Positions 1-63,917 are shown, counted from the first letter of the whole stretch. The stretch: DNA of 63,917 nt, filler included, from Basidiobolus ranarum (GCA_040143965.1; 53 parts of 53 records of this genome joined end to end with filler, not necessarily neighbours in it), one strand, 5' to 3'. Numbers and translations are program-made. Notes: generated by a model from the letters alone, not told the origin.

Positions 1-1112
1 ACCTTATCTACTCGCACTGCTCCTAAACCATTCAACTCTAGTCCTCACTCTTCTGCTTTATCGTCTACCCTTCCATTTATCAAAAAAGCAAATCGAGATA
101 CACCATCAACTACTTTAGAGCAAACAAATGATAACGCTGAGTCACCTTCGGTTTCATCGCGATCACCTTCGCCCCCTGCTCCTTCTAAACCTTCATTTTT
201 AAATTCCTCTAGTAGATTTGGTAACTCTGCTAATACAGTTACTTCGAAGATGAAGATCAACGCAGGAGCGCCTAAATCAACCTCCACATGGTTGTCAACG
301 ACAAGCAAAGCACCTCCAGTTCAACAACGATGGTTACAAAATGCATCTACGTCTTCAGAACCGCGTTCACCACCATCTTTTCTTCGACCAACCCCCAAGT
401 TTTTAAATGATTCCTCCTCTGCCAAAAAAGACGTAGAGTCCACAGATTCAATGTTGTCACCACCGAATGTTACCAGTCAATCTGAATCAGAGGAATCAGA
501 TCTAAACGATAGTGATACAGCCAATAGATTGCCTACACCTCCTAAATCTTTTGACAAACCTGTACCTCCTTTTGTTAATTCCAAAAGCAGAGCTGGTGCA
601 ACTCCTCCTACCTCCTTTCTGCCACCACCGCCATCAGCACCAACAATAAAGGTCCCAGCAGAGGCAGAAAGTCAGTCTAATGATCATCTTCCTCCTTGGC
701 AAAAGAGTATCGGGCGTCCCCGTAGTAGCTCCACTGGTAGAGCTCCTGGAGCTCCTTTGCCGCCGCCACCACCACCATCAACAAATGCTTCAAGTAGTGT
801 GGAAGCGGCCGAAGATAGCAGGATGTCTGTGGCCAATCGTATACGAGGCTTTTCCAGCGTAAGTGTGCCACCGAACAACAGACTACCGAGCCCACCACCT
901 GTTGAGGAGACGAATCGCCCTCCCACTAAGCCCGATTCGCCACATCTATCAGCCCTTAACAATCTTCCTTATCTTTCTGGTAACCGTTCTCGTAGTAGCT
1001 CGGTTGGTAGAGCACCAGGTTCGCCTCTTCCTACCCCACCGCCTCCCAAAGGTGGCCCGTTCCCGTCCCCCCCAGGGCCTGGTCAGGCGTGGAGGGGGTC
1101 TACCGGTCGGAG
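1..1112 (+). CDS. Proline/serine-rich protein fragment (verprolin/WIP- or formin FH1-like); open at both ends
   Basis: Frame +1 is open from base 1 to the gap. It has poly-Pro tracts and a repeated motif RSSS(T/V)GRAPG(A/S)PLP. The family assignment is compositional only. Confidence 0.6.
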
Positions 1113-1213
1113 ANNNNNNNNNNNNNNNNNNNNNNNNNNNNNNNNNNNNNNNNNNNNTTAATTAATTAANNNNNNNNNNNNNNNNNNNNNNNNNNNNNNN
1201 NNNNNNNNNNNNN
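1113..1213. other. Artificial contig spacer (N-run, TTAATTAATTAA, N-run); repeats about every 1.2 kb through the window
   Basis: The same 12-mer, with stops in all six frames, lies inside every N gap. Confidence 0.98.
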
Positions 1214-1302
1214 AGTGCCAAATTGTGCCGCATTAATTTTAGAATACTTTATCCAATATGATATATACAGCACAATCTGGCACTATCACAGAGAACAAGT
1301 CC
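1214..1302. mobile_element. End of a MITE-like TIR element (terminus GAACAAGTC; internal inverted repeat GTGCCAAATTGTGCCG...CAGCACAATCTGGCAC)
   Basis: Near-identical to about 35750-35838; related ends at 11089, 24428-24514 and 45964-46051. Confidence 0.55.
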
Positions 1303-2426
1303 TTTTTAGAAAAAATCTGCAGCGAATCTATTGGATGTATCGTTACATCATTCTACATCCTAATGGTCTTCTTGAAATAGCTCCATGGTATCAGCAATGC
1401 TGATGTATATCTGAAATAGACTCAAGACTGGCATGGGTTTTACACAATAGCTGTTGCAGCTCAACAGTACAGTTGAGAGCATATTTTGCAGCATCCCAGA
1501 TTAGTCAGTTCAAGTAAGTAGTAAGGCCCTTGGCCTAAGGTTTTTTAAGGTAGGATGTTGTGCATCCAAGAGTCCAGCACTAGCTCACATCATAGTATGA
1601 TCTTAAATAATGCTACATCAACTGGCAGGTATTATGCTATTACTGCGCTGGATAGAATTTCAAACCCAACAAAGGCGGCATTGGGCTGAGGGATCTTGCC
1701 CTTTTCTCGTCTTTCCTCGTACTCTTGGTTGGCCGGTTCTATATATTGAGATTGAGTGAACCCAAGGGAAAGCAAGGAGTCAGAAAGTAACACTGCCGTT
1801 TACCTGACTTCAATGACACCTACGTAGCGAGCTCTGATTACATATCTCCAGTCGCTTATCAGTCATCAAACTATAAAAGATTTTCCTGAATAAGCAAATA
1901 CCTGTTTGTCTGATCGACAGGGATTGAGTGATATAAGGCTTTTTCGAAACTTCTTTGGATATTCAGTTGTCAGATATACCTGTGAAGTGTGACATTCCAG
2001 AATTAATTCGGCTGCAATGCATACTACGCTTCAAAAGTCTAATTAATGCTCTTTCATCATCAATGCATCCGGATATTACCAACTAGAACCTGGGTTTGCC
2101 CGTTATATGACATAGCAGAGTTTATTGATTTCATGGTTCACGACTCTGCCAAATATCCATAGAAGAAACAATTATGTTGGCTGTTTAATTTATCTTCTAA
2201 TTACCAACAACGTACAATATACTCATTGATTTAGTCACGGACTTTAATGACTACTTTGCCTGAGGAGTGGCCATCAACTAGATGTTTGTAAGCTTCTTTA
2301 CATTCCTTCTCTGACCAACCATACACNNNNNNNNNNNNNNNNNNNNNNNNNNNNNNNNNNNNNNNNNNNNTTAATTAATTAANNNNNNNNNNNNNNNNNN
2401 NNNNNNNNNNNNNNNNNNNNNNNNNN

Positions 2427-3426
2427 TTAGCAGTCCATGTTTTCGTGATTTTAGTTCCAGTTTCAGTCTCCACAAGTGATTTAAAAGCTCCAAAGATAGC
2501 CAATGCTGCTTCTTCTCATTCCATGAAGTAAACCCAAATGTATCTTGTATCATTATCAATAAATGTGATTAAATTTCTTTTTCCACCTAAAGATAAATTT
2601 TGCATAGTTCCACACATATCTGAATGAATTATATCCAATTTTTTGACAGATTTGATCAAACCACAGCACTATAATGGTTGACTGGCTTGTTTTCCATATA
2701 TACATCCCTCACAAATTTCCATTTTGGTAGGGGGGTTCATTTGAATTCCATAAATTAGGCAATTTTTGATCATTTGGCTCAAATAATTGAATCTAATATG
2801 GCCAAATCTCTTGAGTCATAATTGAATGGTTTCTTGGCTGGATTAACTTGTATTTGCACATAATCCTCTTGGACTATATGTAGGTTTGTATAGGTTCTGA
2901 TCCTTTTCTCCCCAAGATAAATAATTCCCATTTTGATCAGTGATATTGCATCCTGACTTATTAAAATTGAATTTCAGCCCTTCTGAGGTGGCCTTGCATA
3001 CTGATATTAAATTATTGGCAATATCTTGAACATGTAGTACATCCTTAAAAGAATACACTTTCTCTTCAGAAGCTCCAGTTAAATTGACCTGAATTGTTCC
3101 TATTCCAATAGCATCCAATGTGTGGTCATCTCCCATTAAAACCTTTCTAATTGGGACTTCTTCATAATCTACAAACCAATGATTTTCATTTGTGATATGT
3201 TGGGAGGCTCCAGAATCAGTATAACACATCTGAGAATCCTTGTTGGTAGTCATAGTTAGAGCAGATATGAACAAGTGATTTTCTGTTGTAACCACATTTC
3301 CAGATTCAGTATATTTTTCTTCTTTTACAATTCTTTTAAAGCAATTTTTGCTTAAATGGCCAGTTCTTTTGCAATAATCACATAGTGTGTTACTTTTCTT
3401 CTTAAAGTGCTTTTAACCTTTATAGG
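2427..3426 (-). mobile_element. Ty1/Copia gag knuckle - protease - GAG-pre-integrase - integrase, degenerate
   Basis: Protease motif YTDSGASQHI, and LDIIHSDMCGTMQ integrase N-terminus; interrupted by stops and frameshifts. Confidence 0.9.
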
Positions 3427-3539
3427 TGTTAAAGTATTTGAGAGTCTGTTGGAAGTGGTTTGGAGTATTAGAGGAATTGGTGGTTTTCACTTATTGATTT
3501 ATTGAGTAGCAAGTTGACATTTATAGTTTTGTCAAGATG
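3427..3539 (-). repeat. Copia LTR family D (TGTTGAAATTAG...ACTTTAACA), 3' portion inserted in gag
   Basis: Matches 44522-44658, 51651-51887, 59407-59677 and 61614-61822. Confidence 0.8.
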
Positions 3540-3639
3540 NNNNNNNNNNNNNNNNNNNNNNNNNNNNNNNNNNNNNNNNNNNNTTAATTAATTAANNNNN
3601 NNNNNNNNNNNNNNNNNNNNNNNNNNNNNNNNNNNNNNN

Positions 3640-4047
3640 TGAGTATGTAAGTGAATTGGATTCCGGCAAATTGTCATGGTCACCTCCTCATCAATCAGAG
3701 CAGTTCTGGGTGCAAAATAGTAGCCGTCTCAATGAGAATGACTATGAATTGCTGAGGTAAGCATCAGCATTTAAACTATCTACTTCAATTCATTACTAGA
3801 ACTAAACTTCACCATTGTTCTTAGACGCCTTGGAAGACTTCTCGTCACCTCCAGCGACCCTCTTGTCTTGGCTGTCGGAGCTCACGATGTTGGTCAATAT
3901 GTGAAGCATTTCGCCAATGGTAAGAAAGTAATCCAAGATATCGGAACAAAGCAACGCATCATGGAGCTTATGGTACATGAGAACTCGGATGTTAGATATC
4001 AAGCTTTACTTGCTGTGCAAAAATTGATGGTCAATGCATGGGCATAA
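3640..4047 (+). CDS. VMA13: V-type ATPase subunit H, C-terminal part; intron 3757-3824
   Basis: Reads EYVSELDSGKLSWSPPHQSEQFW...ENDYELLR / RLGRLL...LAVGAHDVGQYVKH...IMELMVHENSDVRYQALLAVQKLM..., with a GTAAGC...TAG intron. Confidence 0.92.
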
Positions 4048-4852
4048 GCGTCCATTTAGTCATGTTTATCACCACAACAACAATACCTGTTGCTCTCATT
4101 ACTAGCTAATCTAAATACATCTCACTCAAAACATAAATCATACCTATTTGGCCGATATTCCCCTTTCTATAAAATGTTCTACTTCATCTAAGCATCATGT
4201 TCGATCCTGTTGGAGGGCCAGATCAGCATCCAAACCTAACCCGCAAGTCAATTGAGGAAATGTACTGGTAGTATCACTCTTAACCTTGGTTGGCCTTCAT
4301 TGATAGGTTACTTATCTATTGACAGCGGGGTTCTCTGGAAGGATTCATTTAGTTTTAGTGTGGTACTATATCAAATGGGTTACACGACATAATGCTAATA
4401 ATACATATAATAATGCCAATTATCGGAAATCACCCTAAATTGTTCCAAACTATGGGAAATTGACTGGTATTTTCCCTTCTTGTTGTGTTGATTGGGTAGT
4501 GCGACTGTTACCTGGAATTAATCCATATTTACATGCGATGACGTCAGCGCAGAGTGAAGGGTATACTCTCAAGCATACTCTACTATAGCCTTTGTTCCCA
4601 AAGATGAGTAAATGACAGTCGCCCTTACAAAATAACTAGGAGAAGAATACAGTGATTGGTTAGCATAAATACATTGAAATCATCTCCAAGTTCCCTAAGA
4701 TTTCATGAGGAGATTGGGATCAAAGTGAAGTGAGATGACATTGTCAAGGAATNNNNNNNNNNNNNNNNNNNNNNNNNNNNNNNNNNNNNNNNNNNNTTAA
4801 TTAATTAANNNNNNNNNNNNNNNNNNNNNNNNNNNNNNNNNNNNNNNNNNNN

Positions 4853-5965
4853 GATGGAGGGATTCATCCTTTTTCTTAACAAATTGGATTGGAGAGCCTA
4901 CTGGGGACTTTGAATGTTGGATAAATCCTTTCTCCAGATTTTCTGCAATATACTCTTTCAGAATCTTGAGTTCTGGCTGGGTAAGCCCATATATAGGCCC
5001 AAATGGTGGCTGTTTTCCTTCTTGTAGATCTATAGGGCAATCATATGGGCAGTGAGCTGGGAGCATATCAGATTTCTTCTTGTCAAAGACATCAGCAAAG
5101 GCTTGGTATTTGGCTGGGAGCTTATGAACCATGGGTTTGGTAGTTTCAGCTCTTCAACAATAATGGCAATGGATATTGGTTTTATAGATGTTTTTAGGAG
5201 TTGGGCTGTTGATGAGTTGGATACTTTGCAGATTGGCATATATGGACTAGGAGGTGAAGTTTGCTTGAACATCATAATCTTCTTTTTCCAATTGATTACT
5301 GGGCTGTGCTGCATGAGCCATCAGATACCAAGGATGCCTGGGTGGTGAGGTGAAGAAATGATATTAAGGCTATTTCTTCTTGATGAGCAGTGGACATGAG
5401 TGTCATAAAGGTTGTCTCATGTGTTACAGCACCTGATGATAGCAGCCTTCCATCAATTACGTCTACAAGGACTGGACTGGATTTCTTGATTGTTGGGATA
5501 GAGTGGGATCTTACAAAGGCAGAGTCAATGAAACAGGAGGAAGCACCTGAATCAAAAAGTGCAGTTGTGCTTATTGGCTTGGAATTTGGTAGCGGGAGTG
5601 TAATGGGCAGCTTTAATGAATCATATGACTGCAGAGATTGCAATGTATGGTGAAGATACATTTTTGAGGATGGTTTGCCCAACTGCATGCCCATTATTGC
5701 AGCTGGGCGTTGAAGTTTTCCAATGGTTGGGAAGAGTTCTCTTGTACCTGCATATTGTTGATCTTAAATCCAGGATTCTTCTTTGGACAGGTTCTTGCTA
5801 CATGTCCAGGAGCTCCACAATAGAGGAAGAGATTCTCTTGCTAGCATCAATTTATCTCCTCAGGGCTAAGCTTTCTGAAGCAAGTTCCATCAATTTGCAT
5901 TGGGTCATCAGCTTGAGCTGTATTTTGTGTTTGATGGAAGGGGGGTCTGAAAGTAGATGATGAAG
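4853..5965 (-). mobile_element. Ty3/Gypsy (Tf1/sushi chromovirus-like) gag end, protease and start of RT, degenerate
   Basis: Protease motif ALFDSGASSCFID; RT start FGPIYGL...EYIAENLEKGFIQHSKSP...FVKKKD. Confidence 0.9.
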
Positions 5966-6065
5966 NNNNNNNNNNNNNNNNNNNNNNNNNNNNNNNNNNN
6001 NNNNNNNNNTTAATTAATTAANNNNNNNNNNNNNNNNNNNNNNNNNNNNNNNNNNNNNNNNNNNN

Positions 6066-6205
6066 GGGTGAAGCTATTTTGACTGCTACATATATCCAAA
6101 ATAGAAGTCCAACACATAGCAACCATGACTCTAAAACTCCTATTGAAATCTCGACTGGAAACAAGCATAATCTGAATCACCTCAGAATTTTTGGATCAAT
6201 TTTAC
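6066..6205 (+). mobile_element. Copia integrase fragment, interrupted by a CMC element
   Basis: GEAILTATYIQNRSPT...NLNHLRIFGS. Confidence 0.8.
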
Positions 6206-7178
6206 CCCTAAAAAAAATAAAATTGATTTGATCCAGATTGGATCCACCCTTCTAAGTTGCAAAACCATCAGAGAACCGTCACAGTATTGGTGGCTTGCAT
6301 TCTGCCAGGGACTTTGATGGTGTGATGGTGGTTTCTTGATGGTATTATAATTCCATTTGTACATGTTAAAATATTGATTCACATATTTGGCATGCATTAT
6401 TAATTTTTGGCAATATTTGCAAAATATAATTTTTGAATGGCAATTTACTGCATTTACTGCTGTAGGAATTCATATTAATATGCATGCCTTTATTTAGATA
6501 TTTTAGGCTTTGTACTCCAGCCATTATGAGAATCAAAAAATACAAGAATCTTGTTGTGTTTAGTCTCTACATATGCACATACTTGACTGATCAGACATAA
6601 CTCAACAACCTCAATATGCTTTACCAGCAAACTAATGGTGAAAAAATTGCTAAAAAACTGAAATTTTGAATAGCACTGACACTTGGCAAATAGCTGACTC
6701 TTGTCACCATTCAGAATGCAAATAAGCTCTTGGATTTGGGAAAATTTCCATAAAGAATTCAGCCAATATATCCCCAACTTGCGGTCAACAAATCTCCTGC
6801 CACAAGTCAATGTGTCACTGCTTGAATAAATTACTCAATGGCTAAAACAATAATACTGCATATCTCAATCTATCTCACCAAGTAGTCTGTCTTGCAGCTT
6901 TCCTAGAAATACCATCAGATTATTACACAAACAAATTAGTCTGAATTATAGAGGTACTCACTCTGTGTCCATGGATTGGGCTTTGTGGCTGTTGTTGTGC
7001 TCAAACAATGCAAAAACCAGTGAACACATAAAAAAGAGCCCTTTGTTGGAAGGTTAATATACTCTGGAGTCTTGTTAACCCATGACATTACATCCATCAC
7101 AGATTTTGTTAATATATTTTTAATCAGATTAGCATACAATAATACGGAGAATTTCATATAGAGCACCATTTCATCACA
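6206..7178 (-). mobile_element. CMC/EnSpm-type DNA transposon right end and transposase C-terminal region
   Basis: Terminus CCCTAA(C)AAAAATAAAATTGATTTGATCC; the same block recurs at 14088, 15850-16036, 19395-19837, 22052-22923, 26780, 35108, 55600, 57460 and 63216. Confidence 0.75.
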
Positions 7179-7390
7179 NNNNNNNNNNNNNNNNNNNNNN
7201 NNNNNNNNNNNNNNNNNNNNNNTTAATTAATTAANNNNNNNNNNNNNNNNNNNNNNNNNNNNNNNNNNNNNNNNNNNNTGATATACTACCATCGGTACTG
7301 GAATAACCAAGGTCAACATCTAGCAGCAATTCCTCAAAGTTGTCTGGACTTACTGGTTCGACCAAAGTTGCATTTTGACCTACATCATTG

Positions 7391-7988
7391 ACGGAAATAC
7401 ACTATGTGTGGGATGACATGATTAGTTAGGTTTTATGCAATGTTCCAAAGAACATGACTTCCATATAAGGTAATCTTGATGAACTAACACCAGATTGCCA
7501 AGAAGGGATGGCACAGCAGATATGATATCATAATCTAATAATAGAAGAGTTCTAATTGCAGTGGATCAGTATGCTGAGATCAGAATCATGACACAGACTG
7601 AGATCTGATCAAGGAATTCATGGGGCTTATATAGATATTGCAAGGTGAAACATAATATACTTAATAGGGAATATACTGTGGCAAGTTCAAGAGTTGGGGT
7701 GTTAGGGACTACAAGGACCAATACAATGAGGGATGATGTAAGGATGATGTAAGGATGATCAGGTGACCTTGCATGTAAGGTCTTGGCGGAAATACGCTAT
7801 GGGTGGGATGAAATGATTGGTTAGGTTTCATGGATTGTTCCAAAGAACATGATTTCCATATAAGGTAATCTGGATGAACTGACACCAGATTGTCAAGAAG
7901 GGATGGCACAGCAGATATGATGTCATAATCTAATAATAGAGGAGTTCTATTTGTAGTGGATCAGAATGCCAAGATCAGAATCATGATA
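7391..7988 (-). repeat. Two partial copies of Gypsy LTR family A (TGTCATGATTCTG...TTGTGACA), in tandem or nested
   Basis: Both match 42762-43290. Confidence 0.8.
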
Positions 7989-8391
7989 CTCTTTGTTATC
8001 AGCAATCATTAGTCCACTCATAACACTTACAGTAAAGGAAGCAGCTTTGATTATTGAGGAGTAGAGAGTTCAATCCAATCTTAGCAACCAGATGTTTATT
8101 GGTTTTCTTACACTTTTACCACAGTTGATTGGCAACTGTTGCTTGCCACAGACCTGGTACAAGTAGAAAATACTTGTGAATCATATGACTTATAATCCTT
8201 CAGTAATTAAACTGCTTTCATGTCCAAATGGTTGCTTGGCACTCACCAGTGATCTGAAAAACCTGAAGTCATGTACTGTTTGTACACAATTGGCAATCAC
8301 TGAATCAGGTAAATATTGTTCATATTTGACTTACATACCATTGATTCCCCATCTTAAAGTTTTGATGAAATCACCCAAATATAGATCATTG
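7989..8391 (+). mobile_element. CMC transposase N-terminal region, degenerate
   Basis: SCPNGC...SCTVC...YIPLIPHLK, a Cys cluster preceding the tnp2 catalytic domain. Confidence 0.75.
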
Positions 8392-9703
8392 NNNNNNNNN
8401 NNNNNNNNNNNNNNNNNNNNNNNNNNNNNNNNNNNTTAATTAATTAANNNNNNNNNNNNNNNNNNNNNNNNNNNNNNNNNNNNNNNNNNNNGTTACACAA
8501 ACGTATGAAGAATGGAGAATGTGGTGTAACAACACCGTGACTAAACGTGAGCGTTTTATTCGATGCAGATTGGCTAGATAGCCATAACCTTCCAAATGCG
8601 GACGAATGAGCAGGGTATGTCCTATGGATAGAATAATAGCAATATAAATATATCAAAGCTTAGTTCAATTTAGGGTTAGCACTAGCACTTATCTGTTGCT
8701 CTTGTTGCTTCTCCAAGATTTTCAAGTTCGTTTGGGAATATGTGGGAAACATTTCCAAAAGAAGTTGATAAATGATGGATTGGAAATTCTAGGCCAAACT
8801 GGTGATTTGTAATGGACGCAGTATGTTGCAAATATCTCCGTAAGTCTCCATATCTTAAATTTGTAGATTAACATACCTATCTCCTTTAGCCTCCCCAACT
8901 TTCCCCCAACTCTCCCCGGTTTATCTATCCATACAACCTAACCGTAATCATTCCTCTCTTATCTGATTCCAATTTTAGTTCAAGCTACAACTGTGGGATC
9001 ATCATGATCACTCCAGCCATTTGATATGGATGCCGATAGCTGCTTTTTTAAACCAGTTTGGTGTGGAAAGCCACCGACGAAATCCTGTGGCTTTTACTGA
9101 TTTTATTGATATTACTGTTGAATGATGTAAAGAACGGGAAGGTTGCTGGGCTATTACTTTAATATTGTAGGTATCTCTTACCTACCTCGACATATTCCCC
9201 AACCAGTTTGTTATCTATGTTTCTAGAATCATTATCTATCCTTCTGCCCCTGACATCACATTTCTAGAATTCCTCATCTCTGCCAACACTTGCACTTAGA
9301 AGTTCTCTCTGGTGCTCACAACATATATTTTATTAATAAGATATTTCATATTAACTACCTATTCACTAGTGTTTCTCATAGCCAAAGTAATAAGAAACAT
9401 GACACCATATTCTAAAGCAACCAGTCCTAAGGGGTGATAAATAAGAAAATGAAAGATATATTGTATAGCTTAATATGCATAACACTAATATGAACGTGAC
9501 TATATAACATGACTGATGCCAGTCCCACCCACCAGTGTGAAACCCTACGAACAACTCATATGAGTGACACCTTGGTTCTTGCAAGTCCACCACGGAAGTT
9601 CTTNNNNNNNNNNNNNNNNNNNNNNNNNNNNNNNNNNNNNNNNNNNNTTAATTAATTAANNNNNNNNNNNNNNNNNNNNNNNNNNNNNNNNNNNNNNNNN
9701 NNN

Positions 9704-9719
9704 ACCTCTGACACTTGAA

Positions 9720-9750
<31 letters not shown>

Positions 9751-9812
9751 GGCCCCTGCACAAGGATGACACGTAAATCTTGAGTGGACACCTCTTCGGA
9801 GGAAATTTTTTT
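9704..9812 (+). ncRNA. U6: U6 spliceosomal snRNA (5' end truncated by the gap)
   Basis: ATTGGAACGATACAGAGAAGATTAGCATGGCCCCTGCACAAGGATGACAC contains the ACAGAGA box, AGC triad and ISL, followed by a T7 Pol III terminator. Confidence 0.93.
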
Positions 9813-10915
9813 ATGAATTTAATCTTGATTTTGTAAAGAAGTTGGGTTGTAATTCTTCATCATCGAACTGGCAATACAATTTGACTATTCTATCTGTCAG
9901 ATAAGCGATAAAATAATGGGATAATTTTGACCTTTAAAACTCTCACCATAATTTACATATTAACATGCTATAAAAGTAGTGCTATATGAAAGATGAAAGA
10001 TATTTAACTAATAGTTGATTTGTTTAGTATTGGTACTATTGGACAAAGCAATATGCAGCTGCTTGAAAAATACTACATAGTCTAGTGTTAGATTACAATT
10101 TCTTGTCACGTATCTTGAGAATCACCACACACTACATGTCTAAGATTGTTGACTTATACTGCGCATAAGGAGATTGCAATGCAATGGTATTCATTTATAT
10201 TCATATAAAGTCATCTAAAGCAGGAGTAAACTGAGAGTATACTACTTGAACAGTCACCACAGTAAATATAAAATTTTCCTATTATTTCAGTTCAAAGTAA
10301 TTTGGAATGACTTGTCAAATGTAATACTTGAAGTGTAATCTTGACATAACAGTGGTTTTACTTGAGTATTTCTTATATATCCAAAGTTTATTGAATTATA
10401 ATTGCTTGAATGAGTGCTGCATATACAAGTATAAAATAAGCTGCTACACAACTGATTTACATATGGCAATATGCCAGAACAGTAACGTACCGGAAACACT
10501 CAACTCCAACTATGAATTTAGAAGATTTATTTCGAACACATTCTGCATCCTTAATTAGTCATTTCTAAAAAGCGAGATAATAAAGATACTTTGAATGAAA
10601 CAAATAAACTGGTACCTCAATGCCATTGGATGATTAAACGTGCTAAAGCTCCTAGGGAACGAAGACTAGGGGTATCTCTAGAACCATGGAGGTTACAAGC
10701 GTGCGCAACGCTTGGCTGTTGAGCCTTAGAATCTTTACACTCCCCAGCCCCAGCGCGGTTCACCTTACTGTCACTGTAAACATTACGCATCCAGTGGGAA
10801 ACATACTGCCTATGANNNNNNNNNNNNNNNNNNNNNNNNNNNNNNNNNNNNNNNNNNNNTTAATTAATTAANNNNNNNNNNNNNNNNNNNNNNNNNNNNN
10901 NNNNNNNNNNNNNNN

Positions 10916-11088
10916 TCAATCAAAGTTAAGCAAAGTAGACAAAATCTTGATTAATTCTCAATATATTCATACTTCAAAAATATCCATTCAGAGTTTTAGA
11001 CTAGAGACACTAAGAATAAAGCTTTCATCATCTTTTGAATGGGCAATAATTTCTAAAATTACTTTTCCTAAATAACACATTAGTAAAA
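10916..11088. repeat. Unclassified dispersed AT-rich repeat
   Basis: Clearly alignable to 24233-24400. Confidence 0.65.
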
Positions 11089-11159
11089 TAGACTTGTTCC
11101 ATTGGACCAGGTCAGATTGTGCTGCTCAATCCAGCCTGCTAGTACACCATCTGGCATAA
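11089..11159. mobile_element. MITE-like end TAGACTTGTTCC
   Basis: Reverse complement of the GGAACAAGTCTA ends at about 24514 and 46051. Confidence 0.5.
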
Positions 11160-12127
11160 TCTGTCAAATACCATGGCTGGGTCCTATAACACTCCAATCG
11201 ACACTATAAGGAACAATATGGCACTATCCCACCACAATTGGACACAATGATTTTTTTGGAGATATTGTGCCAGCCTGTACCAAGTTACCTGATTTAGTAT
11301 TGCCAAATTATGATTTTGGGTAACTGACAAAGTAAATCCATCCCCTAGTTTGTAACTTAGAATTACCGAATGTAAATCGGGATGCATAGTTTCCTGATGG
11401 ATATTATTGGTAGATTGAGGTTCGAGAAATGGGATTAAATTCAAAGTAATGCACCGAAATGTAATGAGTTGAAACAAATAAATTCAAACCTGGACTAATC
11501 TTGGTTTAATACTCGAAAGACAAACTATCATGTTACCAAAAATACAATCTATTAATTGGGTTACCCCAGAATCGTTTGATAGTTCTAAGGTGTTTTTGTC
11601 AGAGCCGGTTGCGACAGGTGGGCCATATATGCGTAGATCTGTGATGTATACATATGATGGGCATTCTGATCCTAAAGACTTGTGCATTACAACATTAAGG
11701 AATCAGGAGGGACTAATTTTTTGTAAGAGTGTAGAGAAGGAGAAATTTGGTCAAGGGGAGAAGAGGGTTGAGACGAACCACACTAAGGTATGGGTGGCGT
11801 GAAGCAGTGCATGCCTAATGATTTTAAAGATGCCCAGGTATCCACTATGAATTCTTGCTTGGATATATGGGAGTTATTGATAAACTTGACAGAAGCTGGG
11901 GAAGGGGGCATTAGAAAAAAGTGGAAGCAACTTTCAACTCTGCTTTGGAGAGAATACTATATCTTCATGCCTTCAGAAGTCTGCAAGAAAATATACAATA
12001 AGACTCATGAGGATAGAAAGCGTGAATNNNNNNNNNNNNNNNNNNNNNNNNNNNNNNNNNNNNNNNNNNNNTTAATTAATTAANNNNNNNNNNNNNNNNN
12101 NNNNNNNNNNNNNNNNNNNNNNNNNNN

Positions 12128-13239
12128 GCATAGGTATTTGAGTTTTCTTCCCATTATGGTTATGACCATTGCTTCATATATCTTGAAATATTTAAACACT
12201 TCTCCTTTGCTTGACAAAAGATATGAAACTGTGAAGTGAGATTAATCATCAATAAAGATGAGTAAATATTGTTGCTTACTTGGTGTCAGAGTTTGCATGG
12301 GGCCACATAAGTCTGTATGAATAAGATGCAATAAATCTTGGGCTTTGCAAGTTCCTTCTTTTGGAAATGGTTTTCTGGTGATTTTCCCTTGAACATAGCT
12401 TTCACATTCAGTAATATCTGAGGGCTTAGGATCCATTCCAGTACATAGGCTACTTTTAAACAATAGTTTCACACTATTATAGTTTAGATGACCCAAGCAC
12501 TGATGCCAAGTCATCAAGCTTCCAGAAGTGATTGTTGCAAAGTTAGAAATAGTGTCAGTTATTGGTGTAATATTCAGGTGATATAGATTCCCAGCTCTTT
12601 TTCCAGTTGCTACTATCAAGTCCTTTGATTTGTATATGGTTGCTTTCCTTGGCTGAATTTGATATTATAATGTTTCTTTTCAATTGCTCCAATTGAAAAC
12701 AGATTTGCTGTAAATGATGGAATATATAAGACATCTTCCAAGGTTACCATTACACTTTTGGTTTTACTTATTTGTATGTCAAGTGTGACCTTTCCCATTC
12801 CATATGCAACCGGTTTGTTTCTTCCAGCTACCATGATGTCCAGAGGTTTTATTTCCTTATAGTTATGCATTATGTTTCCATTGTGATACATATGATCACT
12901 TGCACCAGAATTTAGAATCCATACATTAGCCGAGTCATTTCCTGACTTAGAGATTGCCATAAGTACATAGTGTTCATTTCCTCTTTTAGTGGTGTTATAT
13001 GCTTCCTTTTTCTTTAAAACCCATTTCTTCTTTAATCTGCTGTAATGTGCTATATGTCCCAGTTTTCCACATTTGTAACATTTAACAGTGCTCCTTTCTG
13101 GTTGGCTATTTTGAGAATAAAATGCTTGTGTAGTTTTTGTTTCATCTGTAAGCTGACTTTGGTCTTTCCTTTTAAATTCTTCGTGACATAGACAAGTGCT
13201 CAGATAATGCTAAGTAAGCTTATCCCCAATTGCTTCCAA
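12128..13239 (-). mobile_element. Copia gag knuckle - protease - integrase (second family), degenerate
   Basis: KCYKCGKLGH, WILNSGASDHM, WHQCLGHLN, LIHTDLCGPM. Confidence 0.9.
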
Positions 13240-13339
13240 NNNNNNNNNNNNNNNNNNNNNNNNNNNNNNNNNNNNNNNNNNNNTTAATTAATTAANNNNN
13301 NNNNNNNNNNNNNNNNNNNNNNNNNNNNNNNNNNNNNNN

Positions 13340-14087
13340 TAATCCTTGAGTTGTTGCTTGGCTTACTGAGAATAGATTCTTGGCTCTATTTGGTACATGG
13401 AGTACATCATCCAATTTTGCATATAGTAAAGCTGAGTTTTGTTCTAAATTGAGCACAACTGTGCCCTTACCAACTGCATCCAGTACATAGTCATCACCTA
13501 AGTAGACTTTCCTCATTTTGATAGGCTTTAAGCTGGAAACCAATCTTTCTTGGAAGACATATGCTGGGAAGCACCTGAATCAATTAGCACATTTCTGAGT
13601 CTTCTTTAGTAGTTACTGATAGGGTAGACACAAATAGACGATCCCTATCAGTGCCTACTTGATTTGCTTGTAGCTTGTTGGCAAAAATCCTTTTTCAGCA
13701 ATCTTTGATCAAATGTCCTGGTTTCTTATAATAGTTGCAGATGATTGATTTCCTATTAGGGGCATCATTATTAAAGATTGTTTGATATTTCACAGCTCCA
13801 AAAAATACTTGTTCAGCATTATTTTGCTGAGAATTAGATGTCTCTAATTGCTAATTCAAAAGCCTTGAACCAACATATTCCATTGTTACTGGCTCTGATC
13901 TTGATTCAAGGGCAATTAGGAGGTTCTCAATCTTGTCTGGCAGGCTCCCAAATAGTGTAATGCCTAAGTTATCTTTATTTAGAGATGCTCCAATGGATGA
14001 GAGCTGATCAGCCATAGTTTTTATCTGACTTATATGATTAAGCATAGAATCATCACAGTTAATCTGAATTGAGAATAATTTTCACCA
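13340..14087 (-). mobile_element. Copia gag - protease fragment
   Basis: UBN2-type gag (LIALESRSEPVTMEYV), CNYIRKPGH knuckle, IDSGASQH. Confidence 0.85.
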
Positions 14088-14451
14088 CACTAACAAAAAT
14101 ATAATCAATTTGATCTGGATCAGATCCACCCTCCAAAATAGCAAAACCATCAGAGAACCGTCACAATATTGCTGGCTTGCATTCTGCCAGGGATCTTGAT
14201 GGTGTCATGGCAATTTCTTGACAGTATCTTAACAGTATTCATACTTGTTAAAATATTGATCCTCAAATTTGGCATATGTTATTCAATAACCAGCAATTTT
14301 TGCAAAAGTATAATTTTTGAATGGCAAATTACTGGGTTTACTGCTGTAGGAATTTGTTTTAATATGCATGCCTTTATTTAGATATTTTAGGCTTTGTATT
14401 CCAGCCATAATGAGAATCAAAAATTACAAGAATCTTGTTGTGTTTAGTCTC
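14088..14451 (-). mobile_element. CMC right end inserted in Copia gag
   Basis: CACTAACAAAAATATAATCAATTTGATCTGG terminus. Confidence 0.75.
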
Positions 14452-14575
14452 NNNNNNNNNNNNNNNNNNNNNNNNNNNNNNNNNNNNNNNNNNNNTTAAT
14501 TAATTAANNNNNNNNNNNNNNNNNNNNNNNNNNNNNNNNNNNNNNNNNNNNAAATCGATTTTATTTTTGTTAGAG

Positions 14576-14842
14576 CTTATGATAGTGTGTTTTAGTTAGT
14601 TTATTCTTAAGAGTATATGGTGACTTATATAGTAGAAAAGTAAATCAATTGTTTGAGATATTAAGGAGTTTGTGTAATAAGATATAATAGATAAGTGGGG
14701 GTAATAAGACATACTTGTTATATAGATATAGAGATATTCCTATTTAGAATATAGGGGCTATAGATACATTGCCTTCTGTTTCTGATATATGTATCATAAC
14801 TAAAGTTAACTATGATGATGAATAAAGATTAATTATCCAACA
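14576..14842 (-). repeat. Copia LTR family B (TGTTGGATAATTAATC...), partial
   Basis: Near-identical to about 47615-47881 and 43553-43750. Confidence 0.85.
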
Positions 14843-15662
14843 GGTTTCATTGCCTAAATTGGTACCAGAAGTTGTAGCACCAATTTCCCATCTTAGGAGA
14901 TCCAATTGGATGAGATCTCCGTCCGATTACTTTTCTCAAACTAGCCAAAAGGAGCCTAGTGCTAATTTAGCCTTTTCTAATGAACCCAAATTGGTACAGG
15001 AGGCTATGAAGAGTTCCAACACAAAGTTTTGGAGTGCTGCAATGGCAGAGGAGTATCAGTCACTGATAGATAATGAAACTTAGACTTTGGTTAAGTTACC
15101 TGATGACTGAAAATCAGTTGGATGCAAAAGAATGTTTAAAGTTAAGCAGCAAGCTGATGGATCTGTAGAGAGATATAAAGCCAGACTTGTGGCTAAAGGA
15201 TAATCTCAAAAGGAAGGTGTGGACTACAATGAAACTTTTGCTCCTGTAGCAAAGTTTAATTTCAGCAGAACCATACTGGCAGTAGCAGCAAAATACGGCT
15301 CAAAAATTGATCAAATGGATGTTAAAACTGCTTTTTTGAATGGGGACTTGGAAGAGGATATATTCATGGATCAACCAGATGGTTTTGTGGATCCTGAGCA
15401 CCCTGAGGATGTGTGTAAGCTACAAAAATCACTGTATGGACTTAAACAATCACCCAGGGCCTGGTACACTAAGATAGATACATACTTGGAATCACTTGAT
15501 TTCCAAAAGAGTATGGTGGATTTTGGGATCTACTTTAAGACAGATAAGGACAGTAAGGTGATACTTGCCTTATATGTAGATGATCTGATTATAGCTACCA
15601 ATAATGATGAAGCTCTCAGGAACACCAAAAGAGATCTATCAGTCCAATTCAAGATGACCAAT
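14843..15662 (+). mobile_element. Copia reverse transcriptase (RVT_2), degenerate
   Basis: [50 protein letters not shown]. Confidence 0.95.
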
Positions 15663-15849
15663 NNNNNNNNNNNNNNNNNNNNNNNNNNNNNNNNNNNNNN
15701 NNNNNNTTAATTAATTAANNNNNNNNNNNNNNNNNNNNNNNNNNNNNNNNNNNNNNNNNNNNGCCATAGTCTTCTCACATCTTACAAATGGTGCATGCCT
15801 CTCAACCCAAAGCCTTTTGTCATGGTGTCTCCCTGGATGTGGCCCACTA

Positions 15850-16873
15850 AACCAAATTTGAGGATCAATATTTTAACATGTAGGAATACCGTAAAATTAC
15901 TGTCAAGAAACCACCATCACACCATCAAAATCCCTGGCAGAATTCAAGCCACTGATATTGTGATGGTTCTCTGATGGTTTTGTTATTTCAGAGGGTGGAC
16001 ACAATTCAGATCAAATTGATTTTATTTTTGTTAGGGATTGTCACATATTCCTATGCTATAAAAGCTGGAGGCTTTGTAGAAAAAATAATCACACATACTG
16101 TCACTGTATAAGGCCACCAGCTGCACAAAGCCTGGTGAATACCAACAGTAATTAGTGCACAAAATTGACTTTAGTTTGCTCCCTGAGTCCACTGGCTGTG
16201 CTTTGCCTCAATGTTTTGGTAACATAACCAAAGGTTAAGCTACCATGGAGTTACCACAGTTTTATGACCAAAATGATGTAGGCAAAAAAGCAACTTTTGT
16301 CAAACCAGTAAGTCCAGATAACTTTGAGGACATGCTGCTAGATGTTGACCTTGGTTATTCCAGTTCTCAAGGTAATATACCAGAAGTTGACAAAGAAGAC
16401 AATGGTTTTGTTACAGACTTTTTGTTATTGGTAAGCATTAGTCAACTCATAACACTTACAATAAAGGAAGTAGATTTGCTTATTGAGGAATGAAGAGTTC
16501 AGTCCACTCTTAGTAACCAGGTTTTTATTGGTTTTTCCTACACTTCTACCACAGTTGATTGGCAAATGTTGCTTGCCTCAGACCTGGTAGAAGTGAAAAC
16601 AATTGTCAATCATATAACTTATAATCCTTCTGTAATTAAACTACCTTCATGTCCAAATGGTTGTTTGGTTTTATCAGTGATCTGAAAAACCTGAAGTCAA
16701 GTACTTTTTGCACCTAATTGGCAATTGCTGAATCAGGTAAGTATTGTTCATATTTGGCTTACATACCGTTGATTCCCCATCTTAAAGTTTTGATGAAATC
16801 ACCCAAATATAGATCATTAATCCAATACCAAAGTACTCACCATAAAGCTGATGGTATTACCGATATACCTGAT
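15850..16873 (+). mobile_element. CMC right end (to 16036) followed by a transposase N-terminal fragment of the same family
   Basis: TTTTGTTAGGG terminus, then DVDLGYSS...YLAYIPLIPHLK...HHKADGITD. Confidence 0.75.
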
Positions 16874-16973
16874 NNNNNNNNNNNNNNNNNNNNNNNNNNN
16901 NNNNNNNNNNNNNNNNNTTAATTAATTAANNNNNNNNNNNNNNNNNNNNNNNNNNNNNNNNNNNNNNNNNNNN

Positions 16974-17300
16974 TATACCGTTCAGAAGGAGGAAGATTTA
17001 AGTTGATTAAAATTATTGGCCAGCAAGCCTTTCCAACAGTATATTTGTTTAGTGAGAAACCATCCAGAGCCAATGCAAATGCATCATCATATGTGTTCTC
17101 AAAGAAACCTTGACTTTTCAGATTCTGGTAGTGATATCCATCAAGCATATTGGTAATACCATCAGCTTTATGGTGAGTACTTTGGTATTGGATCAATAAT
17201 CTATATTTGGGTGATTTCATGAAAACTTTAAGAAGAGGAATCAATGGTGTGTAAGCCAAATATGAATAATATTTACCTGATTCAGGGATTGCCAATTGTC
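16974..17300 (-). mobile_element. CMC transposase catalytic region (Transposase_21/tnp2-like)
   Basis: DGYHYQ...ALALDGFSL...CWPIILINLNLPPSERY is the hallmark tnp2 motif. Confidence 0.85.
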
Positions 17301-18084
17301 TAGGAAAACTTCTATTCTTCAGATATACATCTGTAGCAACAGATTCTGCACAAAAGTTATGAGATAAATTTTGCATTTATCATAAATCTGGCCATTTCTA
17401 TTATAGTCCTGTTGGCTCTTTCCACAACTCCATTTTGTTGAGGTGAATAAGGGGCAGTAGTGTCTTAGTTAATTCCATGAACTTTGTAAAAGTACTTAAA
17501 TAATGTTCAAGTACATTTTCTACCATTATCAGTATATACTTTCTCGATTTTGGCTCCAGTTTCAGTCTCCACAAGTGTTTGAAATCTCTAAAGATAGAGA
17601 GAGCTTCTTCTTTTCTTTCCATAAAGTATACCCAAGTGTGTCTTGCGTAACTATCACTAAATGGGATTAAATATCTTTTTCTGCCTAAAGATAAATTTTG
17701 CATAAGTCCACACAAATCTGAATGAATTAGATCCAATTTTTTGACAGATTTGATTACACCATAGCTCTTGAATGGTTGACTGGCTTGTTTTCTATATATA
17801 CAACCATCACCAATTTGCATTTTGGGCTGGGGTTAATTTGATTCCGGAAATTAGGCAATTTTTGATCATTTTGCTCAAATAATCCTGACTTATAAAAATT
17901 GAATTTAGGCCCTTCTGAGGTTGCCTTGCATACAGATATTATATTCTTGGCAATATCTGGAACATGTAGCATATCCTTAAAAGTTTACACTTTCTCTTCA
18001 GAAGCTCCAGTTAAATTGACTTGAATTGTTGCCATTCCAATAGCATCAAATGTGAGGTCATCTCCCATGAAAACCTTTCTAATT
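17301..18084 (-). mobile_element. Copia protease-integrase fragment
   Basis: LDLIHSDLCGLMQ...HTWVYFM. Confidence 0.9.
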
Positions 18085-18184
18085 NNNNNNNNNNNNNNNN
18101 NNNNNNNNNNNNNNNNNNNNNNNNNNNNTTAATTAATTAANNNNNNNNNNNNNNNNNNNNNNNNNNNNNNNNNNNNNNNNNNNN

Positions 18185-18356
18185 CCCATATTGAATAAGA
18201 TGAGTCAAACTTGCTACTACCTTTGTTAGAATCAGCTCCCTCCTTAATTTTTACGATATAGCGGTTAGAAACATCCACAATCTGGGCATCAGTAATGGAT
18301 ACAGCTAAAACGATAGCAACCAGAGATCCTAAGGCGAAGCAACGAATGTTTACCAT
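18185..18356 (-). CDS. Secreted subtilisin (S8) N-terminus: signal peptide and start of the I9 propeptide
   Basis: MVNIRCFALGSLVAIVLAVSITDA signal peptide, then the NRYIVKIKEG I9 motif. Confidence 0.7.
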
Positions 18357-19145
18357 GGTAACTATAAGATAATGAGATAGAACTGATGACTTTCTACTTG
18401 TGTATTTATCCTGAATTTATATTCCTCGCAGGATCTCAGGAGTTGAGTCCTCCTTCCTAATCTCGCATTTTCTCTCACAGTCTCCGGTTTTCGACTGTAC
18501 CTATCACGACTCTAGTTCTCAGGTATTTTCTCAGCAGCTCATCTTGAGGTTAAATCTAGTTACTCGATACCGGAAACCAGGTCGATCTTCTGCCATTTAC
18601 TAATTTCGATAGAATGATGAGAAACAGTGAGAGAATTTCGTGATCTTTCTTAATTTTGTTTTTATTATGTCAATGAATATCAAAGTTTGACTCAATTGCA
18701 CAAGTCTACAGGTAACTTACTTCTAGGGTTGATGATTAGTGGGAGAACACACAGTACGTATTCTCTAACTAAGAATTATGCCACTTATTATTAAGGAAAG
18801 AATCATATTGATTTCTTAATCAGCAGCGTCTCTTCGTCACATTACATGCGTGAACTTATTAACGCTCGAATCTCAACTGGTGATGGAGCCCATCATGTGA
18901 CCTACAGTGTGGTAAGAAACCTTCAAGGTACAGAAAGAATCGTTCGATCTAGTAATTAATATGGGATAAACCAATATTTGACTAATCTATACATTTGGTA
19001 TCACCAAATGTGATACACTGGTATGAGGTCGTTCCAATATTTTCCTCTAATCACATATCATTCAAAATAAGAGGCAATGTTTGAATTGAGTAACTTTATT
19101 TCATGAAACATGATTGTAACAAAGAGTAGAACAGGATAAAACCGA

Positions 19146-19294
19146 TTATTGGTTTGAGTTGAATACCAAAAGGTTGGGAGTGGTCCCCTTTAATCCAGTG
19201 ATTACATCCTTGGTAGCCTTGGAAACAAGTGCGGAGTATACCTCAGCTGGGGTATTCAAACCTCCCTGGGATAGGTACAAAGCGGCAACACCAG
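19146..19294 (-). CDS. Subtilisin (proteinase K-like S8) C-terminus
   Basis: GVAALYLSQGGLNTPAEVYSALVSKATKDVITGLKGTTPNLLVFNSNQ*. Confidence 0.88.
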
Positions 19295-19394
19295 NNNNNN
19301 NNNNNNNNNNNNNNNNNNNNNNNNNNNNNNNNNNNNNNTTAATTAATTAANNNNNNNNNNNNNNNNNNNNNNNNNNNNNNNNNNNNNNNNNNNN

Positions 19395-19837
19395 TTTTTC
19401 CACCATTAGTTTGCTGGTAAAGTATATTGATGTTGTTGATTTATGTCTAATCAGTCAAATATGTGCATATGTAGAGACTAAACACAACAAGATTCTTGTA
19501 TTTTTTGATTCTCCTTATGGCTTGAATACAGAGCCTAAAATATCTAAATAAAGGCATGCATATTAATTTGAATTCCTAAAGCAGTAAACCTAGTAATTTG
19601 CCATTTGAAAATTATATTTTTGCAAAAATTGCTGAATATTGAATAACACATGCAAAATTTGAGGAACAATATTTTAACATGTATGAATACCATTAAGATA
19701 CAGTCAAGAAGCCGCCATCACACCATCAAAATCCCTGGCAGAATGCAAGCCAACAATATTGTGACAGTTCTCTAATGGTTTTACTATTTTGGAGTGTGGA
19801 TCCAATCTGGATCAAATCAATTTTATTTTTGTTAGGG
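19395..19837 (+). mobile_element. CMC right end inserted in Gypsy protease
   Basis: ...TTTTATTTTTGTTAGGG terminus. Confidence 0.8.
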
Positions 19838-20504
19838 CTTCCATCAATTACTTTGACAAGGACGGGATTAGATTTCTTGATTGTTGGGATAGAGTGGGAT
19901 TTTACAAAGGCAGAGTCAATAAAACAGGAGGAAGCATCTGAATCAAGAAGTGCAGTTGTTTTTATTGACTTGGAATTTGGTAGCAGGAGTGTAATGGGCA
20001 GCTTTAATGATTCATATGACTGCAGATATTGCAATGTATAGTGAAGATATATTTTTGAAGATGGTTTGCCCAACTCCATGCCCATTATTGCTGCTGGGCA
20101 TTGAAGTTTTCCAATGGTTGGGAAGAGTTCTCTTGTACTTGCATATTGTTGATCTTAAATCCAGAATTCTTCTTTGGACAGGTTCTTGCTACATGTCCAG
20201 GAGCTCCACAATAGAGGCATAGATTCTCTTGTTGACATGAATATTTCTCCTCAGGGCTAAGCTTTCTGAAGTGAGTTCCATCAATTTGCATTGGGTCATC
20301 AGCTTGAGCTGTATTTTGTGTTTGATGGAAGGGGGGTCTGAAAGCAGATGATGAAGGAGAAATGAAGGGAACCATGTCTCTTTACTGTTGTCTTTCAAAC
20401 AACCGGTCATCACATTTAACTGCCTTGTGCATAGCGTCAGTCTATGTCACTGGATCAGCCATAGTGAGTAAAAGATCCTTAATATTTTCTTGGAGTCCAT
20501 ATTG
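19838..20504 (-). mobile_element. Gypsy gag (CCHC knuckle) - protease, same family as 4853-5965
   Basis: DDPMQID, LCLYCGAPGHVARTC, ALLDSDASSCFID. Confidence 0.9.
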
Positions 20505-20604
20505 NNNNNNNNNNNNNNNNNNNNNNNNNNNNNNNNNNNNNNNNNNNNTTAATTAATTAANNNNNNNNNNNNNNNNNNNNNNNNNNNNNNNNNNNNNNNN
20601 NNNN

Positions 20605-21714
20605 GGTTCTTGGGTAGTAAGGCCCCTGTGTTATCTTGAAGTGCATAAGATCTTCCAGTGGTTCTTCTGATAATCTTGATGGGACCTTCATACTTGGGAT
20701 CAAGTTGGGATTGGTGGATGCGATCTAAAGGTATGACAAAAGAACCATCTAGAAAACTAGTGGTGTTGTGCCTTGAAGTGTGCTTGGATATGTTCTTGTG
20801 TTGACTACTTTTGCTTCTTAGGTTGGTTCCAGGGTAGACAATATCTGTTAGGAATTGAAGGCATTTGACTAAGTCTTCAGTGTTGATTGGTTTGAGAAGA
20901 ACATCTTGATAGTTCCAAAGTAAGTTGAACATTCTTCCAAACATAAGTGAGAATGGAGTGGATCCATGAAGTACAGCAATCTTGGTGTTGATAGCATATT
21001 GAATCTTTGGGATTAACTTGTCCCAATTCTTCTTGACTCCTTTGATGGTTTTACAGAATATGTTCACAGAGATTTGAACATGTCTCGCTGTAAGTCCATT
21101 GGCTTTAGGATGATAGGGAGTGATCAGTCTATGATCAATGGCAGATTTCTTTGATGACTTGGTTAAAAAACTCAGTTCCATTATCAGCTTGAATGATTTT
21201 GGGAAATCCAAAGAGGCAGAATAGATTGAATAAAGCTTGGGCAATGGTAGTAGAATATTTGTCTGGAAGAGCTTTCAGAAAAACAAAATGTGTACAAACA
21301 TCTACTCTCACAAAGAGGTAGTGATTTCTATCATCACTTGTTGTAAAAGGTCAAGCTAGATCAATAGCAATATAGGGAGTTCAGCATGTATTGTAGTCAA
21401 AGGGTGGAATCTATGGTGTGTAATATTTTAAAGTTGACATTCACTGCAAGACTTTACATAGTCTTGCCAGAGCTACTGGTGAAATTTCTTGAGGGCAACA
21501 CAAAGGCTAGTAATTCCTTCCTAATAGCAGAATAAATATGTTCAGCAGGCTGCAAAGATCTGACTTGGAAAGAAATCCAATGAGGTGGATTTTGGTCTTC
21601 ATCTGGCTCAAGAACTGTCCCTAACAAAACATTAGATGCATTGGTAGCAACAAAGAAAGGCTTGGAAAAGTCAAGATAAGATAGAGTAGGAGCTTGGGGA
21701 AGCATTGTGCACAG
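20605..21714 (-). mobile_element. Gypsy RNase H and integrase (second family), degenerate
   Basis: DFSKPFFVATNAS...KELLA; TPYHPKANGL; LDPKYEGP (GPY/F region). Confidence 0.9.
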
Positions 21715-21814
21715 NNNNNNNNNNNNNNNNNNNNNNNNNNNNNNNNNNNNNNNNNNNNTTAATTAATTAANNNNNNNNNNNNNNNNNNNNNNNNNNNNNN
21801 NNNNNNNNNNNNNN

Positions 21815-22051
21815 ACAATATATTCCCTATTCAGTATATTATGTTTCACCCTGCAATATCTATATAAGCTGCCTGTTTTCCTTGATCAGACCTCAGTGTG
21901 ATTAATGCCAGTTATCAATAAAGGTTCTTGCCAAAGTTTCTTCCCTGTCCTTTCATGTCTTGTCTTGCCTTGTGGTCTAAACCCAAGTACCCTCCTGCTT
22001 TCTAGCCTCTTCTCTCTGTTTCCAGTCCTTGTCCAGTTCCTTATTGTGACA
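21815..22051 (+). repeat. Gypsy LTR family A, 3' half, inserted in a CMC end
   Basis: Ends TTATTGTGACA; matches the reverse complement of 42762-43000. Confidence 0.8.
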
Positions 22052-22923
22052 GACGGTTTTGCTATTTTGGAGGGTGGATCCGCTCCGGATCAAATCGATT
22101 TTATTTTTGTTAGGGGTATTCATATATATTAAAATATTGATCCTCATATTTGGCATGTTTTATTAATTTCTTGCAATTTTTGCAAAATATAATTTTTGAA
22201 TGGCAATTTATTGGGTTTACTGCTGTAGGAATTCAAATTAAAATGCATGCATTTATTTAGATATTTTAGGCTTTGTACTCCAGCCATAATGATAATCAAA
22301 AATACAACAATCTCATTGTGTTTAGTCTCTACATATGCACATACTTGACTGACCACACAAAACTCAACAACATCAATATGCTTTACCAGTAAACTAAAAG
22401 TGGAAAAATTGCTAAACATCTGAAATTTCAAATAGCACTGACACTTGGCAAATAGTTGACTCTTATTACCATTCACAATGAGAGTAAGCTCTTGGATTTT
22501 GGCAAATTTCTGTAAAGAATTCAGCCAATATGTCCTGGACTTGCAGTCCACAAATGTCCTGCCACAAGTAGATGTGTCATTTCTTGAATAGATTACCCCG
22601 TGGCTAAAACAGCAATACTGTGTATCTCCATCTATCTCACCAAGAAGTCTGTCTTGCAGATCTCCTAGAAATACTGTCAGATAATGACACAAACAAATTA
22701 GTCCAAATTAACAAGGTACTTACTCTGCATCCATGGATTGGGCTTTGTTGCTGTCATTGTGCTCAAACAATGTGAAAACCTGTGAGCACATTGAAAAGAG
22801 CCCTTTGTTGGCAGGTTAGTATACTCTGGAGTTTTTTTTACCCATCACATTACATCCATCACTGATTTTGCTGATACATTATTAATCAGATTAGCATATG
22901 GTAATACTGACAATTTCACACAG
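22052..22923. mobile_element. Two CMC right-end segments in opposite orientation (transposase C-terminus on minus strand)
   Basis: Terminus at 22115; ORF 22144-22692 (GEIDGDTQY...VCAYVETKH). Confidence 0.75.
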
Positions 22924-23023
22924 NNNNNNNNNNNNNNNNNNNNNNNNNNNNNNNNNNNNNNNNNNNNTTAATTAATTAANNNNNNNNNNNNNNNNNNNNN
23001 NNNNNNNNNNNNNNNNNNNNNNN

Positions 23024-23456
23024 CTGATTGGCCTTAGACTTTGTGTTCAGATGCAGTCACCTTACTCAATATTTTCCTCTTTGGGAATTACTGCTTGTAC
23101 CACAAGTCACCAGACTTTCAACATTCCCTCTCAAGCAGGATTTCCAGATTTAGCACTAACCAGGGCTCATAACCTGCTGAAATTATTTAGGGAGAAATAT
23201 TGGTCGGGCCAGGAATTGAACCCAGGACCTCCTTCACTCTAGCAAGGTGCTCTAACCACTGAGCTACCAGTTCTTGTATGCTATGCCTATATTGTTAGGG
23301 AACCTTAACCTAGTCGGTCAATGTATGGTACTTTGGCATTTCAGCTTTACAAGCAACTGATTAGCCTTAAACTTTGTGTTCAGATGTAGTCACCATACTC
23401 AATATTTTCCTCTTTGGGAATTACTGCTTGTACCACAAGTCACCAGACTTTCAACA
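23024..23456 (-). mobile_element. TRIM with tRNA-bearing LTRs: 5' LTR 23456-23175, PBS 23174-23161, PPT about 23134-23124, 3' LTR 23123 to gap
   Basis: 100-bp direct repeat with about 4 mismatches; TGTTGAAA...TTTCA(G/A)CA termini; PBS GGTTATGAGCCCTG; PPT TTGAGAGGGAA; non-coding 51-bp internal region. Confidence 0.88.
23201..23273 (-). tRNA. tRNA-like sequence inside the TRIM LTR (AGA at the anticodon position, short variable loop; likely not a functional tRNA)
   Basis: GAACTGG TA GCTC AGTGGTTA GAGC A CCTTG CTAGAGT GAAGG AGGTC CTGGG TTCAATT CCTGG CCCGACC A; A and B boxes intact. Confidence 0.8.
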
Positions 23457-23940
23457 GAAACAAGCCTAATCTGAATCATCTCAGAATTTTTGGATCAATA
23501 GTATGTGCTCATATTCCTAAACCTCAGCATAGGAAATTGGACAAAAAGGCATTTAAATGTATCCTATTAGGATATCAGAACAAAGGCTACTGTCTCATAA
23601 TTTCTGGCACAAATCAAATCATCAACTCCAGAGATACTTAACTTATTGAAGAAAATCTCAAATCTTCTAATCAAGGGGATTTGATTTTGGCTGAAAATCA
23701 ATTTCTCAATAACTCAAATTCTGACTTAACAAGTTCTGAAACCAAACTTGAGCTAATAAGTACTAAAAGCAACTTGGAAAATGATACATTGGAAATAGAT
23801 ACTGGAATTAGGCCAAATTTGGAATCACAAACTATTGATCAACATTATCCAAATTTAGAAAATATCACATCTGGGACAAGGTCTAAAACATCAGCCACCA
23901 ATTTGACCAATATTGGATGCAATCAATTTTTGGAAGGATG
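23457..23940 (+). mobile_element. Copia integrase C-terminal/SH3 region, host to two TRIM insertions
   Basis: NKPNLNHLRIFGSIVCAHIPK..RKLDKKAFKCILLGY. Confidence 0.85.
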
Positions 23941-24132
23941 TGTTGAAAGTCTGGTGCCATGTGGTAAAAGCAGTAGTTCACAAAGAGGAAAATATAGAAT
24001 ATGGTGACTGTATCTGAATGCAAAGTCTAAGGCCAATCAGTTGCTTGTATAGCTGATATGCAATTGTACCATACTTTTACAGACTAGGTTAAGGTTCCCT
24101 AGCAATATAGGCATAGCATACAAGGACTGGTA
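23941..24132 (+). repeat. Second tRNA-LTR copy, truncated by the gap at the tRNA 5' end (GGACTGGTA)
   Basis: Starts TGTTGAAAGTCTGGTG; reverse-complement match to 23265-23456. Confidence 0.85.
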
Positions 24133-24427
24133 NNNNNNNNNNNNNNNNNNNNNNNNNNNNNNNNNNNNNNNNNNNNTTAATTAATTAANNNNNNNNNNNN
24201 NNNNNNNNNNNNNNNNNNNNNNNNNNNNNNNNAAGTTAGGCAAAGTAGTCAAAATCTTGATTAATTCTCAATAGATTCATACTCAAAGATATCCATTGAG
24301 AGCTCTAGACTTAAGACACTATGAACAAAGCTTTCATTATCTTTTGAATGTGCAATAATGTCTCAAAGTACTTCCCTTAAATATACTACATAGGTAAAAT
24401 AAATTGTTTCCAAAATGGTAAATATCA

Positions 24428-24514
24428 TCATGCCGGATAGTGCCCAATCATGCCAATTTGTGCTGGCTCACTTTTTAGCTGGCCTGATCAGGTTCAATAA
24501 AATGGAACAAGTCT
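24428..24514. mobile_element. MITE-like end (...AAAATGGAACAAGTCTA)
   Basis: Near-identical to 45964-46051. Confidence 0.55.
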
Positions 24515-24519
24515 AATAC

Positions 24520-25341
24520 TGCAAGGTATCCACCAGATAGCCAGAAGAATGTTGATTGAGCAACATTAATACAATGGTGAGCTTTGATAGTGATATTGAT
24601 ACAAACTTGTGTTTGGTATAAGCTAAACCTTGAGTATGAAGAACTCTATAAAAATATTCAGGAGAATATATATCAAAGAGATCAGGGATTTTGAAGGTAA
24701 CTAATTAGCATTCAAGTGATCATTGTGTAAAATTTGAGTTATGTTTTTTGCACATGCGTTAATCCATAGTTCTTCAAGATTGTAGCCAATAATGTGCAAC
24801 TATTTTGCAAGATCTTAAAATTTCCCTCTTGAAACAAACAAATTTGATTAAAATCAAATCTAACCTGACAATTTTATGATGGCAAGTAAAAAGTCAATCC
24901 TACATGAATTAAAACTGTGATGGTTTTGTATAATAACTATCCTCAAATTTTGTTAGGGAAAGCTGCTTCCATTGTAGTAAGTGTTATGAGTGGACTAATG
25001 TTTGCCAATAACAAAGAGTCTGTAACAAAACAATGGTATTCTTCTTCAACTTCTGATATACTACTATTGGTACTGGAATAACCAAGGTCAACATCTAGCA
25101 GCAAGTCCTTAAAGTTGTCTGGACTTACTGGTTCACCCACAGTTCCATTCTACCTATATTGTTCTGGTCATATAACTGTGGTAACTCCATGGTATCTTGA
25201 CTTTTGGCCATGTTACCAAAACTTTGAGGTAAACTATAGTCAGTGGACTCAATGGGCAAAGCTAAAGTCAATTTAGTGCACTTCTTACTGTTGCTATACA
25301 CCAGGCTTTGTGCAGCTGGTGGCTTTGTACAGTGACCATGC
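24520..25341 (-). mobile_element. CMC left end (terminus at 24958) abutting a transposase N-terminal fragment of the same family
   Basis: CCCTAACAAAATTTGAGG terminus on the minus strand; DVDLGYSS motif. Confidence 0.7.
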
Positions 25342-25441
25342 NNNNNNNNNNNNNNNNNNNNNNNNNNNNNNNNNNNNNNNNNNNNTTAATTAATTAANNN
25401 NNNNNNNNNNNNNNNNNNNNNNNNNNNNNNNNNNNNNNNNN

Positions 25442-26550
25442 CAGTATTCAAATGGGGGCACAGCTTGGGAAGCAAGATCTGACAAGTTGTCTTTGGAGTT
25501 TGTGGTAGCAAGGCTAATGGATCAACATCTCAGAAGTAAGAATTTGGAAACAGAATCTGAAAAAGTGGCTGTTTTGGGAGCTGGAAAACATAGCTGTGGC
25601 AAGTACAAAGGTCCCTGAAGAAGGAAACCAGGTTTATGCCATGGTTGTATCAAACCAGGACATCAGATAAAAGATTGCAAATCAAGAAATTACAACAAAA
25701 ATGAGAAGTCAGAACCAGCAAATCAGGTCTCAACCAAAGAGGAAGTTTTATTCATTTCTGCCCTATCAGTGACCTCTGAACAAGATTGTGGGTTGTAGTA
25801 TATTGATTCTGGAGCCTCTCAACATTTCTCTAATCAAAAAACCTGGTTTAAGACACTCAAAACTGACATAAACAAGAAGGTTTATATGGGAGATGACCGG
25901 CCACTAGAAGCTCTGGGAGTGGGAGAAATTGAAGTGAATCTTGGGGACATCTCTAGAGACATGTATTTGACATGAAAAATGTGCTGTATGTGCCTGGGAA
26001 AGCAAAACATTTGCTACCAGTGAGTAAAGCTACATCTGAAGGATAATGCTTTAATTTTGATCAAAATGGCTGTATAATCAGGGATCAAAATGGGAATCAT
26101 GTAGCTTCTAGAGCTAAGCAAAATAACTTGTAAAAGCTTCATTACATCAGGCCAATATATGAACAAGTTAATACTGCCACAGTTGAAGAGATAGACTAGA
26201 AAATCTGGCACAGGAGATTGGGTCATCTAGGAGCTGAAAGTGTGAGAAATTTGATAAAAAGCAAGATGGTTTTGGGACTAAACTTTTTAATTCCACCAGA
26301 TTTGGAGCTATGTGAAGGTTGCCTATATTGTAGGCAACATAGACAGCCATTTGTGAGCTCTGGAATGAGCAAAATGGATCAAAAATTGGGCCTGATACAC
26401 CTAGATCTGTGTAGCCCAATGCAGACAAAATCCTTAGGCAGAAAAAGGTATTTCATTGCCTTTATTAATGATAAGACAAAGTATACTTGGGTGTACTTTC
26501 TGGCTAGTAAGAATGAAGACTTTGATACCTTCAAGAAGCTTGAAGTAACG
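25442..26550 (+). mobile_element. Copia gag knuckle - protease - integrase, degenerate
   Basis: CHGCIKPGH, YIDSGASQHF, WHRRLGHL, LIHLDLCSPM. Confidence 0.9.
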
Positions 26551-26779
26551 NNNNNNNNNNNNNNNNNNNNNNNNNNNNNNNNNNNNNNNNNNNNTTAATT
26601 AATTAANNNNNNNNNNNNNNNNNNNNNNNNNNNNNNNNNNNNNNNNNNNNTTCTTCCAGAGAGTCTGGGACATGCAAACCAACTACTGGAATGCATTACA
26701 AGATGGTGCTCAGATAATATTATGGAAATCAATATTGCAACGTCAGGCTTTATTGGACCCTCTCAGGAATGGAAACTCT

Positions 26780-27645
26780 CCCTAACAAAAATAACATTGA
26801 TTTGATCCGGATTGGATCCACCCTCTGAAATAGCAAAACCGTCAGAGAACCATCACAATATTGTTGGCTTGCATTCTGCCAGGTATTTGATTGTGTGACA
26901 GCAGTTTCTTGACAGTATCTTAACATTATTCATACATGTTAAAATATTTATCCTCAAATTTGGCATGCGTTATTCAATATCCAGCAATTTTTGCAAAAAT
27001 ATAATTTTGGAATGGCAAATTACTGGGCTTACAGCTGTAGGAATTTGAATTTATATGCATGCCATTATTTAGATGTTTTAGGCTTTGTATTCTAGCCATG
27101 ATGAGAATCAAAAAATACACAAATCTCATTGTGTTTAGTCTCTACATATGCACATATTTGCCTGATTAGACATAACTTAACAACATCAATATGCTTTACC
27201 AGCAAACTAATGGTGGAAAAATTGCTAAACATCTGAAATTTTGAATAGCACTGACACTTGGCAAATAGCTGACTCTTGTTATCATTCACAATGCAAATAA
27301 GCTCTTGGATTTGGCAAATTTCCATAAAGAATTCAGCCAATATATCCCTGACTTGCAGTCAACAAATGTCCTGCTACAAGTAGATATGTCATTGCTTGAA
27401 TAGATTACCCCATGGCTAAAATAATAATACTGTGTATCTGGATCTATCTCACCAAGAAGTCTGTCTTGCAACTTTCCTAAAAAAACTGTCAGATTTTTAA
27501 ACAAGCAAATTAGTCCAATTATTAGAGATACTTACTCTGTGTCCATGGATTGGGCTTTGTTGCTGTTATTGTGCTCAAATAATGCAAAAACCCATGAGCA
27601 CATTGAAAAGAGTCCTTTGTTGGCAGATTAATATACTCTGGAGTC
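26780..27645 (-). mobile_element. CMC right end and transposase C-terminus
   Basis: CCCTAACAAAAATAACATTGATTTGATCCGG terminus. Confidence 0.8.
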
Positions 27646-28003
27646 TACGCGAGAATCAGTTCTTTTATTTTATTATTGATAATTAAACCAATTTCGCAAA
27701 AACGCCAAAATTTTATTTTTTTGTTAAAATTCATATATTTTCTGCAAAAAATGCGTAACNNNNNNNNNNNNNNNNNNNNNNNNNNNNNNNNNNNNNNNNN
27801 NNNTTAATTAATTAANNNNNNNNNNNNNNNNNNNNNNNNNNNNNNNNNNNNNNNNNNNNTTACCATTATGATAAATATATTGGAAACAGATCTTAGTGTT
27901 CGTAAAGTTTGGTCGATCATTGCCCGGGTGGTCTTGGCACTGATAATGCTGGGGCATATGGGGTTACCCAAGAGTGCATTTCCTCGACTCCCAACTATCT
28001 AAC

Positions 28004-28968
28004 CTATAGAAAACCACATTCCCGAAGGTTACTTTGAATGATGATGTCGTTGACCGCAGCCATAACGAAACCCATCTGTTGGGTATCAGTAGCACATGTC
28101 AAATGTGCATACACCTGTTTACGATTAGACTGATTTAAGGCTTTGAATCGCTCGGTGATGTACTTGCAAGCGGCATCGAAATCATTGCCACCTAGGAGTC
28201 TAAGTTAGATGTGTTGTGTTGAGGATTACTGAGATTAATGCTAGGTACCTTGGTAGTCTGGGAAGAAATCCTTCATTGGTGAGATGGATAGTTTTTCCTT
28301 CAGCAGGTCGATCTTGTTCAAAAACAAAATGATCGATGTCTTAATAAACCAGCGGGAGTTACAGATCGAGTCGAAAAGAGTCAACGCCTCTTGCATACGG
28401 TTCTATGGGAATAAAGACGTTGAGTATACTGAAAGATACTAGCAGTCACCACCACTCACGCTCTTAAGAATACACATACCACACTGTCGTCCTCGATGAG
28501 AGACTGGTCATACTCACTAATGGCAACCATGAACACAATGGCGGTTACATTTTCGAAGCAATGGATCCACTTCTTCCGTTCTGACCGTTGACCTCCTACG
28601 TCAAGTAGTCGATATGTTACATTGCCAATGGAGAAGGTTGTCTCGGTAATTCCAGTAGTTTTCACTCTTGATCTCAATACGTCTTGATCGTTGGGGACAT
28701 AGTCCGGCTGACCAATACGGTCTATACTATCAAAATAGCTATCACAAAAATATTTGAGCCCTGATCTCTCTCTCAAGATTATATCAAAATGAAGCTTACT
28801 ATTTGGCCGAGTCGTTCAATTGAAACTCTCGGGATCTATTGAAGCAGCTTTGGACTCCTTCATCTTTCCACAAGCACTTGATAGCCTCCGTTATCTCCGG
28901 GGCCAACCTCTCTCCCTCTATCTGGTCGGGAAGACCGAGCATTATATCGACGTAAGGATGGTTCTGTA
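28004..28968 (-). CDS. Heterotrimeric G protein alpha subunit, fungal group I (Gi-like); 5' truncated, three introns
   Basis: Motifs [41 protein letters not shown] and TCATDT; C-terminus LRECGFL*; GT-AG introns restore the frame. Confidence 0.95.
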
Positions 28969-29227
28969 NNNNNNNNNNNNNNNNNNNNNNNNNNNNNNNN
29001 NNNNNNNNNNNNTTAATTAATTAANNNNNNNNNNNNNNNNNNNNNNNNNNNNNNNNNNNNNNNNNNNNCTTGATTCCCTTTCACAAAGACCCAAGAGGCA
29101 AGAGACAGACCCATATTACAGTACATCCCAGAGTTATTCAACCATCATTATTGCACCCTGTGGACACCTCACAAAACCCTTAGGATGTTGCAATTATAGT
29201 TGCTGCTTACACCCTAAAACAACTACA

Positions 29228-29545
29228 ACGGTAGAGAGTAGGTTTGCTAGGCAGCTAGGCTTGGTGTTCTATAGGTGCTAGTGGATACTAGGCTTGGATA
29301 GAAATGAGAGGGGAATATTGAATTTGTTGAGAAACACTGAGTAGTGCCAAGATCCTATATTCATTGAGACACACAAAACAAAGAGGTTCAGTTAGCTTTA
29401 TTTATACTTTTTGATAGCAAAGTGAATTAGTCAGCACCAAGATATTAGAAGACTAATTCTGATCAAAGAAAATATGATTGGATAGATATATAGATAGATA
29501 AGTGACTCATGCAGTAGCTTAAGTCTTGGCAGTGAAAGATCATTG
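29228..29545. repeat. LTR family F (TGTTATGGTAGAGAGTAGG...), partial
   Basis: Matches 31043-31290 and 49579-50050. Confidence 0.7.
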
Positions 29546-29923
29546 TATTGGGAAAATATGTGCCACTTGGAGGAACTTCAGAAAAGTGAGTTATGAATAG
29601 CTTTGTGAGATAATTATTTATTGTCCAGAAATAGAGCATTTATATATTTTGGAGGAAATACAGAAAACTATCACTGGGGTTATGTTCAGATCATATGTGG
29701 GAGTAAAATGAGCTATCTTTGGGCATTTTAGACAAGTTTGAAATTTCCAATATGGAATTGCTAATTCTCACATTATTCACATATTTATATATAAAATATG
29801 TTCTGATTTGCGGCTAAGTGATATTTGACTAAGTAATGTAAACAAACTTATATGTGATATATGAAATAGTTTGATGTATAAAGATAGACATAACAAATAT
29901 GATAGACACAAAAAGCTTCCACA
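29546..29923 (-). repeat. Copia LTR family C, 3' LTR (378 bp, TG...TA), preceded by PPT TTGAGTGGGAG
   Basis: Same length and sequence family as 46238-46615. Confidence 0.85.
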
Positions 29924-29949
29924 CTCCCACTCAACTAAATATTCATTTA

Positions 29950-30176
29950 TCTTAATCCTAACTTGAATCTTATTTCTTTCAATTTTGGCGTGGGTAATGG
30001 TTTGGTAAGGATGTCAGCAATCATGTCCTCAGTTGGACAGTACTCCAGTTGGACCTACTTATTTGCAATAGCTTCCCTAACAAAGTGATGTTGAATATCA
30101 ATGTGCTTACTTCTAGCATGAAATTTGGAATTTTTAGCAAAAGAAATACAACTTTGATTATCCTTGAAAATTATGG
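29950..30176 (-). mobile_element. Copia RNase H C-terminus
   Basis: DNQSCI...FHARSKHIDIQHHFVRE...CPTEDMIADILTKPL. Confidence 0.92.
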
Positions 30177-30276
30177 NNNNNNNNNNNNNNNNNNNNNNNN
30201 NNNNNNNNNNNNNNNNNNNNTTAATTAATTAANNNNNNNNNNNNNNNNNNNNNNNNNNNNNNNNNNNNNNNNNNNN

Positions 30277-30900
30277 TTCTTCATATCAATTACAGTTTGA
30301 GTAAATGCAAAGCCTAGATATGTTGCATGGTTCATATGAAGAAGCTGAGTATCATAGAGGGAAATGGTGCAACCAATTGAAATTGTTTTAGTAATAGAAA
30401 GCTCAAGTTATTTTCTCAAAGGTATCTCTGAATAGTAGCAGTATCCAGCTGAGGCTCAGAAGTAGAAACTCTGATATCATCAGCAAACAAAGTAAGCTGG
30501 GATCCAAGGCACAGCTGAGGAAAATCATTGAGAAATATCACAAAAAGCAGAGGACCTAGCACTGAACCTTGAACCACACCATTGAGCACTGGGTATAGGC
30601 AGGAAGTGAATTCAGGATGGAAGATTGGGCTTTAGTGTCAATAAAGAGGGCTCTCACTAGCATAGTGAAGGACTTGGAAGTTAAAGACTGAGGCTTTCTC
30701 CACAGCAGACCTTGGTCTACTGAGTCAAAGGCTTTGGTGATATCAAAAAGAATGGTAGCTTGTGGATATAGCAAAGTATTGTCATGACTGAGTACCACAG
30801 CCATATCCAAGGAGAGCTTAGGAAGGAAACCAAATTAACTAGTGTGAAAGCATGGAAGCCTCTCATGGATGGATTTCACTAGGAGGAGCTCTGTTGTGTC
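30277..30900 (-). mobile_element. Non-LTR (LINE) reverse transcriptase fragment, degenerate
   Basis: LFDITKAFDSVD, then across a frameshift GVVQGSVLGPLLFVIFLND...LFADDI. Confidence 0.85.
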
Positions 30901-31042
30901 CAAGAGAAAAGTGGATAAAAAGTCTTGAACTTTACTGAACCAAAGAAACAGTTAAGTGCAGAATCTTAGAGCTGTTTAAGCAAGATATATCAGCAGAGCA
31001 GATCTAACTAATATATGTCTTGGGAATAGCAGTGGGTTGCTA

Positions 31043-31290
31043 TGTTATGGTAGAGAGTAGGTTTGCTAGGCAGCTAGGCTTGGTGTTCAGTAGTAGCTAG
31101 TAAATACTAGGCTTGGATAGGTATGAGAGGGGAATATTGAATTTATTGAGTAACACTGAGAAGTGTTGAGATCCAATATTTGATGAGACACACACTAAAC
31201 CAAACAGTTCAGTTAGCTTTATTTATACTTTTTCATAGCAAAGTGAATTAGTCAGCACCAAGATATTAGATGACTAATTCTGGTGAAGGA
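31043..31290. repeat. LTR family F, partial
   Basis: Starts TGTTATGG; matches 29228 onward and 49579 onward. Confidence 0.7.
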
Positions 31291-31296
31291 TAGGGT

Positions 31297-31384
31297 TGTT
31301 GAAATTATTTAGGGAGAAATATTGGTCTGGCCAGGAATTGAACCTGGGACCTCCTTCACTCTAGCAAGGTGCTCTAACCACTGA
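31297..31384 (-). repeat. Third tRNA-LTR copy (3' end), inserted in LTR family F
   Basis: TCAGTGGTTAGAGCACCTTGCTAGAGTGAAGGAGGTCCCAGGTTCAATTCCTGGCCAGACCA...AATTTCAACA, with no PBS following. Confidence 0.88.
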
Positions 31385-31484
31385 NNNNNNNNNNNNNNNN
31401 NNNNNNNNNNNNNNNNNNNNNNNNNNNNTTAATTAATTAANNNNNNNNNNNNNNNNNNNNNNNNNNNNNNNNNNNNNNNNNNNN

Positions 31485-32330
31485 ATTGCCTGGCTTCAAT
31501 ATCTCTTCCCCAATTTTCATCTGAATATCCCATCAGATCAAAGCTTGATCCAGAATATGTATATTTTAAGCACAGATTCACAGTATCTTTCAAATATCTG
31601 AAAATCTGCTTAACTGCTATGATTTGAACAGATCCATAATTTTGAAGATATTGGCACATAACTCCCTCAGAATATGCAATATTTGGCCATGTTCCAACCA
31701 TGATATATATCAAACTACCAACCATAGATTGATAAGGAAATTTCTGGCTTTCATTTGAATGCAAAAACATCTGTATTGAGCCATTTTTGGTCAAGTTGAG
31801 ATTTATCTCCATTAGAGTAGGTACTGGATTACATTCTTCCATTTTAAACTTCTTTAGTATATCTAGGATATACTTAGACTGGTTTAAAGTCATTGTTTTA
31901 GTAGTGCTATCTATCTTGATTTGGATTCCAAGATAGTGTATCAGTTGACCAAGATCAGTCATTTTGAATTTAGCAGATAAGCTGGATTGGGCTTTCTCCA
32001 AAGTCTTCAAGTCATTGGTTGCTATAATTAGGTCATCTTTATATAAGGCTAATAAAACTGGGTTTATCTTATTAGGCCTGAAGTACATACTGTAGTCAGC
32101 ATTACTCTTTTGGAATTCAAGTGTTTCCAAAAAAGCCTCTATCTCAATATTCCAAGTTCTTAGAGATTATTTTAAGCCATAGAGTATTTCCAGAGTCTGC
32201 AAACTTTTTTAGGATTTTCTGGGTCCACAAATCTGTCTGGCTGGTCAATATAGATCTCCTCAGCAAGCTCACTACTCATAAAAGCAGTTTCAACATATAT
32301 TTGATGTATAATAAACTGATATTTAGCCAA
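31485..32330 (-). mobile_element. Copia RT C-terminal half
   Basis: LYKDDLII, PYQSMVGSLIY, GYSDENWG. Confidence 0.9.
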
Positions 32331-32692
32331 AATTGCTAAAATCAATCAAATTGAATTAAACTTTGCTACAAAAGCAATGATATACATCTGTTGAAATTGG
32401 CATTGCCAAAACACCTATATAGTCATATATAGCTTGGTACTTAGTTATCTTATGTTTCACGGTGTTTAAAGTTAAGCAGCAAGCTGATGGATCTGTAGAG
32501 AGATATAAAGCCAGACTTGTGGCTAAAGGATACTCTCAAATGGAAGGAGTGGACTACAATGAAACTTTTGCTCCTGTAGCAAAGTTTAATTCNNNNNNNN
32601 NNNNNNNNNNNNNNNNNNNNNNNNNNNNNNNNNNNNTTAATTAATTAANNNNNNNNNNNNNNNNNNNNNNNNNNNNNNNNNNNNNNNNNNNN

Positions 32693-33800
32693 GTGTATCT
32701 TAATCCCATATCAATTGTCCCCTTCAAATATCTGAAAATCCACTTAACTGCTACATAATGCCCAGATGTTGGGTTTTGCACATGTTGGCTGACTACTCCC
32801 ACTGCAAAAGAGATATCTGGTTGGGTTCCAGTCATAGCATAGATCAAACTACCCACCATAGATTGATAAGGAAACTCAGGGCTTTTAAATGATATATTTT
32901 GAGCCATATTTGGCCAATTTTCATCATTTTGGATGGGATTTTTGACTAGTTTCACACCTGGATCCATGGGAGTTGCTACTGGCTTACAATTCTCCATCCT
33001 GTAACATCTGAGAATGTCTGAGATGTATTTAGATTGATTCAGAGTAATAGATTTGCTCAATATATCTGTATGGATCTGCAGACCTAAAAAATATGTAAGT
33101 TCACCTAAATTGGTCATCTTGAATTGGACTGATAGATCTCTTTTGGTGTTGCTGAGAGCTTCCTCATTATTGGTAGCTGTAATGAGGTCATCTACATATA
33201 AGGCAAGTATCACCTTACTGTCTTTATCTGTCTTAAAGTAGATCCCAAAATCCACCATACTCTTTTGGAAATCAAGTGATTCCAAGTATGTATCTATCTT
33301 AGTGTACCAGGCCCTGGGTGATTGTTTAAGTCCATACAGTGATTTTTGTAGCTTACACACGTCCTCAGTGTGCTCAGGATCTACAAGACTATCTGGTTGA
33401 TCCATGAATATATCCTCTTCCAAGTCCCCATTCAAAAACGCAGTTTTAACATCCATTTGATGGATTTTTAAGCTGTGTTTTGCTGCAACTGCTAGTATGG
33501 TTCTGATGGAATTAAACTCTGCTACAGGAGCAAAAGTTTCATTGTAGTCCACCCCTTCCATTTGAGAGTATCCTTTAGCCACAAGTCTGGCTTTATATCT
33601 CTCTACAGATCCATCAGCTTGCTGCTTAACTTTAAACACCCATTTGCATACAATTGATTTTTGGTCATCAGGTAACTTAACCAAAGTCCAAGTTTGGTTA
33701 TCTTTGAGTGACTCACACTCCTCTGCCATTGCAGAACTCCAAAAATTTGTGTTGGTACTCACCATAGCCTCTTGTACTGATTTGGGTTCATCAGGAAAGG
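32693..33800 (-). mobile_element. Copia RT (RVT_2), open across the contig
   Basis: ORF 32641-33765 contains all RVT_2 motifs. Confidence 0.95.
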
Positions 33801-33900
33801 NNNNNNNNNNNNNNNNNNNNNNNNNNNNNNNNNNNNNNNNNNNNTTAATTAATTAANNNNNNNNNNNNNNNNNNNNNNNNNNNNNNNNNNNNNNNNNNNN

Positions 33901-35007
33901 TATCTATCTTTATACACCTACGTATTTCATAAATCATATATAAGTTAGGTAAGATTACTTAGTCAACTATCACTTAACTGCTAACTGGAACATATATTAT
34001 ATATGTATGTGAATAATGTGAGAATTAGCAATTCCATATTGGAAATTTCAAACTCATCCAAATTGCCCCAAAGATGACTCATTTTACTCCCACAGATATT
34101 CTGAACACAACCCCAGTGTTAGTTTTCTGCATTTGCACTGAAATGTATAAATACTTTATTTCTGGACAATAAATAATTATCCCATAAAGCAATTCTCAAC
34201 TCCACTTTTCTAAAGTTCCTCCAAACAACCCATATTTTCCCAATACCTGCTAGCTCTTTCAGCAACTTCATCTTGTTGAGATGAATAAGGGGCAGTAGTT
34301 TCTTGCTTAATTCCATTAACTTTGCAAAAGTGCTTAAACAGTGTTGAAGTATATTCTCCACCATTATCATTACATATTTTCTTGATTTTAGTTCCAGTTT
34401 CAGTCTCCATAAGTGTTTTAGAATCTCTAAAGATAGAGAGAGCTTCTTCTTTTCTTTCCATAAAGTAGACCCAAGTGTATCCTGTATAATCATCAATAAA
34501 TGTTATGAAACATTGTTTTCTGCCTAAATATTAATTCTGCATAGGTTCACACAAATCTGAATGAATTGGATCCATTTTTTTGACAGATTTGATTAAACCA
34601 GAGCTCTTGAATGGTTGCCTGGCTTTTTTCCATATATACATCTCTTACAAATTTCCATTTGGTTGGGGTGTTAATTTGAATTCCAGAATTTAGGCAACCT
34701 TTGATCATTTTGTTCAAATAATCAAATCCAATATGGCCAAATCTCTTATGCCATAATTGAATAGTTTCTTGATTAGAATAACTTATATTCACACATAAAT
34801 CTCTTGGATTTTATGTCAGTTTGTATAAGTTCTGGTACTTTTCTCCCAAAGCTAAATAATTCCCATCTTGATCAGCAATGGTGCATCCTGACTTAACAAA
34901 ATTGAATTTTAGCCCTTCTGAGGTGGCCTTGCATAAAGATATTACATTCTTGTCAATATCTGGAACATGGAGTTCATCCTTAAAAGTATACACTCTCTCT
35001 TCAGAAG
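33901..35007. mobile_element. LTR family C (+, ending CAATA at 34245) inserted in Copia integrase (-)
   Basis: WHKRFGHIG and DNGGEY integrase motifs; LTR similarity. Confidence 0.85.
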
Positions 35008-35107
35008 NNNNNNNNNNNNNNNNNNNNNNNNNNNNNNNNNNNNNNNNNNNNTTAATTAATTAANNNNNNNNNNNNNNNNNNNNNNNNNNNNNNNNNNNNN
35101 NNNNNNN

Positions 35108-35583
35108 TTCAGTGCCGCTCAAAATTTCAGATGTTTAGCAATTTTTCCGCCATTAGTTTGCTGGTAAAGCTTGTTGATGTTGTTGAGTTATGTCTGATCA
35201 GCCAAGTATGTGCATATGTAGAGACTAAATACAACAAGATTCTTGTATTTATTGATTCTCATTATGGCTGGCATACAAAGCCTGAACTAACTAAATAAAG
35301 GCATGCATATTGTTTCAAATTCCTACTGCAGTAAACCGAGTTATATGTCATTCAAAAATTATATTTTGCAAAAATTGCCAGAAATTAATAACTCATATCA
35401 AATCTGTGGATCAATATTTTAACATGTATGAATACAGTTGTAATACTGTCAAGAAAACCGCCATTACACCATCAAAATCCCTGGCAGGATGCAAGCTATT
35501 GATATTGTGACAGTTCTCTGATGGTGTTGTGATCTAGAAGGATGGATCCAATACAGTGCAAATCCATTTAATTTTTGTTAGAG
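35108..35583 (+). mobile_element. CMC right end
   Basis: Family similarity; degenerate terminus TTTTGTTAGAG. Confidence 0.75.
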
Positions 35584-35656
35584 GATAGTGCATTGTGCCT
35601 ACAAAAACCTGAAAGTTTACTGATGGCAGGAGTATCAACAATACAAATGAGGATAT

Positions 35657-35839
35657 AGGACTTGTTTCATTTTGCCAAGTTTTATTGGACCTTTGATCAA
35701 TATATCAGAGTAAATGTGATTGAAATTGATCATGCCAGAGGGTATGGACAGTGCCAATTTGTGCCGCATAAATTTTAAAATACTTTATCCAATATGATAT
35801 ATATAGCACAATCTGGCACTATCACAAAGAACAAGTCCA
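35657..35839. mobile_element. Putative complete MITE, about 183 bp, TIR GGACTTGTT/AACAAGTCC
   Basis: 9-bp TIRs plus an internal inverted repeat; no TSD found. Confidence 0.5.
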
Positions 35840-35893
35840 TTAGGTTTAATAAAATATTCACCCATCTGAGCCCCATTAGATAATCATTCAAAT

Positions 35894-36214
35894 TATTTGG
35901 AAAATATGGGCTGTTTGGAGGAACTTTAGAAAAGTGGAGTTTTGAATAGCTTTGTGAGATAATTGTTTATTGTCCAGAAAAAAAGCATTTATACATTTTG
36001 ATGGAAATACAGAAAACTAACACTGGGGTTGTGTTCAGAACATCTGTGGGAGTAAATGAGCAATTTTTGGGGCAATTTGGACGAGTTTGAAATTTCCAAT
36101 ATAGAATTGCTAATTCTCACATTATTCACATATATATATATAATATATGTTCTGATTTTCAGCTAAGTGATATTTGACTAAGTAATGTTAACTAACTTAT
36201 ATGTGATATATGAA
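35894..36214 (-). repeat. LTR family C, partial
   Basis: Matches 29546 onward and 48096 onward. Confidence 0.85.
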
Positions 36215-37123
36215 NNNNNNNNNNNNNNNNNNNNNNNNNNNNNNNNNNNNNNNNNNNNTTAATTAATTAANNNNNNNNNNNNNNNNNNNNNNNNNNNNNN
36301 NNNNNNNNNNNNNNTATCTCTCATTCTTTAATATCAGGATAAAATTTTGGATATTCACCAAGTTCAAACATTGTTATCAATTACTTGCCTTTTGTTGTGA
36401 CAATTGTTACATTTGCTATCTGATTATTATGACATATCAGACTTTTATGTAGGCTTTGTGGTTGTGAATGTTGTCCATGAGGCTCCAAGTATCTCGACAA
36501 GTACAAACTATGTGACAACCAAAAAATTGGGAATATTCTTAGTCTCTTTAATTCATTGAGTGGGTATATATCTCGACAGCAATAAAAGTGTACCAGAACC
36601 AGAGAGAATAATGACTATCACCAATGATCTACTATGAAGTTGTATTATCGGACCAAAAAAGGTGCCAATTTCGGAGACAATCAACTGCCTCAAACAACCC
36701 AATAAGTTGCACACATATAGTGCATAAGCAAACCTCAACCTTCACCAAATTTCATGTTCACACCTTTCCTATACGCCCCGCAATCACCAAAACAGTCCAA
36801 GAAATAAACATATCTCCAGAACTGCTGGACAAATCATTGTTAAACTTAAGGGAAATACTTTCCTACTATTATTCTATCTTAAGTATATGTTTCGAAACGA
36901 ACTGACAGTGCAGACAAAAGGTAAAAGACATCGGAAACGGCATTGTTATATATATATTTCGAAATTATCACACTCCCAAATCCGGCAGGAATGCTACTCA
37001 ATTTCCACCTGATCAACCCTATGAAAATAGCGCAATCGAAATAAAGTTAATCAGTCAATTTTTCAGTGAACCAAGTCCCGAAATTGTACTCACCACAGGA
37101 AACAGGCTCAATACATCAACCAG

Positions 37124-37195
37124 GGCTCAATGGTCTAATCGTATGATTCCTCGTTCAGGTTGCGGAGGTCTCGAGTTCAATTGCCGGTTGAGCCC
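37124..37195 (+). pseudogene. tRNA-Pro-derived pseudogene
   Basis: Perfect acceptor stem GGCTCAA/TTGAGCC with C73 and a Pro-type TGGTCTA..GTATGATT D arm, followed by a T-rich tail. The D-loop GG, anticodon stem and T stem are damaged. Confidence 0.75.
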
Positions 37196-37521
37196 TTTGT
37201 TTTACTCACCGTATCTCATTTTTAACAGTGTAGCATTTAGAACAATAATCAATATCGGTGACAAAGCAGAGAATGTTAGAAGAAGTACGACAGAAATTCC
37301 CGGACATGGGAAGTTATTAAAGAAGTAAACACTTTATTCTCTGATCGGGTATTATTTAAACGTAAGAATGTATGACGCTTCATGATAATTTGGTGATATT
37401 TTCATCAATACATTCCAAAGTNNNNNNNNNNNNNNNNNNNNNNNNNNNNNNNNNNNNNNNNNNNNTTAATTAATTAANNNNNNNNNNNNNNNNNNNNNNN
37501 NNNNNNNNNNNNNNNNNNNNN

Positions 37522-38628
37522 AGTGGAGAGATTGGCAGAGATACACAATGTATGGAGGAGACTTTTCCAGAATTTGGAAGCAAATGAGGTCCTTGGTCAG
37601 AGATAATAGTTTCAGGGAGGCCATGTAGGTGGAAGATGATTTGAGTTATCAATTCTGCTGTTTGTTTTGCATCAATTGACTTGTTGCAGGGCACAAAGTG
37701 GGCCATCTTTGTTAGATGGTTAATAATTACCAGAATTGAATCATATTTGGCAGGCATGGGTAAATCAGTTATGAAATCCAGGTATATGGATTTCCACTGC
37801 TGATCAGGAATAGTAAGTGGCTGTAGGAGGCCATAGGGCTGATTTCTTGGAGTCTTCACTTGAGCACAAGTATCATAGGTGGAAACTTAAGTCTTGACAA
37901 ATGCAAACATTTTGAGCCACCAATAATCCCTGGATGTCAACTGATATGATTTGGCAACACCAAAGTGTCCTGCTAGTGGGGAGGCATGTCTTTTGCGCAT
38001 GATATTGAGTCTGGAAGTGTGGTCTGGAATGTAAAGGCACCGCTTATAAAACAAGAGATCAATGATGATAGAGACATTGTGGTACAAGTTCAAGCCTGAG
38101 AGGTCTTTGGGTGTTTCCTGGGCTTTCTTGATTGATATTACCAATGGGTCTTCAGATTGAAGTTTGCAGATGTCTTCATGGAATGTGCTTGAACTAGGCA
38201 GAGAAAGGGCAGTTGCACTAATTTGAAGTTGGTGGGGCTTCAGTAAGGAAGTATTTTGTTGGCCAAAGGCCTCATCCCCTTCTTTAGGCTGATATTCTGC
38301 TCTATGTGATAAGGCATTGGGTTTTCCTTGCTGGCTACCTGGTTGATATGTAATCACAAGATCTAAACTGGCAAGAAATAATGACCATCTTGCTTGATGA
38401 TGGTTGAGAACCTTGGTTGTACTAAAATACTGAAGATTCCTGTGATCACAATAAACTGTGATTTTGCAATTTGCTCCATTCAAGTATTGTTGCCATTGTT
38501 CAAACGCAGCAATAATTGCTAATAGTTCCTTGTCATAGATGTCATAGTTGATTTCTGCAGCAGAGAACTTTCTTGAGTAAAAGGCAACAGGGTGCAGTAA
38601 GTTGTCATCATCAAACTGTGAAAGTACT
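37522..38628 (-). mobile_element. Gypsy (Tf2-like) RNase H - integrase
   Basis: YDIYDKELLAI, VYCDHRNL, HASPLAGHFG, GLLQPL...LDFITDLP. Confidence 0.92.
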
Positions 38629-38728
38629 NNNNNNNNNNNNNNNNNNNNNNNNNNNNNNNNNNNNNNNNNNNNTTAATTAATTAANNNNNNNNNNNNNNNN
38701 NNNNNNNNNNNNNNNNNNNNNNNNNNNN

Positions 38729-39834
38729 CAGTAATGGATGGCAATATTAGTTTATTATAAGCTGTTTCTAAACAACTTCACTAAACCAAGTTTGCCATTT
38801 GAAAATGTCTATGCCATTAAAAAGCATTCAAAATCCAAGTCAAAATTGGATTCCAAGCCAAAGTCTGCTGGCACAAAGGGAAAAAAACCAGTAAGAACAG
38901 AGGACTTAACTGATGAGCATCTAGCAATCCACTATCCACTTTGGAAGGCAGTAACATGCCAGAAACTAACTCAAGTAATGATGAAGCATTAATCCATTTA
39001 CCAGATGTGTTCCTTTCCAGCAAGAGTGAAAGTTGAGATTGTAATCCACCTGTTATGCAGTAAATCAATAGTTGAGCAAAGTTCAACCAAAACACTGTCA
39101 AGACCATCAACTTCCAAAATTGCTACATTGCTCACTATTGAACAACCCTCCATAGAGAATTTGGATAGACATATTACAATAAGGGAATTGCAGGCAGAAC
39201 ACCATAACAATTTGTATGCAATCATAAGTAAAAACTATGAAGTTGCTATCCCGGCCATGACAAGCAATAATGCTGTAATATTGCACTCAATGCAGCATTT
39301 AGAAGCAACTAGTCAACAGTTAGAGAGTCACTCAACAATGAAACAAGACCTTCAGAATGCTGTACTTGAGCTACAGCAACATGATGCTCTCTCCATCCAT
39401 TCTCATGGGGGATTTCAATCAATCCCACACCATACATATGAACATCACTGTGACAATCTAGCAGAGCAGAATATGTGTTGGGCCATTAAGCCTACACAAC
39501 AACCCAAAATTGCTTGGGCACATGAAAGTAAAAATATAATAGGAAAACCAGCAAACCAAAAGACTCTGAATGTCAGAGCTGCCATCACTTACTCTGATGA
39601 TGAGTGGTTTAACATTTTGGAAACTATGCAGAATCTTGCCTAAAATCACCTGGATTTCAGCCAATTGTGGAAAAACCAAAAACCAGGCATCACTCTGAAG
39701 ATTCTTGACTTATTTCATGTGGCTTATCCTGGGTTTTTGCAAGCAAATGGCAATTGGGCTAGTATAGGCCTATTCATGAAACATCTCAAAAATGTATGCA
39801 ATTATTGACTTGGAAAAGAAAGAAAAGCAGCTAA
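38729..39834 (+). mobile_element. Accessory (non-transposase) ORF of the CMC element, degenerate
   Basis: N-terminus KSKSK...GTKGKKP.RTEDL matches 60554-60722 (adjacent to the transposase start); YPGFLQANGNWA matches about 55360-55400 (on the left-end contig). Confidence 0.6.
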
Positions 39835-39934
39835 NNNNNNNNNNNNNNNNNNNNNNNNNNNNNNNNNNNNNNNNNNNNTTAATTAATTAANNNNNNNNNN
39901 NNNNNNNNNNNNNNNNNNNNNNNNNNNNNNNNNN

Positions 39935-41040
39935 GAAAGCACACCTCGACATCACCCACCTTCCTAAAGCTACCTCTGGATTCAAGTATATTGTTGATTG
40001 TAGAGACAACTTTTCAGGATGGGTAGAAGCAAGAATGCTCAGGAAGGCAACAGCTAAAGCAGTTGCTACTTTTCTAAAGGAAGATATTTTCCTTTGACAT
40101 GGATGCATTAAAGAAATCATATCTGACAATGGAGAATGTGGTTCCAAAGAAGTTGTAGAACTTGTTAACAATCATGGATGCAAGTTTATTCATACTACAC
40201 CATATCATCCTGAAGGTAATGCACCTGTGGAGCAAGGTCATCAAGCCCTACTCAACACACTAGCTAAAGGAGCTATCTCTAAGCCAGAAAAATGGCCTTC
40301 TTATTTCCATGCAGCTCTTTGGGCAGACAGAATAACTGTAAAGAGAAGCACTGGATATTCACCTTTCTACCTCATCTATGGACATGAAGCCATTCTTCCC
40401 ATTGACTCCATTTCTCAAAGCTGGTTTTATATTCAGTGGAAGCAGCCTATGACTACAGAAGAATAAGTAGCCCAAAGGGAGTCTGTAGCCCAAACATGTC
40501 TTTTGAGGTTTCATCAATAGGTATTTGGTCATATCCTGAGTATAGGTCATATGTTAAGTACATGGAAGCACCTGCAAAGCTCTCTGCAAACTCATCAATT
40601 GAAGGAGGTACTGCAGCATCCCAGATTGCTACCATGTTGGCTGGCTGCATGTCTTGTATGAATCTCAGTTTGGCATTCTTCTTCTTTGTGACAAACCAGC
40701 GGTTGGCATAGGGTCCATAGCAAGGTTCTAGGATTCCAGCTGTAATCTTACTCTTAAGTAGTGCATGCACATCAGGTTGCAGGCCTCTTGGTAGTGGGTA
40801 AGGTTTATATGACCATGGTGTGTGTTCTACGGTGTGAATTTTTATTGGTTTCTCAATTGAGGGCAGTAGCAGTCCCAATTCCTGGTCATTGTATGCAAAG
40901 ACTTGGTCATGTCTAACAATCATATCTCTGAATAGTTTAACTTCCTGAGGGCTGAGGTTGCTATTGCCAATCTTGATAGTAGCTAGTCTCTCTGGAGTTA
41001 GTCTGACACTAGTGTTGTTTTCTTGTGGCTCCCTTTCTAG
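39935..41040. mobile_element. Third Gypsy family: integrase (+, to about 40468) joined head-on to RT (-)
   Basis: SGWVEAR, SDNG, TTPYHPEGNA, ALWADR; RT motifs PYANRWFVTKK...YDLYSGYDQI...QTPFG. Confidence 0.85.
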
Positions 41041-41140
41041 NNNNNNNNNNNNNNNNNNNNNNNNNNNNNNNNNNNNNNNNNNNNTTAATTAATTAANNNN
41101 NNNNNNNNNNNNNNNNNNNNNNNNNNNNNNNNNNNNNNNN

Positions 41141-42246
41141 AGCAGGGTGTGATGATTATCATCTTTGGTTGTGCTAAAATACTGAAGATTCTTGTGATCA
41201 CAATAAACTGTGGTTTTGTGATTTGCTCGATCTAAGTATTCTTGCCATTGTTCAAATGCAGCAATGATTGCTATTAGTTCCTTGTCATAGATGTCATAGT
41301 TGATTTCTGTGGCAGAGAGCTTTCATGAGTAAAAGGCAACAGGGCACAGTAGGTTATCATCATCAAACTGTGATAATACTGCTCCTAGAGCAAAGTCAGA
41401 TGCATCAGTTTCAACAATGAATGGCTTGTCTAGCTTGGGATGTGGCAGGATTGGTGCTGAGGTAAAAGCACTCTTTAAAGTTATAAATGCTTGTTGGCAA
41501 GAAGGGTTCCAGTCAAATGGGAGTTCTTTTTTGGTGAGATTTGTTAATGGAGAAGATATTTTGGAGTAGTAGTTGACAAACTGTTTGTAAAAGTTTGCAG
41601 TGCCAACAAAATATTGGACATCCTTCAAATTCTTGGGAATATCCCCAGACAGAACAGATTCAACCTTCTTAAGGTCCATGGTGATGCCTGATGGGCTTAT
41701 GTTATATACAAGGAATTCAACTTGAGCTTGATCAAATTAACATTTCTCAAGTTCAGCATAGAGTCCAGAGGTTTTCTACTTTTCTAGGACTTGGGAAACA
41801 TGAATATTATGTTCTTCTTGAGAGGTTGAGAAGACCAAGAAATTGTCAAGGTGGATTATCACAACTTGGTCAAGATACTCTCTGAAGATATCATTCATCA
41901 TGTGTTGAAAGACTGCAGGGGCATTGGCAAGTCCAAATGGCATGACAATGTATTCAAAATGTCCATAGCAAGTTTGAAAGGTAGTTTTCCATTGGTCTTC
42001 TGGTTTGATTCTGACAAGATTGTAAGCACCTCTTAAATCAATCTTTGTAAACACCTTGGCTGAAGCAAGCTGATCCATGAGTGAGTTGATTAATAGCAAG
42101 GGGTACCAATTTTTGACTGTAATGCTATTTAGGCCTCAATAATCAACACAGAGATGGAGGGATCCATCCTTTTTCTTAGCAAATAAGATTGGGAGCCAGC
42201 TGGGGACTTTGAATGTTGGATAAGTCCTTACTCCAGATTTTCTATA
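41141..42246 (-). mobile_element. Gypsy (Tf2-like) RT - RNase H
   Basis: [34 protein letters not shown] (YLDD decayed), ETDASDFALGAVL. Confidence 0.95.
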
Positions 42247-42346
42247 NNNNNNNNNNNNNNNNNNNNNNNNNNNNNNNNNNNNNNNNNNNNTTAATTAATT
42301 AANNNNNNNNNNNNNNNNNNNNNNNNNNNNNNNNNNNNNNNNNNNN

Positions 42347-43290
42347 ACAGCATGCATGATATCTTCCATTCTGGGGTCTGGCGTAGCCATAATACTTACT
42401 ATGCTGGGAGAGGGAAGGTATAAATACACAAGTTTCTGTAGGAATGATAAACACAAAGCAATGTCCAACTTTCTGTTGAAGAAATGATTGGCCCCTTAAC
42501 AAAAGAATATGCTGGTCAATGTCCTTTGATCCTGATCTAGTACTAGAGCTTCTTTCATCAAAAAAGACTGGAAACTCAACCAGTAGTGTCTTGACAAGGA
42601 TGCACTTAGAGCAATTCTCAAAAGGTGGAAGGTACCTTTGCCTTAGCAGGGAAGCCTTGGAAAGATGGGGAATAAAAGGGAAGCCAACCTTGGGGGGTTT
42701 CAAGGTTGGAGAGCAGGGATGGAGAGAAGTCTACAGGCAAGTGTAAGTAGTCCAATCAAACTGTCACAATAAGGAACTGGACAAGGACAGGAAACAGCAA
42801 CCAGAGGCTAGAAGGCAGGAGAGTACTTTGGTGTTGACCCCAAGACAAGACAAGACTAGATAGGGAAGATACTTAGGCAAGAATCTTTATTGATAACTGG
42901 CATTGATCAGACTGAGATCTGATCAAGGAATAAATGGGGCTTATATAGATATTGAGGGACAAAGATAATATATTGAATAGGGAATATACTGTGGCAAGTT
43001 CAAGTGTTGGTGTGTTGGGGACTAAAATAACTAATACAAAGAGGGATGATGTAAGGATGATCAGGTGACCTTCTATGGAAGGTCTTGGTGGAAATACAAT
43101 ACATGTTAGATGACAGGATTGGTTGGGCTTCCTGGAATGTACCAAAGAACATGACTTCCACATAAGGTAACCTGGATGAACTAACACCAGATTGCCAAAA
43201 AGAGATGGCATAGCACATATGATGTCATAATCTAATAATAGAAGAGTTCTATTAGCAGTGGATCAGTATGCCAAGATCAGAATCATGACA
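42347..43290 (-). mobile_element. Gypsy 5' LTR (family A, 43290-42762, 529 bp), self-priming PBS 42759-42749 and leader
   Basis: TGTCA...TGACA termini; TATATAA and AATAAA on the minus strand; the PBS is complementary to LTR 42903-42913. Confidence 0.75.
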
Positions 43291-43552
43291 ATTGTAAGGC
43301 GTTTCTAAGCAGTTTTGTTACACCAAGCTTACCATCTGAAAGTTTCAATGCTATTCAAAAAGTATTCAAAATCTAAATCAAAATCAGCTTCCAAGCCAAA
43401 GCCTGCTGGTACAAAAGAAAAAAAACCAGCAAGAACAGAGGCCCTAATTGATNNNNNNNNNNNNNNNNNNNNNNNNNNNNNNNNNNNNNNNNNNNNTTAA
43501 TTAATTAANNNNNNNNNNNNNNNNNNNNNNNNNNNNNNNNNNNNNNNNNNNN

Positions 43553-43750
43553 TCAATATTTTGAAAAATTCAGGAGTTACTGTAATAAGATATAATAGAT
43601 AAGTGAGGTTAATAAGAGACACTTGTTATATAGATATAGAGATATTCCTATTTAGAATATAGGGGCTATAGATACATTGCTTTCTGCTTCTGATATATTT
43701 ATCATAACTAAAGTTAACTATGATGTTGAATAAAGATTAATTAACCAACA
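43553..43750 (-). repeat. LTR family B inserted at the end of Copia gag
   Basis: Matches about 47690-47881. Confidence 0.8.
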
Positions 43751-44658
43751 GCTTCTCTTGCAATTCTTTTAAAGCAATCTTTGCTTAAATGGCCAGTTCT
43801 TTTACAGTAATCAGAGAATGTGTCACTTTTCTTCTGAAAGTGCTTTTGATCTTTATAGGAAGGTTTCCCATAGCCTGTTAAAGCATTTTCTGCATTCTTT
43901 TGGTTGGATACTGATTTGCATAAATCTTCATCCAGAAGTCTGCCAAATACATAATTTAGGGTCAAATTTTCAGTTCTTGATTCTAGAGCCATTACTAGGC
44001 TCTGACACTTGTGTGGCAGGCTATTCAGAACTGTAACTATGATATCTTGATCAGTAGTAGGCACTCCAATGCATTCCATCTCATCCACTACAATAGTGAC
44101 TCTATTAATTAGTGATTTAATGTCTTCTCCTTGCTCCATCTTTAAGTTAAAGAATAATCTTCTTAGAAATATCTTGTTGGCAGCAGACCTTGTTTGGTAG
44201 GTGTCTTCCAAGGCTTTCTGTACCTTCTTGGCAGTTTTAGCTCTTGAACATTGAATTAGCAGTTTGTCTTTAACATTAAGACAAATTGTGTTAATGGCAC
44301 TTTGTTCCTTTTGAACTTGGAGTACAATTTTGGTTTCAGATAGTTTTGCATTGTTTTCTTCTTGTACAACAGTGTCCCAAAGTTTTTTTTTTTGAAGCAG
44401 CACTTTCATTTTAATTTTCCAAACTTGATAATTGGTTCCATCCAATTTTTCAGAAGAGTGAAAAGTTCCATAAATTTGAGAAGTAGACATTCCAGAGAGT
44501 GCAAGCTTGAGGCTCATAACCTGTTAAAGTATTTGGGAGCCTGTTGGAAGTGGTTTGAAGAATTAGAGGAACTGGTGGTTTTCACTTATTGATTTATTGA
44601 GTAGAAAGTTGACATTTATAGTTATGTAATGATTTAAATAGACTATTGTGTATAATGT
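43751..44658 (-). mobile_element. Copia family D 5' end: LTR (to 44522), PBS GGTTATGAGCC, gag ORF from 44517
   Basis: KLDGTNYQVWKIKM...LW, UBN2 gag, (C)DYCKRTGHLSKDC knuckle. Confidence 0.9.
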
Positions 44659-44758
44659 NNNNNNNNNNNNNNNNNNNNNNNNNNNNNNNNNNNNNNNNNN
44701 NNTTAATTAATTAANNNNNNNNNNNNNNNNNNNNNNNNNNNNNNNNNNNNNNNNNNNN

Positions 44759-45006
44759 GTGTTCCCCTACTGAGACAGAAGTTCATCACCATTACGCGTA
44801 AGCATTATAACCTCAATACTGCTCAAGCTAGTAAAAGGAAATCAGCTAGAGTTAAATATCAAGATGGCCCCAGTGCTGAAATCGAAGGAGAGCAAGTAGC
44901 ATCAGTATATAGCAAGCAACGTGGCGGGGAGCATCGTGTCAACCCAATGATCGATCAGGGACATTTCAGCGAAATAATGCCCAGCACTCATGGCGAAACC
45001 ATGTAG
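44759..45006 (+). CDS. C-terminal part of a small secreted orphan protein (upstream tandem copy)
   Basis: VPLLRQKFITITRKHY...HGETM*; shares PLLRQKFITIT with the ORF at 45638. Confidence 0.6.
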
Positions 45007-45637
45007 TCTTGGCAATATGATTCATCCAAGCACTGCTACAGAATAATTTTCATTCTAAAGCAATAAATGTTCTCCTTAGGAAATAAACAATTCAAAAATA
45101 TTGCTGTAACAATTGCAAACTAGAACTATAATGCTTCGGAATAGTTTTGATATGATGTATTTGGGTTTCATGACAACGCTAAATGCTCACAATGAAGAAA
45201 GTTGTATCAAAGATTGAATGTATCTGAGGTCGCCCTTGTATATATTACATAGTATATTGGATATTTCAACATGTTTCCCGCAAGTAACATCTAAAGTCCA
45301 CTAAGAGCCATTGACTTCACAGTAAGCATGCTATGATAACCACATGAGTGCTATGTTGTTGTTTATTTAGCGTAGCATTGATTTCAGATTACCACGGTAT
45401 AAATTGTGAATGTGAAGTTTGAATGAGTGATAGTAACTGATTGTTGTAACTAGATTGGTTTAATCAAATAAGAATTTTGGTCCCTCATTTCGGTGCTCGT
45501 AAGCTTATGTTATCATCTTTATATTAGAGTTTGGAAATTCCTGAGTAAAGTGCCAAATATTGGAATATAAATAACACTCCCTCCAGAAATTCTGAATTAC
45601 CAGTCTTAGCTCTCTCAGTATCAATATCTACTCAGCC

Positions 45638-45863
45638 ATGCAAATATTCCCCGCCCTCCTTGTTTCCTGTAGTGCTTTATTCCTAGTTGGGTCCAGTGTC
45701 CCAGTCGGTTACTATCCCTATAACAATAGCCCACAAATGTATTCTCGATACGTTGCTGTCCCATGCATGCAACAAGGATATATGTGTTACCAGATGATGC
45801 TACCAAAGGCGATTCCAGTTGCTCATGCTCCACTTCTGAGACAGAAGTTCATCACCATTACAC
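45638..45863 (+). CDS. N-terminal part of the small secreted orphan protein (downstream tandem copy)
   Basis: Signal-peptide-like MQIFPALLVSCSALFLVGSS; TATAAATA about 70 bp upstream. Confidence 0.65.
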
Positions 45864-46237
45864 NNNNNNNNNNNNNNNNNNNNNNNNNNNNNNNNNNNNN
45901 NNNNNNNTTAATTAATTAANNNNNNNNNNNNNNNNNNNNNNNNNNNNNNNNNNNNNNNNNNNNTCATGCCGGATAGTGCCCAATCATGCGAATTAGTGCT
46001 GGCACACTTTTTAGCTGGCCTGATCTGGCTCAATAAAATGGAACAAGTCTAATAGATTCAGGTCTCTGGAGAAAAGATTTTTTCTGATGAAAGAACTATC
46101 ATAAATCTTCATTATTACAAGGGTAAATAAAGCTCTGGTGGTTTCTCTAACTTGAATTCTGGAAAAAATGAAGTGGTTCTGTCAAAATTGGCAAAGACTT
46201 TGACTAATAGTAGAGTATATTCTATGGCTATAAAAGC

Positions 46238-47068
46238 TGTTGAAGTTTATAATCTTTATCATATTTGTTATATCTAACTTTATACACCAAATGTTTTCAT
46301 ATTTTGGATATAAGTTCTGTAACATTACTTAATCAAATATCACTTAACAGAAAATTGAAACTTATAATATATATATGTGAATAATATTAGAATTAGCATT
46401 TCCATATTGTGAGATTCAAACTCATCTAAATTGCCCCTAAGATAGCTCATTTTACTCCCATATATGTTCTGAACACAACCCCAGTGTTAGTTTTCTGTAC
46501 TCTTATCAAAATGTATATATGCTTTATTTTAGGACAATAAATAACTTTTTCCCAAAAGGCTATTCACAACTCCACTTGTCTAAAGTTCCTCCAAACAGCC
46601 CATATTTTCCCAATAGGTTATGAGGCCTATGTTCTAACCTTTAGAGCATGATAGAAGCCACCACTATCACTTTTGTTGACTCAAATAGAGAAAAATTTGA
46701 TGGTGAAAATTACAATTTTTGGAAGTTCAAGATGCAAATCATGCTGGAGCACAGAGAGCTTTGGGATGTAGTCTCTGGAGATGAAAAGGAACCTTCTGAC
46801 ACTTTTTTATTGGAAGCTTACAAGAGAAGAGATAAGAATGCCTTCAATGTCATTTGTCACAGTTTGAAGGATTCACAACTTGTTAACATTCAATATCCAA
46901 AGACTTCCCATAAAGCTTGACTATAATGGAAGAGTGTTATGAAGTAAAGAGTCTTGATAGTAGACTCTTTCTCAGACAAAAATTCTTCAATATAAAGATG
47001 GAAAAGTCTGAAAGCATGGTTACTCATATTGCAAATGTGAGATCTTTGGCAAAACAACTGGAAAATAT
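46238..47068 (+). mobile_element. Copia family C 5' end: LTR 46238-46615 (TGTTG...CAATA), PBS GGTTATGAG, gag from 46648
   Basis: EKFDGENYNFWKFKMQIMLEHRELWDVV gag N-terminus. Confidence 0.9.
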
Positions 47069-47168
47069 NNNNNNNNNNNNNNNNNNNNNNNNNNNNNNNN
47101 NNNNNNNNNNNNTTAATTAATTAANNNNNNNNNNNNNNNNNNNNNNNNNNNNNNNNNNNNNNNNNNNN

Positions 47169-47881
47169 ATTTTCTTTGTAGCATCATCAAGTGAGCAAGC
47201 CCTTTTTGCTCATGATGTTCTACTAGGATTTCCCATGCATTCTTGGCAGAGTCAGCATCTCTAACTAGCATAAGTTGTTGTCATCCAAGTCTTAGACATA
47301 TTTCCCTAAATGCCAATCTGTCTTTTTCTTTGAAGGCTGCCCTGGCTTCTTTACATGTTGGCTTCTTTGTTTCAGTGTCAGAATCTGTACTTTCTTCTTC
47401 AGAAGTTTCTTCTTCTTCATCTGGTTGAACTACTTCCCAGACATGTTTCCCTTCAAGCACAAGTTGCATCTTGAATTTCCATTCATGGAAATCTTCCCCA
47501 TTGAATGTTGGAATATTAGTAATCTCCTTTTGGGAAGAAGACTCTAATTCACTTGCTGCTACCATGTTGGAGGATCTTGACATAATGGGGGTAGACTTTG
47601 AGTATTAGAAGCAACTTATGATAGTGTGTTTTAGTTAGTTTATTCTTAAGAGTATATGGTGACTTATATAGTAGAAAAGTAAATCAATTGTTTGAGATAT
47701 TCAGGAGTTTGTGTAATAAGATATAATAGATAAGTGGGGGTAATAAGACATACTTGTTATATAGATATAGAGATATTCCTATTTAGAATATAGGGGCTAT
47801 AGATACGTTGCTTTCTGTTTCTGATATATGTATCATAACTAAAGTTAACTATGATGTTGAATAAAGATTAATTATCCAACA
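47169..47881 (-). mobile_element. Copia family B 5' end: LTR 47881-47565, PBS TGGTAGCAGC, gag start
   Basis: TGTTG...CAACA termini; FNGEDFHEWKFKMQLVLEGKHVWEVV. Confidence 0.85.
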
Positions 47882-48273
47882 CTTTTCTTGTAAGCTTTCA
47901 ATAAAGAAGGGTCAGAAGGTTCCTTTTCATCTCCAGAGACTACATCCCAAAGCTCCCTGTCTTCCAGCATGATTTGTATCTTGAACTTCCAGAAATTGTA
48001 ATATTCTCCATCAAGCTTTTCAACACTTGAGTTAATAAAAGTGGTAGTAGTGGTTTCTGTCATGCTGTAAAGGTTAGCACACGGGGCTCATAAACTATTG
48101 GGAAAATATGAGCTGTTTGGAGGAACTATAGAAAAGTGGAGTTGTGAATAGCTTTGTGAGATAATTGTTTATTGTCCAGAAATAAAGCATTTTTACTTTT
48201 TGGTAGAAATACAGAAAACTAACACTGGGGTTGTATTCCCAACATCTGTGGAAGTAAATGGAGAGATGTTTGG
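47882..48273 (-). mobile_element. Copia family C 5' end (LTR end 48096, PBS, gag), interrupted by family B
   Basis: CCCAATA GTTTATGAGCCCC; EKLDGEYYNFWKFKI. Confidence 0.85.
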
Positions 48274-48373
48274 NNNNNNNNNNNNNNNNNNNNNNNNNNN
48301 NNNNNNNNNNNNNNNNNTTAATTAATTAANNNNNNNNNNNNNNNNNNNNNNNNNNNNNNNNNNNNNNNNNNNN

Positions 48374-49478
48374 AGTGAGTACTTTGGTATTGGATCAATG
48401 ATCTCTATTTGGGTGATTTCATCAAAACTTTAAGATGGGGAATCAATGGTATGTAAACCAAATATGTTCAATATTTACCTGATTCAGTGATTGCCAATTG
48501 TGTGCAAACAGTACATGACTTTGAGTTTTTGAGATCACTGATGAAAGCCAAACAGCCATTTGGACAAGAAGGCAGTTTAATTACTGAAGGATTATAAGTC
48601 ATATGGTTGACAAGTGTTTGCCACTTGTAACAGGTCTGTGGCAAGCAACTGTAGCCAATCAACTGCGGTCAAAGTGTATGAGAACCAATAAACACCTGGT
48701 TACAAAGATTGGATTGAACTCTCCACACCTCAATAATCCAAGCTGCTTCCTTCACTATAAGTGTTATGAGTGGTCTAATGCTTGCCAATTGTGAAACATC
48801 TGTAACAAAACTAGTGTCTTCTTATTCAACTTCTGATATACTATCATCAGTACTGCAATAAACAAGGTCAACATCTAGCTGCAAGTCCTCACAGTTGTTT
48901 GTACATCATACTGGTAATATAACTGTGGTAACTCAATGGTCTCATGACTTTTGGCAGTGTTATTAAAACTCTGTGGCAAAGTACAGCCAGTGGACTCAGT
49001 AGGCAACACTAAAGTTGATTGTGTGCACTTATTACCCTAACAGAAATTTGAGGATTGCTATTGTAGGAAAACCTTCACATTTTTAATCCATTTGGGATTG
49101 ATCATTTACTTACCATCATAAAATTGTCAAGTTAGATTTGATTTTAATCAATTTTTTCAGTTTCAGGAGTGAAATTTCAAGACTTTGCAAAATAGTTGCG
49201 CATGATTGTCTATAATCTCAGAGCACTATGGATCAACACATGTGCAAAAAACATAACTCAAATTTGACACAATTACCACTTGAAAGCTAATATGTCACCT
49301 TTGAAATTCCTAGTCTCTTTGATGTATTCTCATGAATATATTTATAGAGCTCTTCATACCCAAGGTTTAGCTTATACCCAACACAACTTTGTATCAATAT
49401 TTCCATCAAATTCAACCATTGTATTAAAGTTGCTGAATCAACTTTCTTCCAGCTATCTGTCAGATACCCTGCAATATT
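48374..49478. mobile_element. CMC transposase N-terminus (-) abutting a CMC left end (+, from 49035)
   Basis: SCPNGC motif; CCCTAACAGAAATTTGAGG terminus. Confidence 0.75.
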
Positions 49479-49578
49479 NNNNNNNNNNNNNNNNNNNNNN
49501 NNNNNNNNNNNNNNNNNNNNNNTTAATTAATTAANNNNNNNNNNNNNNNNNNNNNNNNNNNNNNNNNNNNNNNNNNNN

Positions 49579-50683
49579 ATTTGTTGAGGAACACTGAGAA
49601 GTGTTAAGATCCTATATTTGTTGAGACACACACTAAACCAAAAGGTTCAGTTAGCTTTATTTATACTTTTTGATAGCAAAGTGAATTAGGCAGCACCAAG
49701 ATATGAGATGACTAATTCTGATAAGAGAAAATGTGATTGGATAGATAAATAGATAGATAAATGAGTCATGCATCAGCTGAAGTCCTGGCAGTGAAAGATC
49801 TTAGGTTATGAATCTTGTGACTCATATTGACTTATGTCTAGGCAGATGACTCAGAGATTAATATTGATTGGATAATGATCATGTGATTGGTAATATAATC
49901 TGATAGAGGAGATAAGAGAATAGATAGTTAGTCATGTGACAAGTCACTGGATAAAGTCACCAGATAAGGTCAGGTGACTAGTCAGCAATGATGATAAACT
50001 AATCAGATATTCATTCAAATTATATAGATATGGCATAAGTTTAAACAACATTATATGTTAATGCACAACAAGCACTCTAAGAAGAAGAATATTGCATTCT
50101 GTTTTTACCAAAAATTACTGGCCATATAAGCAAAGATTGCTTTAAAAGAATTACAAAACATGAGAAACATGTGGAATCTGCAAATGGGATTACAACAGAA
50201 GATCACTTGTTGATACCTGTTCTATCTATGTCCACCAACAAGGATTCTCAGATATGTTATAGTGATTCTGGAGCCTCCCAAAGTCTCACAAATGAAAAAC
50301 ATTGGTTTGTGGATGATGGGGAAGTCCCAATTAGCAAGGTTTTAATGTATATGACTATACATTAGATGCCATCAGAATGGTAGCAGTTTGGGTCAATTTA
50401 ACTGGAGCTTGTGAAGAAAAAGTGTGTACTTTTAAGGATGAATTTAATATCTGTATGCAGGGCCACCTCAGAAAGGCTAAAATTCAATTTTGATCAGTCA
50501 TAAGTTTACTGACTTAACTTAATGTTCTATAGAAGACATATTGCCTGATGTATTAACCAAACCATTAGCTACTGTTGAAGTTTATTGTCTTTATCATATT
50601 TTTTATCTCTATCTTTATACACCTAACTATTTCATATATCACATAAAAGTTAGTTAACATTACTTAGTCAAATATAACTTAGC
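49579..50683 (+). mobile_element. LTR family F (to 50050), Copia knuckle/protease remnant, LTR family C start (50573)
   Basis: YSDSGASQ; TGTTGAAGTTTATTG. Confidence 0.75.
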
Positions 50684-50783
50684 NNNNNNNNNNNNNNNNN
50701 NNNNNNNNNNNNNNNNNNNNNNNNNNNTTAATTAATTAANNNNNNNNNNNNNNNNNNNNNNNNNNNNNNNNNNNNNNNNNNNN

Positions 50784-51887
50784 AAATTTTGATTGCTTTT
50801 TGGTCATAATTTTGACATCAGCAATGCATCCAAAGATCCTCAAATATTTGACATCAGGTTTAGCTCCAAACCAAGCTTGATATGGTGCAGACTTAGACAG
50901 ACTTCCATTAAAACTTCTATTCTTCAGATATACAGTTGTAGCAACACATTGCATCCAAAAGTTATGAGATAAATTTTGTGCATTTATCATAGATCTTGCC
51001 ATTTCAATTATAGTCCTGTTAGCTCTTGCAGCAACTCCACTGTGTTGAGGTGAATAGGGGGCAGTAGTTTCTTGCTTAATTCCATGAACTTTGCAAAAGT
51101 GCTCAAATATTGCGGAAGTATATTTTCCACCATTACCAGTATATATTTTCTTGATTTTTGTTCCAGTTTCTGTCTCCACAAGTTTTTAAAATCTCAAAAG
51201 ATAGAGAGAGCTTCTTCTTTTCTTTCCATAAATAGACCCAGGTGTATCTTGTATAATTATCAATAAATATGATTAAATATCCTTTTCCACCTAAAGATAA
51301 ATTTTGCATAGGTCCACACAAACCTGATTGAATAAGATCCAATTTTTTTGCAGATTTTATTAAACCAGAGCTCTTGAATGGTAGCCTGGCTTGTTTACCA
51401 TATATACAACCCTCACAAATTTCCATTTTGGTCAGGGATTAATTTGAATTCCAGAAATTAGGCAATTTTTATTCATTTTGCTCAAATAATCATATCCCAT
51501 ATGGCCAAATCTCTTGTGCCATAATTGAGTAGTTTCTTGATAGGAATAGCTTATATTTACATATAAACATCTATATGTAAGTTTGTATAAGCTCTGATCC
51601 TTTTCTCCCAAAGCTAAGTAATTCCCATTTTGATCAGTGATGATGCATCCTGTTAAAGTATTTGGGAGCCTGTTGGAAGTGGTTTAAGAATTTGAGGAAT
51701 TGGTGGTTTGTTGAAATTAGCATTGCCTAAACACCTATATAGTCATATATAGCTCACTAAGATATTATCAATTATTCTCAATTGGAATTCACTTTGAATA
51801 TTTCACCAACTTAGAAGTTCTCAGATATATAGTTTTTTCAAGCTTGTGCTAGAAGCCCCAAACTTTGCACACATGTTCCTGGGACCT
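50784..51887 (-). mobile_element. Copia integrase, with family D LTR pieces from 51651
   Basis: CEGCIYGKQAR, GNGGKY, TAPYSPQHSGVA. Confidence 0.9.
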
Positions 51888-51987
51888 NNNNNNNNNNNNN
51901 NNNNNNNNNNNNNNNNNNNNNNNNNNNNNNNTTAATTAATTAANNNNNNNNNNNNNNNNNNNNNNNNNNNNNNNNNNNNNNNNNNNN

Positions 51988-53091
51988 GTAGATCTCCTGT
52001 CTTCAATATCTCTTCCCCAATTTGCATCTCAATATCCCATCAGATCAAAGTTTGATCCAGAATTTGTGTATTTTAAGCATAGATCAACAGTACCTTTCAA
52101 ATATCTGAAAATCCACTTAACTACTATGATTCAATCAGATCCATAATTTTGAAGATATTGGCACATAACTCCCACAGAATATGCAATATCTGGGCGTGTT
52201 CCAACCATGATATATATCAAACTACCAACCATAGATTGATAAGGAAATTTCTGGCTTTCATTTAAATCCAAGAACGTCTAATTTGAGCCATTTTTGGTCA
52301 AGTTAAGATTTGTCTCCATAGGGGTAGATACTTGATTACATTCTTCCATTTTAAACTTTTAAAAAGACCCTGTTTAGATCCAAGACCTCTAAACAAACTA
52401 CTACAGGATGATATATTTCCTATCCCTAGGATCAATGACATCTTTTCCTCACTCTCAGGAGCTCAAGTATTCTCTAAATTATATTTAAAAGATGCTTATC
52501 ACCAATTTCAGATTCACCCAGATCACCAACACAAGACTGCTTTCATGTGGAGAAACATGCAATGGATGTTTCAAGGAGCACCCTTTGGACTCAAGACATT
52601 GACCAGCAAGTTTCAAAGAGTTATGACTATCATTCTCATAGATGCTAGCTATGCCTTAGTGTTTGTTGATGATGTTATCATTTTCTCAACTGATAGAGCT
52701 GATCATGCAACCCATGTTACTGATATTATCAACCGTCTTACCTCTGCTGAACTTTTTTGAATGCTGAAAAATGTAGCTTTGCTTGCCTTAAAATCAACCT
52801 ACTTGGTTTTATTGTTACTCCTATAGGCCACCAATTAGATCCTTTCAAGTTAGTCAACATTAAGGATTGGCCTAAGACCACTACCGCCAAACAACTTCTA
52901 CACTATCTTGGAGTCTTCAACTATTTCTGGGAACATATGCCACTTTTCTCTACTCTAAGTGCATCACTTGATTCCTTATGACATAACCCAAATCTACCCT
53001 CAGTTTGGACCAAAGCACATGATCAAGCCTTTGATTCACTGTGCACAATGCTTCCCCAAGCTCCTACTCTGTCTTATCCTGACTTTTCCAA
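51988..53091. mobile_element. Copia RT (-, to about 52360) fused to Gypsy RT (+)
   Basis: GTRPDIAYSVG; CLDPRPLN...DAYHQF...APFGL...FVDDV. Confidence 0.88.
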
Positions 53092-53191
53092 NNNNNNNNN
53101 NNNNNNNNNNNNNNNNNNNNNNNNNNNNNNNNNNNTTAATTAATTAANNNNNNNNNNNNNNNNNNNNNNNNNNNNNNNNNNNNNNNNNNNN

Positions 53192-53413
53192 GGTCTCCTT
53201 CGTCAAGGTGTTCTCGGTATTAAGGTCAAGATCAGGTTGGAGTGGGATCCTTCTGGTAAGATTGGTCCTAAGAACCCTCTTCCTGATATGATCACTGTTT
53301 TGGAGCCCAAGGAGGAATCCGCTATTACTGAACCCATCTCTGAGGATTTCCAAAAGAAGGTTGAGGCCCCTGTTGAGGCTGAACAACCTGCTGCTGAGGT
53401 TGAAGCTAACTAA
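53192..53413 (+). CDS. RPS3: 40S ribosomal protein S3 (uS3) C-terminus
   Basis: [38 protein letters not shown]; strong codon bias. Confidence 0.93.
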
Positions 53414-54527
53414 GTTTTCAATTAGTCGATTTTTTCATTTAATAAACATATTCTCTTGTTGCTTTCATGGGGTAGCAGTGAGTGATTCAAAACATGAATA
53501 ATTCTATCAATTTGCATTATAACTTGGTGTTCTATCTTGCTCATTGGAAATGTGTAGTTAAAGTTGCCTATATGTGGGATGGGCATAATGTCTGTTCGCT
53601 GGGATTGAGGCGTTACTAGACATTGGAATCGATCAAGAAATTAGTTGGTTACATGGTGATATTACTGTAGTGAATTCATATATGAATCAATTTAAGCTTC
53701 AATCTAACCAAAAATTAATTTACGTGTCAAAAGGTTACTTGAAATATCATATGGTGAAACAAGGACTCAGCCTATTTTCAAACATATTGGGTCCTATAAC
53801 CCTATGAATTTCCGACATTTCTAATCAAATTTCTTCCGTTTTTTCCATATTACGCTACCAAACCAGCTGCGATATACCATTCTATTTTTACTTCACCAAC
53901 GAGATGCTTCGTATCGGGAAAATTAACATTACACCCGTTATCACTGGCAACATTATCGTTCGTTTAATATCTTGAACTACACTTGGCAATAACTATGGAG
54001 TAAACCTATTTGCTCAGGTGGGAATGCAACAATCTATTTATAATGGTACTTGTTGTAAATTTCTACGAATTGACAATATCTAAAATATATGATATATTGA
54101 AATTGTGATATACAATGAATTTATTAACATATTGAACTGATTTGTTCATAAATTATTGTTAGTTAGAAATCACATTTACATGAGTAGAAATTCAAGAAAT
54201 GCACTTAATGTTGATACACATTGTTGTTGGCGGGATGTGAGGTGTTAGTGGGATTATAAGCCTTGGATCCCCATTTAGGGTCGACTTGTTGTGTGNNNNN
54301 NNNNNNNNNNNNNNNNNNNNNNNNNNNNNNNNNNNNNNNTTAATTAATTAANNNNNNNNNNNNNNNNNNNNNNNNNNNNNNNNNNNNNNNNNNNNGTATA
54401 AATGCTTAATTTCTGGACAATAAACAATTATCTCACAAAGCTATTCACAACTCCACTTTTCTAAAGTTCCTCCAAACAGCCCATATTTTCCCAATAGAGA
54501 AGTCTTTGGCATCCATGATAAGATGTG

Positions 54528-55499
54528 CCCTAATAGAAACTTGAGGATTGTTATTGTAGGAAAACCATCACAAATTGAATCCATTTGGGATTGACTCTCT
54601 TCTTACCATCATAAAATCATCAAGTTAGATTTGATTTTAATCAATTTTTTCAGTTTCAGGAGTGAAATTTCAAGATCATGCAAAATAGTTGCACATGATT
54701 GGCTACAATCTCTGAGAACTATGGATCAACATGTGTGCAAAATATGTAATTCAAATTTCACACATTTACCACTTGAATGCTAATTTGTCACCTTCAAAAT
54801 TCCAGTTTCTTTGATATATTCTCCTGAATATTTTTATTGAGTACTTTATATCAAAGGTTTAGCTCATACCCAACACAAGTTTGTATATATATCTCCATCA
54901 AAGCCTACCATTTTATTAATGTTGCTGAATCAACATTCTTCCAGCTATCTGGCAGATACCCTACAATATTGTGCCACTCTGTATTCAGTTCTTCCCAGAT
55001 ATCTGCATGGTCAATACCAGACTGAATGTTCTTCTTCTGAAGCCACTTTCTGCATATTTGCACTCCATTTTTCCCTTTATCCTTTTGAAAATACTCCTCA
55101 AGCACTTTTACTATTTTCATACATCCCTGTAGTGTGACACTACTGAGGGTGCTTTGCTGTGTTTGTGTGGCTTTTGCTTGCCTTTAACTTTGGGGCTAAT
55201 TTCAACACTTTGAAAAGTACCTGTTGAGGTTTGAGAGCCATGAGTTTTATTTGCTGGTGTTTTGGTTGTTGAGAGGTGCCAGGTGTTGGATAAACTTCCA
55301 AATTTAGCACTCTTCCAACTGGTGTACCTGGTTCCATGGTGATATTAAGCTCTTTTGCCCAATTACCATTTGCTTGCAAAAACCCAGGATAAGTGACCTG
55401 AAATAAGTCAAGAACCGTCAGAGTAATGCCTGATTTTTGGTTTTTCCACAATTGACTCCAGGTGATTTTGGGCAAGATTCCACACAGTTTCCAAAATGT
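54528..55499. mobile_element. CMC left end (+, from 54528) with the accessory ORF C-terminus on the minus strand
   Basis: CCCTAATAGAAACTTGAGG terminus; ORFs 54905-55120 and 55140-55475 (-). Confidence 0.7.
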
Positions 55500-55599
55500 N
55501 NNNNNNNNNNNNNNNNNNNNNNNNNNNNNNNNNNNNNNNNNNNTTAATTAATTAANNNNNNNNNNNNNNNNNNNNNNNNNNNNNNNNNNNNNNNNNNNN

Positions 55600-56600
55600 A
55601 TTAAGATACCATCAAGAAACCACCGTCACACCATCAAAATCCCTGGCAGAATGCAAGCCAATGATATTGTGATGGTTCTCTGACAGTTTTGCTATTTTGG
55701 AGGGTGGATCCAATCCGGATCAAATCAATTTTATTTTTGTTGGGTTTCAAATATCTGAAAATCTACTCAACTGCTATGATTGGATCATATCAGTCATCTT
55801 GAAGATAGTGACACACAACTTCCACAGAATATGCAATCTATGGCCATATTCCAACCAACATATACATGAAATAATCATCCAAAGATATGTAAGTAAACTT
55901 CTGGGTCTTATATGAATCCAAGAATTCCAGATTGGAGCTGTTTTTGGTCCCGTTAAGATTGGTCTTTATTGGGAAAATATGGGCTGTTTACAGGAACTTT
56001 AGAAAAGTGAAGTTGTGAATAGCTTTTGTAAGATAAATAATTATTGTCCAGAAATGAAGCATTTATAAATTTTGGTGGAAATATAGAAAACTAAAGCTGG
56101 GGTTGTGCTCAGAGCATCTGTGGGAGTAAAATGAGCTATCTTTGGGGCAATTTGGAGGAGTTTGAAATTTCTAATATGGAATTGCTAATTCTCACATTAT
56201 CACTTTTATACAAAATATGTTCCAATTTGTGATCAAGTGATATTTGACTAAGTAATCTTAAGTAACTTGTGTGAGATATATGAAATAGTTAGGTGTAAAA
56301 AGAAATATTAAATGCATCATGATCAAGATTTACCAATACATTTCTGGGCTGAATTGGTTGTAACTGCAGTATATATTAGGAATATATGTCTTTCTAGGTC
56401 TCTATTGGCTATGACATTTTATCTTTCAAGTTTATTATCTTTATCATATTTGTTATCTCTATCTTTATACACCTAAATATTTCAAATATCATACATGAGT
56501 TAGTTAAGAATACTTAGTCAAATATTACTCAACTGCAAAGCAAAACATATATCATATATATATGTGAGTAATGTGAGAAATATACACATATTCCTATGAG
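55600..56600. mobile_element. CMC right end, Copia RT remnant, and family C LTR copies
   Basis: Family similarity; LTR end TATTGGG at 55967. Confidence 0.7.
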
Positions 56601-56803
56601 AATAAGGATCTAATTCGGCTTAGTAATGCTGATTGGGGACATGATATTGAGGACAGAAAATCTATCACTGGATATACCTTTCTCTATAGTGAGGCAGCCA
56701 TATNNNNNNNNNNNNNNNNNNNNNNNNNNNNNNNNNNNNNNNNNNNNTTAATTAATTAANNNNNNNNNNNNNNNNNNNNNNNNNNNNNNNNNNNNNNNNN
56801 NNN

Positions 56804-57906
56804 TCTTTTATAGTCCTGTTAGCTCTTTCATCATCTTCATTTTTTTGAGTTTAATTGAGGGCAGTAGGTTCTTGCATAATTCCATGAACTTTGCAAAAGT
56901 GCTTAAATAATGTTGAAGTGTATTCTCCACCATTATCAGTATATATTTGCTTGATTTTAGTTCCAGTTTCCGTCTCCACAAGTGTTTTAAAATCTCTAAA
57001 GATAGACAGAGCTTCTTCTTTTCTTTCCATAATGTAGACCCAAGTGTATCTTGTATTATTATCAATAAATGTGATTAAATATCTTTTTCCACCTAATGAT
57101 AAATTTTTTGCATAAGTCCACACAAATCTCAATGAATTAGATCCGATTTTTTGACAGATTTAATCAAACCAGAGCTCTTGAATGGTTGCCTGGCTTGTTC
57201 TCCATATACACAATCCTCACAGATTTCCATTTTAGTTGCAGGGTTAATTTTAATTCCAGAAATTAGGAAATTTTTGATCTTTTTGCTCAAATAATGAAAT
57301 CCATCAGGGCCAAATCTCTTATGCCATAATTGAATAGTTTCTCAATTTGAATAACTTACATTTACACATAAACCTCTTGGATTATATGTAAGTTTGTGTA
57401 AGTTCTGATTCTTTTCTCCCAAAGCTAAATGATTCCCACTTTGATCAGTGATGATTCATGCCTAACAAAAATAACATTGATTTGATCTGGATTGGATCCA
57501 CTCTCTAAAATAGCAAAACCATCAGAGAACCATCACAATATTGGTGGCTTGCATACTGCCAGGGATTTTGAAGGTGTACCAGTAGTTTCTTGATGGTATT
57601 TTGACAATATTCATATATGTTAAAATATTGATCCTCAAATTTGGCATGTGTTAATCAATATCTAGCAATTTTTGCAAAAAATAATTTTCAAATGGCAAAT
57701 TACTGGGTTTACTGCTGTAGGAATTTGATTTAATATGCATGCCTTTATTTTGATATTTTAGGCTTTGTATTCCAGCCATAATGAGAATCAAAAAATACAA
57801 GAATCTCATCGTGTTCAGTCTCTACATATGCACATACTTGACTGATTAGACATAACTCAACAACATCAATATGCTTTACCTGCAAACTAACAGTGGAAAA
57901 ATTGCT
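56804..57906 (-). mobile_element. Copia integrase interrupted by a CMC right end (from 57460)
   Basis: IYTDNGGEY; CCTAACAAAAATAAC terminus. Confidence 0.85.
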
Positions 57907-58006
57907 NNNNNNNNNNNNNNNNNNNNNNNNNNNNNNNNNNNNNNNNNNNNTTAATTAATTAANNNNNNNNNNNNNNNNNNNNNNNNNNNNNNNNNNNNNN
58001 NNNNNN

Positions 58007-59109
58007 TTCCTTGTAGGAATGGTGTGCTTCTGCTGTCCTGGTATGTACAACGTCATCAACGGTATGGGTGCCGGTGGCCAGATGGATGATAGTACTGCTA
58101 AGGATGGTAATGTAGCCCTGTATGCTTCTTTCGCTGTATTCGGTTTCTTCGGTGGTGCCATCTACAATTATCTCGGAGTCAGACTCACCTTGTGCATTGG
58201 TGGACTCTGCTATGCTCTTTACTCTGGCTCTCTCCTCAACTACAATCACACTGGTAACAAGGCCTTTGTCATTGGTTCCAGTGCTGTCCTTGGTCTCGGT
58301 GCTGCTTGTCTCTGGACAGCACAAGGTGTGATCATGATGTCCTACCCATCTGAAGGTCAGAAGGGTAAGGCTGTTGGTCTGTTCTTTATCGTGTTCAATC
58401 TTGGTGGTGTGCTTGGTGGATTCATTCCATTCGGTATGAACTTCAACTCCAACCTTGGTGCTGTCAGTGATGGGACATATGCTGCTTTCTTGGGTATCAT
58501 GATTGTTGGTGCTTGCATTAGTTGGCTGTTACTTCCACCATCCAAAGTGGTTCGTGATGATGGATCTAAAGTCCCAGAGCAGAAGTTTGATGCCAATATC
58601 GTGAAAGAGGTTGTTGCCACTTTCAAGGTGTTCACACATAAGCAGATTCTCTTGATCACCCCATTCTTGTTCTGTGTCACTTTCTACTACTCTTACGAGT
58701 TCGGAGCCATCAATGGAGTTCTCTTCAGTGTTCGTTCTCGTTCCTGGAACAATGTATTCTACTGGGCTTTTGAGATGCTTGGTGCTTACGCTCTTGGCCA
58801 CTTCCTTGATACTCCTAGATACGATCGTAAGACTAAGGGTCTCTATGCCTTGACTGGTGTAGTTGCCATTTGCATGTCTGTATGGGGTGGTTGTTTGGCT
58901 TTGCAATTGCAATACACTCGTGAGGACCATCCTCGTGATCTCGACTTCATCAACACTCCAGGAGCATTCTGGCCCAAGTGGTTGTTGTACGTACTTTTCG
59001 GTCTGTGCGATGCTTTGTGCCAGACTCTTCTCTTCTGGATTCTTGGCTCACTCTCCAACGACTCCACCGTTCTTGCTCAGTATGCTGGTTATGCTAAAGC
59101 TATTCAATC
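58007..59109 (+). CDS. UNC-93-like (DUF895) MFS membrane protein, truncated at both ends
   Basis: VCFCCPGMYN, GLGAACLWTAQG.IMMSYP.E..KG, FNLGGVLG; multiple hydrophobic segments; intronless here. Confidence 0.88.
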
Positions 59110-59209
59110 NNNNNNNNNNNNNNNNNNNNNNNNNNNNNNNNNNNNNNNNNNNNTTAATTAATTAANNNNNNNNNNNNNNNNNNNNNNNNNNNNNNNNNNN
59201 NNNNNNNNN

Positions 59210-60311
59210 ATACCTTACTATGCAAGCTCCTGAATGTCTCAAACAGTTGATTTACTTCTCTACTATCCAGGGCACCATATTCTCCTAAGAATAGAGTAAC
59301 CAAAAGATACTACCATAAGTTGCCTGTATTATTCAAAGTCTATCCTTATTATGTCAAGATACTCTAACAGAGCCTATCTGGTATAGCTCATTAAGATTGT
59401 ATTTTCTGTTAAATTAGCATTGCCAAGTCACCTATGTAGTCATATATAGCTTAGTATTCAGTCAACTTATATTTCAATTGGATATTACCCACTACTTTTA
59501 ACCAGAATTTACTTAGAATACTTTTACCAGCTGTGAAATTCCCAGATAAGTAGGCATCTTCAAGCCTGCACTAGAAGCCCCAAAATCTGTTAACTTTCTA
59601 CTCAATAAATTGTTAAGTGAAAACAACCAAATTGTCTAATTCTCCAACCCACTTCCTACCAGCTCCCAAATATTTTGTCCCAAGCTTGTACTCTCCATAA
59701 AGCCAACTTCTCAAATCTCTGGAACTTTTGCCACTGCCAAAAAATCGGATGGAATCAATTATCAAGTTTGGCAAATTTAGAAGAAATTCTGCTGCAAGAA
59801 AAAAGCTTTGGGATACTGTTGCAGGAGAACAAAGAATGCAAAACTATCTGAGACCAAAGTTTTACTCTAGGTTATAAAAGAACAAGGGCCTTCAACACTA
59901 TTTGTCTTAATGGAAAGACAAATTCCTGATTCAATGTGCTAGAGCCAAAATTCCCAAGGAGGTATAAAAAGCCTTGGGAGCCACCTTTCAAACATGTTTT
60001 ACTGCCAACAAGATGCTTCTAAAAAGACAATTCTTTGACTTAAAGATGAAGCTAGGAGAAGATATTAAATTGCTAATTAATGGAGTCACTATTATAGTAG
60101 ATGAAATGGAATGCATTGGAGTACCCACTATCATTTAGGATTTCATAGATACAGTTCTAAATAGCCTGCCACACATATTTCAGAACCTACTAATGGCTCA
60201 ACAATAAGGACCATAAAATTTGACCTCCAATTATGTATTTGGCAGACTCCTGGCAGAAGATTTCTGCATATGAGGCTCCAGCCAAAAGAATGAAGAAAAT
60301 GCTGTAGTAGC
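59210..60311 (+). mobile_element. LTR B remnant, LTR D (59407-59677) and heavily decayed family D gag
   Basis: Similarity to 43751-44658. Confidence 0.75.
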
Positions 60312-60411
60312 NNNNNNNNNNNNNNNNNNNNNNNNNNNNNNNNNNNNNNNNNNNNTTAATTAATTAANNNNNNNNNNNNNNNNNNNNNNNNNNNNNNNNN
60401 NNNNNNNNNNN

Positions 60412-61513
60412 AATTTCACTCCTGAAACTGAAAAAATTGATTAAAATCAAATCTAACTTGACGATTTTATGATGGTAAGTAAACGGTCAATCCCAAATGG
60501 ATTAAAATTGTGACGGTTTTCCCACAATAACAATCCTCAAATTTCTGTTAGGGTTACTTGAGTTAGTTTCTGGCATGTTAATGTCTTCCAAAGTGGACAG
60601 TGGATTGCTAGATTGCTCATCAATTAAGTCCTCTGTTCTTGCTGGTTTTTTTCCTCTTGTGCCAGCAAGCTTTGTCTTGGAAGCCAATTTTGACTAAGAT
60701 TTTGAATGCTTTTTAAATGGCATTGAAAATTTCAGATGGTAAACTTGGTGTAATGGAGTTGCTTTGAAACAGCTTGCAATAAACCAAAATTGCCATCCAT
60801 TACCAGAAATATTGTGTAAATCCCCTGATGACTCATCTGTGACACTGTCTCAGAATCAGCTGATGCTATTGATTGGCTATACCTAAAAACCACTCTTATG
60901 TGGGAGGTGTTCTTTTTTCTACAATATCCTTCTCATGCCACAACACAAATGTTTAAAGAAGCCCTGCTATTATTGTCACAAATTCATGTGCTATGAAAGC
61001 CAGCAGCTTAATAGAAAAAATAATCTCATTCATGGTCACTGTACAAAGCCACCAGCTGCACAAAGCTTAGTGCATAACAATAGTAATAAGTACACCAAAT
61101 TGACTTTATTTTGCCCATGGAGTCCATGGACTGTAGTTTGCCTCAAAGTTCTGGTAACACTGCCAAAAGTCAAGATACCATGCAGTTACCACATTTATAT
61201 GACCAGAATGATATAGGTCAAAATGCAACTTTGGTCAAACCAGTAGGTCCAGACAACTTTGAGGAATTGCTGCTAGATGTTGACCTTGGTTATTCCAGTG
61301 CTGATGGTAGTATATCAGAAGTTGAAGAAGAAGAAAACAGTTTTGTTACAGACTCTTTGGCATCCGCAAACATTAGTCCACTCATAACACTTACTGTAAA
61401 GAAAGCAGCTTTGATTATTGAGGAGTGGAGAGTTCAATCCAATCTTAGCAACCAGGTGTTTATTGGTTTTCTTACACTTTTACCACAGTTGATTGGCAAC
61501 TGTTGCTTGCCAC
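60412..61513. mobile_element. CMC centre: accessory ORF start (-, about 60722) and transposase start (+, about 60935), head to head; a left end is inserted at 60553
   Basis: ORFs 60502-60687 (-), 60935-61216 (+) and 61111 onward (+) match the family fragments elsewhere. Confidence 0.7.
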
Positions 61514-62815
61514 NNNNNNNNNNNNNNNNNNNNNNNNNNNNNNNNNNNNNNNNNNNNTTAATTAATTAANNNNNNNNNNNNNNNNNNNNNNNNNNNNNNN
61601 NNNNNNNNNNNNNAATAATGGATAATATCTTAGTTCAATATAAGATAACTAAGTACTAAGCTATATATGACTATATAGGTGTTTAGGCAATGCTAATTTC
61701 AACATTTATATTGTGACAAAACTATAAATGTCAACTGAATACTCAATAAATCAACAAGTGAAAACCACCAATTTCTCTGGTTCTCCAAACCACTTCCAAT
61801 AAACTCCCAAAATACTTCAACATGATGTACATATCCATTGGTGTGACACTGCTTGCGGACTAGTCATATCAGTGATTAATTTCACTTGAACTCATAGACG
61901 TTACTATCAGCAAGGAACAAGCTACTTGCTAATAACATTCTGTACATAGATAACTAGTTAAACCACAACAAATGTAGGGTATTAAGACTTTACCTAAGAT
62001 TTAGAAAGATTATTCCAAATGCTGTTCAAAATGCCAAGTTTATTGTGAACAAAGTACACTCACATGCCTTAGATTCAGTAAACATGCATAATTTATGTTG
62101 CAGTGAACAAAGGGTTTCCATGTGGGATCACGTGCTTTGCCCTTAAGGGTAGCACCTGGAATATTACCCTGCATATGACAATGTAGAAATTTTAAACAAG
62201 ATTTCTAGACGGGGTCCTGTTGTATAGCTGGTGCAATGTTGTATTGTGTTTATAGGATTGTGGCATTCGATATAACCGTCACCCTAATATTTACATTTTT
62301 CTTTAATCTGGATATATATCTTTATGAAGATAGAGTAAATGAAAAACTGAGGATGCAAAGGATCCATGGTTGGCAAATTGGTAAAGCAAACTAACTCCAG
62401 AGAAAGTATCTAAAACCCTAACAATAACATATTTACGAGTGGAACAAGTCCAGAACTTTCAAGTGAAGTGTAAGTCACATAGACCGGACAAGGTGTCACT
62501 AATTTCTTGGCGGTACTGAAAGGAGATTCTTTCCCATCGTTCCAGAGATTCCACAAGTTGGTCATGTAGAAATCAGAAAGCTATCACGAACATGTGGATA
62601 TATAGAAAATACCGGTATCTCAATAGTTAAGCAGAAAATCCATTGAAGAAATCTAATTATATTACTCCTGTTTCCAATGAAAGAGAAGAATTCCCCACTA
62701 CGAGCCCTATGAAATNNNNNNNNNNNNNNNNNNNNNNNNNNNNNNNNNNNNNNNNNNNNTTAATTAATTAANNNNNNNNNNNNNNNNNNNNNNNNNNNNN
62801 NNNNNNNNNNNNNNN

Positions 62816-63917
62816 CTTGTGGACTCCCTGCAGGAAGAAAACTATTGGTAATAGATAGGTGCTGAAACTGAAACTTAACTAAGATGGATGTATCAACTGG
62901 TACAGAGCAAGATTAGTAGTAAAAGGCTATGATCCAAAACATGGCATTGACTATGATTAAAAATTTTCTCCCGTTGCAAAGTTTACCTCAATCAGAGTAA
63001 TCCTAGCCAATGCTACCCACCAAGAAATGCTGATTAAACAAATGGATGTCAAGACAGTATTTCTTAATGGAGAAATTGATGAAGATAAATACATGGGTCA
63101 ACCAGAGGGATATATTGCAAAAGGAAACAAACATCAAGTATGCACACTACAGAGAAGTCTATATGGTCTGAAAAAGGCTCCTAGTGCATTGAATACTAAA
63201 ATCAATCAGATCTTCCCCTAGCAAAAATAAAATTGATTTGATCTGGATTGGATCCACCCTTCAAAATAACAGAACCATCAGACAACCAACACAATATTGT
63301 TGGCTTGCATTCTGCCAGGGATTTTGATGGTGTGATGGCAGTTTCTTGACAGTATCGTAATGGTATTCATACATGTTAAAATATTGTTTCTCAAATTTGG
63401 CATGCATTATTCAATATCCAGCAATTTTTGCAAAAATATAATTTTTGAATGGCAAATTGCTGGGTTTTCTGCTGTAGGAATTTGAATTAATATGCATGCC
63501 TTTGTTTAGTTATTTTAGGCTTTGTGTTCCAGCCATAATGAGAGTCAAAAGTACAAGAATCTGGTTGTGTTTAGTCTCTAAATATGCACATACTTGACTG
63601 ATCTGACATAACTCAACAACATCAATATGCTTTACCAGCAAACTAATGGTGGAAAAATTGCTAAACATCTGAAATTTTGATTGGCACTGACACTTGGCAA
63701 ATAGCTGACTCTTGTTATTGTTCATAAAGAGAATAAGCTCTGGGACTTTGTCAAATTTCTGCAAAGAATTAAGCCAATATATCCCTGACTTGCAGTCAAC
63801 AAATGTCCTGCCACAAGTAGATATGTCATTGCTTGAATAGATTACCCCATGGCTAAAACAATAATACTGCATATCTCCTTCTATCTCACCAAGAAGTCTG
63901 TCTTGCAGCTTTCCCAA
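62816..63917. mobile_element. Decayed Copia RT (+) interrupted by a CMC right end (from 63216)
   Basis: QMDVKTVFLNG, SLYGLKKAP; CCCTAGCAAAAATAAAATTG terminus. Confidence 0.88.

What the first reader, a model, noticed from the sequence alone, without database searches (positions are those of the whole stretch)
23024..23456. Miniature LTR retrotransposon (TRIM) whose LTRs carry a whole tRNA-like gene
Seen on the minus strand: a 282-bp LTR (TGTTGAAA...TTTCAGCA, 23456-23175), then the PBS GGTTATGAGCCCTG, a 51-bp non-coding internal region ending in the PPT TTGAGAGGGAA, and a second LTR with about 4 mismatches over the 100 bp visible. The LTR contains a 73-nt cloverleaf (23273-23201) with intact A box TAGCTCAGTGG and B box GGTTCAATTCC. 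No run of four or more T occurs on this strand from the tRNA through the internal region and next LTR, so Pol III could read through the whole unit. Established knowledge: plant Cassandra TRIMs carry 5S rRNA Pol III promoters in their LTRs. I recall related 5S- and tRNA-bearing groups (Helenus and Ajax, the tRNA type from an insect), but I know of no fungal tRNA-LTR TRIM. Inference: this is a Pol III-driven SINE/LTR hybrid of about 615 bp, mobilised by resident Copia elements.
Basis: partly seen in the sequence, partly recalled or inferred. Interest (0 to 1): 0.9.

Follow-up and report, generated by a model that had tools for sequence, protein, structure and literature searches.

The report
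Helenus-type tRNA-bearing miniature LTR retrotransposon
This is a decayed copy of a tiny, gene-less LTR retrotransposon whose terminal repeats carry a tRNA-derived segment, a kind already described in 2024 as Helenus in rust fungi, animals and a plant, here probably sitting in a Basidiobolus-like fungus.

Summary
The structure is real. On the minus strand there is a 282-bp TG..CA repeat (23456-23175). It is followed by a 51-bp internal region that starts with a primer-binding site and ends with a polypurine tract. A second copy of the repeat follows and is 96/100 identical. That second copy looks short only because the contig ends there: the window is 53 contigs of about 1.1 kb joined by N linkers. 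The repeat holds a 73-nt tRNA-derived segment with intact A and B boxes (Rfam 39 bits, threshold 29). It is not a working cloverleaf. Two further copies have the same edges, and a Copia paralogue supplies the uninterrupted version of the left-hand insertion site. The primer-binding site matches the anticodon arm of initiator tRNA-Met, as do three Copia 5' ends in the window. tRNA-bearing TRIMs are published as Helenus, with 113 families in rust fungi, the same primer type and Copia dependence. The only new point is the probable host, a Basidiobolus-like fungus outside the published range. Pol III transcription is untested, and the lack of T runs is not significant. No genome or reads were available.

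The parts
23175..23456 (-). 5' LTR (LTR1), 282 bp, TGTTGAAA...TTTCAGCA
   Evidence: Its 5' edge coincides with the end of similarity to an uninterrupted Copia paralogue.
23201..23273 (-). tRNA-derived segment (LTR positions 184-256). A box at 23266-23256, B box at 23222-23212. Degenerate acceptor stem.
   Evidence: Rfam RF00005 39 bits against a gathering score of 29. ARAGORN calls no sense-strand tRNA. The fold is not a cloverleaf.
23161..23174 (-). Primer-binding site GGTTATGAGCCCTG, directly after the LTR's terminal CA. It is complementary to the anticodon arm of initiator tRNA-Met.
   Evidence: Its first 12 nt are contained in a published antisense probe specific for yeast initiator tRNA-Met.
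23124..23174 (-). Whole internal region, 51 bp, non-coding (PBS, 26 nt, PPT)
23124..23134 (-). Polypurine tract TTGAGAGGGAA, abutting the TG of the 3' LTR
23024..23123 (-). 3' LTR (LTR2). Only the first 100 bp are present, cut by the contig end. 96/100 identical to LTR1.
23457..23940 (+). Target DNA: a degenerate Copia pol fragment (integrase C-terminal SH3-like domain plus linker, one in-frame stop)
   Evidence: Pfam SH3_retrovirus 74 bits for 23459-23635. Translation.
23941..24132 (+). Third LTR copy in opposite orientation, LTR positions 1-192, 88% identical, cut by the contig end 9 nt into the tRNA-like segment
31297..31384 (-). Fourth LTR copy on another contig, LTR positions 195-282, 95.5% identical, ending TTTCAACA. 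It is followed by unrelated DNA with no PBS, so it is a solo or a 3' LTR.
6158..6200 (+). Paralogous Copia integrase sequence that runs uninterrupted across the insertion point of LTR1 (the empty-site equivalent)
   Evidence: 95% identity to 23457-23499. Upstream it continues as integrase coding sequence.
43744..44539 (-). Candidate helper type: a Copia 5' end. The LTR end ...TTTAACA is followed at once by GGTTATGAGCC and then a gag ORF.
   Evidence: 27 of 31 bases identical to the TRIM's LTR end plus PBS. Pfam Retrotran_gag_2 110 bits.
46616..46917 (+). Second Copia 5' end with a PBS-like GGTTATGAGGCC, followed by gag
47875..48095 (-). Third Copia 5' end with a PBS-like GTTTATGAGCCC, followed by gag

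Best explanation
This is an old, decayed insertion of a Helenus-type TRIM (Kojima's 'TRIMp3'). It is a gene-less LTR retrotransposon of about 615 bp (282 + 51 + 282) that landed inside the integrase region of a Copia element.

Shown here: two LTR copies with TG..CA ends bracket a 51-bp internal region. That region consists of a PBS for the anticodon arm of initiator tRNA-Met and a PPT. The LTR carries a tRNA-derived segment with intact A and B boxes. The repeat is a discrete multi-copy unit. Copia elements with the same PBS type live in the same assembly.

Inferred life cycle of the family: RNA polymerase III starts at the tRNA-derived module in the 5' LTR, near LTR position 184. It runs through the last 99 nt of the LTR, the 51-nt internal region and the 3' LTR, because no T run stops it. 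Copia Gag/Pol supplied in trans packages this RNA. Reverse transcription is primed with a 5' fragment of tRNA-iMet annealed to the PBS. Strand transfer uses the repeated 99-nt stretch, second-strand synthesis is primed from the PPT, and the DNA is integrated, probably with a 5-bp duplication.

This particular copy is probably dead. Its LTRs differ at 4 of 100 sites and its tRNA stem is eroded.
For: - **Anatomy and coordinates:**
- **tRNA origin:** Rfam tRNA 39 bits against a gathering score of 29. The A box fits TRGCY..YGG and the B box fits GGTTC, the motifs Kojima reports as conserved in Helenus.
- **Discrete mobile unit:** the 5' edge TGTTGAAAG is shared by three copies with three different upstream flanks. 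The 3' edge TTTCA(G/A)CA is shared by two copies with different downstream flanks. Copy 4 gives a perfect 8-bp terminal inverted repeat.
- **Insertion site:** similarity to an uninterrupted Copia integrase paralogue (6158-6200, 95%) stops exactly at the LTR1 edge. The flank is Copia pol (Pfam SH3_retrovirus 74 bits).
- **PBS:** its first 12 nt lie within an antisense probe specific for yeast initiator tRNA-Met. GGTTATGAGCC occurs 4 times in the window with at most 1 mismatch (expected 0.66; 0 of 100 shuffles reach 4). The other three sites all sit at an LTR end just upstream of a Copia gag.
- **U5 tail:** it resembles the three Copia LTR ends (empirical P 0.009 to 0.024).
- **All four differences between copies inside the tRNA segment fall in stems.** In each case one variant pairs better: G2-C71, U5-A68, and a Watson-Crick T stem. 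This suggests the ancestral LTR had a nearly intact tRNA.
- **Fit to the published class:** Helenus is 311-1263 bp. Fungal families mostly use the iMet anticodon-loop PBS, make 5-bp TSDs and depend on Copia.
Against: - Only one internal region is visible and its 3' LTR is cut by the contig end. No full element, no target-site duplication and no copy count could be obtained.
- No genome, reads or RNA data were available.
- Pol III use is pure inference. The T4-free strand is not unusual (27% of shuffles and 13% of window tiles also have none).
- A TATA at LTR 166 and an AATAA at LTR 270 would also fit a Pol II LTR.
- The tRNA-like part is not a foldable tRNA.
- No sequence comparison with Helenus consensus sequences was possible. 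They are in supplements and in Repbase, neither of which I could see.
- The similarity to Copia LTR ends is short and only modestly significant.
- The host assignment rests on one gene on another contig. A Copia RT from the window has no close named relative (best 65%, unnamed).
Confidence: 0.68

Rival explanations
1. This is an ordinary Pol II-transcribed TRIM. The tRNA-like piece is a passenger relic, for example an old SINE or tRNA insertion in the LTR, and plays no promoter role.
For: - There is a TATA at LTR 166, 18 nt before the tRNA-like start, and an AATAA at LTR 270 near the LTR end.
- The tRNA-like part is degenerate.
- The absence of T runs is not significant.
- Kojima states that Pol III use by Helenus is not experimentally validated.
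Against: - The A and B boxes are intact in every copy that covers them: LTR1, and copy 4 for the B box and most of the A box.
- The differences between copies fall in stems, not in the boxes.
- The conserved-box pattern is the one reported for 100+ Helenus families.
Confidence: 0.22
2. This is a one-off internal deletion of an autonomous Copia whose normal LTRs are this 282-bp repeat. On this view there is no TRIM family.
For: - Only one internal region is visible.
- The PBS and U5 end resemble those of Copia elements in the window.
- Copy 3 directly follows Copia pol sequence on the same strand, after a purine-rich GGAAGGA (also the 323-433 row).
Against: - The three Copia 5' ends seen in the window carry different LTRs with no tRNA-like part (only one tRNA hit at gathering score).
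- The sequence before copy 3 is integrase-RT linker coding sequence, not the 3' end of pol. It matches the unit's PPT at only 6 of 11 positions by my count.
- Kojima argues that LTRs built around a Pol III promoter are unlikely to serve a long autonomous element.
Confidence: 0.07
3. This is a short-read assembly artefact, or a tandem LTR array, rather than a discrete two-LTR element.
For: - Both ends of the 1,109-bp contig lie inside LTR copies.
- Two other contig ends fall at LTR positions 192 and 195, which is typical of collapsed repeats.
- Tandem arrays are known for one Helenus family. They are also known for Cassandra, from a reference title seen.
Against: - A PBS placed exactly after the CA and a PPT placed exactly before the TG are not something misassembly creates.
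- LTR1 and LTR2 differ at 4 sites, so they were resolved as separate copies.
- A tandem array would still be made of the same element.
Confidence: 0.03

Closest known systems
Helenus (tRNA-LTR TRIMs; fungal families such as LTR-1_PTrit), Kojima 2024, PMC10886601
   Same: - Two short LTRs with only a PBS and a PPT between them, and a total length within 311-1263 bp.
- A tRNA-derived segment in the LTR with conserved A and B box motifs that is not a functional tRNA.
[quoted passage not shown]
- Copia-type partners.
   Different: - The probable host is a Basidiobolus-like fungus (Basidiobolomycota). Published fungal Helenus are all Basidiomycota: Pucciniales plus three Agaricomycetes named in the text, two of them in Table 1. 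The paper never mentions early-diverging fungi.
- The 5-bp TSD could not be seen.
- Sequence relatedness to any named family was not tested, because the consensus sequences are in supplements and Repbase.
- Helenus is a structural grouping that its author thinks arose several times.
Cassandra (plant TRIM with 5S rRNA in its LTRs)
   Same: A TRIM with a Pol III promoter module inside each LTR. Its transcript starts in the 5' LTR module and ends in the 3' LTR.
   Different: Cassandra carries 5S rRNA with a conserved terminator that gives an 18-bp terminal repeat on the RNA. Here the module is tRNA-derived and no terminator is visible, so the repeated stretch would be up to 99 nt. Cassandra is found in plants only.
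Ajax (nemertean TRIM with a 5S promoter fragment)
   Same: The same TRIMp3 concept, with 5-bp TSDs.
tRNA-derived SINEs (SINE2)
   Same: A tRNA-derived head with A and B boxes that is presumed to drive Pol III transcription of a short non-coding retroelement.
   Different: SINEs have no LTRs, PBS or PPT and are copied by LINE machinery at the target site. This element has all three LTR-type features. Kojima proposes that a SINE2 insertion into a TRIM LTR is the origin of Helenus. Here no SINE body or tail follows the 73-nt segment.
Copia-superfamily elements primed by an internal fragment of tRNA-iMet (Ty5, Drosophila copia)
   Same: [quoted passage not shown] TGTTG...CA termini (recalled).
   Different: Those elements are autonomous, with gag-pol. 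This element has 51 non-coding bases.

Membership tests
Helenus / TRIMp3 | Two LTRs in direct orientation flanking a short non-coding internal region, total under 1000 bp | tested here: met
   LTR1 is 282 bp, the internal region is 51 bp, and LTR2 is 96/100 identical. No sense ORF exceeds 35 aa. Caveat: LTR2 is cut by the contig end, so the 615-bp total is inferred.
Helenus / TRIMp3 | tRNA-derived sequence inside the LTR, with box A (TRGCY..YGG) and box B (GGTTC) conserved | tested here: met
   Rfam tRNA 39 bits against a gathering score of 29. TAGCT..TGG and GGTTC are present. The motifs are as stated.
Helenus / TRIMp3 | [quoted passage not shown] | tested here: met
   GGTTATGAGCCCTG directly follows the LTR's CA. 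12 of its nt lie within a yeast tRNAiMet-specific antisense probe. The host's own tRNA-iMet was not available for comparison.
Helenus / TRIMp3 | PPT at the 3' end of the internal region | tested here: met
   GAGAGGGAA abuts the TG of LTR2.
Helenus / TRIMp3 | Target-site duplication (5 bp in fungal families) | not testable with these tools
   The 3' end of the element lies beyond the contig end. Only the 5' flank GTTTC is visible. No genome or reads were available.
Helenus / TRIMp3 | Multi-copy, mobile family (several full-length copies and solo LTRs) | tested here: inconclusive
   There are 4 LTR copies on 2 of 53 contigs, with shared edges and an empty-site paralogue. Only 1 internal region is seen.
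Helenus / TRIMp3 | Sequence homology to a catalogued Helenus family | not testable with these tools
   The consensus sequences are in Data S1 and Repbase, which I could not see. Two metagenome pattern scans and one genome contigs pattern scan gave 0 hits.
Helenus / TRIMp3 | Transcription by RNA polymerase III from the LTR module | not testable with these tools
   No RNA data were available. This is also unvalidated for published Helenus.
Cassandra / Ajax | 5S rRNA-derived sequence in the LTR | tested here: not met
   No 5S match appears in the Rfam E-value scan of 22900-24250 or in the scan of the whole window. The only hit in the LTR is tRNA.
tRNA-derived SINE | No LTRs, PBS or PPT; a LINE-like or A-rich tail | tested here: not met
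   [quoted passage not shown] The tRNA-like part is followed by 26 nt of LTR and then the PBS, with no tail.

The most novel reading that the evidence does not exclude
This is an uncatalogued Helenus-type (TRIMp3) family native to an early-diverging fungus (Basidiobolus, Basidiobolomycota). It uses the same tRNA-iMet anticodon-arm primer and Copia helpers as the rust-fungus Helenus families. If so, Pol III-promoted LTR retrotransposons are either much older in fungi than the roughly 130 My proposed for Pucciniales, or they arise repeatedly wherever tRNA-derived promoters meet Copia-dependent TRIMs.
Probability: 0.45. Interest if true: 0.4.

Novelty: new member of a known kind. Interest (0 to 1): 0.3.

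Why it matters
The element class is already published, so the finding does not open a new category. Its modest value lies in three points.

1. It would extend tRNA-LTR TRIMs from Dikarya (rusts and a few mushrooms) to an early-diverging fungal lineage. That bears on whether such Pol III/LTR hybrids are ancient or arise recurrently.
2. Such elements inflate tRNA gene predictions, as shown for rusts. They should therefore be masked when annotating these genomes.
3. The very short internal region (51 bp) and the visible Copia 5' ends with the same PBS type give a compact system for asking how a helper recognises a non-autonomous partner.

Tried and rejected
- **Whole-genome search and genome file:** no genome is held for this window.
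- **Public sequencing runs:** No read support, copy number or RNA evidence could be obtained, and read laying could not be used.
- **Earlier findings of the scan:** nothing for this genome, for this sequence, or under the words Helenus or Basidiobolus.
- **Exact-pattern scans with two LTR strings in metagenome contigs and one in prokaryote genome contigs:** 0 hits each. These are uninformative, because the collections are not expected to hold this fungus.
- **ARAGORN at default and relaxed thresholds:** no sense-strand tRNA. Single-sequence folding gives no cloverleaf and no energy signal.
- **T-run argument for Pol III read-through:** tested and found not significant.
- **Taxonomic assignment of the transposon contigs:**
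  - The 59-aa Copia fragment beside the element found no relatives.
  - The Copia RT at 32695-33798 has only unnamed or distant hits, the best at 65% identity.
  - The gag search gave unnamed representatives, the best at 60%.
  - The look-up of their names was unavailable.
  - The Basidiobolus assignment therefore rests on one MFS/UNC-93 gene at 95% identity.
- **Sensitive BLAST for more diverged LTR copies in the window:** none beyond the four.
- **Second weak tRNA hit at 37124-37195:** unrelated to the LTR.
- **Considered and rejected:** the tRNA-like part as the element's own primer. It shows no complementarity with the PBS by eye, and Kojima reports the same for Helenus.

Full report
**What the window is.** The 63,917 bases are not one locus. 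They are 53 contigs of 1,102-1,113 bp joined by N..TTAATTAATTAA..N linkers. The finding lies on the contig at 23024-24132. All evidence therefore comes from the roughly 58.6 kb of real sequence in the window and from the literature.

**Checking the observation.** The minus strand reads as follows.
- A 282-bp repeat, TGTTGAAAG...AATAATTTCAGCA, lies at 23456-23175.
- GGTTATGAGCCCTG follows it directly.
- The internal region is 51 bp in all and ends in TTGAGAGGGAA.
- The repeat then starts again and runs to the contig end at 23024.

The two copies agree at 96 of 100 positions. Rfam's tRNA model matches 23273-23201 over its full length at 39 bits, against a gathering score of 29. In the repeat, the segment occupies positions 184-256. 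The A box TAGCTCAGTGG and the B box GGTTCAATTCC are intact.

The segment is tRNA-derived but is not a working tRNA.
- The acceptor stem pairs at 4 of 7 positions and the anticodon stem at 4 of 5.
- ARAGORN calls no sense-strand tRNA, even with thresholds relaxed to ps70, where its only two calls are on the opposite strand.
- The minimum-energy fold is not a cloverleaf (z = +0.59).

The sense strand has no T4 run. This is weak evidence, because 26.9% of 20,000 shuffles and 13% of 247 same-sized tiles of the window also have none.

**Is the repeat a discrete mobile unit?** BLAST within the window finds two more copies.
- Copy 3 lies at 23941-24132 on the plus strand. It covers LTR positions 1-192 at 88% identity.
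- Copy 4 lies at 31384-31297 on another contig. It covers LTR positions 195-282 at 95.5% identity.

The 5' edge TGTTGAAAG is shared by three copies that have three different upstream sequences. The 3' edge TTTCA(G/A)CA is shared by two copies. One is followed by the PBS and the other by unrelated DNA. Copy 4 gives a perfect 8-bp terminal inverted repeat, TGTTGAAA/TTTCAACA.

The 484 bp between LTR1 and copy 3 is a degenerate Copia pol fragment (Pfam SH3_retrovirus, 74 bits; one in-frame stop). A paralogous Copia copy on contig 6066-7178 matches it at 95%, starting exactly at the first base outside LTR1. Upstream, that paralogue continues as integrase coding sequence. This is an empty-site equivalent, and it shows that the LTR edge is an insertion boundary.

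All three copies that reach the tRNA region carry it. Contig ends at LTR positions 192 and 195 suggest that the assembler broke where the tRNA-like module begins. A sensitive search found no further copies.

**Primer site and helpers.** The first 12 nt of the PBS are contained in a published antisense Northern probe described as specific for yeast initiator Met-tRNA (PMC11230868, passages only). The plus strand at this site reads as a Met anticodon loop preceded by GGG. As I recall, that is the hallmark of initiator tRNAs.

GGTTATGAGCC occurs four times in the window with at most one mismatch. The expectation is 0.66, and 0 of 100 shuffles reach four. The other three sites each sit at the end of an LTR, immediately upstream of a Copia-type gag (DUF4219 and, at two of the three sites, Retrotran_gag_2).

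One of these, at 44539-44511, matches the element's last 20 LTR bases plus PBS at 27 of 31 positions. The 26-nt U5 tail resembles all three Copia LTR ends, with empirical P of 0.009 to 0.024. Copia is abundant in the window. For example, an intact RVT_2 ORF scores 269 bits. Copia-dependent mobilisation is therefore the natural reading.

**Decay.** LTR1 and LTR2 differ at 4 of 100 sites. At 3 of these, LTR2 agrees with copy 3, so LTR1 carries most of the private changes.

Inside the tRNA segment, the four differences between copies all lie in stems. In each case one variant pairs better: G at position 2 in copy 3, A at position 68 in copy 4, and CA at positions 50-51 in copy 4. The ancestral LTR probably had a nearly intact tRNA, and this copy is an old, probably dead insertion.

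**Comparison with what is known.** I read Kojima 2024 (PMC10886601) as follows: the abstract, sections 1, 2, 3 and 4.2, and the tables and legends. I did not see the supplements.

The paper defines Helenus as TRIMs with a tRNA-derived sequence in their LTRs.
- It reports 113 families in Pucciniales plus some Agaricomycetes.
- It also reports families in six animal phyla and one lycophyte.
- Total lengths run from 311 to 1263 bp.
- Box A and box B motifs are conserved, while the tRNA is mostly non-functional.

Every one of these features that I could test is met here. The TSD, the copy number and the sequence relatedness could not be tested.

I found no later extension of the Helenus range. The searches for Helenus and TRIMp3 list only Kojima's paper and papers that cite it; I read passages from two of these. 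The searches for Basidiobolus with retrotransposon, and with tRNA and LTR, list nothing on such elements by title or abstract. Repbase Reports and subscription journals are not covered by these searches.

**Host.** The one clearly cellular gene tested is an MFS/UNC-93 transporter at 58007-59107. It is 95% identical to a Basidiobolus meristosporus protein and 66% identical to B. ranarum proteins. Basidiobolus is placed in Basidiobolomycota, outside the published fungal range of Helenus. Kojima's paper never mentions that lineage or other early-diverging fungi. Its screen was seeded from Repbase LTRs and then extended only to related genomes.

The transposon contigs could not be assigned independently. 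I therefore put about 80% on the element being native to a Basidiobolus-like genome.

**Mechanism.** The LTR retrotransposon architecture, the iMet-type PBS, the PPT, the insertion into Copia and the presence of matching Copia 5' ends are shown. The rest is inferred.
- Pol III would start at the tRNA-derived module, near LTR position 184.
- It would read through the remaining 99 nt of the LTR, the 51-nt internal region and the 3' LTR.
- This would give an RNA of about 430 nt whose ends share up to 99 nt for strand transfer.
- Copia proteins would then do the rest.

Unlike Cassandra, which has a terminator that gives an 18-nt terminal repeat, no terminator is visible here. A Pol II alternative cannot be excluded, given the TATA at position 166 and the AATAA at position 270.

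**Verdict.** This is a real Helenus-type TRIM copy of a known kind, in a probably new host lineage. It is of modest interest.

Noticed in passing
whole window (linkers such as 22924-23023 and 24133-24232): The window is 53 contigs of 1,102-1,113 bp in descending length, joined by N runs around TTAATTAATTAA. Any feature that appears to cross a linker is artificial, and most contigs end inside repeats.
   Followed up: yes
37124-37195 (+): A second tRNA-like hit scores just below the Rfam threshold (27.4 bits against 29). It has a perfect 7-bp acceptor stem and is followed directly by TTTGTTTT, a normal Pol III terminator context. This contrasts with the LTR's tRNA-like part. It is probably an ordinary tRNA gene or pseudogene, unrelated to the LTR.
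   Followed up: partly
9710-9810 (+): U6 spliceosomal RNA gene, 73 bits.
   Followed up: no
47169-48273 (-): Nested transposons. A Copia 5' end (PBS-like site plus gag start at 48063-47875) is interrupted near 47870 by another LTR that begins TGTTGGATAA. A second, different Copia gag follows at 47583-47284.
   Followed up: partly
22147-22707 (-), 6493-6834 (-), 27095-27358 (-), 63513-63917 (-): A repeated ORF family of unknown type (shared stretches such as ...CGRTFVDCKS..YWLNSLQKF... and ...NKSQLFAKCQCY.KFQ...) occurs on 4 of 53 contigs. On contig 6066-7178 it lies just beyond the point where the Copia integrase paralogue is interrupted.
   Followed up: no
16239-16490 (+), 25128-25340 (-), 61090-61512 (+): Another repeated ORF family (...MELPQ.YDQND.G..ATFVKPV.PDNFE..LLDVDLGYSS...) occurs on 3 contigs. 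Its type is unknown.
   Followed up: no
28459-28815 (-) and 58007-59107 (+): There are few cellular genes among the contigs. One is a G-protein alpha subunit exon (Pfam G-alpha, 147 bits). The other is an MFS/UNC-93 transporter that is 95% identical to a Basidiobolus meristosporus protein. Both contigs have higher G+C (0.43 and 0.47) than the transposon contigs (about 0.32-0.40).
   Followed up: partly
23941-24132 (+): Copy 3 of the LTR has acquired a TTTT run at about LTR position 140 (CATACTTTTACAG, against CATACATTGACCG in LTR1). This might stop Pol III before the repeated region if this copy served as a 3' LTR.
   Followed up: no
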